Of a stretch of 64,000 nt of DNA, positions 1 to 64,000 are shown one piece after another (position 1 is the stretch's first letter; the number at the start of each line of letters is the position of its first letter). A program made the position numbers and the translations under genes. This DNA is from an uncultured delta proteobacterium (GTDB lineage Bacteria; Desulfobacterota; Desulfomonilia; UBA1062): NCBI GenBank assembly GCA_963752595.1, contig CAVVYZ010000017.1, positions 275,055 to 339,054 of the forward strand. Reading direction: 5' to 3'. Below the pieces are notes generated by a model. It made no database searches. It saw nothing but the letters and a program-made list of their open reading frames with translations, and had not been told where the DNA came from.

Positions 1-20
1 GACTCTTTCCCCTCAAGGGT

Positions 21-1097
21 TCAGTCCGATATCTTCACGCGCCAGCCGAAGGGATCTGTCTTTTCTCCATACTGGATCTGCAAGATCTCGTTATACAAGC
101 GTTCCGTTAGGGTCCCGGTCTTGCCACCGTTGATGAGGTGCTCTTTCCCCTGATAATAGATCTGGCCGATAGGAGAGACAATGGCCGCCGTACCTGAAGC
201 AAACGCCTCTTTCACTGTCCCATCAGCAATCCCGGAAATAATCTCACTCATGGCCGGTGCCCGTTCCGTCACCTTCACGCCCCAGCTCCGCGCCAGTTGG
301 ATGACGGAATCCCGGGTGACACCGGGGAGAATCGAACCTGAGAGCGGCGGTGTAAAAAGTTCATCGCCGATCACGAAGAAGGCGTTGCTCGTCCCCACCT
401 CTTCCACATATTTCCGTTCAACGGCATCCAGCCAAAGGACCTGCGTATACCCCATATCCTTGGCCTTCTGGCTTGCGTAGAGGCTGGCGGCATAATTCCC
501 CGCATTTTTGCAGTTTCCGACACCGCCGCGAACGGCCCGGACGTAATCCTCGCTGACGTAGATCTTCGTCGGACTGAATCCCTCCGGATAGTAAGCCCCA
601 ACAGGACCGACAATGATGAAGAAAAGATACTGATTTGCCGGGTGGACCCCCAAGGCCGCTTCCGTGGCGATCATGGTCGGGCGGATATACAGGGATGTCC
701 CGGCGCCGCGAGGAATCCAGTCCTGTTCCAGAAGGACAAGTTTTCTCATGCCCTCCATAAACAGCTCCGGATCGATTGTGGCCATGCATAGGCGCTCTGC
801 CGAGGCATTCATCCGCTTGATGTTTTCCATGGGCCGGAACAGGTAGATGCTCCCATCCTTTCCGCGATAGGCCTTCAGTCCTTCAAAGATTTCCTGGCCA
901 TAGTGGAGACTCATGGCCGTGGGGTCGAGGACGATCGGACCATAAGGGCCGATGACGGGTTCATGCCAACCCTTGCCGGTCTTATATTTTACCGTAAACA
1001 TATGATCCGTAAAGATCTGCCCGAAGCCCAGTTTGGATTCATTTGCCGGTTTTGCCTTCAGCTTGTCCGGTGCACATTTTGTGATTTTGATATCCAT
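21..1097 (-). CDS. ilvE: Branched-chain amino acid aminotransferase
   Basis: Class IV PLP aminotransferase motifs: LHYGQEIFEGLKAY, LYIRP, K.AGNYAASL, EEVGTSN, ILPGVTRDS, GTAAIVSPI. Confidence 0.95.
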   Translation of the reverse strand: MDIKITKCAPDKLKAKPANESKLGFGQIFTDHMFTVKYKTGKGWHEPVIGPYGPIVLDPTAMSLHYGQEIFEGLKAYRGKDGSIYLFRPMENIKRMNASAERLCMATIDPELFMEGMRKLVLLEQDWIPRGAGTSLYIRPTMIATEAALGVHPANQYLFFIIVGPVGAYYPEGFSPTKIYVSEDYVRAVRGGVGNCKNAGNYAASLYASQKAKDMGYTQVLWLDAVERKYVEEVGTSNAFFVIGDELFTPPLSGSILPGVTRDSVIQLARSWGVKVTERAPAMSEIISGIADGTVKEAFASGTAAIVSPIGQIYYQGKEHLINGGKTGTLTERLYNEILQIQYGEKTDPFGWRVKISD

Positions 1098-1148
1098 AAA
1101 GATTCTCCCCTATGAGTTTTCGGCCCTTAATCCCACACTTTTCTATCA

Positions 1149-1340
1149 CTATATCATCTTCCGATCAAGTTTTCTGTATTGAATGGCCTCGGCGACATGA
1201 GATGACTGGATCTCCTTCACCGCTTCAAGGTCCGCGACGGTCCTGGCCACTTTCAGGATTCTCGTGTATGCTCCTGCGCTGAGCCTCAGCTTGTCCATGG
1301 CATTTTCGATGAGTTCCCGGAAAGCGCCGTCAATTGTAAA
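1149..1340 (-). pseudogene. comM: 3' remnant of ComM/YifB-family Mg-chelatase-like helicase
   Basis: Manual translation (absent from the ORF track): [63 protein letters not shown]. This matches the ComM C-terminal signature [18 protein letters not shown]...HI.EAIQYR. No N-terminal part upstream. Confidence 0.8.
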
Positions 1341-1409
1341 AATGGACCGCTCCCCTTGAGCCTCTTGACAAAGGATATCATGCGGCTATTTTTTGGCAGA
1401 GAGGACTTG

Positions 1410-4400
1410 ATGAATACCTATGAAATGCGCTGTGCCGGTTGCGGTATGGCGATTGGTCGGGGGGATAGATTCTGCAGGTTCTGCGGCGTATCTCAGGCGA
1501 GCAGAGCGGGCACTCAGGAGCATCGCTACATTACCGCCCTGTATTCGGACTTGAACCGCTATACATCCCTTTCAGCTATCCTTGACCCTGAGGAATTGAA
1601 ATCAATCATGGGTTCCATTTTCCAGGAGGCAACCCGCACCATAACTTCATTTGGCGGGGTTATCGAAAAATTCTCTGGTGATGCGGTTGTTGCCCTGTTC
1701 GGCGTTCATCTCATACACGAGGACGATATCGTCCGGGCTATCCGTTCAGCCATTACACTCCATGCGTTCGTTCAAAAAGAAATGGGGAATCGATCGGGAG
1801 AACAGTTCACGATGCATACAGGGATTCATACGGGAACCGCCCTCGTAGATCAGGAGACAGGCAATAACCTTTGTCTCGGCGCCATGGGCATGCCGATCAA
1901 CATTGCTGCAAGGCTCTCAAGCATTGCCGCACCGGGAGAAATCCTCATAGATGATTCCTCCCGGAATGAGGCCGAAAGATTTTTCCATACCGAGTTTGTC
2001 GGGAACAAAATTCTGAAAGGCATCAAAGAGCCGGTATCTGCCTATCGGGTTCATTCAATGAGGCGGATACCCTTGAGCATCCATCGGCCGGCCGGTATCC
2101 CTTCGCCCATGGTCGGCAGGGAAGAGCAGATGGCATTGCTCATGAATGCACGGAACAATCTGCTGCGAGGGCGTGGAGCTTATATAGTGATTTCCGGAGA
2201 GGCAGGAGTGGGGAAGAGCAGGCTGATCCACGAGTTCTTCTGTTCTCTGCCGGATGAAGTCGCTTCATTCACTATTCAATGCCTCGATCATATGAAGGAT
2301 ACCCCATACTACCCGGTCATATCCATGATCAGGCAGATGGTCGGCATGATGGGCGAAAATGGAATCGACCTTGACCGGATAATCGAAGAGCAGCTTACCA
2401 ATCCGAGACATGCATTTCACATCAGAACCCTGCTGGGGAGCGTGCAGGAGTGTGAAGATCTCATGCCCGATATCTGGAAGACTGAGATTTTTGAAGCATT
2501 ATCGGCTTTAATGCTTTCTTTTTCTCAAACCCGGCCGTTGGCTCTCTGCATCGAGGATATACACTGGGCAGATCCAACCACCAAAGATCTCCTGCACAAC
2601 CTCATTCTTTCCGATGCCGGAGGCATTCAATGCCTGTTCGTCGTAACGTCGAGGGAGGAGCATCGAATGCATGCTTCGGGAATAACCATACCTCTTAAAG
2701 AACTGTCCAGGGAGAATACCGGAAATTTGATCATGGATATGCTGGGAGGTCTGGGCATATCCAATGAAGCTGTCGATTCCTTGTATAGAAGGACAGGAGG
2801 AAACCCATTCTACATTGAGGAATATACCTCCTTTTTACGGGAAAAGGGCATATCGCTCCTCATGACAGTGGCTGGGGAAAACACCAGGGCAATACCTTCA
2901 ACGATCCAAGGGCTTATTACAGCCAGACTGGACAACTTGGGAGCTTCCTGCAGGAATCTCTTACAGGCAGCCTCCATCATCGGGATGGTCTTTTCTCCCT
3001 CACTCCTTGAGGCGATATCTTCCAATGAACAGGAGATACCTGCATCACTTGAAACCCTTGAGAAGGCTGGATTCATAATAAGCACCCGTTCGGATGAATA
3101 CCGTTTCCGCCATGCCCTCACCAGGGAAGTTGTCTCCATGGCCCTGCTGAAGAGGAACAGAGGAGATCTCCACCGCAAGATAGGCCTTCATCTTGAGATG
3201 TCATCTAAGAGCAGGACGGAAAACTGCGGTATGATCGCATACCACTTATTCCATGCTCTGGAGCATGCAAGGGCATATCCCTACTGTATGCTCTCTGCAA
3301 GGACATATCAGGCAGAGGGTTCTTGGATCGAAGCATCGGCTCATTACCGGATGGCCCAGCTTTGCCTGGAAAAATCTCAAGATTACCCGGATCGTGATGA
3401 TCTGCTCATCAAGATAGGCGAAGGGATATGGTCCTGCTCAAGGATATTCAATCCGGATCAGGCCATTTCTGCCCTGGAAAATCTTATTTGCCTGTATAGG
3501 AAAGCAGGGCATAAAAACCAGGAGATCTTCTCGCAGATCCGTTTGATCAACCTCTATTCACAGAAGGGGTTATTCCAAAAGGCACTGGATGCCTTTGATG
3601 ATGTGGTGTCCAAGGCTTATGGAAATGATTTTTTGATTGCTGCTGCCAAGACATCCGTTGCATACACCTATACCTACCTCGGGAAGCCTATGACAGCCCT
3701 CAAATACCTCGAGGAGGCACGGAACAGGCTCGACTCTTCAGACAGATTTCTCCTTTCAGTCAACTATCTTACCGCGCTTGCCGCAAGCATATGGAGGGGA
3801 AGTATGACCGATGCCCTTGCCTGGTATTCCCGGATGAAAGAGCAGAGCTCTCCTTATATGGATCTCGACCTCATGGCCGAGGTATGGCATGGGTATATTC
3901 TTTTTCTCAAGGGCGATATCCTTGACGGGCAGAGGATATTCGATGAGGTCAGGGAAAAAGAAAAGAAACTGGGCTGCCTTGCGGGAGGATTTTCATATCT
4001 CCGTATCCAGAGTTCCATCTACCTGTATTCCCGATACTCGGGCTGTCTTGAAAAGGCCCAGGAAGAGCTTGAAAAACTGGAGGAATCAACAGTCCATGAG
4101 TCCTCTCCTTCTGCACTGCTCAGCCTCTACAGGGCATGGATCGGTATTGAACAGGGACAGTACCAAATGGTAAGGGATTTAATCGAAAACGCACTGCCTC
4201 ATCTCGAAGCAGGTATTGCCAACAGGGTGCCCTATGCCCTCAATGCACTTGCAGAAGCACTTTTAAGTCTTGGGGATCTTACGAAAGCCTCTGAAATTGC
4301 GAGCAGAAGCATAGACTGGAATTGCGAAAATGGAAATATGGACCAGCTGATCTGGGCACGAAGAATCATGGGGTGTATTTATCTCCGCCAGGACAGGAAG

Positions 4401-4628
4401 GATGCTGCGGAGGATTCCTTATCGACAGCTTCCCGCCTTGCCTGGGAAATGAAAATGAAGCCTCATGTCGCCTGGACAGTCGGATCCTGGGGAGACCTCC
4501 ATGCGTCAAGCGGAAAATGGAAAAAAGCCAAATCGTGCTATGCAAGAGCGATCACCCTGTGGAGGGGCATGGGGAATACTTATCAGGCTGAAAAAATCGA
4601 GGCGGTACTGACACGTCTGCCCACCTGA
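1410..4628 (+). CDS. Zn-ribbon + class III adenylate/guanylate cyclase + STAND-type (AAA_16) NTPase + TPR protein
   Basis: CxxC...CxxC at the N-terminus; cyclase motifs ALYSDL, IEKFSGDA, INIAARL; Walker A GEAGVGKS; Walker B LCIEDIHWAD; TGGNPFYIEE; helical TPR-like C-terminal half. Start placed at ATG 1410 after GAGGA. Confidence 0.85.
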   Translation: MNTYEMRCAGCGMAIGRGDRFCRFCGVSQASRAGTQEHRYITALYSDLNRYTSLSAILDPEELKSIMGSIFQEATRTITSFGGVIEKFSGDAVVALFGVHLIHEDDIVRAIRSAITLHAFVQKEMGNRSGEQFTMHTGIHTGTALVDQETGNNLCLGAMGMPINIAARLSSIAAPGEILIDDSSRNEAERFFHTEFVGNKILKGIKEPVSAYRVHSMRRIPLSIHRPAGIPSPMVGREEQMALLMNARNNLLRGRGAYIVISGEAGVGKSRLIHEFFCSLPDEVASFTIQCLDHMKDTPYYPVISMIRQMVGMMGENGIDLDRIIEEQLTNPRHAFHIRTLLGSVQECEDLMPDIWKTEIFEALSALMLSFSQTRPLALCIEDIHWADPTTKDLLHNLILSDAGGIQCLFVVTSREEHRMHASGITIPLKELSRENTGNLIMDMLGGLGISNEAVDSLYRRTGGNPFYIEEYTSFLREKGISLLMTVAGENTRAIPSTIQGLITARLDNLGASCRNLLQAASIIGMVFSPSLLEAISSNEQEIPASLETLEKAGFIISTRSDEYRFRHALTREVVSMALLKRNRGDLHRKIGLHLEMSSKSRTENCGMIAYHLFHALEHARAYPYCMLSARTYQAEGSWIEASAHYRMAQLCLEKSQDYPDRDDLLIKIGEGIWSCSRIFNPDQAISALENLICLYRKAGHKNQEIFSQIRLINLYSQKGLFQKALDAFDDVVSKAYGNDFLIAAAKTSVAYTYTYLGKPMTALKYLEEARNRLDSSDRFLLSVNYLTALAASIWRGSMTDALAWYSRMKEQSSPYMDLDLMAEVWHGYILFLKGDILDGQRIFDEVREKEKKLGCLAGGFSYLRIQSSIYLYSRYSGCLEKAQEELEKLEESTVHESSPSALLSLYRAWIGIEQGQYQMVRDLIENALPHLEAGIANRVPYALNALAEALLSLGDLTKASEIASRSIDWNCENGNMDQLIWARRIMGCIYLRQDRKDAAEDSLSTASRLAWEMKMKPHVAWTVGSWGDLHASSGKWKKAKSCYARAITLWRGMGNTYQAEKIEAVLTRLPT

Positions 4629-4899
4629 TATATCAGGTGGAAATCTGCCTTTATCTTTCGAAAATACCGTCAGGATATTTTTATCTCTCATGTTTTCAAT
4701 GATCGAATCGATACGGATTATATAAAGGCAGGAGAATTGCCGGTACGGTTCTTTGACAATTGAGCGGGGCATGCCATGTGTATTCTTTGTCCCAGAGAAT
4801 AGACATGGGTAAAAGAGTAACTACAAGCAGACGGAACGTCGAAAGAAATCAAAACGGGGGTATGGGCAAAGGCCGTCACAAGATTGCTCATATTCTCAT

Positions 4900-4980
4900 T
4901 CACAAGCCAAACCACAGGTAACTGTGGGACGGAAAGCCTAGGGTCCGTACCGATCAATGGGCGGACAGCCGGGTTGCCTC
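4900..4980 (+). ncRNA. c-di-GMP-I (GEMM) riboswitch aptamer, copy 1
   Basis: GCCAAA-CCACAG-GTAA-CTGTGG-GACGGAAAGCC...GGGTCCG...CGGACAGCCGGGTTGCC: P2 with GNRA loop, GGAAAG junction, P3 and GGTTGCC end, as in deltaproteobacterial GEMM-I RNAs. Confidence 0.88.
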
Positions 4981-5066
4981 CTTCACTGCCACACCATGGG
5001 TAACCATGGGCCGGAAAGCCAAGGGTCCGAAAAGAGTGCTCGGACAGCCGGGTTGCCTGAGAAGGA
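4979..5066 (+). ncRNA. c-di-GMP-I (GEMM) riboswitch aptamer, copy 2
   Basis: GCCACA-CCATGG-GTAA-CCATGG-GCCGGAAAGCC...GGGTCCGA...TCGGACAGCCGGGTTGCC. P1 can form as TCCTTC (4979-4984) / GAAGGA (5061-5066). Confidence 0.88.
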
Positions 5067-5079
5067 TTCACCAGCACAG

Positions 5080-5162
5080 TCACTCTAGCCACACCATGGG
5101 TAACCATGGGCCGGAAAGCCGCGGGTCCACCCTGAAAGTGGACAGCCGGGTTGCCTGGAGAA
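5080..5162 (+). ncRNA. c-di-GMP-I (GEMM) riboswitch aptamer, copy 3
   Basis: Same P2 as copy 2 (CCATGG-GTAA-CCATGG), GGAAAGCC, P3 GTCCAC...GTGGAC, CAGCCGGGTTGCC. Ends ~15 nt before the SD AAGGAG. Confidence 0.88.
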
Positions 5163-5182
5163 CTTATCAGAAAGGAGTTCCA

Positions 5183-5680
5183 ATGAAGAAAACAAGCCTA
5201 TTTGCTGCTCTCTATATGATCGGACTGCTTTTGTTACCGCAGGCAGGATCAGCCAAAATGGTGGCTCTGTCAGACAACACCTTGAGCGAAGTCGTCGGTC
5301 AGGCGGGGATTGCGAATGATGCAATCCACGCGGCATTCGACTCGCATTTTGACAATGTATCGACGATGAACGGGATTTTGAATCTGAGCGATGTAACGAT
5401 CAGGGGTTCTGTAGACATTAGGGATGTAAACGCGATGAATATAACCATGGTCAATCAATTGACGAATCCCGGTCTTTCGAGTCTTCCCTGTTTCGGGATG
5501 ATGGGACTTGGGTCAATGGGCCTCGGAACCCACGTTATCGATATGGCCACCAACATCGACCAGTTTTCTATCGGCGCCATCCGCATAGGGAGAGATACGA
5601 CTAGTCCCAGCCTCGGCAGTATCGACATATTGGATATGCACGTAGATATCAAAGGGACAGTATCAATTACGGCGCGCTAG
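5183..5680 (+). CDS. Secreted DUF6160/FilA-like protein
   Basis: SD AAAGGAG, Sec signal peptide, then MVALSDNTLSEVVGQAGI (typical DUF6160 N-terminal motif) and a beta-rich C-terminus SLGSIDI...KGTVSITAR. Confidence 0.7.
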   Translation: MKKTSLFAALYMIGLLLLPQAGSAKMVALSDNTLSEVVGQAGIANDAIHAAFDSHFDNVSTMNGILNLSDVTIRGSVDIRDVNAMNITMVNQLTNPGLSSLPCFGMMGLGSMGLGTHVIDMATNIDQFSIGAIRIGRDTTSPSLGSIDILDMHVDIKGTVSITAR

Positions 5681-5700
5681 AAGCTTCGTGTTGCTCTTTT

Positions 5701-5759
5701 ACCTGCCTCTTTTGAATTACGGATGAGCGGCAGCCTTCCAAAGAGAGGCAGGTTCTTTA
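5701..5759. terminator. Long hairpin between convergent genes
   Basis: ACCTGCCTCT (5701-5710) / AGAGGCAGGT (5744-5753), followed by TCTTT. Confidence 0.45.
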
Positions 5760-5763
5760 TGAG

Positions 5764-6564
5764 TTATTGGCGGATAAGGCGGTATTTCCTGATATCACAG
5801 GGATCGACCTCGTACGAGCACCGTACGGGATTGATGTCGATCCCTCCCCGCCTCGTGTAGAAGCATCCGACCAGCAGCTCTTCCGGTGTGCCCCGGGAGA
5901 GAAAGTCCAGAAATATCTTTTCGCAGCACTCCTCTGCGAATCCCTCATGATCCCGGTATGAGCAGAGGTATTTGAGGAGTGCCGGATGATCGACCTTCCT
6001 CCCTCGATACTCGATGAAAACACTGGCCCAGTCAGGCTGGCGGGTGATGGGGCAGTAAGATTTAAACAGATGGGAGGAAAGGATCTCGTGTCCTGTTTCT
6101 TCTTGTACGGCAAGGAGATTTGGGTCGACTCCATGGGAGCGGATATCGACGTCGAGATCATCTATGCAAACCCCCGGGAAGGTGTTTTCCCAGGGAATAT
6201 TCTCGCCCCCTCCAGCCTTACGGATGGAAACGTCTATCCAGGGTGTAGATAGGATTTTCTCGAGATCCCGATCGATTACGGATCCGATCTCCTCCGTGGT
6301 AGAGAAAGACGTGTTTGAAAGGCTTCCCAGGTAGAGTTTCAGTGATTTCGATTCAACGATATTCATGCTCCGGACTGGATAGACGATCTCTATGATCCCA
6401 ACCTCGGGCTTGCCTCTGTGATTGAGCCAGGAGAGCTCATAGCACCTCCAGAGATCGAACCCGTGGAGAACCTCCTTACTTCGAATCCTGGGGATGGCAT
6501 AGAGAATTGAAGGATCATATGAACGGGGAGCGGCAACTTTTTTACCCAGGAGGATATCATTCAT
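5764..6564 (-). CDS. queF: NADPH-dependent 7-cyano-7-deazaguanine reductase (long form)
   Basis: DLWRCYELSWLN, VESKSLKLYL QueF motif, catalytic CPITRQPDWAS, YTRRGGIDINP, RLIRQ end. Confidence 0.95.
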   Translation of the reverse strand: MNDILLGKKVAAPRSYDPSILYAIPRIRSKEVLHGFDLWRCYELSWLNHRGKPEVGIIEIVYPVRSMNIVESKSLKLYLGSLSNTSFSTTEEIGSVIDRDLEKILSTPWIDVSIRKAGGGENIPWENTFPGVCIDDLDVDIRSHGVDPNLLAVQEETGHEILSSHLFKSYCPITRQPDWASVFIEYRGRKVDHPALLKYLCSYRDHEGFAEECCEKIFLDFLSRGTPEELLVGCFYTRRGGIDINPVRCSYEVDPCDIRKYRLIRQ

Positions 6565-7220
6565 TTTTCATACTCCGTGGGATCGAGGTCCTGCTCAAAG
6601 CCGAGAGCCACCTTTCTTTCGAGACAGGTGGCACATTTTCCGCAGTGAAGTTCCTGTCCCTTGTAACAGGAGAAGGTCATTCGAAAATCGAAATCCAGGC
6701 TTCTGCCAAGCTCGGCTATGCGTTTTTTATCATAGGATGCAAACGGGGCGAGGATAGACACCCCGGTGAACGTTCCTTCCTGTGCAGCCTTTGACATGGC
6801 CTCGGTAAAACCAGGTCTGCAGTCCGGATAAATGGGGTGGTCCCCGCTGTGGGAGGCGATGAGCACGATGGATATCTCAAGGTTCTCGGCGTATCCTGCC
6901 GCGATGGAGAGCATGATCCCGTTTCGGAAGGGTACAACGGTGGATGAGATATTGTCTTCTGCATACGGACCTTCGGGGATCTCTTCCCCTGATGCAAGGA
7001 GTGATGACGAGAAGAGCTCGTTGATGAAGGGAAGTTCTATCTTCTTCAACTCTGCACCGTAGTAACGGGCAAGCTCCTCTGTCTTTCTGTATTCCCTGGC
7101 AGCGTGCTTTGACCCGTAATTGAAATAGAGGCCGTGGATCCGCTCATACCTGTCCCTTGACCATGCGAGCAGAACACCTGAATCCATGCCTCCTGAGAGA
7201 AGGATTACTGCATCGCCCAT
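6561..7220 (-). CDS. queC: 7-cyano-7-deazaguanine synthase
   Basis: LSGGMDS, VPFRNGIMLS, YPDCRP, SCY...HCGKCATC. Confidence 0.95.
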   Translation of the reverse strand: MGDAVILLSGGMDSGVLLAWSRDRYERIHGLYFNYGSKHAAREYRKTEELARYYGAELKKIELPFINELFSSSLLASGEEIPEGPYAEDNISSTVVPFRNGIMLSIAAGYAENLEISIVLIASHSGDHPIYPDCRPGFTEAMSKAAQEGTFTGVSILAPFASYDKKRIAELGRSLDFDFRMTFSCYKGQELHCGKCATCLERKVALGFEQDLDPTEYEK

Positions 7221-7963
7221 CAGACTCCCCTCCTTGCATCAAAGGCCAGGACATGGAGCCGCGGCGACATCCGGTACCCTTTCCGGAGGCAGTAACCGAA
7301 CACCGCCTCCATATTCCTGAGCTGGTCTTCCCTGGTTGCACCCAGCGGCATGACGAATACCTTTTCTCTGTCGATCCGGTTTGTCTCGATGAATCCTTCG
7401 ATTGCCTCCTGCCAGCCCGAGTCTCCGGCCAGGAATTTATAATAGTCGGCGCTGCTGAGATTATCCGGGTCAAAATGCCAGATCCCATCTAGGTACTTCG
7501 GGCTGCAGACGATGACTGCATCCTTGACGGAAGGAATCTTCACCTTGCCGCTCGTTTCATACTGCAACGCAAAGCCCTGCTGCAACAGTCCGGCATGGAG
7601 GTCTGAGAGACCGCTTTCCCACTGAAGAAAAGGCTCGCCTCCGGTTATGACTGCACGGAGGCAAGGGTAGGGCTGTAAGGTGAGGAGGATATCATCAATA
7701 CCCATTTCGCCGGCCTGGGTCAGTGCATACCTGGTATCGCACCAGGGACAATACGGCTCGATGCATCCCGATAAACGGATGAATACTGCAGGGAGGCCTA
7801 TCCATGGCCCTTCTCCCTGGAGGGAAGAGAAAATTTCCGAGACCTGCAGGGAAGTTTTTCTGGCATTTCCTATAGTGTTCTTCACAGGTTCCATCTGTCC
7901 TTTCCAAGACATATGAGGGATAATTTTTATCGCGGGATACCTCTCGTCCGCTTTTTTGCTCAT
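7220..7963 (-). CDS. queE: 7-carboxy-7-deazaguanine synthase (radical SAM); true start may be further downstream
   Basis: SEIFSSLQGEG, FIRLSGC, ITGGEP, ETSG, SPK, SPRLH; in an operon with queC/queF. Confidence 0.9.
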   Translation of the reverse strand: MSKKADERYPAIKIIPHMSWKGQMEPVKNTIGNARKTSLQVSEIFSSLQGEGPWIGLPAVFIRLSGCIEPYCPWCDTRYALTQAGEMGIDDILLTLQPYPCLRAVITGGEPFLQWESGLSDLHAGLLQQGFALQYETSGKVKIPSVKDAVIVCSPKYLDGIWHFDPDNLSSADYYKFLAGDSGWQEAIEGFIETNRIDREKVFVMPLGATREDQLRNMEAVFGYCLRKGYRMSPRLHVLAFDARRGV

Positions 7964-8092
7964 TATACTCTATAAGAGAAATCGTCAAGGGTAAGTGAAG
8001 TTTCGCATTCTGTGGCAGATAAGGCCTTTGCTTTATCAAAGATTTCTGTTAAGAGTTTATCGTAATAATACTATCATACATAGGGAGATGGT

Positions 8093-8773
8093 ATGAAGAT
8101 AATCGAACAAGCGATTCGGCGCGGAGAAAAGACATTAAGCGAATATGATTCCAAGAAAGTTCTGGAGGCATACTCCATCCCGGTCACCAAGGAGTTCATT
8201 GCCAAGAATATCACAGAGGCAAAGAAATATGCCCAGGAAATAGGGTATCCTGTTGTGCTCAAAGGTCACTCCAGCACATTGACACATAAAACAGAGCTCA
8301 ACATGATCGAGCTCAACCTCAAGGATGAGAAGGCCGTGGAAGAGGCGTATAAGGGCCTCGAGGAGAGGGGAAAGGGTCAGCTGGAAGGCGTCCTCGTACA
8401 GCAGATGATCAAGGGAGAGCGCGAGTTCGTGGCGGGCCTGATTCGCGATCCCCAGTTCGGCCCATGCGTCATGTTCGGCCTCGGCGGCATCTTTACCGAG
8501 GTTCTCAAGGACGTCACGTTCAGAGTCGCGCCTTTGGAGAAGAGGGATGCCCTGGAGATGATGAACGAGATCAAGGCGAAAAAGCTCCTGGACAATTTCA
8601 GGGGCAAGCCTGCGGTGAACCGGGACATCCTGGCCAACGCGCTCATCAACCTGGGAAGGATCGGTCTGGAGATACCCGAGATTGCCGAGATCGACATCAA
8701 CCCGATGATTATTTTCAATGATACTCCCGTTGCGGTTGACGCACTCGTAGTGCTGAAGGACCAGAAGAAATAA
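8093..8773 (+). CDS. ADP-forming acetate/acyl-CoA ligase beta subunit (ATP-grasp)
   Basis: LSEYDSKKVL, GYPVVLK, THKTE, RDPQFGPCVMFGLGGIFTEVLKDVTFR, EIDINP, AVDA. Confidence 0.88.
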   Translation: MKIIEQAIRRGEKTLSEYDSKKVLEAYSIPVTKEFIAKNITEAKKYAQEIGYPVVLKGHSSTLTHKTELNMIELNLKDEKAVEEAYKGLEERGKGQLEGVLVQQMIKGEREFVAGLIRDPQFGPCVMFGLGGIFTEVLKDVTFRVAPLEKRDALEMMNEIKAKKLLDNFRGKPAVNRDILANALINLGRIGLEIPEIAEIDINPMIIFNDTPVAVDALVVLKDQKK

Positions 8774-8781
8774 CAAGCTCC

Positions 8782-9735
8782 ATGCACCACCTGCCGAAAG
8801 ACGCGCTCATCATGGCGCCCATGGTCGATTTGAGCCATGTGGCGTACCGGCAGCTCATTCGTTCGATCGGCGGGTGCGATCTCTTCTATTCCGAGATGCT
8901 CAACTCCCGGATCGTGCCCGCTGAAAGCCCGGAAACCTCCATCTACCTGAAGTGGGCGGTCAAAGACGACCTCATCTTGCAGATCCTCGGGAACGAACCG
9001 GAAAAAATGGAGGAGGCGGCCTCCAAGCTCGACGGCTACGATCCATGGGGCATCGACATCAATATGGGGTGCTGGCTGAACAAGGTTACGGTCCACGGCT
9101 GGGGGGCTGCACTCATGAAGGATATGGAGGCTGCCCGCACAGTCCTGGCTGCTGTCCGCAGGGCAGTGAAAAGCAGGCCCGTATCCGTGAAGATGCGGAT
9201 CGGATATACCCCTGACAAAGGATATCTGCTGGACTTTGCCTCCATGATCCAGGAGGGCGGAGCCGATTTTATCGTGCTCCACGCCCGGACCGTGCCTGAA
9301 GGGATGAACCGAAAGGCGAGATGGGACTATATCGGAGCAGTCAAGGATCACCTCTCGATACCGGTGGTGGGAAATGGTGATATCAGGACACCCCGGGATG
9401 CCGTCTCCATGGTGCGGCAGACTGGATGCGACGGGGTAATGATCGGCAGGCAGGCAGTGATACGGCCCTGGATCTTCCGGGATGTTAAGGCCCTTGCAGC
9501 AGGTGGTCCCATCGAGGATCCGCCCGATCTCAAAAATGTCATGCTCAAGCTCCTCGATCTCCTCATGGAGTATTTCCCTCCCGACGTAGCCCTGAAGAGA
9601 TTCAAGACAGCCGTATTCTGGCTGGGCGAGAATCTCACGTTCGGTCACTATCTCAGCAAGCAAGTAGGAAGAGCCCGCGATACGGTACAAGCCCGTGAGG
9701 TCATAACAGCCTGTTTTGAAAAAGGTATCTCTTGA
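8782..9735 (+). CDS. tRNA-dihydrouridine synthase family protein
   Basis: MAPM, IDINMGC, GAALM, VSVKMRIG, LHART, VGNGDI, GVMIGR. Confidence 0.88.
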   Translation: MHHLPKDALIMAPMVDLSHVAYRQLIRSIGGCDLFYSEMLNSRIVPAESPETSIYLKWAVKDDLILQILGNEPEKMEEAASKLDGYDPWGIDINMGCWLNKVTVHGWGAALMKDMEAARTVLAAVRRAVKSRPVSVKMRIGYTPDKGYLLDFASMIQEGGADFIVLHARTVPEGMNRKARWDYIGAVKDHLSIPVVGNGDIRTPRDAVSMVRQTGCDGVMIGRQAVIRPWIFRDVKALAAGGPIEDPPDLKNVMLKLLDLLMEYFPPDVALKRFKTAVFWLGENLTFGHYLSKQVGRARDTVQAREVITACFEKGIS

Positions 9736-9835
9736 ATCGCCTTGCGCTTTTCCTTGTGAGCCGGTATTATATCGTTAGATTGGATTATTTTCATCACATG
9801 AGCAAATTCAGTACATTCACGGCAAGGAGAGGGAA

Positions 9836-11044
9836 ATGAAACAGATAGAGCTTATGAAAGAACTCCATGAAGTTTCGGATAAGAAAATCATTATGCTTGT
9901 TCTTGACGGCCTCGGCGGGATTCAGAACGCAACTGGCCTCACCGAGCTCGAGGCTGCCCGTACGCCGAATATGGACAGCTTAAGCAGGGAGTCGATCCTT
10001 GGTCTTTCAACACCTATCGCTCCTGGAATAACTCCGGGAAGCGGCCCGGGCCACCTGGGTCTTTTCGGATACGACCCACTGGAATACCAGATCGGCAGAG
10101 GTGTGCTCGAAGCACTGGGAATCGGACTCTCTCTCAAACCCACGTGCCTTGCCGCCAGGGGAAATTTCTGCTCGATAGACCCTGCAACCGGAGTCATTAC
10201 CGACCGAAGGGCAGGCAGAATACCTACGGAAAAATGTGCGGAGCTGGTTGAAAAGCTCTCTGTCATCAAGTTAGAGGGAGTGAATATCACGATCCGACCT
10301 GTGAAAGATTACCGGTTTGCCCTTATTCTCGATGCCGAAGGGCTCGCAGACGGCCTTACCGAGACAGACCCCCAGAGGGTCGGAGCAAAGCCGTTAAAGG
10401 TCGAGCCCTTGAGGCCCGAGGCGAAAAAGAGCGCAGACCTTTTCAATCAATGGATCGACAAGGCCTTCGAGATCCTCAAATCCGAGCATCCGGCTAACGG
10501 TTGCACCCTGCGGGGTATTGCAAAAGACCCCGGCCTGCCCACCTATGCCGAGATATACGGGCTCAAATCCTGTGCCATAGCCACGTATCCCATGTATAAG
10601 GGCCTTGCCAGGCTCGTCGGCATGGACGTGCTCGATGCGGGAGATACCATAGCTTCGGAAATTCATACCCTGAAAAAGAGCTGGGGCACGTATGATTTCT
10701 TCTTCTTCCATGTGAAGAAGACCGACTCTGCAGGCGAGGATGGAAACTTCGATGCCAAGGTAAAGGTCATCGAAGAAACCGATGCAACCATTCCGGATAT
10801 CATGGCGCTGAACCCCGACGTCCTCATCATCACCGGTGATCACTCCACGCCTTCGGCCATGAAATCCCATTCCTGGCACGAATTGCCGGTCCTTTTGTAT
10901 GCGAAGAAGAACCTCCGCAGGGATACGGTCACAACCTTCGGCGAAACTGCATGCATACAGGGAGGCCTCGGGCATATCAGGCATGTGGACCTCATGCCCC
11001 TGGCCATGGCCCATGCAAACAAGCTCACCAAGTACGGGGCTTAA
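9836..11044 (+). CDS. apgM: 2,3-bisphosphoglycerate-independent phosphoglycerate mutase (archaeal-type)
   Basis: VLDGLGG, LEAARTPNMD, PGSGPGHLGLFGYDP, ITDRRAGRI, HVKKTD, ITGDHSTP. Confidence 0.92.
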   Translation: MKQIELMKELHEVSDKKIIMLVLDGLGGIQNATGLTELEAARTPNMDSLSRESILGLSTPIAPGITPGSGPGHLGLFGYDPLEYQIGRGVLEALGIGLSLKPTCLAARGNFCSIDPATGVITDRRAGRIPTEKCAELVEKLSVIKLEGVNITIRPVKDYRFALILDAEGLADGLTETDPQRVGAKPLKVEPLRPEAKKSADLFNQWIDKAFEILKSEHPANGCTLRGIAKDPGLPTYAEIYGLKSCAIATYPMYKGLARLVGMDVLDAGDTIASEIHTLKKSWGTYDFFFFHVKKTDSAGEDGNFDAKVKVIEETDATIPDIMALNPDVLIITGDHSTPSAMKSHSWHELPVLLYAKKNLRRDTVTTFGETACIQGGLGHIRHVDLMPLAMAHANKLTKYGA

Positions 11045-11079
11045 CAGGCGGAGTCAAGCGCGAAGAGAGGTGGAAGGCA

Positions 11080-12177
11080 TTGAGCTCGAAGAAAGTAGTT
11101 GTAATCCTTTTCGGAGGAGTATCCACAGAGCACGACGTGTCGGTGGTATCTGCCCGTTCGGTGGCCCGTTCCCTTGACCGGGAACGGTTCGACCCTGTTT
11201 TCGTTGCCATCGACAAGCAAGGTTCCTGGTATCTGGGAGAAGGTGCCTTTGATTTTCTGGAGACAGGGAATAACCATGATGTCGGCCGGGTATTACTCTC
11301 GACCGACCCCCAGCGTCCGGGCTTTCTCTCTCTGGAGAGCGGTAAAATGATCGAAGTCGATGCGGTCTTCCCGGTTCTTCACGGGCCGAGGGGAGAGGAC
11401 GGTACCATGCAGGGCCTGCTGGAAATCTCCGGCCTTCCTTATGTGGGATGCGATACCATGTCTTCCGCTATTGCCATGGACAAGGATATGACCAAGCGGG
11501 TGCTTGCCCAGCGCGGCCTCCCCGTAGTGAAGGGTGTATGCGTGAATAAGTGGATGTGGGAGACGGACAGGGAGGAGGTGCTGGACGAGATCGCCGAGAC
11601 CTTGCAGTTCCCCCTCTTCATAAAGCCGGCTACCATGGGGTCGAGCATCGGGATCACCAAGGCACAGACGGTCGAAGAGATGATCAAGGGTGTCGATTCT
11701 GCGTTCGATTTTTCCATCAAAGTCGTCATCGAGATGTCGATCGAGAAACCCAGGGAAATAGAGGTCGCTGTGCTCGGGAACAACGAACCCAGGGCTTCCA
11801 TCCCCGGCGAGATCATCCCGTGCAACGAGTATTATGATTTCAACGCCAAGTACAGGGACAGCTCAGAGCTCATCATCCCGGCGAGCTTGAACAAATCCCT
11901 GGTCGACGATATTCAGTTCAGCGCGGTCGAGGCCTTTGTCGCCATAGGCGGAGCCGGCATGGCCAGGGTTGATTTTCTGGTGTCCGGTGACGGCTACTTC
12001 GTGAATGAGATCAATACGATACCCGGCTTCACGAGTGTCTCGATGTATCCGAAACTCTGGGAGGCGAGCGGCATCCCGTATCCCGCGCTCATCACCAACC
12101 TCCTCGAGTTGGCATTTAAGCGCCATGGAGAGCAGAACGCCCTGACGAAGACCGTCAAGCTGGAGATGGGGGTCTGA
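11080..12177 (+). CDS. ddl: D-alanine--D-alanine ligase
   Basis: FGGVSTEHDVS, LHGPRGEDGTMQG, GSSIG, YDFNAKY, NEINTIPGFT. Start placed at TTG 11080. Confidence 0.95.
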   Translation: MSSKKVVVILFGGVSTEHDVSVVSARSVARSLDRERFDPVFVAIDKQGSWYLGEGAFDFLETGNNHDVGRVLLSTDPQRPGFLSLESGKMIEVDAVFPVLHGPRGEDGTMQGLLEISGLPYVGCDTMSSAIAMDKDMTKRVLAQRGLPVVKGVCVNKWMWETDREEVLDEIAETLQFPLFIKPATMGSSIGITKAQTVEEMIKGVDSAFDFSIKVVIEMSIEKPREIEVAVLGNNEPRASIPGEIIPCNEYYDFNAKYRDSSELIIPASLNKSLVDDIQFSAVEAFVAIGGAGMARVDFLVSGDGYFVNEINTIPGFTSVSMYPKLWEASGIPYPALITNLLELAFKRHGEQNALTKTVKLEMGV

Positions 12178-12288
12178 ACAAGATCTTATCTTTGCCCCAT
12201 GGATCCCTCTCTTTGAATGAGCGCTCCCGCACGAGACGGACCGCTACGGGCAGAGATCACGGGTGTGAAGGTTCCCTGATAAGGGCCG

Positions 12289-12636
12289 CTATATTTCGTT
12301 TGGTACCGTCCCATCCGGATGGGAATCGGAGGGTATGACTCCGGACGGGCTTCCGTTTCCTTCTCCTACCGCGCTAGGTGCCCGGCCCTCATCCGCTGGA
12401 GTAGACAGGGCAAGGGCGAATCCCAGGACAAAACCAATGGCCCCGCCTACGAGGATCGGTGTGGCTGTCGAGCTGGTCGAGAATGCTGCGACAGCGGCGC
12501 CTGCGATCATTCCGATGCTTGCACCGAGAAGAGGCGTCGTAATCAAACTGCCTGCTTTTGAATAGCCTGCATATGATGAGCAGGGAAGGCCGATCAGGGA
12601 AATGCAGATACACAGTGATATGATGATCCTTTTCAT
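12289..12636 (-). CDS. Small exported/membrane protein, glycine-zipper-like
   Basis: SD GGAGG, signal peptide MKRIIISLCIC..., two Gly/Ala-rich hydrophobic segments. Confidence 0.6.
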   Translation of the reverse strand: MKRIIISLCICISLIGLPCSSYAGYSKAGSLITTPLLGASIGMIAGAAVAAFSTSSTATPILVGGAIGFVLGFALALSTPADEGRAPSAVGEGNGSPSGVIPSDSHPDGTVPNEI

Positions 12637-12857
12637 CTCTCTTACCTCCGGGCCTGAATACGAACAGGCAGAACTCGTAATAGTCAAGTCATCAGTAAAG
12701 ATGGAAAACAAAGGATGCTCTATATAGGGTTATAGAAAATATACCGGTGAAGTCAAATTTCCAGGCACGGCGGAATAACCTTAAAGTGGGTGATGCAAAG
12801 GGAACGGATCACCCACTGCGATAAGGTTTTCTTCCTTGAAAGAGGATCAAGGGCTTT

Positions 12858-13187
12858 TTATTTAAGCGGGACATTGACCAGCAGGCCGTAAACACGCTCC
12901 CGTTTGCCGTCGTTCGGTTCGGTGTAACTGTACAGCATGGGCCTGATCTCGTAGACACCGAAGCCGACCCCGAGGAGGAGCCCGATGCTCGCACCCTGGG
13001 TAACCCGCCGCAGGTGATCGCCGGGGTGGTCCATGAAGGCGAGCGTTGCAGTGCCGGCTAATGCGCCTATACCTGCCCCGACCAAGGAATCCCAGAGCAC
13101 TACATCGAGCGACGATTCTGCAAAGGACTTGCAGGGAAGGATGAATAAGGCCAGGATAAGCGTCACGGAGACAAGTATTTTCTTCAT
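12858..13187 (-). CDS. Small membrane protein with signal peptide, glycine-zipper-like
   Basis: MKKILVSVTL...SFA signal, GAGIGALAG and GASIGLLLGVGFG helices; overlaps the tkt stop (coupled). Confidence 0.7.
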   Translation of the reverse strand: MKKILVSVTLILALFILPCKSFAESSLDVVLWDSLVGAGIGALAGTATLAFMDHPGDHLRRVTQGASIGLLLGVGFGVYEIRPMLYSYTEPNDGKRERVYGLLVNVPLK

Positions 13188-15058
13188 ATCGAATCTTTTA
13201 ACCTCCCTTGAATGTGGTGTACAAGATCTTCCGGGTTTAGCTCAAAGCATCTCATGCAAGAGTCCGAGGGTCCGGAAGGTGGAAATCCTTTAATGCCCAT
13301 GGGGGTAAGATCTACGGCGATAGAGTTCGTCGCTGCAATGAAGGCTATCTGGGATGCGAGGCCGGATACCATAAGATGATCTTCTACTACAAAAACAGGG
13401 CCCCGTGAAGCAGCATCCCGAACCTCTTTTGCTTCTAAGGCAAAGGGACATGAAATGCCTACCACCTCGATATCTATTCCTTTTGCCTGCAGGTGCTCCC
13501 AGGTTTTGACAGCCTGCGCGCTCATCGCTCCGAGGGCGAACAGGGTTGCTTTTGCGCCGGGGCGCAGGTGATGTGCTTTGCCGTAGAGGAAGCCTTCGCT
13601 GAAATATTCATGGCCTTCTCTGTCTGTCAGCACAGGGGTCTTGGACCTGCCGACGCCGATCATGACGTTGCCCGGAGTGCTGAAGGCCCACCGCACCGCC
13701 AGATCTGCCTCGTTCGGGTCCAGCGGAATCACCACAGAGAAGTTGGCTAAATTCCTGAGCAGGCCGAGGTAGTCGATGCACTGGTGGGTCTTTCCGTCTT
13801 CTCCCACGTCTATGCCCAAGTGGGTGCAGAATAGGTTCAGGTTTGCCTCGTTGATGGCATTGAGCCTCTGCTGGTTATAGGTTTCATCGACACCGAACAT
13901 CCCGAAGTCGGCAAAGACGCTCACCACCTCCTGCGTGGAAGCGGCTCCTGCCATGGTCGCCGTATGGTGCTCAGAGATCCCTGCCTGGAAGAAATTATCC
14001 GGGAACTCCCTGGCAAAGGCATCGGTTTTCACGGAGCCGGCAAGGTCGCAGTCAAAGACGGCAAACGGCACTTCCCTATTTTCCTTTGCCATATCAAGCA
14101 GCGCGTTTCCGAGGGCGGACCGGTTGTCCGTGAAGATCTCCTTGCCGTATGCCCTGGGTTTTCCCTGCGAGAGGATGGGGAACGGCCAGCGCTTCTTGGA
14201 GATATTCTCGCTCACGGGTTCTTTCCTTAAATTTGCCAATTCCTCTATCGGCCACTGAAGGTCGATCTCCGGCAACGCCTTCTCCATCTCCGCCTTGTTC
14301 AGTGGCCTGCCGTGGAAGTCGGCTTTGTTCTCCATGAAACTCACACCCTTGCCCATAACCGTGTGGGCGATGATTACATAGGGGGACTGCCTGTCGTCAG
14401 CTGCCTTCTTTAAGGACTCATGGATCTCTCTGAAATCGTGTCCGTTCACGTCGAGGACGACAAAGCCTGCAGATTCATATTCTTTCCGGAGATCCTGCGG
14501 CATGACCTTGTGCCTGCTGCCCGATATCTGGAGTTCGTTATTGTCGATAATGACCGTGATGTTGGTGAGGCCGTATTTGCGGATGAAGCGTTTCGCTTCC
14601 GCGATCTGCCCTTTCTGCTGCTCGCCGTCTCCCATGACGACATAGCAGTTCATCGGCGTGTTCTTTACCCTGGCCGCAACGGCATACCCGCAAGCTACCG
14701 AGAGACCCTGCCCGAGGTTTCCGGTTCCCCAGTGGACACCGGGGACGCCCGGCTCAACATGACCCTCGAAAATGCTCCCCACGCGCCTGAAGCCTTTGAT
14801 GACGTCTTTCGGTGAAAAGATGCCGCTCCTTGCAAGGGCCGAATAAACACCCGGAGAGGTATGCCCGTGGGATATCACCACCTTGTCCGAAATTTTATCA
14901 GTAATGTGATAGAGGAGCGTGTAGATATCAATGGAAGACATGGACCCGCCGGGATGGCCCGAACCTGCGAGATATGTCATGGCAACGATGTCTGCCCGGG
15001 ATTTTCTTGCCCTGTCTTCAAGCTCTTTGATCATTTCCAGCGTAAGTTCCTGAATCAC
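13184..15058 (-). CDS. tkt: Transketolase
   Basis: GSGHPGGSMS, SHGH, GNLGQGLS, TPP motif GDGEQQKGQ...N, GISEH, GEDGKTHQ. GTG start overlaps the glpC stop (GTGA). Confidence 0.92.
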   Translation of the reverse strand: MIQELTLEMIKELEDRARKSRADIVAMTYLAGSGHPGGSMSSIDIYTLLYHITDKISDKVVISHGHTSPGVYSALARSGIFSPKDVIKGFRRVGSIFEGHVEPGVPGVHWGTGNLGQGLSVACGYAVAARVKNTPMNCYVVMGDGEQQKGQIAEAKRFIRKYGLTNITVIIDNNELQISGSRHKVMPQDLRKEYESAGFVVLDVNGHDFREIHESLKKAADDRQSPYVIIAHTVMGKGVSFMENKADFHGRPLNKAEMEKALPEIDLQWPIEELANLRKEPVSENISKKRWPFPILSQGKPRAYGKEIFTDNRSALGNALLDMAKENREVPFAVFDCDLAGSVKTDAFAREFPDNFFQAGISEHHTATMAGAASTQEVVSVFADFGMFGVDETYNQQRLNAINEANLNLFCTHLGIDVGEDGKTHQCIDYLGLLRNLANFSVVIPLDPNEADLAVRWAFSTPGNVMIGVGRSKTPVLTDREGHEYFSEGFLYGKAHHLRPGAKATLFALGAMSAQAVKTWEHLQAKGIDIEVVGISCPFALEAKEVRDAASRGPVFVVEDHLMVSGLASQIAFIAATNSIAVDLTPMGIKGFPPSGPSDSCMRCFELNPEDLVHHIQGRLKDSI

Positions 15059-16272
15059 GATATTCTCCTTTTCAAGATGGCTTTCTTTGAAGCGCTTCCC
15101 ATGATGGATTCGATGATCACTTCCGACGGATCCAGAGCAGGCAGGCCGGTGAAATGCCCGAGCTGCATCTTGCAGGCCCCGCAATCGCTGACGAGAAAAT
15201 CCGCGTCCAGGGACTTGATGGCACTGGATGCTATTTCTCCAAGCTTCTGCGCGGTCTGCTGGTTCTTCTTCTTGAATCCGTAACTGCCCGAGAGGCCGCA
15301 GCAGTTCTCATCGAGGATATGGAAGTGCAGGCCCGGTATCTTCTCGAAGATTCCGGCAGCCGGATACCCGATGCCTAAGGCCCTCAGGTGGCAGGGGATA
15401 TGGTATGCAACATGCTTGTCCACCTCTGAAAAATCCACGGTCAGGGAGCCGTCTTCGATGCTGTCCAGGATAAACTCGTGCACGTTGTAGGTATTTTCGG
15501 CGATCTTCTTTCCTTCAGGGATATCGAGAACCTTGGGATAGTCGTGCACCAGGGTAAGTCCGCAGGAGGTGCAGGCATAGAGCACTTTGTATCCCTTATC
15601 GATGTACTCAACCAGTGTTTTGGCGTTTTCCCGTGCGAATTTCCTCGCCATGCCGAGATCGCCGTTGCCCAGGGCAGGCAGGCCGCAGCATGTCTGATGC
15701 GGCATAGCCACCCGGCAACCGAGATAGGCCAGGAGGTCACGGATCCCCCTGCCGATGTCGGGACGGTTGTAGTTAAGGTAGCACCCATGGAAAAACACCA
15801 CCTTCTTCGGCGACCTGAACCTGCCCTTTCTCCTTCGTCCCCTCCCCAGGGTCATGAAGCGGTACTCGGGCATCGGGAGATAGGTGGCAAGGCCCAGCAT
15901 CCTCAATGTCCCCTTGACGAATGACGAAGACGTCATCGCATTGGCAAGCGGGGTCGCCAGCGAGCCCAATTTCCCGAGATAATGGGTATTGGCGAAGAGA
16001 TGGGAGGCAAAGGGGCTCATATGCTCGCTGCTGTACTTGAGCTGTGCCTTGAGGATAATTTCGGAGACGTTCACCCCGTAGGGGCAGGCAACCTCGCACC
16101 GTTTGCATTGGCTGCAGAGCTTTACCCATTCGTCCACGGACCGCTCCCCGTCCATCCGGAAGCGCTGGGAATCCGGGCCGGATTGCTTCGGCCCCGGGAA
16201 TGCAGGGTTGACCTTGAACACCGGGCAATTCTCAACGCACAGGGTGCAGCGGACGCAGTGTTCGAACTTCAT
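15055..16272 (-). CDS. glpC: Anaerobic glycerol-3-phosphate dehydrogenase subunit C
   Basis: Two CxxCxxCxxxCP ferredoxin motifs, FPGPKQSGPD, two CCG domains. Confidence 0.92.
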   Translation of the reverse strand: MKFEHCVRCTLCVENCPVFKVNPAFPGPKQSGPDSQRFRMDGERSVDEWVKLCSQCKRCEVACPYGVNVSEIILKAQLKYSSEHMSPFASHLFANTHYLGKLGSLATPLANAMTSSSFVKGTLRMLGLATYLPMPEYRFMTLGRGRRRKGRFRSPKKVVFFHGCYLNYNRPDIGRGIRDLLAYLGCRVAMPHQTCCGLPALGNGDLGMARKFARENAKTLVEYIDKGYKVLYACTSCGLTLVHDYPKVLDIPEGKKIAENTYNVHEFILDSIEDGSLTVDFSEVDKHVAYHIPCHLRALGIGYPAAGIFEKIPGLHFHILDENCCGLSGSYGFKKKNQQTAQKLGEIASSAIKSLDADFLVSDCGACKMQLGHFTGLPALDPSEVIIESIMGSASKKAILKRRIS

Positions 16273-17465
16273 GACAGCCTCTTTCCGCACATTTTTGCTG
16301 CCGCAACCCCGGTTGTCATGGCGAGCCCGTGGCCGCACTGGTTCTTCATTACTTCGCTGTTGGCGATGATACTCCCGCATACAAAGAGATTTTTCAGTCT
16401 CGTTGCCTTGGGCCTGAACGCGGCATCAATCTCGATCCCTGCCTTTTCGATGGCATGGCCTGCGGTAAAGAAGTCGGTATTGAACCAGTCCTTTCTGGCA
16501 CCCGGAACAGAGACCGGGAGATTGAACACGGTCTCCCTCACTGAGTCCCTCGTGGCGTAGAGGCCGCCGCTGACGAACGAACCCGTTGCAAGGATAAAGG
16601 CCTTTCCCTGGACACGGGATGATCTGCCTGTTGTGGCAAGAGTTACGGCCTCTATTTCCTCACCCTGGCACTCGACACTTGTCACGCCTTTGCCCCAGTA
16701 GATGTGGCCTCCCTTTTCCTGCAAGGCCTTTTTCAATGCCCTAAACAGTCTCATGCCGGGGATCGAAGGGGGCAGGGTCGGGATCTCGAAGATCGTCCTG
16801 CCTATTGCGGACGATATCTTATCCATGATGGAAACCGGATTGCCGATGCCCAGCACCGCAGGAATCGCAACCTTGTCGTGGGGGATCTCCAGGCCCTGCA
16901 GCCAGGAGATGAAGGTATCCAGAAACGCGGGGTCTTCGAATTTCGTTGCAATACCCAAAGTCGTTGAAACACCGGCATCAAAGACGGAGAAGGCGGAGTT
17001 CCTGATCCTGTTGGTGATGTAGCTCGGATAGAAATCCTTGATGCCTTTGAACGAAACCACATGCAGGTATTCTTCCTCGGCCGGCTCTGCGCCTGCCATG
17101 GTGAGAGGGACGAGGCAGGTGTTTTTGGTAGTGCCGATGGGCGTGATGATCCGCCTGTTCTGCTCTTGGTCGCCCGCGTAAGGCAAGCCGGCTTGGGCGA
17201 TAATTTCGAGGAAAAAGGACAAGGCTTCGATCACGGTCTCTTTCCCGGCGAGAGAATATGGGTGCTCTTCGGGCAGTTTTGCGATCCTTTCGAAGGGATT
17301 GCCGTCCCCTGTGAAGACATCGATGCAGCCGGTAGAGAGGCAGCAGACCGGGTCTCCCTTGGAGATCAGGGCAGTCTTGAACCCTTTGCTCGAAAGGTGC
17401 AGGGATGCCATGATCCCCGAAACACCCCCGCCGATAACGACGGCATCATACTCGTGCACGCTCAT
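16269..17465 (-). CDS. glpB: Anaerobic glycerol-3-phosphate dehydrogenase subunit B
   Basis: VIGGG FAD motif, PAVLG, EIPTLPPSIPGMRL, LATGSFVSGGL. Confidence 0.92.
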   Translation of the reverse strand: MSVHEYDAVVIGGGVSGIMASLHLSSKGFKTALISKGDPVCCLSTGCIDVFTGDGNPFERIAKLPEEHPYSLAGKETVIEALSFFLEIIAQAGLPYAGDQEQNRRIITPIGTTKNTCLVPLTMAGAEPAEEEYLHVVSFKGIKDFYPSYITNRIRNSAFSVFDAGVSTTLGIATKFEDPAFLDTFISWLQGLEIPHDKVAIPAVLGIGNPVSIMDKISSAIGRTIFEIPTLPPSIPGMRLFRALKKALQEKGGHIYWGKGVTSVECQGEEIEAVTLATTGRSSRVQGKAFILATGSFVSGGLYATRDSVRETVFNLPVSVPGARKDWFNTDFFTAGHAIEKAGIEIDAAFRPKATRLKNLFVCGSIIANSEVMKNQCGHGLAMTTGVAAAKMCGKRLS

Positions 17466-18965
17466 GGCTTATGTCCCATGTTCAGTATTCCCAGATAAAT
17501 GCTCTCCACGAGCTGCTCTTCCCTGAGCTGATCACCCCAGAGTGCCGGCCGGATGCCCTTGAATCTCCGCTGGAGGAAGCTTTTAAGGATCTGGATCGAC
17601 TCCCCGGGCGTCAGTCTTCCGGTCTCCTGCATGATGCCGAGCGCCCTGTAGGTGCAGAAGCCTCCCTGGCATGGCCCCATACCGAGCCTCGTCCGGTGCT
17701 GGATATCTCCGATATACTGTATGCCTAAGGTATTGATGGCATTTTCCACGCTGTCCCTGTCCACCAGTTCGCACTCGCAGACAATGTTGTCCATTTTTTT
17801 GAGCCGCTTGGAGAGAGGATAGCCGCTCAGCTCGTCCTGCCCGTCGAGCGGAAGATCGGCGGTCTTGCAATGGGCTCTGATGCCCAATTCTTCCATAACG
17901 GCATCGACGGTTTTTTCAGCCATGAGCCGGTATGTGCTCAATTTGCCGCCCATGATGCTGTACATGCCGTTTTTATGGTCGATGATCTTAAAACCGCGGG
18001 AGATATTCCTGTTGTCGGAGTCGTCCGCCTTGAGCAGGGGCCGGACGCCGGTATAGGCCCGGATGAGGCGCGTGGTGCCGAAACGGGGGATCATCTGCTC
18101 TGCCTGGGTGGCCACGATGTCGACCTCCTTGGGATCGACCTCGACGGCATCCGGGTCGTCCACCTGGATGGAGGTGGTGCCGGCAAGGCAGACAGCCTCG
18201 TTGGGCACGATGATATCACCGTCCGAAGGAGGTCTGAGCCGGTTGATCACCATGTTGGTGAGCCGGTGATTGGAGATGATGAGGCTTCCCTTGGACAGGG
18301 TCATGGGAACCTCGCTCCCGCCCATGCGGGCGATGATGTCTCCCCATGCTCCGGATGCATTGATGATGATCTTGGCCCTGATCTCTTTTGTCTGGGAAGT
18401 GAATTTGTCCTCGAACTTTTACACCCACGCACCGGCCCTTTTCCCGGACGATTTCGACCAGCTTGTGGTGTATGAGGATTCCTCCGCCCTTTCTGCGTGA
18501 GGTGAAGGCATTGAGCATGCAGAGCCGGAACGGATCTATGGAGCAGTCCGGGACCGAGACAGCTTCCTCGATGGCAGGGTTGAGCTCCGGCACGAGATCG
18601 AGTGCCCGGGAAGGGGAAAGAATCTCGGTAGATATCCCGACCTCGACGCAGTTTTTCAAAAAACTGTCCCGGTATCTCTTTGAATCGCCGGGCAGGCGGA
18701 CAAAGAGGCCGCCCGTTATCTCGACGCATTTCCGGGCTATTTTGCGCAGTATCGAGTTTTCGCTGATGCACTCACGGGCCGCCTCGGAGTCTTTGACTAC
18801 ATAGCGGGCGCCGCTGTGCAGCAGACCGTGGCAGGCACCCGTGGCCCCGCTGGCAAAATCGCCTTTTTCAACCAGGTAATGGTGAACCCCCCGCAGGGCA
18901 AGGTCGCGTGCAATGCCGCACCCGGTAGCGCCGCCACCGATAATAATGACGTCAGTCTTGATCAT
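17462..18965 (-). CDS. glpA: Anaerobic glycerol-3-phosphate dehydrogenase subunit A, frameshifted near 18400-18420 (probably sequencing error)
   Basis: IIGGGATGCGIARDLALRG, HGLLHSGARY in the 5' frame; GVRPL, GGKLSTYRLMAE, CECE, TRLGMGPCQG in the 3' frame. Confidence 0.9.
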
Positions 18966-19305
18966 TCCTTACATTTTCCTTAAGGCCTGCAATGAAAAAA
19001 CGTGACCACCATATACAAGCTTCCACTCGCGGTCAAGAGATTGTGTTTTCAGGGATTGTCAGCCGGATGATCCCCGGCAGCCTGCTCCCTGGTTACCCCT
19101 ATATCCTCTCGCGACCCGCTTTGGGGGTGCCCACCGGAGAGGATATGGGAGAGGGGATAAAATCAAAAGAAGTTTGAATAACCCATTGCTTGCTGCGTGG
19201 TACTTCACAGGTATTACCACTGGCGAGGCTTAGAGAGAGCTTCGGATGAATCCGGCAGGGAAAAGACTGGTTATCTGAAAATGTATGGAACCGCCTCTTT
19301 AAGAG

Positions 19306-20148
19306 TTACCCTGCATGTGCATTTTGGGGGATAATGTGCAATACGGCCTCGTTCCATCCGGCAGGCCCTGGGGAGGCGGGTGTGACGACCTGCTGGGACG
19401 GTGAAGGGGTATAGTCCATGAGGGAACCATCAGGCTTTCGGATAACTACCGCGACATCGGCAGAGCGCAGCAGCTCTGCATCGTTGGGGCCGTCGCCCAG
19501 GGCGACCGACGTCCAGGAAATCTCAGGATAGGCATACCGGTAAATTTCCATCACCCTCCGGGCTGCGATTCCCTTATCTGCACTCCCCTGCGCATGGTAG
19601 AGCTTCCCGCCTTCGATAACCGTTATGCCTCTTTCCTTCAGCGTTTCCCTCAGCAATATAAGGTCGGATTTGGATCCCTTGAAGATGAAGGGCTCTGAGA
19701 ATTCGCGCTCTTTTGCCCGGGCAGCGGAATCGGGATCTAATCCGGTGAATCCGGATATCTCCTCTATGGTCATGTCGAAAAACCCTGTTACCGTTGCATT
19801 GCAGAGAGACCAGAGGGACCTGGCTGTGTGCAGGGCATCGATAATCTCTCTATATCTTCTGCCGAGCACTATGACACGGTATCCGCATTTCAGTTCCGCC
19901 TGAATTCCGGGCGGGGGAGCGAAATCCCTGTCCAGGAAGACGGCGCTCCCGTTCTCCACGACGAATACCTTTGAAAGGGAGCGAAGCTCGGTCATGGGCT
20001 CGATCTCGGCTCTGGTCTTGCTTGAGACGATGACAAGCGGGATCCCGTGTTCCCGGATCTTGGTCAATGCGGGCATTGCCTCGCCATACGAGTAGGTATG
20101 ATGGTCGAGGAGCGTAGCATCGAGATCGGTGAAGATGAGGAGGCGCAT
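19306..20148 (-). CDS. mpgP: HAD-IIB hydrolase, mannosyl/glucosyl-3-phosphoglycerate phosphatase family
   Basis: IFTDLDATLLD, SSKTRAE, VENGS, REFSEPF, DKG, ALGDGPND, GPAGWNEA. Confidence 0.85.
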   Translation of the reverse strand: MRLLIFTDLDATLLDHHTYSYGEAMPALTKIREHGIPLVIVSSKTRAEIEPMTELRSLSKVFVVENGSAVFLDRDFAPPPGIQAELKCGYRVIVLGRRYREIIDALHTARSLWSLCNATVTGFFDMTIEEISGFTGLDPDSAARAKEREFSEPFIFKGSKSDLILLRETLKERGITVIEGGKLYHAQGSADKGIAARRVMEIYRYAYPEISWTSVALGDGPNDAELLRSADVAVVIRKPDGSLMDYTPSPSQQVVTPASPGPAGWNEAVLHIIPQNAHAG

Positions 20149-20284
20149 AAGACTCTGCATGTGCAAGGATATTAGCATGTTAAAGGGATATTGTCCAGGG
20201 AACCGGCATCAGAAAGTGAATAGGGAGGATGCGAGGGCGTTTCCTTCCTTGACAGGGGAAGCTTCGCATCGCTACAATCACCTC

Positions 20285-21202
20285 ATGCTCAAGCAAAGCG
20301 CTACTCTTGCAATATTATTTACCGATATTTCGGGCAGTACAAGCCTCTACGAATCTCTCGGGGACGAGAATGCCCACAAGCTCGTGAGTACGTGCATCTC
20401 TGCGCTTTCGGGTGTCGTGTCAGACCACCAGGGCACGGTCATCAAGACTATCGGAGACGGGGTGATGTCGACCTTCGGTAATGCGGAAAAGGCGGTATAT
20501 GCCGCTATTGCGATGCAGAAGGCCCTGGACTCTCTCTTCCTGGTCCTTCAGGAAAAAGAAGTTTCGGTGAATATCCGCATAGGACTCCATTTCGGCCCTG
20601 TTATCAAACAGAACTATGATGTCTTCGGCGATGCTGTGAATGTTGCGGCCAGGATGGTTGCCCTGGCAAAACCGAGACAGATCCTCACGACTCAGAGCAC
20701 CATCGATGAGCTGCCCACTGGCATCGGGATAAGTATCAAGCGAATAGATAAGACCACGATCAAAGGCAAGGGCGGCGAATTTTCCCTCTTCGAGATAGTA
20801 TGGGAAGAGAAGGATCAGACCGTCATGCTCTCCAACGATCCTACCATTCCGGTTATCTATACCCGCCTTCACCTCCTGATGGGGGAGAAAGAACTGTATG
20901 TGGACAGCAGCAGGCCGAGCATAGTCCTGGGAAGGCAGGCACACAACGACCTGGTAGTGAGCGAGGTCACCGCGTCGCGCGTGCATGCCCGCATCGAGTA
21001 CCGCAGGGGGAAGTTCGTCCTCATCGATCAGAGCACAAACGGGACCTGCGTGGCAATGGACGGGAAAAAATCTGCATTTATCCACAATGATGAGGTCGTG
21101 CTCGGCGCCCGGGGATACATCAGCCTCGGCTGCGAGGTGGATGCCTCATCTTCCCAGGCGATCCACTTTGCGTACGAGTACAAAGGCGATAAACAGAGGT
21201 AG
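20285..21202 (+). CDS. Class III adenylate cyclase with C-terminal FHA domain
   Basis: ILFTDISGST, VIKTIGDGVM, DVFGDAVNVAARM, IKGK; FHA motifs LGR, SRVHA, STNGT. Confidence 0.88.
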   Translation: MLKQSATLAILFTDISGSTSLYESLGDENAHKLVSTCISALSGVVSDHQGTVIKTIGDGVMSTFGNAEKAVYAAIAMQKALDSLFLVLQEKEVSVNIRIGLHFGPVIKQNYDVFGDAVNVAARMVALAKPRQILTTQSTIDELPTGIGISIKRIDKTTIKGKGGEFSLFEIVWEEKDQTVMLSNDPTIPVIYTRLHLLMGEKELYVDSSRPSIVLGRQAHNDLVVSEVTASRVHARIEYRRGKFVLIDQSTNGTCVAMDGKKSAFIHNDEVVLGARGYISLGCEVDASSSQAIHFAYEYKGDKQR

Positions 21203-21294
21203 GTAACAGACTCTTGCGATCCGTTTAAATCCCTTGCGAGTTGCCATGCTGAAACAAGTATGGTATTTATGCTCTGAAGATAAGGAGGCGGTAT

Positions 21295-21492
21295 ATGCTC
21301 GGCGGAATAGGCATGACAGAACTGATGATAATCCTGGTAATCGTGCTCGTGATCTTCGGGGCAGGCAAATTACCTGAAGTTGGAAGCGCCCTGGGAAAGG
21401 GAATAAAGAATTTCAAGTCATCCGTGAGCGAAAGCCACGAAGACAAGTCCGTTAAGGGAGATATTGAAGATAAAAGTAAAAAAGACGTGTAA
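21295..21492 (+). CDS. tatA: Twin-arginine translocase TatA/TatE
   Basis: N-terminal TM helix, [22 protein letters not shown]; SD AAGGAGG. Confidence 0.95.
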
Positions 21493-23262
21493 CCTACATT
21501 CCCGAAGATCATAACGATAGGTCTCTAGTAATTTATCGTAACCCACAGATAATTATGAAACAAGTGTGTTTTCTCCTTGCCTTAAGCATCGTTATGTGAG
21601 ATTATAACATAACGATGCTTAAGGGAGGTTTTATGGCCATTGTGCGTCAGCATGACAAAAGATCCGGCATCACCTATGCCTACGAATCAATTTCTCATTG
21701 GGATAAGGAAAAGAAACAATCCCGGGCAAAACGTACCCTGATTGGTCGAGTGGATGACAGCACCGGAGAGATTATTCCGACCAAAGCAACAAACAGACCG
21801 AAAGGGATTACCACCCCGATGGCTGCCAAGAGAGGCCCTGCTCCAAGCACGGAAACCTCCCGGAAATTCTACGGTGCCACCTACCTCCTTGATACCCTTG
21901 GCCAAAAGGCTTGGACTTGTTTCGGATTTGAAGCAGTGTTTTCCTCACAGCTATAAGCAAATCATCTCACTTGCCTACTATCTGATTCTTGAGGCAGACA
22001 GCCCTTTGAGTCGCTTTCCGAAATGGTCTTCATTGCATCTACATCCATACATGCAAGATATTCCATCCCAGAGAAGCAGTGAACTCTTTGCCTCCATCAC
22101 AGAAGAGGATCGCTATCGATTCTTCCAACTCCAGGCAGCCGGCGCTGTGAGAAGGAATACTGGGCCTACGACATCACCTCTGTATCAAGTTACTCGGAGT
22201 GCCTGAAGCAGATCAGGTACGGAATGAGCAAGGAACACGATCATCTGGCGCAGCTCAATCTGGCCCTTGTATTTGGCCGGGAATCAAGCCTGCCGTTTTA
22301 TTACCGCAAGCTGCCGGGAAACATCACCGATGTCAAAACAGTCAGGAACATGTTGGCAGACATGGACTTCCTGAACCTGCAAAAGGTTCATCTGGTCATG
22401 GATCGGGGATTTTACAGCGCCGAAAACATCAATGAATTGTACAAAGAGCACCACAAATTTCTCATTGGAGCCAAGCTTTCTTTGAAGCTTGTAAAAGAGC
22501 AGTTGGATAGCGTTCGTCATTCTTTGCGTGAATGGACAAATTACTGCGAGAACCATGAAGTATTTGCTACTATGCGTTCCCATGAAATGGGACTATGCCC
22601 AGGAGCGTCCCAATAAAGGGGATACCATCCGGGAAGAGCGAAGGATGTACCTTCACCTTTATTTCAACAGCGAGCGGGCTGCCGAAGATGAGCAAAGACT
22701 AACGCGACGCTTGCTGGCACTCCGGAAGGAACTGCAGACTGGCGAAATGAAGCCCGAGAACTCAAAGCTCTATGATAAATACTTTGAAATCCATGAGACA
22801 CCAGCAAGAGGTATCACGGTCATAGCCAGACAAGAGGCAATAGATGAGGCCAGAAAAAATTATGGTTACTTTGCGCTTGTCAGCAATGAAATCAAAGACC
22901 CAATCAAGGCGCTTGATATCTACCGCAACAAGGATCTGGTAGAAAAGGCGTTTGGCAATCTTAAGGAGCGCCTGAGCATGCGAAGGTTGCTGGTTTCGTC
23001 GGAGCAATCACTGGATGGGAAATTGTTCGTGCAATTCGTGGCTCTGATATATTTGTCCTGTATCAAAAAAGTGATGCAGGAAAACAAGCTTGTTTGGCAA
23101 GTACACTCTTCAAGGCTTGCTGGATCAATTTGATGTGATCGAATGCTTTGGCAGGCCCGGAAAAGACATGCGTGTGGGCGAAATCACCAAGAAACAACAG
23201 GAACTCTACGAAGTTCTCGGTGTGGTTCCGCCTTCATCGTTATGAAGTAGCGGGAATCCAGG
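21493..23262 (+). mobile_element. IS1634-family insertion sequence (1770 bp)
   Basis: Imperfect TIRs CCTACATTCCCGAAGATCATAACGAT (left) and, reverse-complemented, CCTGGATTCCCGCTACTTCATAACGAT (right). 6-bp direct repeat GTGTAA at 21487-21492 and 23263-23268. Confidence 0.88.
21633..23245 (+). pseudogene. IS1634-family DDE transposase, split by several frameshifts
   Basis: Fragments: GITYAYES..WDKEKKQSR.KR..IG; YDITS; PGNITDV, VMDRGFYS; YRNKDLVEKAFGNLK, GKLFVQFVAL. Confidence 0.85.
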
Positions 23263-23400
23263 GTGTAAGGACTCCTTCCTGCAAGAGGAATTTCATAGGT
23301 TGTCTTTTTAGTTGACTTTTTTTGATACTGACCGGGTGTGTTCTTCCCCGGCATTTCTCTGTGAAGATATTTTCTTTGTGAACGTAAATAGGTGTATGTA

Positions 23401-23426
23401 TAAAAATGCCCCCTTAAGTGGGGGCA
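23401..23426 (-). terminator. Intrinsic terminator after ptsN
   Basis: TGCCCCC / GGGGGCA stem followed by a T-run on the minus strand. Confidence 0.6.
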
Positions 23427-23450
23427 CGGAAAATCTTGAACTCGTCTTTT

Positions 23451-23915
23451 TTATTCGTCGAGTTTGTTGTCGTACTCGATGAGAATCCTGTAAATCTTAT
23501 CCGTGGATTCTGCCCCGATCAAGCTCTCACGCAAACCGGGATTTTTCAGCAGCATCGAGGCCCGGGCGAGTGCCTTGAGATGGCCGCTCACCGAGTTGCT
23601 GGGCGCTACCAGGAGAAAGAATATGTGGCATGGCTTCGAATCCAGGGCATCGAACTTGAGCCCGGCCTTGCTTTTCCCCACGGAGCCGGCGATTGTTTTC
23701 AAGCCCGGGATCTTGCCGTGGGGGATGGCGATGCCTTCGCCGATCCCCGTGGAACCGAGCTTTTCCCTGGCAAGGAGCACATCGACCAGCTCATCGAGGG
23801 CGATCCCGTATTCATGCGCAATGGGCCGGGAAAGCTCGGTAAGGATATCCTTCTTGGTCTTCCCCGTAACTTCGGGGAGAACGCATTCAGGCTTCAGTAT
23901 ATCTTCGATTTTCAT
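23451..23915 (-). CDS. ptsN: PTS IIA-like nitrogen regulatory protein
   Basis: REKLGSTGIGEGIAIPHGK; follows rpoN-hpf. Confidence 0.92.
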   Translation of the reverse strand: MKIEDILKPECVLPEVTGKTKKDILTELSRPIAHEYGIALDELVDVLLAREKLGSTGIGEGIAIPHGKIPGLKTIAGSVGKSKAGLKFDALDSKPCHIFFLLVAPSNSVSGHLKALARASMLLKNPGLRESLIGAESTDKIYRILIEYDNKLDE

Positions 23916-24439
23916 ACCATGGGCTCAACAAGTCCGAGGTCTCCATCCTGCCTTTTATAGAGCAGATTGATCCGATTTGATCCGGTATTCTGGAAAAGGA
24001 TGAAATCGTTTTTCGACACATCGAGCTGGAGGGCTGCTTCATCGACACTCATAGGCTTGATGAAGTAGTCCTTCTCATAGACAATCTTGGAGGATTTAGC
24101 CTTTTCTTCCGATTCTGCTGCCGCACCTGCAAACTGGGTCTTGGCCTGCCCTTTCTTACCCTGGATCTTTTCTTTATGTTTTTTGACCTGCCGCTCCAGC
24201 TTGTCCATCACCATGTCGATTGCAGAATACAAGTCCTCGGTAATCTCTATTGCATTGATTGCCACCCCGTCGGCGCTTAAGGTTACATCGGCGATATGGC
24301 GCCTTTTTTCCACCGAGAGCACCACATGGATCTCAGATGGTTTGTCAACATACTTATCTAATTTTGATAATCTTTTTGAAGCGTATTCTTTGAGTGCATC
24401 CGTGGAATCGATATTCTTGAAGGTGATGTCTAACTGCAT
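23912..24439 (-). CDS. hpf: Ribosome hibernation promoting factor (long form)
   Basis: DLYSAID...KLERQ, KPMSVDEA, YKRQDG; follows rpoN. Confidence 0.92.
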   Translation of the reverse strand: MQLDITFKNIDSTDALKEYASKRLSKLDKYVDKPSEIHVVLSVEKRRHIADVTLSADGVAINAIEITEDLYSAIDMVMDKLERQVKKHKEKIQGKKGQAKTQFAGAAAESEEKAKSSKIVYEKDYFIKPMSVDEAALQLDVSKNDFILFQNTGSNRINLLYKRQDGDLGLVEPMV

Positions 24440-24469
24440 ACTGGCTCCTCCTTTTGTTTACAGAGTTAA

Positions 24470-25855
24470 TTAATAATGTTTCTTCCTTCGATTTGAAGGA
24501 ACGATACCAAGCAGCTCTCTGTATTTCGCAACTGTCCTCCTCGCTATCTTCACTCCCTTGACTTTCAGCTTCTGGGCAATGGCCTGATCGCTCAAGGGGT
24601 GACGTGCATCTTCGGACTTGATAATACCTTCAATCTCGTTTTTTACGCTCTGGGATGCGACGAAACTGCCATCGCTCCTCGAAATACCGCTGTTGAAGAA
24701 ATACTTGAGCTCAAAGGTCCCCTGGGGGGTGTGCACATATTTATTCGATGTGACCCTGCTTATGGTCGATTCATGCATGCCCACATCATCCGCCACGTCC
24801 CTTAAGACAAGCGGTTTGAGATGGGTGATCCCCTCTTCCAGGAAATCATGCTGGAATTTCACGATGCTTTCCGTTACCTTGCACAGGGTGTTCTGCCTCT
24901 GCTGAATGCTCTTCAGCAGCCATTGGGCTGATTTGAAGCAATCGGAAAGGTACCCTTTGGTAACCTTGCCCATACAGTCGGATGACATCATTCTCTGGTA
25001 TTCCCTGTTGAGTTTCAATACCGGGATATCCTCTTCATTGAGCACCACGACGAACTCGCCTTCCATCTTCACGACATAGATATCCGGCACGATGTACTGG
25101 GGAGGCTCGTCCGCATAATCCCGTGCAGGCCTGGGCTCCATGTTGATGATGATCTGCGCTGCGGTGGAAACCTCTTCCACGGTAGCTCCGAGTTCATGTG
25201 CTATCTTGTCGTAGTTCTTTGTCTGGAGATCTTCAAGGTGTGAATCGATCATCCTCCATACGAGCGTGTCTTCGAGATCGAGGATCCTTGCCTGGATGCG
25301 AAGGCAGTCTCTCAAGTCCCGCGCCCCGATCCCGGGCGGGTCGAAGCTCTGCACCTTGGTGAGGGTTGATTCTACAACCTCTTTTAGAGTCCCGGTCGCC
25401 GCGCATACGGCATCCGTATCCATATTGAAGTAGCCGTTGTGGTCCAGATTGCCGATAATAAATATCCCCACCTCGCGCTCTTTTTCCGAGAAATCATTCA
25501 TCCTGAGCTGCCAGAAGAGATGATCATAGAGGCCTTCCGGCTTTGTTGCAGAGGACTCGAATGACGGCCGCTCTTCATCGTCATAATAGGGGATATTGTC
25601 CTGCCCATAGGTTTCAAGATACGCATCCCACTTCCATTTCAGCAACTCATCGCGCTCTTTCTGCAGGCGTTGCGATTCCGCATCCCGGAATGACGTGGTT
25701 TCCGATTCGAGAAGAGGGTTTGACTGGAGTTCTTCAGTGATATACTCCTGGAGTTCGACTCGAGAGAGTTGCAGCAGCTTGATCGCCTGCTGAAGCTGCG
25801 GCGTCATGATGAGTTGCTGTGAAAGCTTGAGATGCTGCTTAAGCTCCAATGCCAT
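24470..25855 (-). CDS. rpoN: RNA polymerase sigma-54 factor
   Basis: MTPQLQQAIKLLQL, HESTISRVT, RpoN box ARRTVAKYRE. Confidence 0.97.
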   Translation of the reverse strand: MALELKQHLKLSQQLIMTPQLQQAIKLLQLSRVELQEYITEELQSNPLLESETTSFRDAESQRLQKERDELLKWKWDAYLETYGQDNIPYYDDEERPSFESSATKPEGLYDHLFWQLRMNDFSEKEREVGIFIIGNLDHNGYFNMDTDAVCAATGTLKEVVESTLTKVQSFDPPGIGARDLRDCLRIQARILDLEDTLVWRMIDSHLEDLQTKNYDKIAHELGATVEEVSTAAQIIINMEPRPARDYADEPPQYIVPDIYVVKMEGEFVVVLNEEDIPVLKLNREYQRMMSSDCMGKVTKGYLSDCFKSAQWLLKSIQQRQNTLCKVTESIVKFQHDFLEEGITHLKPLVLRDVADDVGMHESTISRVTSNKYVHTPQGTFELKYFFNSGISRSDGSFVASQSVKNEIEGIIKSEDARHPLSDQAIAQKLKVKGVKIARRTVAKYRELLGIVPSNRRKKHY

Positions 25856-25867
25856 GCAATGCTCCTC

Positions 25868-26599
25868 TCACGATAGCGTAAAGTCTTTCCCTACGTATAT
25901 CTGTTTTACCTGTTCGTTCTCAACAACCTTTTCAGGCGTCCCTTCCTCAATCACAAGCCCCTGGTGGATAATGTAGGCCCTGTCGCATATTTTTAACGTT
26001 TCTTTCACATTATGGTCTGTAATAATGACACCAATTCCCTTGCTTTTCAAGTTCACGATCATATCCTGAATATCCTTGACCGTGATTGGATCGATGCCGG
26101 CAAAAGGCTCGTCGAGGAGGAGATAAAGGGGATCGAGGGCCATTGCCCGTGCAATCTCCACCCTGCGTCGTTCCCCGCCCGAGAGCGAGACTGCCATGTG
26201 CTTCCTGACATGCTCGAGCCCGAAAACAGAGATGATCTCGTCCCGTTTCTGCCGCATGGCAGGCCCTTTCAGGCCTTTTGCCTCCAGAGGCACCGAAATG
26301 TTGTCTTCGACGCTTAACCCCCTGAACACAGACGGCTCCTGCGGAAGATATCCGATCCCCTTCTTTGCCCTGCCCGAGAGATCAAAGGAGGTGATTTCGT
26401 TCTCGCCGAGGAGGACCCTGCCTTTGTCGGGACGGATGAGCCCCACGATCATGTAAAACGTCGTGGTCTTTCCCGCACCGTTTGGACCCAGCAGACCGAT
26501 GATCTCACCCCGGCTGCACTCGAGGTCCAGCCCTTTGATGATGCGGCTTTTCCCGAAGCTTTTCTCAAGCTTACTCGCAGTGAGCTTTACTTCTTCCAT
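25868..26599 (-). CDS. lptB: LPS export ABC transporter ATPase
   Basis: GPNGAGKTTTFY, YLPQEPSVF, LSGGERRRVEIAR, LDEPFAGIDP, ITDHNV. Confidence 0.95.
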   Translation of the reverse strand: MEEVKLTASKLEKSFGKSRIIKGLDLECSRGEIIGLLGPNGAGKTTTFYMIVGLIRPDKGRVLLGENEITSFDLSGRAKKGIGYLPQEPSVFRGLSVEDNISVPLEAKGLKGPAMRQKRDEIISVFGLEHVRKHMAVSLSGGERRRVEIARAMALDPLYLLLDEPFAGIDPITVKDIQDMIVNLKSKGIGVIITDHNVKETLKICDRAYIIHQGLVIEEGTPEKVVENEQVKQIYVGKDFTLS

Positions 26600-27105
26600 T
26601 CCAGCACCCCGGTTTCCGACCCGCTGTTTACCCTCATCTTCACGCGGCCGCTTTTCCCGCTTTCCACGACTTGATGGTCCTTTATCATGTCGATCAGTAT
26701 CTTCTGTCCCGAGACCTTCTCCTGCCCTCTGGTTATGATCGCGTTTCCGGTGAGTTCGAGATTTTTGTCCGGAAGGGTATAGACGGCTCTGTCACAGGTG
26801 GATTCCTTATCCTCCCATTTGATGTAGACGTTCTTCTCTACGATCATTTTGTTGACCTTTTTGGTGGTATTATCGATAAACAGGGTCAGGGTTGCACCCT
26901 TGATAATGGTATTCCCTTGTACCGCCTTCACGTTCCCCTGGAAAACCGCCTCTCCTTTGGCTTTGTTCACGTCCAATCTGTCGGCCTCTACATCGATCAT
27001 ATCGGTAGCGGCTGTCCTCGTCTTTAGCTCGGCAGCGGTGAGCTGCAAAGCGAGGCAGATGCAGGTGATGCTAATTATAAAAAACGTCTTGAGAAATCTT
27101 TGCAT
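26587..27105 (-). CDS. lptA: LPS transport periplasmic protein
   Basis: Signal peptide, OstA-like beta-jellyroll (IDVEADRL, FQGNVKAVQG, GRVK); between lptC and lptB. Confidence 0.85.
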   Translation of the reverse strand: MQRFLKTFFIISITCICLALQLTAAELKTRTAATDMIDVEADRLDVNKAKGEAVFQGNVKAVQGNTIIKGATLTLFIDNTTKKVNKMIVEKNVYIKWEDKESTCDRAVYTLPDKNLELTGNAIITRGQEKVSGQKILIDMIKDHQVVESGKSGRVKMRVNSGSETGVLEWKK

Positions 27106-27622
27106 GTACGTTTCCTGCGAGCTGTATGCGGCTGAAATCATCGAAGAACTCAGCCTGGTTTGCCCGGATCGTCCCTTTCTCCCCCTGTACCGTGACGGGT
27201 TTGCGGGTGACGGCGTGGTCGGCCTTTCGATCCCAGACGACATCCGTCAGGTCGGCCTTCCATCCGTCAGGGGTGATAATGGTTACCGGGCCGATGATAT
27301 TGAGCCGGGAAGCATCCGTATCGTATTGTGCACGGCCGCCAGAGATCTCCAATCCGTCGGTGCGGTCAACGGTGAACTCTTTCATGATAAAGGTGCTGTT
27401 GGATTCCTGTGTAATGATCTTGGCCCGGATGACGAAATCCTTATCCGACCCCAGCCTCTTTTCGTGCATCACGATGTTTTTCGCCGTTCGCAAGACCTGC
27501 AGCGGCTGGTCTTCCTGAAGCTGAGACTGCTTTCCCAAAGGAGCATCATCCCTGTTCAGGAAATAGATGCCGGCGGTGATGAGCGAGATGATGAAGAGCA
27601 TTCCGAGAAGTCTAGCCGACAT
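27071..27622 (-). CDS. lptC: LPS export protein LptC
   Basis: N-terminal TM helix plus beta-rich domain ending LAGNVHA; synteny. Confidence 0.78.
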   Translation of the reverse strand: MSARLLGMLFIISLITAGIYFLNRDDAPLGKQSQLQEDQPLQVLRTAKNIVMHEKRLGSDKDFVIRAKIITQESNSTFIMKEFTVDRTDGLEISGGRAQYDTDASRLNIIGPVTIITPDGWKADLTDVVWDRKADHAVTRKPVTVQGEKGTIRANQAEFFDDFSRIQLAGNVHAKISQDVFYN

Positions 27623-28121
27623 AGCGTTCCATCACTGTATCGAACAGTCCTAACCGCTTGAGGAGCAGTTCCGCAGCCTCCCGGACCGCACCGTGGCCCC
27701 CGGGAAGCTTGGTGACTACATCCACCCGCTCCTTGACCATATCCACCGCATCGCTGGGGGCAAGGCTTAAGGCGCACAGGGCCATTGCGGGAAGGTCCAC
27801 TACGTCATCCCCCATGTACGCCATTTCACCGGGATCGAGTCCTATTTTCTTCGCAAAATCGAGCAGGGCCGCTTTCTTGTCCTTTGCACCCTGGACCAGG
27901 TGTTCGATCTTAAGATCCTTTGCCCTGTGTTCGAGGGCCTTGGAGAACCTTCCCGTGATGATGGCGACCCCGACTCCTGCCCGCATGAGGAGCTTGAGCC
28001 CGTGGCCGTCTTTGGTATTGAATGACTTGAGCTCTTGGCCGTCGTCCGTATAGGTAATCCGAGAATCGGTCAGCACGCCGTCGGCATCCAGGATAAGGTA
28101 CTTTATTGCGTTGTTGTTCAT
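27612..28121 (-). CDS. kdsC: KDO 8-phosphate phosphatase
   Basis: LDADGVLTD, FNTKDGHG, ITGR, YMGDDVVD, GGHGAVRE. Confidence 0.93.
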   Translation of the reverse strand: MNNNAIKYLILDADGVLTDSRITYTDDGQELKSFNTKDGHGLKLLMRAGVGVAIITGRFSKALEHRAKDLKIEHLVQGAKDKKAALLDFAKKIGLDPGEMAYMGDDVVDLPAMALCALSLAPSDAVDMVKERVDVVTKLPGGHGAVREAAELLLKRLGLFDTVMERYVG

Positions 28122-28930
28122 TTCACGATCCTCTGGATCTCGGACAGCTTCCTGAGAAGGGGCTCCAGCTCTCCAAGAGGCAGCGAATTCGGACCGTCGC
28201 TCAAGGCACGGTCGGGATCATCATGCACCTCCATGAAGAGGGCATCCACACCGAAGGCAACCCCTGCCCGCGCCAGTGACGGAATAAATTCCCGGTTTCC
28301 GCCCGAAGAATCGCCTTTTCCTCCAGGCAGCTGCAGGCTGTGGGTGACGTCCAGGACGACCGGTCTCCCCAGCGACCTCATGATCCCGAGGCTCCTTAAG
28401 TCGCACACGAGGTTGTTGTATCCGAAGAATGACCCCCTTTCCGTCAGGAGGATCTTTTCGTTCCCGGTGGTTTCGACTTTCTTCACGGCATGGTCCATAT
28501 CCCACGGTGCCATGTACTGACCTTTTTTGATATTTATAGGCAGTCCGGTTTTTCCTGCAGAAATGAGAAGATCGGTCTGCCTGCAGAGGAAGGCTGGGAT
28601 CTGGATGAGATCCGCCACCCCCGCTGCAGCGGCAGCCTGGGATGCATCGTGGATATCCGTGGTAACGGGTACGCCGAAGTCGGCCTTGATCCCGGCAAGG
28701 ATCTCGAGGCCTGCCTCGATTCCAGGCCCCCGGTAGGAGTGAGCCGAGGACCGGTTTGCCTTATCGAACGAGGCCTTGAAAATGAACGGCGTTTTCGTCC
28801 GGGACGTTATCTCAAGGAGGGACTCTGCCATAAAGCGTGCGTGATCCCTCGACTCGATCACGCACGGCCCTGCAATGAGCACCAGATCCCCTGAACCGAT
28901 CGGTATCGTTCCTACGATAACCGGCTGCAT
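28118..28930 (-). CDS. kdsA: KDO 8-phosphate synthase
   Basis: IAGPCVIES, KASFDKANRSS, QIPAFLCRQTDL, LSDGPN. Confidence 0.95.
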   Translation of the reverse strand: MQPVIVGTIPIGSGDLVLIAGPCVIESRDHARFMAESLLEITSRTKTPFIFKASFDKANRSSAHSYRGPGIEAGLEILAGIKADFGVPVTTDIHDASQAAAAAGVADLIQIPAFLCRQTDLLISAGKTGLPINIKKGQYMAPWDMDHAVKKVETTGNEKILLTERGSFFGYNNLVCDLRSLGIMRSLGRPVVLDVTHSLQLPGGKGDSSGGNREFIPSLARAGVAFGVDALFMEVHDDPDRALSDGPNSLPLGELEPLLRKLSEIQRIVK

Positions 28931-29247
28931 GGCACTCCCTTCGGTGATCGTACGCCGACCCGGCTTCTCTGTACTGCTTCCGACCGTATTGTTGCTGCAT
29001 GATCCCAATGAGGGACATGGCAGCAGAGCATCCCATTCTCATAGTTTCCCATGTAAAAAGATTTATCCCATGGCACCGAGGGGTGTCAAGCAAGATACGG
29101 TGTAGTGCTAGCAAATGCCCTGCCATTCTGGATGGACCATGAGGCCGGGCTGACCTCCAGGCAAATGAAGTTTTTCAACATGCTGGCAATCGCGGTCGTT
29201 TTGGTTTACTAAATAAATCCAGCACGTATCAGGAGGATATCAAGAAT

Positions 29248-30054
29248 ATGAGCAGCAATGTTGCATCGAATGTCTGGAAATCTCTCGAGAACATCAGGGC
29301 CAAGTCCCCTGTTGTCCATAACATCACCAACTATGTGGTCATGAACAGCACGGCCAATGCCCTCCTTGCCGTCGGGGCTTCGCCGGTTATGGCCCATGCG
29401 GGAGAAGAGGTATCCGACATGGTGGGAATCGCATCCGCTCTGGTCATCAACATCGGGACCTTAAGCAAGGAGTGGGTACAGTCCATGTTCCGTGCAGCAG
29501 AGCAGGCGAAGAAGCGCCGCATCCCCATCCTTCTCGATCCTGTGGGCGCCGGGGCCACTCCCTATCGCACCGCGACAGCCAGGGATTTGGTTAAGGAATT
29601 CAGGCCGGAAATCATACGGGGAAACGCCTCGGAGGTCATGGCCGTGTATGAGGATGCGGCAAAAACCAAAGGGGTCGACAGCTCGGAAGCTTCCGATACG
29701 GCCGTGGCTGCTGCCCGCAGCATCCATGAGGCCTACGGTTCGGTTGTGTGCATCAGCGGGGGAACGGATTACGTGGTCGGCAGAGACAGGATTGTAAAAA
29801 TTCATAACGGCCATCCCATGATGACCCGCGTGACGGGGATGGGCTGTGCTGCGACAGCGCTGTGCGGTGCTTTTGCAGCCGTCGAGGATGATTATATCCG
29901 GGCTGCGGCACATGCCATGGCAATCATGGGCATTGCAGGCGAGATCGCGGCAGAAGGAGCAGGCGGGCCCGGCACGCTGCAGGTGCGTTTTTTCGATACC
30001 CTCTATCGTTTGACCATAGGAGATATCGATACCCGCTTGAAGATGGAGTATTGA
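29248..30054 (+). CDS. thiM: Hydroxyethylthiazole kinase
   Basis: VHNITNYVVMN, GASPVMA, LDPVGAGAT, RGNASE, VTGMGC. Confidence 0.95.
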   Translation: MSSNVASNVWKSLENIRAKSPVVHNITNYVVMNSTANALLAVGASPVMAHAGEEVSDMVGIASALVINIGTLSKEWVQSMFRAAEQAKKRRIPILLDPVGAGATPYRTATARDLVKEFRPEIIRGNASEVMAVYEDAAKTKGVDSSEASDTAVAAARSIHEAYGSVVCISGGTDYVVGRDRIVKIHNGHPMMTRVTGMGCAATALCGAFAAVEDDYIRAAAHAMAIMGIAGEIAAEGAGGPGTLQVRFFDTLYRLTIGDIDTRLKMEY

Positions 30055-30055
30055 C

Positions 30056-30739
30056 GTGCAGGGTCTCTATCTTGTCACGGACCGGAAGTTGTGCGGCGGC
30101 AGACCGGTTGAAGAGGTTGTCCTGCTTGCAGTAAAAGGAGGCGTTTCCTGCGTCCAGCTGCGCGAGAAGGATCTTCCTACCCGGATGTTCGTTGAGCAGG
30201 CGAAGAAGCTGAAAAGTCTGCTTGCGCCGTTGCATGTGCCGCTGATCATCAATGACCGGCTGGACGTGGCCCTGGCAATAGGGGCGGACGGCATTCATAT
30301 CGGCCAGGGTGACATGCCCTATGAAACCGCCAGGAGGCTCTTGGGCCCGCAGGCGATCATCGGCCTTTCCGTGGAAACCTGGGAGGAAGTAGAAGAGGCT
30401 CAGGAGCTTGACGTGAATTATCTCGGGTTAAGCCCGGTTTTTAAAACACCCACCAAAACCGATACCAAAGATGCCTGGGGCCTCTCCGGGATCGCCCGGG
30501 TCAGGGGGTATTCCCGCCATCCCCTGGTAGCCATCGGAGGCTTGAACAAGGTAAACGCCGCAGATGCCGTCAGGGCAGGTGCGGATTCCGTCGCAGTAGT
30601 CTCGGCCTTGTGCTGTGCCTCTGATCCGATGCACGCAGCCCGTGAACTCGTTGGAATCATAGGGCAGGTTCTCCGGGAGAGAGATCTTCCGGGCAGTCTA
30701 AAGATTGGTTTGTTAAAGGAATCTTCAGAGAAGCATTGA
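30056..30739 (+). CDS. thiE: Thiamine-phosphate synthase
   Basis: LYLVTD, VQLREK, IINDRLD, HIGQGD, TPTK, VAIGG. Confidence 0.95.
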   Translation: MQGLYLVTDRKLCGGRPVEEVVLLAVKGGVSCVQLREKDLPTRMFVEQAKKLKSLLAPLHVPLIINDRLDVALAIGADGIHIGQGDMPYETARRLLGPQAIIGLSVETWEEVEEAQELDVNYLGLSPVFKTPTKTDTKDAWGLSGIARVRGYSRHPLVAIGGLNKVNAADAVRAGADSVAVVSALCCASDPMHAARELVGIIGQVLRERDLPGSLKIGLLKESSEKH

Positions 30740-30752
30740 AGTCAAAAGCCTT

Positions 30753-30793
30753 AAAAGGGAAAGGCCCCGGTAGCCGGGGCCTTTCCCTTTTTT
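30753..30793. terminator. Bidirectional intrinsic terminator
   Basis: AAAAGGGAAAGGCCCCGG-TAG-CCGGGGCCTTTCCCTTTT between convergent thiE and the Cache gene. Confidence 0.88.
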
Positions 30794-30821
30794 CGTAGTG
30801 AATGAGCTTATGATGTGTCAG

Positions 30822-32123
30822 TTAGTCTTCGTCGTCATATACATGGGGTTTCTGCGCATCGGGGGGTACCTCTGAGGCGATGGAGCGGTTGATGCCTTTG
30901 GCGAGGATCGCGGCGATGGAGAACAGGATGATCATGGCGCCGAAAAGGATGATGACGATGGTGGCGAGCCAGACCTGGCCTTCTTTCTCGATCTTGTCGG
31001 AAGTGACCTTGGCCTGCTCGTTGAACTTTTCGATATCCACGCCCAAGGCTACGAACCCGAAGCCTGCGGGTTTGGGATAATCGGCGGAGTAGAAGGGGAT
31101 GGGAGCATAGGCAACCATCTTGGTGCGTTCATCGAACTTGTAGGTCTTGATCCCGGACTTGCCGGCCAGGGCTTCCCTGGCTATTTCGGGCATGCCGGGC
31201 TCGATCCCGTCGATTGAGATGAGGTTGAGCACTTCTTCGCCCAGCTTCTTCATCTCGTCATAGTTGGTGGGATTGATGGGAGGCACCTGTGTGCCGTCCT
31301 TGTACAACCCTGCTATGTGGTAATCGAGCGGATGGGCGATGACGAAACCCTTCTCGTCTACCATGTAGGCATAGTTGCCGGTTGAGGCATCTGCCTTGAT
31401 GACATACTCGGACTCGGTCGGGATGATGTTGTCCGTATATCGTGCGAGGTGCCGTGCATCGAGGGCAAGAGCCACTACCCCAATGAATCCCTGCTTGTCG
31501 AACAGCGGTGTCGCCATTCGAATGATCCCCTTGAATCTCTTCCCTTGCTCGAATTCAGCCTTGTTCACATACCACCCGGTCATGTGAGACAGATAGACCT
31601 GACCCTTGTCCAGACCTTTTGCCTTGAGGAAGTAATCTTCGGACTTATAGGTCGTATTGGCAGGGTTGCTCACGTTCTGGAGTGTGTTTCCCGGAACAAC
31701 CTGGCCGTCCACCAGTTTGATGACCTCCCGGCCGTTTCTGTCGATAAATGACATCTCCACATACAAGGGCAGCTGCTCCTTGACGATGCCCTGGTCGGTT
31801 TTGACCCACAGGGAGCCCGTCTTGGTGGTGAGGAAATCCTTGTATGCGGAAGCAGTGGCAGGAATGATGGTGGCGATGAGCGCGTCTTTCTGGCGCTCAC
31901 GCAGGAAATCCGCGATGTTCTGGCCCAGATCGACCGCGCGCACCTTGATCTCTGCTTGAGACTTCTGATCCAGAGCCAGCATGGCCCCTGACTTGGACAT
32001 GCCGCCGAAGTGGACAATGCTGAAGGCAATGAGGGAAGATATCAGTAATAAGGGGATGACTACGAGCAGGAAAAATAACCTCGCAACCGTGAGAATGCGA
32101 CTTCCTTTGATTGTTTCAGGCAT
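30822..32123 (-). CDS. Membrane-anchored Cache-domain protein without cytoplasmic output domain
   Basis: Two TM helices around a ~340-aa extracytoplasmic region with Cache hallmarks (EDYF, IIRMATPLFD...GVVAL, YAYMVDEKGFVIAHP, VAYAPI); ~25-aa tail. Confidence 0.75.
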   Translation of the reverse strand: MPETIKGSRILTVARLFFLLVVIPLLLISSLIAFSIVHFGGMSKSGAMLALDQKSQAEIKVRAVDLGQNIADFLRERQKDALIATIIPATASAYKDFLTTKTGSLWVKTDQGIVKEQLPLYVEMSFIDRNGREVIKLVDGQVVPGNTLQNVSNPANTTYKSEDYFLKAKGLDKGQVYLSHMTGWYVNKAEFEQGKRFKGIIRMATPLFDKQGFIGVVALALDARHLARYTDNIIPTESEYVIKADASTGNYAYMVDEKGFVIAHPLDYHIAGLYKDGTQVPPINPTNYDEMKKLGEEVLNLISIDGIEPGMPEIAREALAGKSGIKTYKFDERTKMVAYAPIPFYSADYPKPAGFGFVALGVDIEKFNEQAKVTSDKIEKEGQVWLATIVIILFGAMIILFSIAAILAKGINRSIASEVPPDAQKPHVYDDED

Positions 32124-32247
32124 TTATTTTTCCCCCTTATTGTTTGAAGCGTATTCTTTACAAACTCTTACGCCGGTTTGTTCATACTTTAGTTGTTCGT
32201 GAAACTGGTAACAATTATATATTCTCCCGTCAGTCACTTTCAGCACA

Positions 32248-32625
32248 TCAACCGAACAAGAAAGCCTTGAACGGGTTCACAAAGAGGAGAATGAGCGAAA
32301 TGACCAGGGAGTAGATGGCGATGGACTCGGCCATGGCCATACCGACCATCATGGTCATCATGATCTTGCCCTGAGCCGCCGGGTTTCTGCCCACTGCCTC
32401 GGAAGCTCCTGCCGCGGCATTACCGATGCCCGCACCAGCGCCGATACAGCCGAGCCCGATAGCGAGGCCGGCGCCGATCATGGCGCCCACCGAGAAGATG
32501 ACCTTTACATAAGGCGCCTGCTGAGGGATGACATCCGCTGCAAAGGCGGCAACCGGTGAAGCCAGTATCCAGACGGCTGCAGTTGCTGCAAAAGAGAATA
32601 AAATTTTAGCTGAATTGCGATACAT
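32248..32625 (-). CDS. atpE: F0F1 ATP synthase subunit c (orphan copy) with N-terminal signal-like extension
   Basis: GxGxGxG helix (IGAGAGIG), loop RNP, essential carboxylate in [13 protein letters not shown]; SD AAAGGAG. Confidence 0.93.
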
Positions 32626-32704
32626 GTTATTTCTCCTTTCATTGTGCAATAGTTTTCGTACCGTAAGCACCGAGTGAATGAATTCTCAATGCTGACTACC
32701 ATTG

Positions 32705-32721
32705 AGCAATAGATATGCCAA
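32705..32721 (-). promoter_or_regulatory. Sigma54 (-24/-12) promoter of atpE
   Basis: Minus strand TTGGCATATCTATTGCT fits TGGCAY-N5-TTGCW. Confidence 0.8.
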
Positions 32722-32748
32722 TCGCATACATCCCTCCTGAAACCTGAC

Positions 32749-32761
32749 CAACCATCTGATT
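32749..32761 (-). promoter_or_regulatory. Putative IHF site
   Basis: Minus strand AATCAGATGGTTG matches WATCAR-N4-TTR and lies between the enhancer and the sigma54 promoter. Confidence 0.5.
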
Positions 32762-32819
32762 TGCAACCTAATTTTCAGCCTCCCCTCCCATGGCACACTC
32801 CCCGGTTCATCCACCTTCC

Positions 32820-32867
32820 ATTAAACATATCGTTCAATCCTTCCCCCGCTCGTTGAACGAAAAGTGC
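32820..32867 (-). promoter_or_regulatory. Putative upstream activator sequence (copy A)
   Basis: Minus strand GCACTT-ttcg-TTCAACG-N14-TGAAC-N6-TTTAAT; contains the inverted repeat TCGTTCAA/TTGAACGA; the motif recurs at 37252-37300. Confidence 0.6.
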
Positions 32868-33028
32868 GATGCCGGCGATAACAATTGAAATTTACATGCT
32901 GAAGACCATCTGCAGAGAGTTGATGACTTTGCCTCTCCATTATGGTACTAAAAACATTGACAATTACTTGACAAAGTAGAGGCAAGAACAGCTGCTGATA
33001 ATATCGGAGAAAGAGATAAGGTCAAAAG

Positions 33029-33199
33029 ATGAGAGAAATCGGTGCCATTGCAGGATATCTTATAGCCTGGTTGTTCTGTGAGGTGGTAATAGGCATCAAG
33101 AGCGGGTTCGTTACGCTTTTAATCTCGCTGCTCTTTGCCTTTGCCATATATGCCCTGATCGCATACGCGGAGCATGAGGAAAGGGATGGCAACACGTGA
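33029..33199 (+). CDS. 56-aa two-helix membrane protein (below ORF-track cutoff)
   Basis: Manual translation MREIGAIAGYLIAWLFCEVVIGIKSGFVTLLISLLFAFAIYALIAYAEHEERDGNT*; directly upstream of the kinase on the same strand. Confidence 0.5.
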   Translation: MREIGAIAGYLIAWLFCEVVIGIKSGFVTLLISLLFAFAIYALIAYAEHEERDGNT

Positions 33200-33262
33200 G
33201 CATGGTCCTCTTCAGCCCTGTGTTCTTCCAGCTGGTAGAATGAAGAGAAACGATCTTTTCCG

Positions 33263-35851
33263 ATGAAGAGAAAGGTCTCCCGCTTATACCTGAGATATTC
33301 CATCTGGCTCACTGCTTTAAGCGTAATCATTCTGATAGTTTTCCTTGGATTGACTGTCTATTATGTGCGTGAAAGGTCTATCGTCGAGCTTTTCAGCGCC
33401 CAGCAGGCATCCGTTGCGGATCAGGTCGCAGCGAGGATGGAAGAGTCCATTGCAAAAAGCGAAAAGGGCATGATCATGCTCGCCAAGCTGTTGGGCGACC
33501 AGGGAACGGCTCCGGAAAAGAAAAGAGAGAGCATCGATGCCCTCTATGATGAACTCCGGAATGTCGTGTGGGCAATCATAATAATCGACAAAAACGATGT
33601 CGTTATCGACGGGCGCCCGGAAAATGTTGTGTCCAGGATCTCCGGCAGGAGATATGTTGATCCGGCGATGAGTCATGCGATAAAGAAATTGAACCAGAGG
33701 TACACAGGCGAGATCGGCATGAAAGGCAGCGAGAAAGAACCACAGGGCAAAACCATCGGGATCGGGCTGCCTGTGCTGAATGAGGAAGGCAGATACGGCG
33801 GAGCGGTATTTGCCGTTTTGCCCCCCGAGTTCTTCCTGGGCAGGACCATATCGGTAGATCAAACGTATATGAGCGACTTCTGGCTCGTCGATGAATCGGG
33901 CACAGTAGTCTTTCACCCGAATAAAGATATAAGGATTGGAGATTTGAAAAATGAACCATCCTTTAAGATGTTCTCCTATAACCCGAAACGCTATAGCGAG
34001 CTGAACCTTTCCCGGGAGGGCAAACATGAAAAAAGCATTATTGCCTATGCACCGATCCGCATCGGCATCACGAAGTGGTGGATCGTTCTTGTTACTCCCT
34101 ATGATAAGGTTCTGAAACCCATTCGCAGCGCCTCCTTCAACATTATCCTGGGCGCTGTCGGCCTCATTGTCGTGGTCATCATCACAGCCGTTTCCATTGC
34201 ACGTTCAGACGTGAAGCGGGCACGCCTCAAGGAAGAGCTCAAGCGGCTCAAGGAAAGCGAGGTATGGCAGGGCAAGCTCTTAAGAGAAAAGATGACCATC
34301 GACGGGATCATCGAAGGCTCTCCGGTACCGATGTTCGTATTGAATAACAATCACAAGGTCATCTTGTGGAACCGTGCCTGTACCGATCTTACCGGCTTCA
34401 GCTCGGACGAGATGATCAATACGGATAACTACCATAAGCCGTTCTATAAAGAAAAACGGCCTTTCCTGGCAGATTTTATCATTGATCGTAACATGGAGAG
34501 TTTTGATACCTATTACGGTGAAGGGAAGGTCATTAAATCCGAATCGATCGAAGGGGCGTATGAGGCCGTCAAGCATTTCAAGAACTTACGGGGCAAGGAC
34601 CGCCACCTGCACTTCCTCGCTGCGCCGATCTTTGATGAAAAAGGTGAGATTGTAGCCGCCATCGAGACGTTCCTCGACGTATCGAAGGAGGTGGAGCTCA
34701 CCAAGAGCCTGATGGAATATGCCGAGACCCTGCAGAACGAGCTGGATGAGAATATCCGGCTCGCGCATGAGGTGGAAGACCTCTACAACTATCTCCAGAG
34801 CATCCTGGACAGCCTGCCGGATAAGATCTACGAGCTGAACAGGGAAGGGATCATCAACTATGTGAGCCGGCATATCAAAGACCGCAGAAGCCCGCACGAC
34901 CCCAAGGGCAGGCATTTTACCGAATACGTGGCGCCTGAGCACAGGGCATACGCCATGTCGAAATGGGAGGATGCGAAGAGGGGGATCTACAACCCGTACG
35001 AGCTCGAACTGTCCATGAAAGACGGCAGAAAGAAAAAGCTCCTGATGACGCCCGGCCCGGTCAAGGGAACAGACAGGTTCGTTCTGGTCGAGCGCGACAT
35101 TACCGAGTTCAAGGAGCTCGAGGAAAAATACTATGAGAGCCAGAAGCTCGCTGCGATCGGCCAGCTTTCAGCCGGGATCGCCCATGAAGTCAGGAATCCC
35201 CTTTCCTCGATAAAGATGAGCCTGCAGATTCTGGAAAAGCGCATGCAGCCTGAAGGCAACGATCTCAAAAGGTTCAAGATCGCACAGCGGGAGGTCGAGC
35301 ATCTCGAAAAGCTCGTAAGCGACGTGCTCATCTATGCCAAGCCTCTGGACCCGAAGAAAGAACTTTCCGACATGAGGGTGGTCGTTGAGCAGGCACTCGC
35401 AATGGTAGAGAAATCTCTCTATGAGAAGGAGATCGCGGTCGAAAAGAGCTACCCGGATGATCCCGGGATGATCATGGCCGATCCGGTTATGATCAAACAG
35501 GCGCTCATCAATATTTTCCAGAATGCTACCGATGCTATGGAGCACAAGGGAAGGCTCGGGATCTCTTTGAAGGGCGATCATGATTTCCTTTCCATCGAGG
35601 TGGAAGACAACGGCTGCGGGATCGACGAGCAGGACCGCCCCCACCTGTTCAACCCGTTCTTTACCAGGAAAAACTACGGGACAGGCCTCGGCCTCACCCA
35701 GGTGAAGAAAATCGTGGATCAGCATGACGGGAATATCGAGATAATCAGTGGCAGCGGCGAAGGAACCCGGTTTATCCTCTCTTTCCCGAGGGCTGGGTGC
35801 ACTTATGAGGACAGGGATGCATTGGACGATAATCAATCTATACAATCATAA
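33263..35851 (+). CDS. Sensor histidine kinase (TM-dCache-TM-PAS-PAS-HisKA-HATPase), NtrB-like
   Basis: H-box AGIAHEVRNPL, N-box QALINIFQNA, DNGCGI, FNPFFT, GTGLGL; PAS motifs WNRAC..LTG and ERDITE. Confidence 0.93.
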   Translation: MKRKVSRLYLRYSIWLTALSVIILIVFLGLTVYYVRERSIVELFSAQQASVADQVAARMEESIAKSEKGMIMLAKLLGDQGTAPEKKRESIDALYDELRNVVWAIIIIDKNDVVIDGRPENVVSRISGRRYVDPAMSHAIKKLNQRYTGEIGMKGSEKEPQGKTIGIGLPVLNEEGRYGGAVFAVLPPEFFLGRTISVDQTYMSDFWLVDESGTVVFHPNKDIRIGDLKNEPSFKMFSYNPKRYSELNLSREGKHEKSIIAYAPIRIGITKWWIVLVTPYDKVLKPIRSASFNIILGAVGLIVVVIITAVSIARSDVKRARLKEELKRLKESEVWQGKLLREKMTIDGIIEGSPVPMFVLNNNHKVILWNRACTDLTGFSSDEMINTDNYHKPFYKEKRPFLADFIIDRNMESFDTYYGEGKVIKSESIEGAYEAVKHFKNLRGKDRHLHFLAAPIFDEKGEIVAAIETFLDVSKEVELTKSLMEYAETLQNELDENIRLAHEVEDLYNYLQSILDSLPDKIYELNREGIINYVSRHIKDRRSPHDPKGRHFTEYVAPEHRAYAMSKWEDAKRGIYNPYELELSMKDGRKKKLLMTPGPVKGTDRFVLVERDITEFKELEEKYYESQKLAAIGQLSAGIAHEVRNPLSSIKMSLQILEKRMQPEGNDLKRFKIAQREVEHLEKLVSDVLIYAKPLDPKKELSDMRVVVEQALAMVEKSLYEKEIAVEKSYPDDPGMIMADPVMIKQALINIFQNATDAMEHKGRLGISLKGDHDFLSIEVEDNGCGIDEQDRPHLFNPFFTRKNYGTGLGLTQVKKIVDQHDGNIEIISGSGEGTRFILSFPRAGCTYEDRDALDDNQSIQS

Positions 35852-35865
35852 AAAGGGCAGGTAGT

Positions 35866-37245
35866 ATGTCTAAGATCCTCGTTATCGACGATGACAGTTC
35901 CATCAGGGAAACGCTCGATCTGTATCTGACGGAAGAAGGATACAGCGTGCAGACCGCGCCGACAGGGACGGACGGGCTCAATAAGTTTACGCAGATCTCC
36001 CCTGACGTGGTTATCCTCGATATCAGGCTTCCGGATGTGAACGGGTTCAGGATCCTGGAGGATTTGCGGGAAGAGGACGAGCACGTCAAGGTCATCATGA
36101 TCACGGCCCATCACGACATGGAATCCACCATCAAAGCGATGAAAGAGGGCGCGTTTGACTATATCCACAAGCCGGTAGACGTCAACGAGCTCGACATCGC
36201 CATCAGGAAGGCCATACACGCCCTCGAGATGGAGAAGAAGATCAAGGGCCTTCTCGTGGAGTCTTCAAGAGACTTCAAGGTAGGCGATATCATCGGCGTG
36301 GGCCCTTATATGCGGGAGATATTCAAGACTATCGGGGTGGTGTCCCAGAGCAAGACTCCCGTGCTCCTGCAGGGTGAGAGCGGCACAGGAAAAGAGCTCA
36401 TAGCCAAGGTGATTCACAACAACACCTCAGCAGAAGAGCCCTACATAGGCATAAACTGCTCTGCAATCGTGGAGACCCTTCTCGAGTCGGAGCTCTTCGG
36501 CCATGAAAAGGGATCGTTCACCGGTGCGATCAACCGCAAGCCGGGCAAGTTCGAGCTTGCACGCTACGGAACGGTATTCCTCGACGAGATCAGCGAGATG
36601 TCGCTGAACCTTCAGGCCAAGCTCCTCCGCGTGCTTCAGGAAAGGGAGTTCGAGCGTGTCGGCGGCAAAGACAGGATCAAGGTGAATGCCAGGGTCATCG
36701 CAGCTACCAACAAGGACCTGAAAACACTCATAAAGGAAGGTCTGTTCAGGGATGACCTGTATTACCGGCTGAACATCGTCACCATCACTATCCCCCCGTT
36801 GAGGGACCGGAAAGAAGACCTGAACCCCCTGATCGATTATCTTCTCGAAAAGATAAACCTGGATCTCCACAAGCAGATCGCAGGTGTTTCCGATGAAGTG
36901 CTGGAGGTTTTCAGGCAATACAGCTGGCCCGGGAATGTGAGGGAGCTCGAGAACCTTCTTGTCCGGGCAGCAGTAGTAGCCAAGGGGCAGGTCCTTATTA
37001 AATCCGACTTTCCCGACCTCAATGAAGATCAGAGATCTTCCAGGGCAAAAGATCAGGAGATGGATACCTTCTGTGACTCTGCAGGCAGGATCCTTACCCT
37101 GGACGAGGTCGAAGAGAAGCACATCCGGAGAGTGATGAAGGATACAAAGAAAAACAAAGGCGAGATCTGCGATATCCTCGGCATATCCCGGCCGACCTTC
37201 GAGAGGAAGCTGGAAAAATACGGCATCCTTTTCGAGCGCGAGTAA
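35866..37245 (+). CDS. Sigma54-dependent response regulator (NtrC family)
   Basis: Receiver (IDDD, LDIRLP, KP), [36 protein letters not shown], Fis-type HTH. Confidence 0.95.
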
Positions 37246-37251
37246 AAATAA

Positions 37252-37300
37252 GCACTTCCGATTCAACGTTTCATCGAACGGGCTGAACATTCCATTTAAT
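37252..37300 (+). promoter_or_regulatory. Putative upstream activator sequence (copy B)
   Basis: GCACTT-ccga-TTCAACG-N15-TGAAC-N6-TTTAAT; identical in the mirror copy at 63523-63571. Confidence 0.6.
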
Positions 37301-37407
37301 TCTTAGCGAGTATGCGGGTGTATTTTGTCTAGGGGTGCCAGTGGCTATCTGCTGATAAAACAAGTAAAAACAATGAACTGGAAGGTTAAAATCATAGTTG
37401 CGGAGAG

Positions 37408-37424
37408 TTGGCACGGTTTTTCCT
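37408..37424 (+). promoter_or_regulatory. Sigma54 promoter (variant -12)
   Basis: TTGGCACGGTTTTTCCT: perfect -24 element, -12 TTCC instead of TTGC; same in the mirror copy. Confidence 0.65.
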
Positions 37425-37477
37425 AAGAGAAGGGGCAGCAAGCACACAAAAAGAGAATAATAAGGAGGGTCCTTACC

Positions 37478-37753
37478 ATGAAGAAAACAGTCCAGACAGC
37501 AATCGTAGCATTTTTTGTAATACTGATCACGTCAAGTTTTGCATTTGCGGCGCATGCGACCTCAGGAGGAGATAGCTTTCCGTACTTTCATCTTGGGTGT
37601 CTGATCATGGGCGGGATGACGATCGTATCATTGAAGCACCGGTATCCGAGGATGTACTTAAGCGAAGCGGTTGGGTCATTTGCGCTGTACGCGGTGCTGG
37701 TAGCGATGTTCACGGCTCCGGTAATCGGAGCGGTAAAGAATCTGGTAAGCTAA
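37478..37753 (+). CDS. 91-aa membrane protein (signal peptide plus two TM helices)
   Basis: SD AAGGAGG; MKKTVQ...FAFA signal; two hydrophobic helices; intact in both arms. Confidence 0.75.
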   Translation: MKKTVQTAIVAFFVILITSSFAFAAHATSGGDSFPYFHLGCLIMGGMTIVSLKHRYPRMYLSEAVGSFALYAVLVAMFTAPVIGAVKNLVS

Positions 37754-37851
37754 GGGAGAAGGGATAAAGGACCTGGTGAGGACCCGCCCTTGAGCAGGGT
37801 AGCCGAGCAAGGGGCTTATGGGCGGGGATGAGAAGAAAGGAGGGAACAGGT

Positions 37852-38109
37852 ATGGTACGGATGAATAAGAAGGTCCAGGATGCAAGGAACCTCAATCACA
37901 TAATGATGATGAGTGCATGGAGCTTTACCATAGTTGTTTCCTCGTTTGTGTTTCTGTTCGCGGGCAGGTGGATCGATGAGAAGATAGGGACGGAGCCCGG
38001 GTTCATGATCGGTCTGTTCATCTTGGGCATCGCGCTTTGCATCGGCCGGATGTACGGTGACTTCATCAAGACACGGGAGAACATCAAGAGGTACGGATAT
38101 CAACTCTAG
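37852..38109 (+). CDS. AtpZ/AtpI-family (ATP synthase gene 1) protein
   Basis: Two TM helices with the family signature G.WID...GTEP.FMIG..ILG; SD AAGGAGG. Confidence 0.78.
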   Translation: MVRMNKKVQDARNLNHIMMMSAWSFTIVVSSFVFLFAGRWIDEKIGTEPGFMIGLFILGIALCIGRMYGDFIKTRENIKRYGYQL

Positions 38110-38149
38110 TCTTATACGCAACTGATAAAGGTTTTAACCCCCACACACC

Positions 38150-38190
38150 CCGAGAGCCTATGAACCCCATCGGCTCTCGGACTTTTTATT
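38150..38190 (+). terminator. Intrinsic terminator after the AtpZ-family gene
   Basis: CCGAGAGCC...GGCTCTCGG stem followed by ACTTTTTATT. Confidence 0.7.
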
Positions 38191-38584
38191 ATGTCAATTC
38201 CCATCAGCCATATTCCAGGAAGAAGACCTTGGAACACCCTTTAAGGATGAGTGAACTATGCTGAAACTATAGGCGTTTGAAACCCGGGTGAGGTCGAGTG
38301 TTTGCATTAAAAAGCAGGAGTTTCCTTTGTAGGAATACTTAAGCATCAATAGCGAGGATTGCATACAGCTCTGTTGCCTCGTCTATGGTTTATCGGGAAG
38401 CTCCCCTTGTCTCGAGTATAGGCAGTTTTCAAGAGATGTTCCTTATCATTCACTGAAATGTAAGCAGTTCACCTACAGGGAGTAAGAAATAGATTTACCG
38501 CAATATCAGACGCCATCGGGCATCCAGGGGGATTTATTTATCATATATCCCGTACATACAGAAAACTGGAGAAGGAGACGGATA

Positions 38585-40563
38585 ATGGCTGATAATAATG
38601 AACAGGATTTTTATGACAAGGTTTTTCCCGTTCCTGACAGAGTCAGGGAGAAATCATACATCAAGAGCAGGGCAGATTATGAGAAAATGTACAAGGAATC
38701 CATCGAGAATCCGGATGCCTTCTGGGCGAAACAGGCGCTGTGAGAGACTGAGCTGGTTCAAGTCCTTTGACAAGAAAAAGGTTTCCGACTGGTCGTTCGG
38801 TGACGATCTTCATGTAAAATGGTTTGAAGGCGGAAAGCTGAATGTAAGCTATAACTGCCTGGACCGGCACCTGGAAACGAAGAAGACCAAAGCGGCGATC
38901 ATTTTCGAAGGCAATGACCCCAACGACTGGAAGGTCTATACGTATTACGACCTGTACCGGGAGGTGAACAAGTTTGCGAATGTCCTCAAGGACCTGGGTA
39001 TCAAGAAGGGCGATGTGGTAACCATCTATCTCCCCATGATCCCGGAGCTGGTCATCACCATGCTTGCCTGCACCAGGATCGGCGCACTCCACGCCATCGT
39101 GTTCGGCGGCTTCTCCGCGGAAGCTCTCAGGGACAGGATAAACGACTGCAAATCCACCCTGCTCATCACCTGCGACGGCACCTACCGGGGAGCCAAGGCA
39201 GTCCCGCAGAAGGACAACGCGGACAAGGCGGCCGAACAGTGCCCGACGGTAAAGACCCAGATCGTGGTCAAACGGACCGGCACCAAGGTGGACATGAAGG
39301 AAGGCCGCGACATCTGGTACGAGGACCTGATGGCCAAGGCGGCACCGTATACTGCAAGCCGGAGGAAATGGATGCCGAAGATCCGCTGTTCATCCTCTAT
39401 ACCTCCGGTTCCACCGGAAACCCAAGGGCGTGCTGCACACGACCGCGGGATATCTCCTGTATGCCTCCATGACCCAGGAGCTGGCCTTCGACGTGCGCGA
39501 TGAAGACGTCTACTGGTGCACGGCCGACATCGGCTGGGTGACCGGTCACAGCTACGTGGCCTACGGCCCGCTCTGCAACGGATACACCAGCATCGTGTTC
39601 GAGGGCGTTCCCAGCTATCCGGACTACGACCGGTTCTGGGCCGTGGTGGAAAAATACAATGTCAACAACTTTTACACCGCACCGACCGCCATCCGCGCCA
39701 TTGCCAAGGAAGGGGACAAGTGGGTGGAAATGCACGACATCTCTTCGCTGCGGGTCCTCGGCTCGGTGGGCGAACCGCTGAACCCCGAAGCCTGGTGGTG
39801 GTATTACAACAAGGTCGGCGGCGGCAGGTGCACCATCGCGGATACCTGGTGGCAGACCGAGACCGGCGGCCACATGATCCTCCCGCTGCCCGGCGCCATC
39901 GATATCAAACCCGCCAAGGCCATGGTGCCCTTCTTCGGCGTGTAGCCGGCCATCATGAGATGAAGACGGGAAAGAGATCACGGGTCCCGGCAAGGGAGCC
40001 CTGTGCATCAAGACTGCATGGCCTGGCATGCTGCAGAGGAGTATACGGCGACCAGGACTCTGTTCAGGGAAAATTACTTCTCACAGTTCCCCGGGTACTA
40101 CTTCTCGGGTGACGGAGCCGAGCGGGATGCGGACGGCGATTATAAGATCACCGGCAGGATCGACGACGTCATCAACGTTTCCGGTCACCGGCTGGGAACT
40201 GCGGAAGTCGAAGCGGCCCTAACCCTGCATCCGGATGTGGCCGAATCAGCGGTCGTGGGATTCCCCCACAATATCAAAGGACAGGGAATCTATGCCTATG
40301 TGACGCTGAATACCGGCGTGAACAAGACCGACGCGCTGAAGAAGGACCTGGTCGCGCTGGTCCGCAAGGAGATCGGCCCCATTGCGACTCCAGACTGTAT
40401 CCAGTGGGCTGACGGTCTTCCCAAGACCAGGTCGGGCAAGATCATGCGCCGCGTGCTGAGAAAGGTCGCAGCCAATGACTTCACCGATCTCGGTGATACC
40501 TCGACCATGGCGGATTCAGGTGTCGTGGACGACCTGATCAGCGGCAGGAAGGAAATAGGCTAG
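38585..40563 (+). CDS. acs: Acetyl-CoA synthetase (AMP-forming), several frameshifts (likely sequencing errors)
   Basis: [60 protein letters not shown]. Confidence 0.92.
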
Positions 40564-40857
40564 AAGACTCAACAGGCGTGGGGTCCGGGTAAAGGGCCTC
40601 ACGCTCCCGTTTTTTATGAGCCGGTACATGATTTGTAGGAGAGAAAGCAGGATGTCTCCTTAATTTGCTTGGCGGCTTAAGAATTTACAGATGAACGGCT
40701 CGCAGGAATCACCATCAGAAAGAGAGATGAAAGGCCGGATCAACCTCGATCCGGCCTAGTTCTTTTTTTACTCGCAATCGGGAAAAAGGAACGCGAACAA
40801 TAGACGATGCCCTGGTATATTGGAAAAATAAAGCCATCGATGAAACTGCCTTCCGCC

Positions 40858-43551
40858 TCAGGCAAGCTTCAAAGACAGGGTAAACATGTTTCCGCTTTTT
40901 TCAACGATCTTGAAAGCGCAGCGCTTCAGGACCTTTATCATGGCATGATTTTCCTGCATGGTCTCGGAGACCACGCTTTGAATTCCCCAATGCCTGGCCA
41001 GTCCGACACTCATGTCGGAGAGCAGGTGGCCGAGGGTCTTTCTCTGCCACAGGTCGGAAACGATAACCGCGAACTCCGCTTCGTTGTTCCGGGACAGCCT
41101 GATGAGGCGGGCGATCCCGATGAGCTTGCGGCGACCGTTTTCAACCAGTTCCGCTGCGATGGCGACCTCTTCTTCGGGATTCAGGTCACAGAATTTCTGC
41201 GCCTTTTCAGGAGTGGCGCTGAAAGGCGCCAGAAAACGCATCCAGAGAGCGTCCGAAGAGCACCCGTTTACGAAATCGGTCCACAGGTCCGTATCGTGCA
41301 CCTTCAGAAGGCGGAACCTGACGTGATTTCCGTCCAGTTTGAAGGTGCTGCCTTCCAGACAGCCTTCCAGATTTTTCAAGAGGGTTTTTCTCCGGCGCAA
41401 CTCATAACGGTACATCTCGCCCATCACTTCTGCAGCCATTTCCGCTGTGGAATAGACCGGTATTCCCGCCTGTTCCATCCTGATGACGTTGTCGATCATG
41501 AACTCCTTGCAGGCAACACAGCAGAGAACCGGTTTGCCGTGATAGTCGATACCTTTCATGGCATCGATGAACGAGGCCAGCTTTTCACCCTGGACAATGA
41601 TGATGAGCCCGTGGACATCGTTGCTCAGGATGCCGATCTCTATGATCTGCTTCAGCTGCTCGGGCGAAAGGGAGAACGAGCAGTCGACGGGATTCATGAC
41701 ATTGAGATATCCGGGTAGGATTTCTGCAAGCTTTTCTTTGATCTGCGGTTCGAGCGTACTGAGCCTCAGGTTGTTGAGGTAGATCATGTCGGTGGCGGCA
41801 ACCCCCAGCGAACCTGTATAGGTGACGACCAGGACGCCGGGACCTTTCGGCAGAGGCTGTTTGGAGAATCCCCTCATGAGGGCGAACAGGTGTTCGTTGT
41901 CCCGTGCCCTGATGACACCGCTCTGCCTGAAGACCGCGCTGTTGATTTCATCGTCTCCCGCCAGGGATGCCGTGTGTGACGAGACGGCCTGCTTGCCGGC
42001 ATCGGTCCGGCCTGTCTTCAGGACGATAACCGGTTTCTGCCGGGAGATCCTGCCCGCAACCTCCACAAACCGTTTACCGCTCGTTACATCCTCCATGTAC
42101 ATGGCAATGACATCGATGTGCTCGTCATCCCCAAGGTATTCCAGGATATCCGTTTCGCTGATGTCCATCTTGTTGCCGATGGTGGCCACGATCCCGAAAT
42201 CGAGGACATTGCGCAGTCCCGCCAGTATGCCGGCCGCGTATACGCCTGCCTGTGCGATAAGCGCCACGTTCCCCTTCCTCAGCGAATCGATGATGCCGAT
42301 GGACTGCACCATGTTGTGATGGGTATTGATGACTCCCGAGCAGTTCGGCCCGAGCAGCCGGCTTCCTTTCCTGCCGATGATTTCCCTGATGCGCGCCTGC
42401 GCCTTTTTCCCGGCTTCCCCTGTCTCTGCGAACCCGGCTGTCTCCACGATCAGGCTCTTGATTCCCTTTGCGCAGCAGTCTTCGATCGCCTGTGGGACAG
42501 CCTCTGCAGGAACAATGATGATGGCGGTATCCACCGGTTCTTTTACTTCGAGGATCGATTTTCGGGCCCTGATCCCCATGATGGCATCCTTGTTCGGATT
42601 GATGGGGTAGAGACTGCCGTTATAACCGTGGGCGATCAGATTATGGAATACGTTGTATCCAAGCTTGCCCGGCGAATCCGTGGCGCCCAGGACAGCGATG
42701 CTCCTGGGGTAGAACAGATTGCGGAGATCATGTTTCAGGAAAGGCCTTTTCGACCGGTTTTCAGGGATGAAATCATCGACGAATATGCGTGCGTCCGCTG
42801 CCGTATAACCCTCGGGGTAGAGAAACACCGGATTCAGGTCCAGCTCCCTGATCTGCGGATGCCCGGCGAGCAGGTCCGATACTTTGAGCAGCAGCCGTTT
42901 CAGCGCCTCGATATCCGCTGCATGCCCCCGGTATCCCTTCAGCAGGGATCTTCCTTTTATCTCTTCGATCATATCGGCTGCATCTTCTTCATGAATGGGA
43001 AGGACCCTGAACGTGACGTCCTTCAGGACCTCCACGAAGATCCCGCCCAGACCGAACATGAGGATGGGGCCGAAGCTCGGGTCGCGCGTAACCCCGATGA
43101 TCGCCTCAATGCCCGGATCCGCCATCTTCTGCACGGATACCCCGATGACACGGCAGTGGGCGAAGGCTTCCATTATCTCCCGGAAGGCCTGCCGGACACC
43201 CTCTTCGTTCCGAACATCCAGCTTCACGCCTCCGCCTTCGGTTTTGTGGATGATTTCGGGGGATACGATCTTGAGGACCACCGGGTATCCTATGGTCCTG
43301 CTCGTTTCGACAGCCGAGTCTTCCGAGAAGACCACATGGCTGCCCGTCGTCTGTATGCCGATACTTTCGAGGATCTCCTTGCACTCGTGCTCCATCAGGC
43401 AGCTTCGCTCTTCATCGAGGGCCTTCCGGATGATCTTTCCGGTATCTGCAGGCAGAGGATGTTTGAAATCTCCGGGTAACAGATTGCCCGGGGCCTCTCC
43501 ATGCAGCGAAACATATCCTTTCTTCCTGATCAGCATGCCGCCTTCGTTCAT
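40858..43551 (-). CDS. ADP-forming acetate-CoA ligase-family protein (beta-alpha order) fused to a C-terminal GNAT domain (Pat-like)
   Basis: ATP-grasp (IIHKTEGGGV, FGLGG, ELDLNP), CoA-binding domain (PRSIAVLGA, GPNCSG), SSHTASLAG, GNAT (MRFL, AEFAVIVSD.WQRKTLG). Confidence 0.88.
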   Translation of the reverse strand: MNEGGMLIRKKGYVSLHGEAPGNLLPGDFKHPLPADTGKIIRKALDEERSCLMEHECKEILESIGIQTTGSHVVFSEDSAVETSRTIGYPVVLKIVSPEIIHKTEGGGVKLDVRNEEGVRQAFREIMEAFAHCRVIGVSVQKMADPGIEAIIGVTRDPSFGPILMFGLGGIFVEVLKDVTFRVLPIHEEDAADMIEEIKGRSLLKGYRGHAADIEALKRLLLKVSDLLAGHPQIRELDLNPVFLYPEGYTAADARIFVDDFIPENRSKRPFLKHDLRNLFYPRSIAVLGATDSPGKLGYNVFHNLIAHGYNGSLYPINPNKDAIMGIRARKSILEVKEPVDTAIIIVPAEAVPQAIEDCCAKGIKSLIVETAGFAETGEAGKKAQARIREIIGRKGSRLLGPNCSGVINTHHNMVQSIGIIDSLRKGNVALIAQAGVYAAGILAGLRNVLDFGIVATIGNKMDISETDILEYLGDDEHIDVIAMYMEDVTSGKRFVEVAGRISRQKPVIVLKTGRTDAGKQAVSSHTASLAGDDEINSAVFRQSGVIRARDNEHLFALMRGFSKQPLPKGPGVLVVTYTGSLGVAATDMIYLNNLRLSTLEPQIKEKLAEILPGYLNVMNPVDCSFSLSPEQLKQIIEIGILSNDVHGLIIIVQGEKLASFIDAMKGIDYHGKPVLCCVACKEFMIDNVIRMEQAGIPVYSTAEMAAEVMGEMYRYELRRRKTLLKNLEGCLEGSTFKLDGNHVRFRLLKVHDTDLWTDFVNGCSSDALWMRFLAPFSATPEKAQKFCDLNPEEEVAIAAELVENGRRKLIGIARLIRLSRNNEAEFAVIVSDLWQRKTLGHLLSDMSVGLARHWGIQSVVSETMQENHAMIKVLKRCAFKIVEKSGNMFTLSLKLA

Positions 43552-43751
43552 GTGACAGACCCCTTTCCATCTTCTGCAGCAAGGTTAGCTCTTTTATAAA
43601 ATTGAATTAGAAAGACCTTAACACAGCGGAAAAGGAGCCCGATATCAGGCAAGCGCTCATTTTAGTGTCGGATGGATCATGGATGCGTGACGGACATTAT
43701 CTGACAGGTTTCCGACCCGATCCTACCTCATCCGGGAGGAGAGGTGCGAGG

Positions 43752-44387
43752 TTACTGGGTCAGCAGGTTATTTTTCATGGCATAAAAGGTCAGCTCTGCA
43801 TTTTTCTTCAGGCCCATCTTGTCCATAATGCGGGAACGGTAGGTACTGACAGTCTTCACGCTCAGGCACAGCTCATCCCCGATCTCGCTCACCGATTTCC
43901 CTGATGCCAGCATGAGCATCACCTGGTATTCACGGTTCGAGAGCTTCTCGTGCCGCTGTTTGTCCGTTCTGTTGTCCAGCTCCCGGGCAAGTTTTTCCGC
44001 GAGCGATGCCGTTACATACTTTCCGCCCCTGGATACCTTCCGGATGGCGCCGATCAGTTCGTCGGATGCGCTGGCCTTGGTGAGGTATCCTGATGCCCCT
44101 GCCCGCAATGCCCGTACCGCGTACTGCTCTTCCGGATGCATGCTCAGGATGAGCACGGGGAGCCGCGGGTTCTGGTTGATGATGTCCTCGAGGATCTCGA
44201 GTCCGCTCCTGCCGGGCATGGAGATATCGAGCAGCACCACATCAAAGTTGCCCTGGTTTATTTTTTCAAGGGTTTCCTGTCCGTTTTCCGCCTCGTCTTC
44301 AACGATCATATCGTCCTGTCCGGACAGGATCTGTTTGACCCCCTCCCGTACCACGGTATGGTCGTCTGCCACCAGAATGCGTATCAT
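43752..44387 (-). CDS. NarL/UvrY-family response regulator (REC + LuxR HTH)
   Basis: ADDHTVVREG, LDISMPG, GYLTK, LSNRE, LSVKTVSTYR. Confidence 0.93.
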   Translation of the reverse strand: MIRILVADDHTVVREGVKQILSGQDDMIVEDEAENGQETLEKINQGNFDVVLLDISMPGRSGLEILEDIINQNPRLPVLILSMHPEEQYAVRALRAGASGYLTKASASDELIGAIRKVSRGGKYVTASLAEKLARELDNRTDKQRHEKLSNREYQVMLMLASGKSVSEIGDELCLSVKTVSTYRSRIMDKMGLKKNAELTFYAMKNNLLTQ

Positions 44388-45530
44388 GCTCCGGCCTCCT
44401 CCCTGGAGATAGGGATCACCACGGTCACTGTTGTGCCGCGGTGGTGTTTTCCGGTTATCCGGAACGTGCCGTTCCAGATGGTTACCCGTTCGCGGATGCC
44501 GATGATTCCGAATGATCTGGGATCTTCGATCTGTTTGCGGGTAATTCCTTTCCCATTGTCGATGACCTCGAGCGAAAGCTCATTTTCTTCCTGGGTAAGG
44601 CGGACCCAGACTTCGCTGGCCCCGGAATGCCGGGCGATATTGGTGAGGGTCTCCTGAAAAATACGGAATACGGTGGTGGCCAGGTCTTTGTTTATGGAGC
44701 TGTCTCTGCAGTCCACGTACACCTCGCACCCGATGCCCGATCTGTTCTGAAACTCCCCGGCCTGCCATTCAATGGCGGCGGTGAGGCCGAGATCATCCAG
44801 CAGGATGGGCCTGAGTTCCGTGATGATCCGGTGGACACTGTCGATGGTGGCTGTCCGCCAGACGGGTCATCCGCCGTGTCTTTTCAGCCAGGTGTGCCGA
44901 CCCGGCAGGCAGCTGGTTGCCAAGCCAGGCTATATCCATCTGAAGGGCCGTGAGTGACTGCCCCAGCTCATCATGGATTTCCCGCGCTATGCGGGTGCTT
45001 TCCTTTTCCCGGACGGACTGGAGATAGGCGGACAGGTTTCGGAGCTGTTCACGGGATCGTTCGAGCTCTTCCTCTGCCCGTTTTTTTTCGGTGATGTCTT
45101 CGTAGGTAATGACAATCCGCCGTTCTTTCAGCTTGTCTCCGATCCGTGCGGCCCTCATTCTGCAGAGGATATCCTTCCCGTCTTTCCGCCGGCAGTTGAA
45201 TTCGTTGACAAAGGTGCGCTGGCGCCTGAGGGTGGAGTAGAAGTACCGGGCAATCTCATCCGACTCTTTTTTGCTGCGGTAGAAGATCGTGACGCTCTTG
45301 CCGATCAGCTCTTCCCGGTCCCAGCCGAAGGTCCCTTTGATGGCATTATTGGCAAAAATGATTTTGCGGTTATGCAGTCCCACGATGGCCTGGGGGATGG
45401 CATCAAGGATGGATGATTCCAGGGCTGCGAACTCCTGGACGCGTCTCCGCCACCGCTGCTCCATGAGGTTCATGAAATCTCCGAGAAGGTTCTTTTTCCT
45501 GTCAAAAATCAGCGAGGTTACCTTGTCCAT
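44384..45530 (-). CDS. Cytoplasmic PAS + HisKA_3 sensor kinase, frameshift near 44850
   Basis: PAS domain, RIAREIHDELGQSLT, IFQETLTNIARHS, DNGKG, GIIGIRER. Confidence 0.88.
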
Positions 45531-45939
45531 AGTCTGTGTCCCTGACTTTTCATGAGATAGGATATATAGCGGGATCGATGCTCCCTTCTGGGAACTTGTT
45601 TTATCGATTGAGAGTATAGGGTAACGGCGATCTCCGGTCAAGAAAAATGGAAGCCAATGATAAGGAAATTCCTAGATTTTCGGAGACATAATACCGGATT
45701 CACAGAAAAGCAAAAAAAATATGACGCCCTTACATAAATATCTGAAAAAATATTCATTGGCCGGACATAAAAGCACCGGTTTGGTTAAGGCGGGAGTACA
45801 GGAAGAAATGGCTCAATACCTTCAGCTTTATTCAATTCACGCCTGGAATGGGTATAGCCATTTTTTTTATAATAACTCTTGCTGCTCGCCTAACTATAGG
45901 TTATATTTATTAATAGTGAATGATACATTGGGAGACTGA

Positions 45940-46231
45940 GTGGACACTCTGACAAAGATTGAATTAATCGATGAAATCATCATGAAAACAGGCCTTAGTC
46001 GGAAAGAGGCATCGGATGGCCTCGAAACCTTCCTCGAAATGATCAAGGAAACCCTTGAGAAAGGCGAGGAGGTAACTTTGTCCGGATTCGGCAAGTGGTC
46101 GGTAAGAGATGAAACGACCGAGAAGGGGCCGTAACCCGAAGACGGGTGAGGAAATCGCCATAACTGAAAGGCGTGTAGTTACCTTCTCGTTGTCAAATGT
46201 CCTGAGGGCAAAACTGGAAGAAGAAAAATAG
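45940..46231 (+). CDS. ihfA: IHF-alpha/HU-family protein, frameshifted near 46110 in this arm
   Basis: Mirror of the intact copy at 54526-54816. Confidence 0.75.
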
Positions 46232-46373
46232 CCCAGCGACAAACGGCAACAATTTTTCGAAGGGAAGAGATCAGACAGAGGTTTGATCGGATCTTTGCCT
46301 ATCCAAAGCTGAGGCCGAGGTGCAGGTGGAGAATGGATCAAACCGGGAATTTTTAAGATAACGTGTATCCGGA

Positions 46374-47068
46374 TTACCGGAAAATATTCCTTAACCTCAC
46401 GCTGTCGGTCCAGATGAGGTCGGTGTCCTCGTAGAGCTCTTTCATCCTGGGCCCCGATGAACAGCCTTTTCCTCTCGAACTCGTCTTCGTCAAGATCCGG
46501 CGGGATGGAGATCGGCTCTCCGAACCTGATGATCACCCGGGAAAACGGCTTGGGAATCAGAAACCTGTCCCAGCTCCTGAAGGACCACTTTTTCTCGGAT
46601 GACGTGATGGTTGGGGACGACTGCCATACCGGAAGCTTGAGCAATTCTGAGCAGGCCCGGTTTGACTACGCCGAAGGGCCCTTTGGGCCCGTCGACTATA
46701 TGGCCGATCCTGTATCCTCTCCTTGCCAGTTCCTTGAGCTGCTGCAGGCCTTCGCTGCCTCCTTTCGAAGAGGAACCCCTCACAGCCTGCCATCCGAGAA
46801 TATTGACGATGTGGGAAATGAATTCGCCGTCACGGCTCCTGCTGATGAGGATGGCGATGGGTTTGCGCGTTGCAAAGAACGTTATCCCGGGAAAGAACCT
46901 CTGGTGCCAGGATGCATAAATAATGCTGCCGTCCCTTCCGATCGCATCTCCTTCATTCTGCGGATCGACTATCTTGAGCCTGTATGTCGAGGAGAGCATC
47001 TTCACGAGGGAAAGCCCCCCATACGGCAGAACAGAATGAAACAGGAAAAACTTGAACGTTTTCTTCAC
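46374..47068 (-). CDS. DUF374/lysophospholipid acyltransferase-family protein, frameshifted in this arm
   Basis: WHQR, LISRSRDGE, VRGSSSKGG, VDGPKGP, SWDRF.IPKPF. Confidence 0.8.
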
Positions 47069-47188
47069 TTGCCCATAGCTCCTTAACGGTATCTATTGGC
47101 TTGATGCTTTGCAAGCCTTACACGTTCTTTACCGCAAGACCGGGCTTTATATCAAGGCTCTCTATCGGGCAAAGACGGCTCCCACGCC

Positions 47189-47714
47189 TTATTTGGTCTG
47201 GTCCACCTTGATCTGGTTGAGCAGAAGTATCTGCCTGTCTTCGTTCACTGAGAGCTCTTTGAACTGGGGTGACAGATTGCTTTCTCCGGCCTTCATGGCT
47301 CTCGCCCGGCTCATGAGATCCTGCAGCACAATCTCGTCGATCGGGAGCCGGCCTGTCACCTTTCTATCGTTTTCGACAGCAAGCTTGATCTGTCTTGCCA
47401 GGGTCGGTGTACCTTTTTGTTTTGAGCACGGTGAACTGGCTCAATGGGTATGGCCCCGGCCTCGAGCTTGCGTAATTGATCTCATTGAAAGGCCTGTTTT
47501 GCTGCTCTCTCAACTGCTTTGCCTGGGTAATGAGATTATACTGGAGGGTGTCCATCTCCTTCACGTTCATGCACGGGTCCGCGTACGGGTCAGTGGCGAA
47601 CAGCTCTCCCACGTTTACGCCAAGAGAAGCCCCAAGAGAGGCGACGACCGAGGCTATGGCAATGGCGTGCTTGAAAGGTCTCTTGCCCGTACCCTTCTCC
47701 TGACGATCCTGCAT
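47189..47714 (-). CDS. Hypothetical exported protein, frameshifted in this arm
   Basis: Mirror of 53049-53570. Confidence 0.55.
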
Positions 47715-47722
47715 CTTTTTCT

Positions 47723-48333
47723 TCACCCTCTCCTTGTCATGGTTTTTGCCCAGGCTTCCACAGCCAGGATATGAACGGCCATTTTTTCTTCTACTCCTTC
47801 GGGGAATGGTATGCCCGCTTCCCTGCAAGGGACCGGCTAAGGTGCCGTCCACGCCCGTCAGGGGGACGCTCCCTGTTTCCCTCCGCCGGGAAAACCCTGG
47901 ATCACGGAGGCAGGCAGTTCGCGCTCCTCGGGCTCGTCATACGTCATCATATACAGTCTCATCCAAAGCTCCAGGTATCCGTCCGCAGCCTCCATGAAGG
48001 GAATCGTGCCCTGAGCTTCGATATAGTCCGATTTTCTGTTTTCTTCTCCGTACTCACCTCGGCAGGCAGGGTTGGGTGCGATCTCCGAAAAGCTCTCGCT
48101 CCTCGTGCCGCTCAGGCTCCGTCCTCCTCCCAGTCGGAGCGGGGTGACTGCGGCGTGCGTGTAGCGCGAGACGAAATCCTCTGTGCAGATTCGCCGAGTG
48201 GATGAGCCATGCGTGAGATCTCGTAGGGATTGACCTGGATCTTCTTGTGACCGCAACAAGACGCGCATTGATTGCACGTAAAAGTGAATCGCGTCTGCGG
48301 TTTTAAGCCTTTTCTACGTAGGGGCAAGCTCAT
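47723..48333 (-). pseudogene. YkgJ-family cysteine-cluster protein, disrupted
   Basis: F.CxxCxxCC...I.VNPYEI; mirror of 52433-53040. Confidence 0.65.
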
Positions 48334-48551
48334 AGTCTTTGTATGATTTAATGGCATCAAGGAACTGCAAAGATGTATATGTCCTAAATGGAAGGATGCT
48401 CCCTGGCAGGGAAAGTTGCTTGTAATCGAGAACTTTTTGAATGCACTTTGCTCGCTCCTTCATTTCGAAAGGCTCCATGGTCTCTATTGCTTCACAGAAG
48501 GATCCACTCCGCCTCTTTTGCAACCCTGCTCCATTAATGACGTGGCCGTCA

Positions 48552-50368
48552 TCAGCCAAAGGCTGCAAGGGTTTAGCCTCCTGAAACGTGCCGCAGTCTG
48601 ACAGCGGTGGAACCACTGACCTCTCCGGGTTGAGGGATCACGCGCATGGGCCGCCGCAGGTCACGCAAGCGATGGGATCGGGGCGTGGGCTGCTCTTTGT
48701 CGGTCTGCCACTGGTCGCACTGGACGCAGACCTTGGCGCCGTTCCGGGTGGTTCGCACCGGGCCCTGGCAGAAGCGGCAGGCCTCCAGGGGGCTTCCCCT
48801 CGGCGTCCGTGTCGAAGGACACCTTGCACTCGGGACCGCTGCGCACTTCACGTAGTGGCGGCCTTCCCAGTCCCGCAGATGCAGGTGGGCTCCGCACTTC
48901 GGGCAGGTCCCCACCGCCGGGCCGAACACCCGCCGGAGCCCTGGGGCGCCTGCTGCTTGATGCGCTCCACCAGTTCCGAGACGAAGGTCCGGATGCTGCC
49001 CATGAACTCGTCCCGCTGGGCCTCGCCCCGGCGGATCCGCTCCAGGCGCGCCTCCCATTCCCCGGTCATCTGGGGGCTCTTGAGGGTCTCCGCCTGGATG
49101 GACTGGATCAGCTCGATGCCTTTGGCCGTGGGCTGGAGGATGTTCCGCCTGCGCTCCACGAGCCCCGCTTCAGCAGGGTCTCGATGATGTTGGCCCGGGT
49201 GGCGGGGGTGCCGAGCCCGCAGTCCTTCATGGCGCCTTTGAGCTCCTCGTCGTCCAGCTCCTTGCCCGCGCCCTGCATGGCCCCCAGCAGGTCCGCCTTC
49301 GCTCATGCGCTTGGGGGGCGTGGTCTTGCCGGCCTTGGGAGCGAGTTCCTTCGTCTCGACGGATTCATCCTTCCGACCGGGGGGAGGGTGCCGGAGTCCT
49401 CGTCCTCTTCGGGCTCTTCGCCTTCGCGCCCTCCTCCTTGGCCTTCCTTCTTCGGGCGGCCATGGGGGGGATCCACGGCCGACCAGCCCAGCTCCTTCAC
49501 CACCGTGCCCGTGGTCTTGAAGGTCTCCTTCTCGATCTTGGTGATGATCGTGGTCTTGCCTTCGATGCGCTCGGGGAAATGGGCGGCCAGGAACCGCCGC
49601 GCGATCAGTTCGTAGATCTTCAGGCGGTCGCCCTGGAGATTCCTCGCGGGGTTCTCCGTGGGCACCAGGGCCGAGTGGTCCTCCACCTCCTTGTCGTTCA
49701 CGAACCGCTTGTCCAGTTTCACGGGCCAGCGCTTGCGCAGATCCTCCAGGAAGGGCTGCAGCTCGGTGAGCTGTCCCTGGGCGATGGCCTTGATCCAGCC
49801 GGCGGTCTTCTGGGCGTCGGCCTCCGTCAGGTAGCGGGAATTGGTGCGGGGGTAGCTGATGAGCTTGGCCTCATAGAGATCCTGGGCCACCTCCAGCGTG
49901 TGTTCCGCCGTGAACCCGAAGCGCTTGTTGGCCTCCTTCTGCAGGTTCGTGAGGTCGTAGAGCAGTTCCGGCTTCTTCTTCTCCGTCCTGGCGGTGACCG
50001 AGGCGATCCTGCCCGGCAGGCCGGCCAGCTGCTCGCGAAGGCCTTCGCGTCCTCTTCCTGGTCTCGAAGCGGTCCTGTCCCTCCGTCCGTTCTGGAACCA
50101 CTTGCCCTTGTGGTGCCTTCCTCGGCCTGGAAATGGCCCAGAGGGTCCAGAAGTCCTTGGGCACGAAGTCCGTGATCTCCAGCTCCCGGTTCACCAGCAG
50201 GGCCAGGGTGGGGGTCTGCACCCGGCCGATGGAGTAGACGCCCTCGCCTCCGGCCTTGCGCATCACCAGGGTCTGGGCCCGGGTGCAGTTGATGCCCACG
50301 AGCCAGTCCGATTCCTGCCGGCTGCGGGCCGCGTCCCGCAGGCCGCAGTAAGCATCGCCAGGCTTCAT
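48552..50368 (-). pseudogene. topB: DNA topoisomerase III, 5'-truncated and frameshifted
   Basis: DWLVGINCTRA, SIGRVQTPTL, ISYPRT, GLGTPATRA, LKSPQMTGEWE; TOPRIM domain absent. Confidence 0.85.
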
Positions 50369-50374
50369 GGAGTC

Positions 50375-52217
50375 ATGAAGCCTGGCGATGCTTACTGCGG
50401 CCTGCGGGATGCGGCGCGCAGCCGTCAGGAGGCGGACTGGCTGGTCGGCATCAACTGCACACGAGCCCAGACACTGCTCATGCGCCGTTCCGGAGGAGAA
50501 GGGGTATACTCCATCGGCCGCGTTCAGACGCCGACTCTGGCGCTCATGGTAAACCGCGAGCAGGAAATCACGGACTTCGTGCCCAAGGAATTCTGGACCT
50601 TATGGGCCATATTTCAAGCCGGGGGCGGAACTTACCGCGGCAAATGGTTCCGCAAATCGGATGGAAAGGACCAGGACCGGCTCGAAAAGGAAGAGGACGC
50701 GAGGGCTCTCGCAAGCAAGCTGTCCGGCCTGCCGGGCAAAGTTTCATCGGTCACCTCCAGGACGGAAAAGAAAAAGCCTGAGCTGCTCTACGACCTGACC
50801 GCTCTCCAGAAAGAGGCCAACAAGCGCTTCGGTTTTACGGCAGAGCACACCCTGGAAACGGCGCAGAATCTCTATGAATCCAAACTCATCAGCTACCCCC
50901 GCACGAATTCCAGATACTTGACGCAATCCGATGCGGAGAAGGCCGCGGGCTGGATCAAGGCCATCGCACAGGGACAGCTCACGGAGCTGCAGCCCTTCGT
51001 GGAGGAGCTTCGGAAGCGCTGGCCCGTAAAACTCGATAAGCGTTTCATAAACGACAAAGAGGTGGAAGATCACTCGGCACTGGTGCCTACGGAGAACACC
51101 GCTCATAATCTCCAGGGCGACCGGCTGAAAATCTACGAGCTGATCGCGCGCCGCTTCCTGGCTGCGCACTTCCCCGAACGCATCGAAGCCAAGACCGTCA
51201 TCATCACGACAATCGGGAAAGAGACCTTCAAGACCACGGGCACTATTGTGAAGGAACCGGGATGGTCGGCCGTGGACCCGCCCCATGGCCGATTGAAAAA
51301 AGAAAAGGCAAAGGTGGATGGCCCGGAAGAAGAGTCGCCTGAAGAGGACGAGGACTCCGGCCTGCTGCCTCCGGTCTCAAAGGATGATACAGTGGAGGCG
51401 AGGGACCTCTTTCCAAAGGCAGGCAAGACCTCGCCCCCCAAGCGCATGACCGAAGCGGACCTGCTGGGCGCCATGCAGAGCGCGGGCAAGGAACTGGACG
51501 ATGAAGAACTGAAGGGCGCCATGAAGGACTGCGGCCTGGGCACACCCGCCACCCGGGCCAACATTATCGAAACGCTGCTGAAGCGCGGTTTCGTCGAGCG
51601 CAAACGCAGCATCCTGCAGCCCACTCCCAAGGGGATCGAGCTGATCCGATCCATCCGGGCCGAGAGCCTCAAGAGCCCCCAGATGACCGGCGAGTGGGAA
51701 GCACGACTGGAGCGGATCCGCCGGGGCGAGGCCGAACGTGACGAGTTCATGAACGGCATCAGGGCATTCGTGACTGAACTGGTGGAACAGATCAAACAGC
51801 AGTCCCCCCAAGGCTCCCGGCGCGTGTTCGGCCCGGCGGTGGGGACCTGCCCGAAGTGCGGATCCACCATGCATCTCAGGGACTGGGAAGGCCGTTACTA
51901 CGTGAAGTGCGCAGCCTCCTCGGATCCCGAATGCAAGGTGTCCTTTGATTCGGATGCCGAGGGGAAACCGCTTATGGCTTGTCGATTCTGCCAGGGGTCC
52001 GGTCCGAACTACCAGGAACGGCGGAAAGATCTGCGCCCGGTGTGACAAGTGGCAGACAGAAAAAGAAACAGATTCCCACGCCCCTGAACCCATCGCTTGC
52101 AAAGCCTGCGGGCATCCCATGAGCGTGGTCCCATCAACACGCAGAGGTCAGTGGTTCTACCGGTGTTCAGACTGCGGCACGTTTCAGGAGGCTAAACCCT
52201 TGCAGCCTTTGGGCTGA
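50375..52217 (+). pseudogene. topB: DNA topoisomerase III, 5'-truncated, with C-terminal Zn ribbons (frameshift near 52000)
   Basis: Same type IA motifs including catalytic Tyr in ISYPRTNSRYL; begins at MKPGDAY; no TOPRIM domain. Confidence 0.85.
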
Positions 52218-52432
52218 TGACGGCAGCGTCATTAATGGAGCGGGTTGCAAAAGAGGCGGATGGATGCCTCTGTGAAGCAATGAGACCATGGAGCCCTTCG
52301 AAATGAAGGAGCCGGCAAAGTGCATTCGAAAGACTCTCGATTACAAGCAACTTTCCCTGCCGGGGAGCATCCTGCCAGATAGGACATATACATCTTTGCA
52401 ACTATTTGATGCCATTAAATCATACAAAGACT

Positions 52433-53040
52433 ATGAGCTTGCCCCTACGTAGAAAAGGCTTGAACCGGCAGACGCGATTCGCTTTTACGTGCAATCGATG
52501 CGTAAGCTGTTGCCGTAACAAGAAGATCCAGGTCAATCCCTACGAGATCTCACGCATGGCTCATAACCGGCGAATGTCCACAGAGGATTTCGTCTCGCGC
52601 TACACGCACGCCGGAGTCACGCTCCTCAACTGGGAGGAGGACGGAGCCTGAGCGGCACGAGGAGCGAGAGCTTTTCGGAGATCGCACCCAACCCTGCCTG
52701 CCGAGGTGAGTACGGAGAAGGGGGCAGGATCTCGGACTATATCGAAGCTCAGGGCGCGATTCCCTTCATGGAGGCTGCGGACAGATACCTGGAGCTTTTC
52801 ATGAGACTGTATATGATGACGTATGACAAGCCCGAGGAGCGCGAAGTGCCTGCCTCCGTGATCCAGGGTTTTCCCGGCGGAGGGGAAACAGGGAGCAGCA
52901 TCCTGACGGGCGTGGACGGCACTTTAGCCGTCTATTGCAGGGAAGCGGGCATACCATTCCCCGAAGGAGTAGAAGAAAAAATGGCCGTTCATATCCTGGC
53001 TGTGGAAGCCTGGGCAAAAACCATGACAAGGAGAGGGTGA
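52433..53040 (+). pseudogene. YkgJ-family cysteine-cluster protein with internal deletion
   Basis: CNRCVSCC...WEEDGA then stop; the C-terminal part (ESFSEI...PFMEAADRY) continues in another frame. Confidence 0.65.
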
Positions 53041-53048
53041 AGAAAAAG

Positions 53049-53570
53049 ATGCAGGATCGTCAGGAGAAGGGTACGGGCAAGAGACCTTTCAAGCACGCCA
53101 TTGCCATAGCCTCGGTCGTCGCCTCTCTTGGGGCTTCTCTTGGCGTAAACGTGGGAGAGCTGTTCGCCACTGACCCGTACGCGGACCCGTGCATGAACGT
53201 GAAGGAGATGGACACCCTCCAGTATAATCTCATTACCCAGGCAAAGCAGTTGAGAGAGCAGCAAAACATGCTTTTCAATGAGATCAATTACGCAAGCTCG
53301 AGGCCGGGGCCATACCCATTGAGCCAGTTCACCGTGCTCAAAACAAAGGTAATGACCCTGGCAAGACAGATCAAGCTTGCTGTCGAAAACGATAGAAAGG
53401 TGACAAGCCGGCTCCCGATCGACGAGATTGTGCTGCAGGATCTCATGAGCCGGGCGAGAGCCATGAAGGCCGGAGAAAGCAATCTGTCACCCCAGTTCAA
53501 AGAGCTCTCAGTGAACGAAGACAGGCAGATACTTCTGCTCAACCAGATCAAGGTGGACCAGACCAAATAA
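53049..53570 (+). CDS. Hypothetical exported, helical protein
   Basis: Basic N-terminus plus hydrophobic AIAIASVVASLGASLGVNVGELFA; alternative GTG start at 53037. Confidence 0.6.
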   Translation: MQDRQEKGTGKRPFKHAIAIASVVASLGASLGVNVGELFATDPYADPCMNVKEMDTLQYNLITQAKQLREQQNMLFNEINYASSRPGPYPLSQFTVLKTKVMTLARQIKLAVENDRKVTSRLPIDEIVLQDLMSRARAMKAGESNLSPQFKELSVNEDRQILLLNQIKVDQTK

Positions 53571-53690
53571 GGCGTGGGAGCCGTCTTTGCCCGATAGAGA
53601 GCCTTGATATAAAGCCCGGTCTTGCGGTAAAGAACGTGTAAGGCTTGCAAAGCATCAAGCCAATAGATACCGTTAAGGAGCTATGGGCAA

Positions 53691-54383
53691 GTGAAGAAAA
53701 CGTTCAAGTTTTTCCTGTTTCATTCTGTTCTGCCGTATGGGGGGCTTTCCCTCGTGAAGATGCTCTCCTCGACATACAGGCTCAAGATAGTCGATCCGCA
53801 GAATGAAGGAGATGCGATCGGAAGGGACGGCAGCATTATTTATGCATCCTGGCACCAGAGGTTCTTTCCCGGGATAACGTTCTTTGCAACGCGCAAACCC
53901 ATCGCCATCCTCATCAGCAGGAGCCGTGACGGCGAATTCATTTCCCACATCGTCAATATTCTCGGATGGCAGGCTGTGAGGGGTTCCTCTTCGAAAGGAG
54001 GCAGCGAAGGCCTGCAGCAGCTCAAGGAACTGGCAAGGAGAGGATACAGGATCGGCCATATAGTCGACGGGCCCAAAGGGCCCTTCGGCGTAGTCAAACC
54101 GGGCCTGCTCAGAATTGCTCAAGCTTCCGGTATGGCAGTCGTCCCAACCATCACGTCATCCGAGAAAAAGTGGTCCTTCAGGAGCTGGGACAGGTTTCTG
54201 ATTCCCAAGCCGTTTTCCCGGGTGATCATCAGGTTCGGAGAGCCGATCTCCATCCCGCCGGATCTTGACGAAGACGAGTTCGAGAGGAAAAGGCTGTTCA
54301 TCGGGGCCAGGATGAAAGAGCTCTACGAGGACACCGACCTCATCTGGACCGACAGCGTGAGGTTAAGGAATATTTTCCGGTAA
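53691..54383 (+). CDS. DUF374/lysophospholipid acyltransferase-family protein
   Basis: Intact 230-aa ORF with WH, SRDGE, RGSS..GG, DGPKGP, SWD motifs. Confidence 0.85.
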   Translation: MKKTFKFFLFHSVLPYGGLSLVKMLSSTYRLKIVDPQNEGDAIGRDGSIIYASWHQRFFPGITFFATRKPIAILISRSRDGEFISHIVNILGWQAVRGSSSKGGSEGLQQLKELARRGYRIGHIVDGPKGPFGVVKPGLLRIAQASGMAVVPTITSSEKKWSFRSWDRFLIPKPFSRVIIRFGEPISIPPDLDEDEFERKRLFIGARMKELYEDTDLIWTDSVRLRNIFR

Positions 54384-54525
54384 TCCGGATACACGTTATC
54401 TTAAAAATTCCCGGTTTGATCCATTCTCCACCTGCACCTCGGCCTCAGCTTTGGATAGGCAAAGATCCGATCAAACCTCTGTCTGATCTCTTCCCTTCGA
54501 AAAATTGTTGCCGTTTGTCGCTGGG

Positions 54526-54816
54526 CTATTTTTCTTCTTCCAGTTTTGCCCTCAGGACATTTGACAACGAGAAGGTAACTACACGCCTTTCAGTTATGGC
54601 GATTTCCTCACCCGTCTTCGGGTTACGGCCCCTTCTCGGTCGTTTATCTCTTACCGACCACTTGCCGAATCCGGACAAGGTTACCTCCTCGCCTTTCTCA
54701 AGGGTTTCCTTGATCATTTCGAGGAAGGTTTCGAGGCCATCCGATGCCTCTTTCCGACTAAGGCCTGTTTTCATGATGATTTCATCGATTAATTCAATCT
54801 TTGTCAGAGTGTCCAC
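54526..54816 (-). CDS. ihfA: Integration host factor alpha / HU-family protein
   Basis: [27 protein letters not shown]. Confidence 0.82.
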   Translation of the reverse strand: MDTLTKIELIDEIIMKTGLSRKEASDGLETFLEMIKETLEKGEEVTLSGFGKWSVRDKRPRRGRNPKTGEEIAITERRVVTFSLSNVLRAKLEEEK

Positions 54817-55225
54817 TCAGTCTCCCAATGTATCATTCACTATTAATAAATATAACCTATAGTTAGGCGAGCAGCAAGAGTTATTATAAAAAAAATGGCT
54901 ATACCCATTCCAGGCGTGAATTGAATAAAGCTGAAGGTATTGAGCCATTTCTTCCTGTACTCCCGCCTTAACCAAACCGGTGCTTTTATGTCCGGCCAAT
55001 GAATATTTTTTCAGATATTTATGTAAGGGCGTCATATTTTTTTTGCTTTTCTGTGAATCCGGTATTATGTCTCCGAAAATCTAGGAATTTCCTTATCATT
55101 GGCTTCCATTTTTCTTGACCGGAGATCGCCGTTACCCTATACTCTCAATCGATAAAACAAGTTCCCAGAAGGGAGCATCGATCCCGCTATATATCCTATC
55201 TCATGAAAAGTCAGGGACACAGACT

Positions 55226-56363
55226 ATGGAAAAAGTAGCATCCATGATTTTTAACGGAAAGAAGGATGCCCTCGATGATTCCATGGATATGATGGATCAG
55301 AAGGAGACAAGAGAACGCTTCCTGGAGCTCGCAGCCCTGGAATCGTCCATCCTTGATGCCGTCCCGCAGGCAATCGTGGGGTTGCATAACCGCCGGATCA
55401 TTTTTGCAAACAATGCGGTCAAAGAGACTTTCGGCTGGACCCGGGAGGAACTGATCGGCCAGAGTGTTGCCATATTCTATCGTACCGTTGAAGAATCGGA
55501 AGAGATTGCCCGATACTTCTACTCCACGCTCAAGCGCCAGCGCACCTTTGTCAACGAATTTTCCTGTCGGCGAAAAGATGGGAAGGATATCCTCTGCAGG
55601 ATGCGGGCCGCACGAATCGGAGACAAACTGGAAGAAAAGCGGATTGTCATCACCTATGTTGATATTACGGAAAAGAAACATGCAGAGGAAGAGCTCGTGC
55701 GGTCACGCCAACAGCTCCGCAACCTCTCCATTCACCTCCAGTCGGTTCGTGAAAAGGAAAGTTCCCGTATTGCACGGGAAATTCACGACGAGCTGGGCCA
55801 GTCCCTTACAGCCCTTCAGATGGATGTCGCCTGGCTCGGCAATCAGCTGCCTGCTGAATTCACACTCTTGAAAGAAAAGACGCACCGAATGGAACGTCTC
55901 GTGGATGCCACCATCGACAGCGTTCATCGGATTATCACCGAACTGAGGCCGATCCTGCTGGATGATCTCGGCCTTACTGCCGCTATAGAATGGCAGGCCC
56001 AGGAGTTCCAGAACAGATCCGGGATCGAGTGTGACGTCTATGTGGATTGCAAAGAAAATTCAATAGAAAAAGAGCTGGAAACAGCGCTCTTTCGCATATT
56101 TCAGGAAACACTCACCAATATAGCACGACATGCCGGGGCCACAATGGTACGGGTCCGCCTCACGCAAAAAGAGAACGAACTGTGCCTTGAGGTCGTCGAC
56201 AACGGAAAGGGCATTACCCGCAAACAGATTGAAGATTCCCGGTCGTTCGGGATCATCGGCATACGGGAGCGTGTCAATCTCTGGAACGGCAGGTTCGAAT
56301 TGCAGGGAAACGCCGGCGCGGGACGACAGTAACCATTCTGATCCCCCAGTGAGGGTTGTATGA
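55226..56363 (+). CDS. PAS + HisKA_3 sensor kinase (diverged mirror copy), frameshift near 3' end
   Basis: RIAREIHDELGQSLT, ELRPILLDDLGL, DNGKG. Confidence 0.88.
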
Positions 56364-56993
56364 TACGGATCCTGGTAGCCGATGACCATACCGTAGTCCG
56401 GGAAGGGGTAAAGCAGATTCTGGCAGGCCTGGACGATATGGTGGTCGAAGATGAAGCCGAAAATGGACAGGAAGCGCTGGAGAAGGTGACCCGGGGCAGC
56501 TGCGACATGGTCCTGCTCGACATCTCCATGCCCGGCAGAAGCGGGCTTGAAATCTTGGAAGATATTTTAAATGTACGACCAAAGCTCCCCGTGCTCATCC
56601 TGAGCATGCACCCGAAGAGCAGTATGCCGTCCGGGCGCTGCGGGCAGGCGCATCGGGATACCTGACCAAGGCGAGCGCAGCCTGGAATTGATCGGCGCTA
56701 TCAGGAAAGTGTCGCGGGGAGGAAAATACGTAACGGCATCACTCGCAGAAAAACTGGCCAGGGAACTTGACAGCAAAGCGGACAAACAGCGGCATGAAAA
56801 ACTTTCCAACCGTGAATACCAGGTAATGATAATGCTGGCATCAGGGAAATCGGTCAGTGAAGTCGCGGGTGAACTGTGCCTGAGCGTCAAGACCGTCAGC
56901 ACCTACCGAACCCGTGTTATGGACAAGATGGGTATGAAGAAAAATGCGGAGCTGACCTTCTATGCCATGAATAACCATCTCCTCGGTTCATAA
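56360..56993 (+). CDS. NarL/UvrY-family response regulator (mirror copy), frameshifted
   Basis: REC and HTH fragments in 56360-56665 and 56688-56993. Confidence 0.85.
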
Positions 56994-57220
56994 TCCATTT
57001 TCCCTCCCCCAATCGATACATAACAGTCCCAAAAGTATGAAAAGCAGGACTGTTCCATTCCTGTCAGAGACATTCCGTCAACACCGCACTGTAACTCCGA
57101 CAGAAAATAAAGCACTTACCTGATATCAGGCACATATCTGCCGTGTTAATGACTAAAGTGTCAATATCTTTATAAAAAACTACGGTTTAAACCAGGTTGA
57201 AAATAAAAGGGGGGGAGTAA

Positions 57221-59918
57221 ATGAACGAAAGCGGCATGTTGACGGAATCGCCGGAACATATCACACGGCGAGGAGAGAGTGCCGGTGCAATTTTTCTCCA
57301 CGAGTTTCCAGAGCTCTTTGCAGGCAGATAAAAAAAGAATCATCGGACCGTGCGCTTCAGGAAAAGCGAAGCTGCCTCATGGAACATGAATGTAAAGAGA
57401 TCCTTGAAAGCATCGGCATAAAAACAACGGGCAGCCATGTTGCGGTGACGGTTGACGATGCTGTTGAGATGAGCAGGACCATCGGCTATCCGGTTGTTTT
57501 GAAAATCGTTTCTCCCGACGTAATCCACAAGACGGATGCCGGCGGCGTCAAGCTGAATGTAAGAAACGAGGAGGGTGTACGGAAGGCCTTCCAGGAAATT
57601 ATGGATGCGTTCAAGAATTGCACCGTTCTCGGCGTCTCGGTGCAGAAGATGGCAGACCCGGGTATAGAGGCAATTATCGGGGTCACGCGCGATCCCAGCT
57701 TCGGGCCCGTCCTCATGTTCGGTTTGGGCGGAGTCTTCGTAGAGGTTTTAAAAGACGTTACCTTCCGTATTCTTCCCATCAATGAAGATGACGCATCCGA
57801 GATGATCGAGGAAATAAAAGGCGTCTCCCTCCTGAAGGGATACCGGGGGCAAGCCGCCGATATCGATGCACTCAGAGGGCTGCTTTTAAAAGTATCAGAC
57901 CTGGTGACAGAACATCCGGAAATCAGGGAAATGGACCTGAATCCCGTGTTCCTCTATCCGTCGGGCTGCCTGGCCGTAGATGCAAGGATATACGTTGACG
58001 ATTCATCCGGAGCAGCGGCACGAAGTTTCCCTGACAACAGAAGTCTTTATGATTTCTTCTACCCCCGGAGCATAGCTGTCCTGGGCGCTACCGATTCTGT
58101 AGGCAAGCTCGGCTACAACGTGTTCCGGAACCTGCTTCACCACGGGTTCCATGGGAAGCTCTATCCCATCAACCCGAAAAAAGAGACTGTTCTTGGGGTA
58201 AAAGCTTACAAATCTGTCCTCGATGTCGAAGATCCCATAGACACGGCGATCGTCATCGTTCCGGCTGAGACTGTACCCCAGGCAATAGAGGACTGCTGCG
58301 CAAAGGGATCAGATATGTGGTCATCGAAACAGCCGGTTTTGCCGAGCTCGGAGATGAAGGGAAACGGGTGCAGGCCTACATCAAGGAAATCATCAGAGAA
58401 AAGGGATGCCGTCTGCTTGGGCCGAACTGCTCGGGCGTCATCAATACCCATCACAACATGGTCCAATCCATCGGGATCCTCGAGAAGCTTAAAGGGGAAA
58501 CATTGGGCTCATCGCCCAGGCAGGCGTATACGCAGCGGGCATCCTTGCGGGCTTGCGTAATGTTCTTGACTTCGGAATCGTTGCCACCATCGGGAACAAA
58601 ATGGATATCAACGAAACGGATATTCTCGAATATATGGGAGACGATGAGCACATCGATGTCATTGCCATGTACATGGAGGATGTGACGAGCGGCAGGCGGT
58701 TTGTGGATATTGCAAGCCGGGTATCTCAGAGAAAACCGATTATCGTTCTCAAAACAGGCCGGACGGAAGCCGGGAAGAAAGCCGTCTCCTCCCATACAGC
58801 CTCTTTAGCGGGAAATGATGAAATCAACAGTGCGGCCTTCAGGCAGAGCGGCATCATCAGGGCCAGGGACAATGAACATCTCTTCTCTCTGATGCGGGGT
58901 TTCTCCAAACAGCCTCTGCCCAAAGGACCGGGCGTCCTGGTCATCACGTATACGGGCTCGCTGGGGGTTGCAGCAACCGATATGCTCTATCTCAACAATC
59001 TGAAGCTCAGTGCGTTTGAACCGCACCTGCATGAGCAGCTTGCTGCAATCATGCCGGATTATCTGAATATCCAGAATCCCGTCGACTGCTCCTTCTCCAT
59101 GACGCCTGAACAATTGAAAAGCATTATCGAGATCGGCATCCTGAGCAATGATGTACAGAGCGTTATCGTTATTATCCAGGGGGAGAAACTGGCCTCGTTT
59201 GTCGATGCCATGAAGGCAATCGACTATAAGGGGAAGCCGGTGGTCTGTTGTGTAGCCTGCAAGGAATTCATGATCGAGGACGTCATCAGAATGGAGCAGG
59301 CAGGAATTCCCGTCTATTCCACATCGGAAATGGCTGCAGAGGTGCTCGGTGAAATGTACCGCTATGAACAGCGCCGTCGGAATGTCATGATAAAGGCTCT
59401 GGACAGCTGGCTGGCCGACAAATCGTTCACCATTAGAAAACAAACCGGTCAGATTCCGTCTCCTCCGGGTGAACGATAAGGGTCTCTGGACAGATTTCGT
59501 AAACGGGTGCTCCCAGCAATCCTTGTGGCTGCGCTTCCTCTCCCCCTTCAGTGCTACTCCTGAAAGAGCGCAGCGGTTCTGCGATATCGACCCTGAGGAG
59601 GAATTCGCCGTCATCGCGGAAACGATCGAAGACAATCGCCGTAAGGTCATCGGCATCGCCCGTGTCATCAAAATAACATTCAATAACGACAATGAAGCAG
59701 AGTTCGCCATAATCGTTTCCGATCCATGGCAAAGGAAGACGCTGGGCCACCTGCTGTCCGAGTTGAGTGTAGGACTGGCGAAAAACTGCGGCATCAAGAA
59801 CGTTGTTTCGGAAACGCTCCAGGAAAATCACCCCATAATAAGGGTCTTGAAGCGTTGCCAATTCAAAGTGGAAAGAAAAGAAGGGAACATGTTCACTCTG
59901 TCTTTGAAGCTCGGATAA
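57221..59918 (+). CDS. Acetate-CoA ligase-GNAT fusion (diverged mirror copy), several frameshifts
   Basis: Fragments 57379-58560, 58553-59479 and 59469-59918 match the protein at 40858-43551. Confidence 0.85.
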
Positions 59919-60264
59919 TTTTTTCAGACTCTCAAGATCCGCATAGCTTTCCAAGCTAAGCTAGGGGGAGGTCGTCCGCTATTGTTCGGTGGATTGTCTT
60001 ATAATAGAATTGATTTCGTCTTAGAAACCCAAAATCGAAGCTCAAGCAAAACCTCATTAAGCTGGTCCGGGTTGTGCAGTGCGATCAATACGTATTAAAA
60101 TAAGTGTTTGAAAGACCCAGGTTATCTGTGATACCAAGAATGAGGAAAGAGAAAGGCAAGACCGATTCCTGCCTTTCTCTCCCTACGTGAAACGTTACAT
60201 GGCGATTATAATCTTCTAGAAGGGGAGGCCCCGGCTTTGGAGGCCGGAGCCTTTATTTCTTTTT

Positions 60265-62238
60265 CTAGCCGATTTTCTTTCTCCCGCTGATCAGGTCTTC
60301 CACGACGCTGGAATCCGCCATGGTCGAGGTGTCGCCGAGATCGTTGAACTCATTCGCTGCGAGCTTTCTGAGCACCCGGCGCATGATCTTGCCGGACCTG
60401 GTTTTGGGAAGACCATCGGCCCACTGGATGTAATCCGGAGACGCGATGGGTCCGATCTCCTTGCGAACCAGGGCAATAAGGTCTTTCTTCAACGCATCGG
60501 TTTTTTCAACACCGTTGTTCAGCGTTACATAGGCATAGATTCCCTGGCCTTTGATATCGTGGGGAATCCCACAACCGCTGATTCGGCGACGTTCGGATGC
60601 AGGGTGAGTGCAGCTTCGACTTCGGCTGTTCCCATTCTGTGTCCGGAAACGTTGATGACGTCGTCGACTCTGCCGGTGATCTTATAATCGCCGTCCGCAT
60701 CCCGCTCGGCTCCGTCGCCCGAGAAGTAGTACCCGGGGAACTGTGAAAAGTAGTTTTCCTTGAAGAAGTCCCGGGTTGCCGTACACGCTTCTGCAGCATG
60801 CCGGGCCATGCATTCTTTATGCACAGTGAGCCCTTTCCGGGACCTGTGATCTCCTTGCCTTCTTCGTCCATGAGGGCCGGCACAACTCCGAAGAAAGGTA
60901 CCATGGCCTTGGCGGGCTTGATATCGATGGCGCCGGGCAGCGGGAGGATCATGTGGCCGCCGGTTTCCGGTCTGCCACCAGGTATCGGCAATCGTGCACC
61001 TGCTGCCGCCGACCTTGTTGTAATACCACCACCAGGCTTCCGGATTCAGCGGTTCGCCCACGGAACCAAGGACCCTCAGCGAGGAGAGGTCATGCATTTC
61101 CACCCATTTGTCGCCTTCCTTGGCGATTGCGCGGATAGCGGTCGGTGCGGTGTAGAAGTTGTTGACATTGTATTTTTCCACCACTGCCCAGAACCGGTCG
61201 TAGCCGGATAGCTGGGAACGCCCTCGAACAGGATGCTGGTGTGTCCGTTGCAGAGCGGTCCGTAGACCACGTAGCTGTGACCGGTGACCCAGCCGATGTC
61301 GGCCGTGCACCAGTAGATGTCTTCATCGCGCACGTCGAAGGCCAGCTGCTGTGTCATGGAGGCGTAGAGGAGATATCCTGCGGTCGTGTGTACCACGCCC
61401 TTGGGCTTTCCGGTGGAACCCGAAGTGTAGAGAATGAACAGCGGGTCTTCGGCATCCATTTCCTCGGGCTTGCAGTATAACGGAGCGTCTGCCATCAGCT
61501 TCTCGTACCAGATGTCGCGGCCTTCCTTCATGTCGACCTTGGTGCCGGTGCGATTGACCACGATCTGGGTCTTTACCGTCGGGCACTGGTCAGCCGCCTT
61601 GTCGGCGTTGTCCTTCTGCGGGACTGCCTTGGCGCCCCGGTATGTGCCGTCGCAGGTGATGAGCACTGTGGATTTGCAGTCGTTTATCCGGTCTCTCAGA
61701 GCTTCCGCTGAAAAGCCGCCGAACACGATGGCATGGATGGCGCCGATCCTGGTGCAGGCAAGCATCGTGATGACGAGCTCAGGGATCATAGGGAGATAGA
61801 TGGTGACGATGTCGCCCTTCTTCACACCCAGGCCCTTGAGGACATTGGCAAACTTGTTCACTTCCCGGTACATGTCGAAATACGTGTAGACCTTCCAGTC
61901 GTTGGGGTCGTTGCCCTCGAAAATGATCGCTGCCTTGTTTTTCTTTGTCTCCAGGTGCCGGTCAAGGCAGTTGTAGCTTACATTGAGCTTTCCGCCTTCA
62001 AACCACTTCACATGAAGATCATCGCCGAACGACCAGTCGGAAACCTTCTTCTTGTCAAAGGGTTTGAACCAGCTCAGTCTCTCAGCGCCTGCTTTGCCCA
62101 GAAGGCATCAGGGTTCTCGATCGACTCCTTATACATTTTGTCGTACTCTGCCCTGCTCTTGATGTATGATTTTTCCCTCACCCTGTCAGGAACGGGAAAT
62201 ACCTTGTCATAGAAATCTTTTTCATTAATATCTGCCAT
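60265..62238 (-). CDS. acs: Acetyl-CoA synthetase (diverged mirror copy), several frameshifts
   Basis: [31 protein letters not shown]. Confidence 0.9.
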
Positions 62239-62715
62239 TATCCGTCTCCTTCTCCATGCTTTTCTGTAACCGAGGAAATATAGATTAAATAAAGTAACGT
62301 GGATACCCGAAGGCGTCTGATATTCCTGTAAATCTATATCTTACTCCCTGTAGGTGAACTGCTTACATTTCAGTGAATGATAAGGGGCATCTCTTGAAAA
62401 CTGCCTATGCTCAAGACAAGGGGACTTCCCGATGAACCGTAGACGAGGCAACAGAGCTGTGTGCAATCCTCGCTATTGATGCTTAAGTATTCCTACAAAG
62501 GAAACTCCTGCTTTTAAATGCAAACACTCGGCCTCACCCGGGTTTCAAACGCCTATAGTTTCAGCATAGTTCACTCATCCTTAAAGGGTGTTCCAAGGTC
62601 TTCTTCCTGGAATATGGCTGATGGAAATTGATATAATAAAAAGTCCAAGAGCCGATGGGGTTCATCGGCTCTTGGGGTGTGTGGGGGTTAAAACCTTTAT
62701 CAGTTGCGTATAAGA

Positions 62716-62974
62716 CTAGAGTTGATATCGGTACCTCTTGATGTTCTCCCGTGTCTTGATGAAGTCACCGTACATCCTGCCGATGCAAAGCGCGATGCCC
62801 AAGATGAACAGACCGATCATGAACCCGGGCTCCGTCCCTATCTTCTCATCGATCCACCTGCCCGCGAACAGAAACACAAACGAGGAAACAACTATGGTAA
62901 AGCTCCATGCACTCATCATCATTAATGTGATTGAGGTTCCTTGCATCTTGAGCCTTCTTATTCGTCCGTACCAT
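62716..62974 (-). CDS. AtpZ/AtpI-family protein (mirror copy, 1-nt indel)
   Basis: Mirror of 37852-38109. Confidence 0.7.
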
Positions 62975-63069
62975 ACCTGTTCCCTCCTTTTCCGTCCCCG
63001 CCCATAAGCACCTTGCTCGGCTACCCTGCTCAAGGGCGGGTCCTTACCAGGTCTTTTATCCCTTCTCCC

Positions 63070-63345
63070 TTAGCTTACCAGGTTCTTTACCGCTCCGATT
63101 ACCGGAGCCGTGAACATCGCCACCAGCACCGCGTACAGCGCAAATGACCCAACCGCTTCGCTTAAGTACATCCTCGGATACCGGTGCTTCAATGATACGA
63201 TCGTCAGCCCGCCCATGATCAGACACCCAAGATGAAAGTACGGAAAGCTATCTCCTCCCGAGGTCGCATGCGCCGCAAATGCAAAACTCGACGTGATCAG
63301 TATTACGAAAAATGCTACGACTGCTGTCTGGACTGTTTTTTTCAT
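63070..63345 (-). CDS. 91-aa membrane protein (mirror copy)
   Basis: Differs from 37478-37753 by I>V and M>L. Confidence 0.75.
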   Translation of the reverse strand: MKKTVQTAVVAFFVILITSSFAFAAHATSGGDSFPYFHLGCLIMGGLTIVSLKHRYPRMYLSEAVGSFALYAVLVAMFTAPVIGAVKNLVS

Positions 63346-63398
63346 GGTAAGGACCCTCCTTATTATTCTCTTTTTGTGTGCTTGCTGCCCCTTCTCTT

Positions 63399-63415
63399 AG
63401 GAAAAACCGTGCCAA
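63399..63415 (-). promoter_or_regulatory. Sigma54 promoter (mirror copy)
   Basis: Minus strand TTGGCACGGTTTTTCCT. Confidence 0.6.
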
Positions 63416-63577
63416 CTCTCCTCAACCATGATGTTAACCTTACAGCTTATTGTTTTTACCCGTCTTATCAGCAGATAGCCACTGGCACCCCTAGACAAAA
63501 TACACCCTCATACTCGCTAAGAATTAAATGGAATGTTCAGCCCGTTCGATGAAACGTTGAATCGGAAGTGCTTATTT

Positions 63578-64000
63578 TTACTCGCGCTCGAAAAGGATGC
63601 CGTATTTTTCCAGCCATCTCTCGAAGGTCGGCCGGGATATGCCGAGGATATCGCAGATCTCGCCTTTGTTTTTCTTTGTATCCTTCATCACTCTCCGGAT
63701 GTGCATCTCTTCGACCTCGTCCAGGGTAAGGATCCTGCCTGCGGAGTCACAGAAGGTATCCAGCTCCTGATCTTTTGCCCTGGAAGATCTCTGATCTTCA
63801 TTGAGGTCGGAAAAGCTCGGATTTAATAAGGACCTGCCCCTTGGCTACTACTGCTGCCCGGACAAGAAGGTTCTTCAGCTCCGACACATTCCCGGGCCAG
63901 CTGTATTGCCTGGAAAACCTCCAGCACTTCATCGGAAACACCTGCGATCTGCTTGTGGAGATCCAGGTTTATCTTTTCGAGAAGATAATCGATCAGGGGG
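63578..64000 (-). CDS. 3' part of the sigma54-dependent response regulator (mirror copy, runs off the window)
   Basis: Reverse complement of 36825-37245 with indels. Confidence 0.85.

What the first reader, a model, noticed from the sequence alone, without database searches (positions are those of the whole stretch)
4900..5182. Triple-tandem c-di-GMP-I aptamers apparently sharing one expression platform
Seen: three GEMM-I aptamers back to back, with only ~10 nt between cores 1 and 2 and ~30 nt between 2 and 3, and no terminator between them. All have G at the discriminator position (4906, 4988, 5088). Known: G20 favours c-di-GMP and A20 favours 3',3'-cGAMP; triple tandems are rare. Seen: CTCCTT (4978-4983) can pair with the SD AAGGAG (5172-5177) or with GAAGGA (5061-5066) as P1 of aptamer 2, and it is also the 3' flank of aptamer 1. 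Inference: an interlocked, possibly cooperative, translational ON switch.
Basis: partly seen in the sequence, partly recalled or inferred. Interest (0 to 1): 0.8.

Follow-up and report, generated by a model that had tools for sequence, protein, structure and literature searches.

The report
Nested triple c-di-GMP riboswitch
Three c-di-GMP-type RNA sensors sit back to back before one gene in a family of uncultured bacteria, and their conserved linkers are predicted to fold the sensors one inside another so that the signal likely hides the ribosome-binding site and turns the gene off, a shared-switch design not found in the papers searched.

Summary
Observation confirmed: three c-di-GMP-I aptamers (58.8, 52.7, 55.3 bits; cut-off 35), all G20/A47/C92, with no terminator between them, before a DUF6160 gene. 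The complete triple is in 28 of 52 family genomes searched.

The ON reading is less well supported than an OFF reading. In 41 distinct leaders the linkers allow one nested fold that gives every aptamer its G-C93 closing pair:
- aptamer 3 in the usual way;
- aptamer 2 with a strand downstream of aptamer 3 (CUGA/UCAG);
- aptamer 1 with the Shine-Dalgarno (SD) itself (CUCCU/AGGAG).
This fold costs 0.4-0.7 kcal/mol against 8-9 for shuffled linkers (0 of 100 as low). Modelled binding makes the SD harder to open in 34 of 37 to 39 of 39 leaders.

Against: the two outer helices are invariant, so they show no covariation. The model often forms them without ligand, and it gives a Hill slope near 1 in 4 of 5 leaders. 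Nothing is tested at the bench.

The scan noted this triple (e1-6408296) and nested aptamers read as ON (e1-5166037) before, on other DNA.

The parts
4688..4714 (+). Sigma28/FliA-like promoter candidate (TCAT, 15 nt, ATCGATAC); start near 4720 inferred
   Evidence: Motif seen by eye at the same spacing in most of the 41 upstream regions printed; consensus recalled; FliA over cut-off in the genome; 78 loose matches genome-wide, so it is a candidate only
4748..4821 (+). Conserved unexplained element: covarying hairpin 4774-4808, possible outer stem 4748-4754/4812-4818, and a possible sigma70 promoter inside it (TTGTCC 4787-4792, TAAAAG 4810-4815)
   Evidence: 5 of 15 hairpin pairs change on both sides, 20 cells, 0 of 500 shuffles; no Rfam match, best E 0.66; TTG 18 nt before the -10 candidate in 26 of 41
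4856..4897 (+). Hairpin just before aptamer 1, variable in sequence, absent in four relatives (L041, L043, L044, L059)
   Evidence: Pair probability 0.97; alignment
4906..4977 (+). Aptamer 1 core (G20 4906, C44 4930, A47 4933, C92 4977)
   Evidence: RF01051 58.8 bits; degenerate in 5 of 41 leaders
4978..4987 (+). Linker 1: 3' flank of aptamer 1, anti-SD (CUCCUU 4978-4983) and 5' flank of aptamer 2
   Evidence: CUCCU invariant in 41 of 41; 7 nt long in 14 leaders, 9-11 nt in 27
4988..5056 (+). Aptamer 2 core (G20 4988, C44 5012, A47 5015, C92 5056)
   Evidence: RF01051 52.7 bits; A20 in 2 sister genomes, U92 in 1
5057..5074 (+). Switching strand after aptamer 2: CUGA (5057-5060) plus AGGAUUCACCAG (5063-5074); pairs either with linker 1 (predicted ligand-free fold) or with 5155-5170 (predicted bound fold)
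5088..5154 (+). Aptamer 3 core (G20 5088, C44 5112, A47 5115, C92 5154)
   Evidence: RF01051 55.3 bits; G20, A47 and C92 invariant in 41 of 41
5155..5170 (+). 3' strand of P1 of aptamer 3 (5155-5165) followed by UCAG (5167-5170), the predicted displaced P1 partner of aptamer 2
   Evidence: G5074-C5155 and G5170-C5057 possible in 41 of 41; 3 pairs with two-sided changes, 4 cells
5172..5177 (+). Shine-Dalgarno AAGGAG, predicted P1 partner of aptamer 1
   Evidence: Invariant; partner of C93 of aptamer 1 in 37 of 39 full leaders when all three sites are made to close
5183..5680 (+). Regulated gene: 165-aa DUF6160 protein with a signal-peptide-like N-terminus; fibre subunit is a weak lead
   Evidence: Pfam PF19657 30.3 bits, cut-off 27; 38 homologues; best fold match a pilus-like filament at Z 5.9, rmsd 3.2, 85 aligned (weak)

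Best explanation
The leader holds three c-di-GMP-I aptamers that share one ribosome-binding site and likely act as a nested translational OFF switch for the DUF6160 gene. Shown by sequence: three cores with G20/A47/C92, no terminator, and conserved linkers. Predicted ligand-free fold: linker 1 (CUCCUUCA) pairs with the strand after aptamer 2 (CUGAGAAGGA), or with other weak partners; the anti-SD is held and the SD is only weakly paired (median 2.4 kcal/mol to open). Predicted bound fold: aptamer 3 closes its ordinary P1 (CAG 5072-5074 with CUG 5155-5157, extended by UUC/GAA). The tail of that strand (UCAG 5167-5170) displaces linker 1 and becomes the P1 partner of aptamer 2, so aptamer 3 lies inside aptamer 2. 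Freed CUCCUU pairs with the SD, and that helix is at once the P1 of aptamer 1 and a helix inserted in the joining strand of aptamer 2. Each bound c-di-GMP would stack on a G-C93 pair and help lock the SD away. Inferred and least certain: that the sites help one another (Hill slope above 1) and that binding runs from aptamer 3 to aptamer 1.
For: (1) C93 has a G partner at all three sites in 41 of 41 leaders, and the helices stop at C93: the base opposite position 92 cannot pair in 122 of 123 cells, the exception being the aptamer that lost C92. G14-C93 is a P1 pair of bound Vc2 (PMC11705072, passage); G20 and C92 contact the ligand (PMC6140456, passage). (2) When C93 and U94 are only told to pair with anything, the full leader picks CAG in 39 of 39, UCAG in 38 of 39 and the SD in 37 of 39. 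(3) Closing all three costs 0.7, 0.4 and 0.5 kcal/mol in three leaders; shuffled linkers cost a median 9.2, 9.0 and 8.0, with 0 of 100 as low in each. (4) Unpaired nucleotides around the inserted SD helix total 4 or 5 in 40 of 41 (2+2, 1+4, 1+3) and 6 in one, close to the five-nucleotide joiner of Vc2, although linker length changed between two clades. (5) Cost of opening the SD rises from a median 2.4 (free RNA) to 5.0, 5.3 or 7.3 kcal/mol (bound) for three choices of 5' end, in 34 of 37, 39 of 39 and 39 of 39 leaders; without any P1 rule it rises in 32 of 37, 37 of 39 and 38 of 39. A dose model gave OFF in 19 of 19 leaders tried (of 39 usable) under two P1 rules. (6) A second family (3 of 12 genomes, one genus) has the same unit with other letters: CGGCGG after aptamer A with CUGCUG after aptamer B, then AA and an SD that pairs with the 5' flank; the fourth pair is C-G where this family has A-U (read by eye).
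Against: The CUCCU/AGGAG helix never varies and CUGA/UCAG has one one-sided change, so neither has covariation support inside the family; only the P1 of aptamer 3 has 3 pairs (4 cells) changed on both sides, reached by 67 and 32 of 500 shuffles. With cores enforced and no ligand, the SD helix is often already formed: median probability 0.55, under 0.2 in only 12 of 37; median 0.80 with the shorter leader. For this genome it is 0.02 or 0.88 depending on the 5' end. The extra SD cost on binding was matched by 7, 20 and 20 of 100 shuffles. Hill slope was about 1.0 in 4 of 5 leaders, with aptamer 1 doing most of the work, yet aptamer 1 is the one that decayed in 5 of 41 leaders. The natural double L007 and the single-aptamer loci of the second family show no switching in the model. 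No paper seen shows that an aptamer with a displaced P1 or a four-way junction binds ligand; Cd1 binds without P1 (PMC9262584, section 21). The 41 leaders are kin, not independent.
Confidence: 0.55

Rival explanations
1. Shared-platform ON switch. The nested or another SD-buried fold is the ligand-free state; ligand stabilises linker 1 paired with the strand after aptamer 2, or pulls aptamer strands off the SD, and frees the ribosome site.
For: The model often has the SD buried without ligand. In this genome the free RNA pairs GAACUU 5160-5165 with GAGUUC 5175-5180 at 0.92, and P1 of aptamer 3 would remove that strand. The two folds are close in energy (median difference -1.4, range -6.4 to +2.3 kcal/mol). 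YUCA/UGAR is kept in 40 of 41 leaders. With the long leader and no P1 rule, SD opening in this genome falls slightly, 3.3 to 2.9. GEMM-I cores can bind without a canonical P1 (PMC9262584). High c-di-GMP usually favours surface fibres (general knowledge).
Against: The linker helix buries G20 of aptamer 2 in 14 of 41 leaders; in L009, the one short-linker leader folded step by step, it also pairs C92 of aptamer 1 at 0.8. It leaves 0-1 nt of joiner. The bases after GGAG that make the local hairpin vary among relatives. A P1 rule that accepts the linker helix still gave OFF in 19 of 19.
Confidence: 0.25
2. One aptamer does the switching and the others only pre-organise the fold, buffer ligand or are decaying copies; response is 1:1, not cooperative, whatever the sign.
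For: Hill slope about 1 in 4 of 5 leaders; removing sites 2 or 3 barely changes the modelled response in this genome. Aptamer 1 is degenerate in 5 of 41, aptamer 2 altered in 3 of 41, and one genome has only two.
Against: All three cores keep G20/A47/C92 in most leaders over a deep tree. The model credits aptamer 1, but aptamer 3 is the one never lost (13 of 41 rows were found with a pattern at its 3' end, which biases this).
Confidence: 0.12
3. The array acts on RNA level (Rho access, decay, or a stable leader that titrates c-di-GMP) rather than on ribosome loading.
For: The leader is 360-460 nt, C-rich and untranslated; no read data here show ends or strand (one search held contigs of relatives only).
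Against: An invariant 5-6 bp complement to the SD and helices that end two bases before the SD point to translation.
Confidence: 0.06
4. Recent neutral duplication or collapsed assembly.
For: Aptamers 2 and 3 share 33 identical bases; one metagenome contig (L076) looks collapsed.
Against: Triple in 28 genomes of 4 genera, each unit with position-specific flanks.
Confidence: 0.02

Closest known systems
c-di-GMP-I (GEMM-I) riboswitch, Rfam RF01051; Vibrio cholerae Vc2
   Same: P2 with GNRA loop, P3, C44, G20/A47/C92. Vc2 is a translational OFF switch in which bound P1 represses translation (PMC11705072, PMC9262584, passages).
   Different: Three cores; C21-G46 in place of G21-C46; only aptamer 3 has a P1 made from its own 5' flank, while aptamers 1 and 2 are predicted to take theirs from downstream strands.
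Bc3-5 triple-tandem c-di-GMP-I riboswitch of Bacillus thuringiensis (PMC4759541, passages)
   Same: Three class-I aptamers in one leader.
   Different: Each Bc unit is complete with its own terminator and is taken as independent, transcriptional and ON; here there are no terminators, the linkers are 10 and 31 nt, and there is one SD.
Tandem glycine riboswitch (two aptamers, one platform; PMC9481103 section 16)
   Same: Homologous adjacent aptamers before a single expression platform; cooperativity expected.
   Different: Different ligand and fold; three sites; coupling predicted through shared, nested P1 helices rather than aptamer-aptamer docking. That review lists only glycine, guanidine-II and NAD+-I under tandem aptamers and files tandem c-di-GMP-I as pseudo-cooperative.
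GEMM-Ib cGAMP riboswitches of Geobacter, some in tandem (PMC6456294, PMC6140456, passages)
   Same: Same scaffold; the C21-G46 style is like Geobacter examples as recalled.
   Different: G20 not A20; no Hypr serine in 10 aligned GGDEF domains; the Geobacter examples are described as transcriptional.

Membership tests
c-di-GMP-I riboswitch (RF01051) | Covariance-model score over the gathering cut-off | tested here: met
   58.8, 52.7, 55.3 bits against 35
c-di-GMP-I riboswitch (RF01051) | Pocket bases G20, A47, C92 | tested here: met
   All three aptamers
c-di-GMP-I riboswitch (RF01051) | P2 with GNRA loop, P3, and the C44/G83 bases (tertiary pair recalled) | tested here: met
   GUAA loops; C44 and the G at 4968, 5047, 5145 invariant
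c-di-GMP-I riboswitch (RF01051) | P1 formed between 5' and 3' flanks with G14-C93 on top | tested here: inconclusive
   Met for aptamer 3 (G5074-C5155, joiner 8-16 nt in relatives). Not in the usual orientation for aptamers 1 and 2, whose predicted partners lie downstream. Cd1 is a member without P1.
c-di-GMP-I riboswitch (RF01051) | Tetraloop-receptor contact and ligand binding | not testable with these tools
   Needs probing or ITC
GEMM-Ib (cGAMP) riboswitch | A at position 20 | tested here: not met
   G in all three; among 41 leaders A20 occurs in aptamer 2 of 2 sister genomes and in a degenerate aptamer 1 of 2 leaders
Pseudo-cooperative tandem riboswitch (Bc3-5 type) | Each aptamer has its own expression platform or terminator | tested here: not met
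   No terminator-like site between units; linkers of 10 and 31 nt
Cooperative tandem-aptamer riboswitch (glycine type) | Adjacent homologous aptamers with one expression platform | tested here: met
   One SD, one gene, no terminators
Cooperative tandem-aptamer riboswitch (glycine type) | Hill coefficient above 1 | not testable with these tools
   Secondary-structure model only: 1.00, 1.79, 1.01, 0.99, 0.96

The most novel reading that the evidence does not exclude
A three-site c-di-GMP sensor built like Russian dolls: two aptamers use circularly permuted P1 helices, one of them the Shine-Dalgarno helix itself, so three ligand molecules cooperatively lock one nested fold. It would be a truly cooperative, single-platform cyclic-dinucleotide riboswitch and a natural module (anti-SD, core, downstream P1, AA, SD) that stacks as singles, doubles and triples.
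Probability: 0.3. Interest if true: 0.85.

Novelty: new variant of a known kind. Interest (0 to 1): 0.66.

Why it matters
Tandem c-di-GMP-I riboswitches are filed as independent units with separate platforms (PMC9481103, PMC12452182, PMC4759541; passages). This one cannot work that way, and its conserved linkers give exact, testable helices. If the nested fold holds, it shows a route to cooperativity through shared P1 helices rather than tertiary docking, and natural circular permutation of a well-studied aptamer. It would also give a compact part for steep c-di-GMP biosensors. Natural variants supply controls: a double, decayed first aptamers, an A20 middle aptamer, and singles and doubles in a second family. 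It also ties an unstudied DUF6160 protein to c-di-GMP control.

Tried and rejected

A linker-1 pattern over 401 phylum genomes hit 6 genomes outside the family; none had an Rfam match and the reversed control hit about as often, so they are chance. A CTTTGACAA-to-aptamer pattern hit 39 of 401 genomes, mostly noise by eye apart from the second family (those loci were not examined further).

TTGACA at 4753 as a -35 box was rejected, because its distance to the conserved block varies by about 6 nt. AAAAGAG (4811-4817) as P1 partner of aptamer 1 was chosen in 1 of 39 leaders. A covariance model of the upstream element found nothing outside the family in 151 genomes, with few candidates scored per genome.

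RNA runs: only contigs of relatives at small word shares. They cover aptamer-like and gene-like stretches but give no start, strand or level, so they are not used as evidence.

DUF6160 fold: pLDDT 62.8, no PDB sequence match, one Z of 5 or more; a FilA or Fap link is recalled and was not confirmed by papers.

Literature: searches found no nested or permuted c-di-GMP-I array. Nelson 2015, Kellenberger 2015, Smith 2009 and Sudarsan 2008 were not held, and the supplements of PMC9481103, which may list the 12 triplets, could not be read.

Full report
Observation. The three aptamers are real. A whole-genome search with RF01051 gave three matches over the cut-off of 35 bits, at window 4896-4981 (58.8), 4978-5060 (52.7) and 5078-5158 (55.3). 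Regex, blastn and nhmmer found no other copy in the assembly. All have G20, A47 and C92. No plus-strand terminator-like site lies between 4650 and 5733. The gene behind the SD (5183-5680) is a 165-aa DUF6160 protein. Record titles of related loci point to Desulfomonilia and unnamed deltaproteobacteria.

Relatives. The leader matched 31 of 52 family genomes, in 4 of 14 genera; pattern scans added 32 metagenome and 25 genome stretches. Of 97 loci parsed, 95 gave aptamers and fell into 45 distinct leaders; 2 were incomplete and 2 were doubles, leaving 41 triples for alignment A2, 28 from genomes and 13 from metagenome contigs. A tree of the coding region shows one split between a 7-nt linker (14 rows) and a 9-11-nt linker (27 rows), with the double L007 nested among triples, and L076 identical in its gene to a triple, so likely collapsed. 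Aptamer 1 is degenerate in 5 rows, aptamer 2 has A20 in 2 sister genomes and U92 in 1, and aptamer 3 never loses its pocket bases. These rows are kin and are not independent samples.

Anatomy of the linkers. While loops and joiners vary freely, four short words do not: CUCCU after aptamer 1, CUGA and CAG after aptamer 2, and UCAG before the SD (one UCGG). They allow two folds. In fold B, CAG pairs with CUG after aptamer 3, UCAG pairs with CUGA after aptamer 2, and CUCCU pairs with AGGAG. In B each aptamer has a G opposite C93 (41 of 41 at each site), and the base opposite position 92 cannot pair in 122 of 123 cells. In bound Vc2, G14-C93 is a P1 pair (PMC11705072, passage), and G20 and C92 contact the ligand (PMC6140456, passages). 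That the ligand stacks on the C93 pair is recalled from the crystal structures, which were not held. In A the base opposite C93 of aptamer 2 is G20 itself in 14 rows, G in 12, C in 10, A in 4 and absent in 1, and at most one joiner base remains. In B the unpaired bases on the two sides of the SD helix sum to 4 or 5 in 40 of 41 rows, near the five of Vc2.

Folding tests (ViennaRNA, P2 and P3 enforced; L015 and L069 left out because their first core could not be defined, L065 and L074 also left out where the long 5' end was missing). Told only that C93 and U94 must pair, the full leaders chose CAG in 39 of 39, UCAG in 38 of 39 and the SD in 37 of 39 (the shortest leader gave 39, 39 and 32). Closing all three sites cost 0.4-0.7 kcal/mol in three leaders against medians of 8.0-9.2 for shuffled linkers, 0 of 100 as low each time. 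SD opening cost rose from a median 2.4 kcal/mol in the free RNA to 5.0, 5.3 and 7.3 in the bound state for three 5' ends (34 of 37, 39 of 39, 39 of 39), and in 32 of 37, 37 of 39 and 38 of 39 without a P1 rule. For this genome: 3.3 to 4.2, 3.3 to 6.9 and 3.6 to 10.5. A dose model using the 43-fold P1 gain reported for pilM (PMC9262584, passage) gave OFF in 19 of 19 leaders tried under two P1 rules.

Results against. The two outer helices have no two-sided change; the P1 of aptamer 3 has 3 such pairs in 4 cells, reached by 67 and 32 of 500 shuffles. With cores enforced and no ligand, the SD helix has median probability 0.55 (under 0.2 in 12 of 37) or 0.80, and for this genome 0.02 or 0.88 by 5' end, so the model cannot fix the ligand-free state. 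The rise in SD cost alone was matched by 7-20 of 100 shuffles. Hill slopes were 1.00, 1.79, 1.01, 0.99 and 0.96. The double L007 was flat. With the long leader and no P1 rule this genome moved slightly the other way (3.3 to 2.9).

A second family. Among the 150 listed of 212 RF01051 matches in 151 phylum genomes, one back-to-back pair lay outside the family. It and its relatives (3 of 12 genomes, one genus) precede small genes with DUF6160-like starts (below the Pfam cut-off; hhalign 45%). The doubles read anti-SD, aptamer A, CGGCGG, aptamer B, CUGCUG, AA, SD. The singles read anti-SD, aptamer, a hairpin closed by C93-G, AAA, SD. The fourth pair of the displaced P1 is C-G there and A-U here, and one anti-SD pair is U-A in doubles and C-G in singles (read by eye). 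In the model two of three doubles take the nested, SD-buried fold when bound; SD cost rises 0.4-2.0 kcal/mol in the doubles and by -0.1 to +0.3 in the three singles. This supports the architecture more than the sign.

Context. A sigma28-like motif at 4688-4714 is conserved (consensus recalled) and FliA is present; a sigma70-like promoter at 4787-4815 is also possible. None of 10 aligned GGDEF domains has the Hypr serine (PMC6456294, passage), which favours c-di-GMP. Other DUF6160 genes of the genome sit with a C39 peptidase and outer-membrane barrels, and the best fold match is a pilus-like filament at Z 5.9; a secreted fibre subunit is a weak lead.

Comparison and verdict. It is a member of c-di-GMP-I by score and pocket, not a Bc3-5-type chain of independent units (PMC4759541, passages), and it resembles the glycine tandem in sharing a platform (PMC9481103, section 16 and passages). 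PMC12452182 (passages) finds c-di-GMP enriched among separate tandem units. Searches found no nested or permuted array, but four primary papers and one set of supplements could not be read. Two earlier notes of this scan cover the triple and nested units on other DNA; the second reads them as ON. Odds: nested OFF 0.55, ON 0.25, single effective site 0.12, RNA-level control 0.06, artefact 0.02. New variant of a known kind; interest 0.66.

Noticed in passing
window 4748-4821: Conserved element with a covarying hairpin (5 of 15 pairs), invariant TCTTT.ACAA and GGGTAAAAGAG words and no Rfam match; part RNA hairpin, part perhaps a sigma70 promoter. CTTTGACAA also precedes the aptamers of the second family.
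   Followed up: partly
window 4992/5011 and 5092/5111: In aptamers 2 and 3 of the long-linker clade A24 becomes C together with A43 becoming C or U, a paired change at non-canonical positions.
   Followed up: no
L028 and L030, aptamer 2: A20 in the middle aptamer of two sister genomes, one event on the tree.
   Followed up: partly
L007:1352-1717 (G024): Natural double that lost linker 1; modelled as unregulated.
   Followed up: partly
L129-L134 (G107, G422, G455): Single and double aptamers with a downstream P1 and a 5' anti-SD before DUF6160-like genes in another family.
   Followed up: partly
L121:599-10082 (G000:C7): Cluster of three DUF6160 genes with a C39 peptidase, a MetA-pathway-type barrel and a FadL-like barrel, resembling a fibre secretion operon as recalled.
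   Followed up: partly
window 1356-4628 (+): 1090-aa class III nucleotide cyclase, AAA and TPR protein directly upstream; the upstream sequence differs among relatives, so probably unrelated.
   Followed up: no
window 5764-7963 (-): Convergent queuosine genes: queF and queC by Pfam, and a likely queE-type radical SAM gene by eye.
   Followed up: no
RNA contigs laid on window 4899-4980: Loose ends show other organisms with back-to-back c-di-GMP-I aptamers and different short linkers.
   Followed up: no
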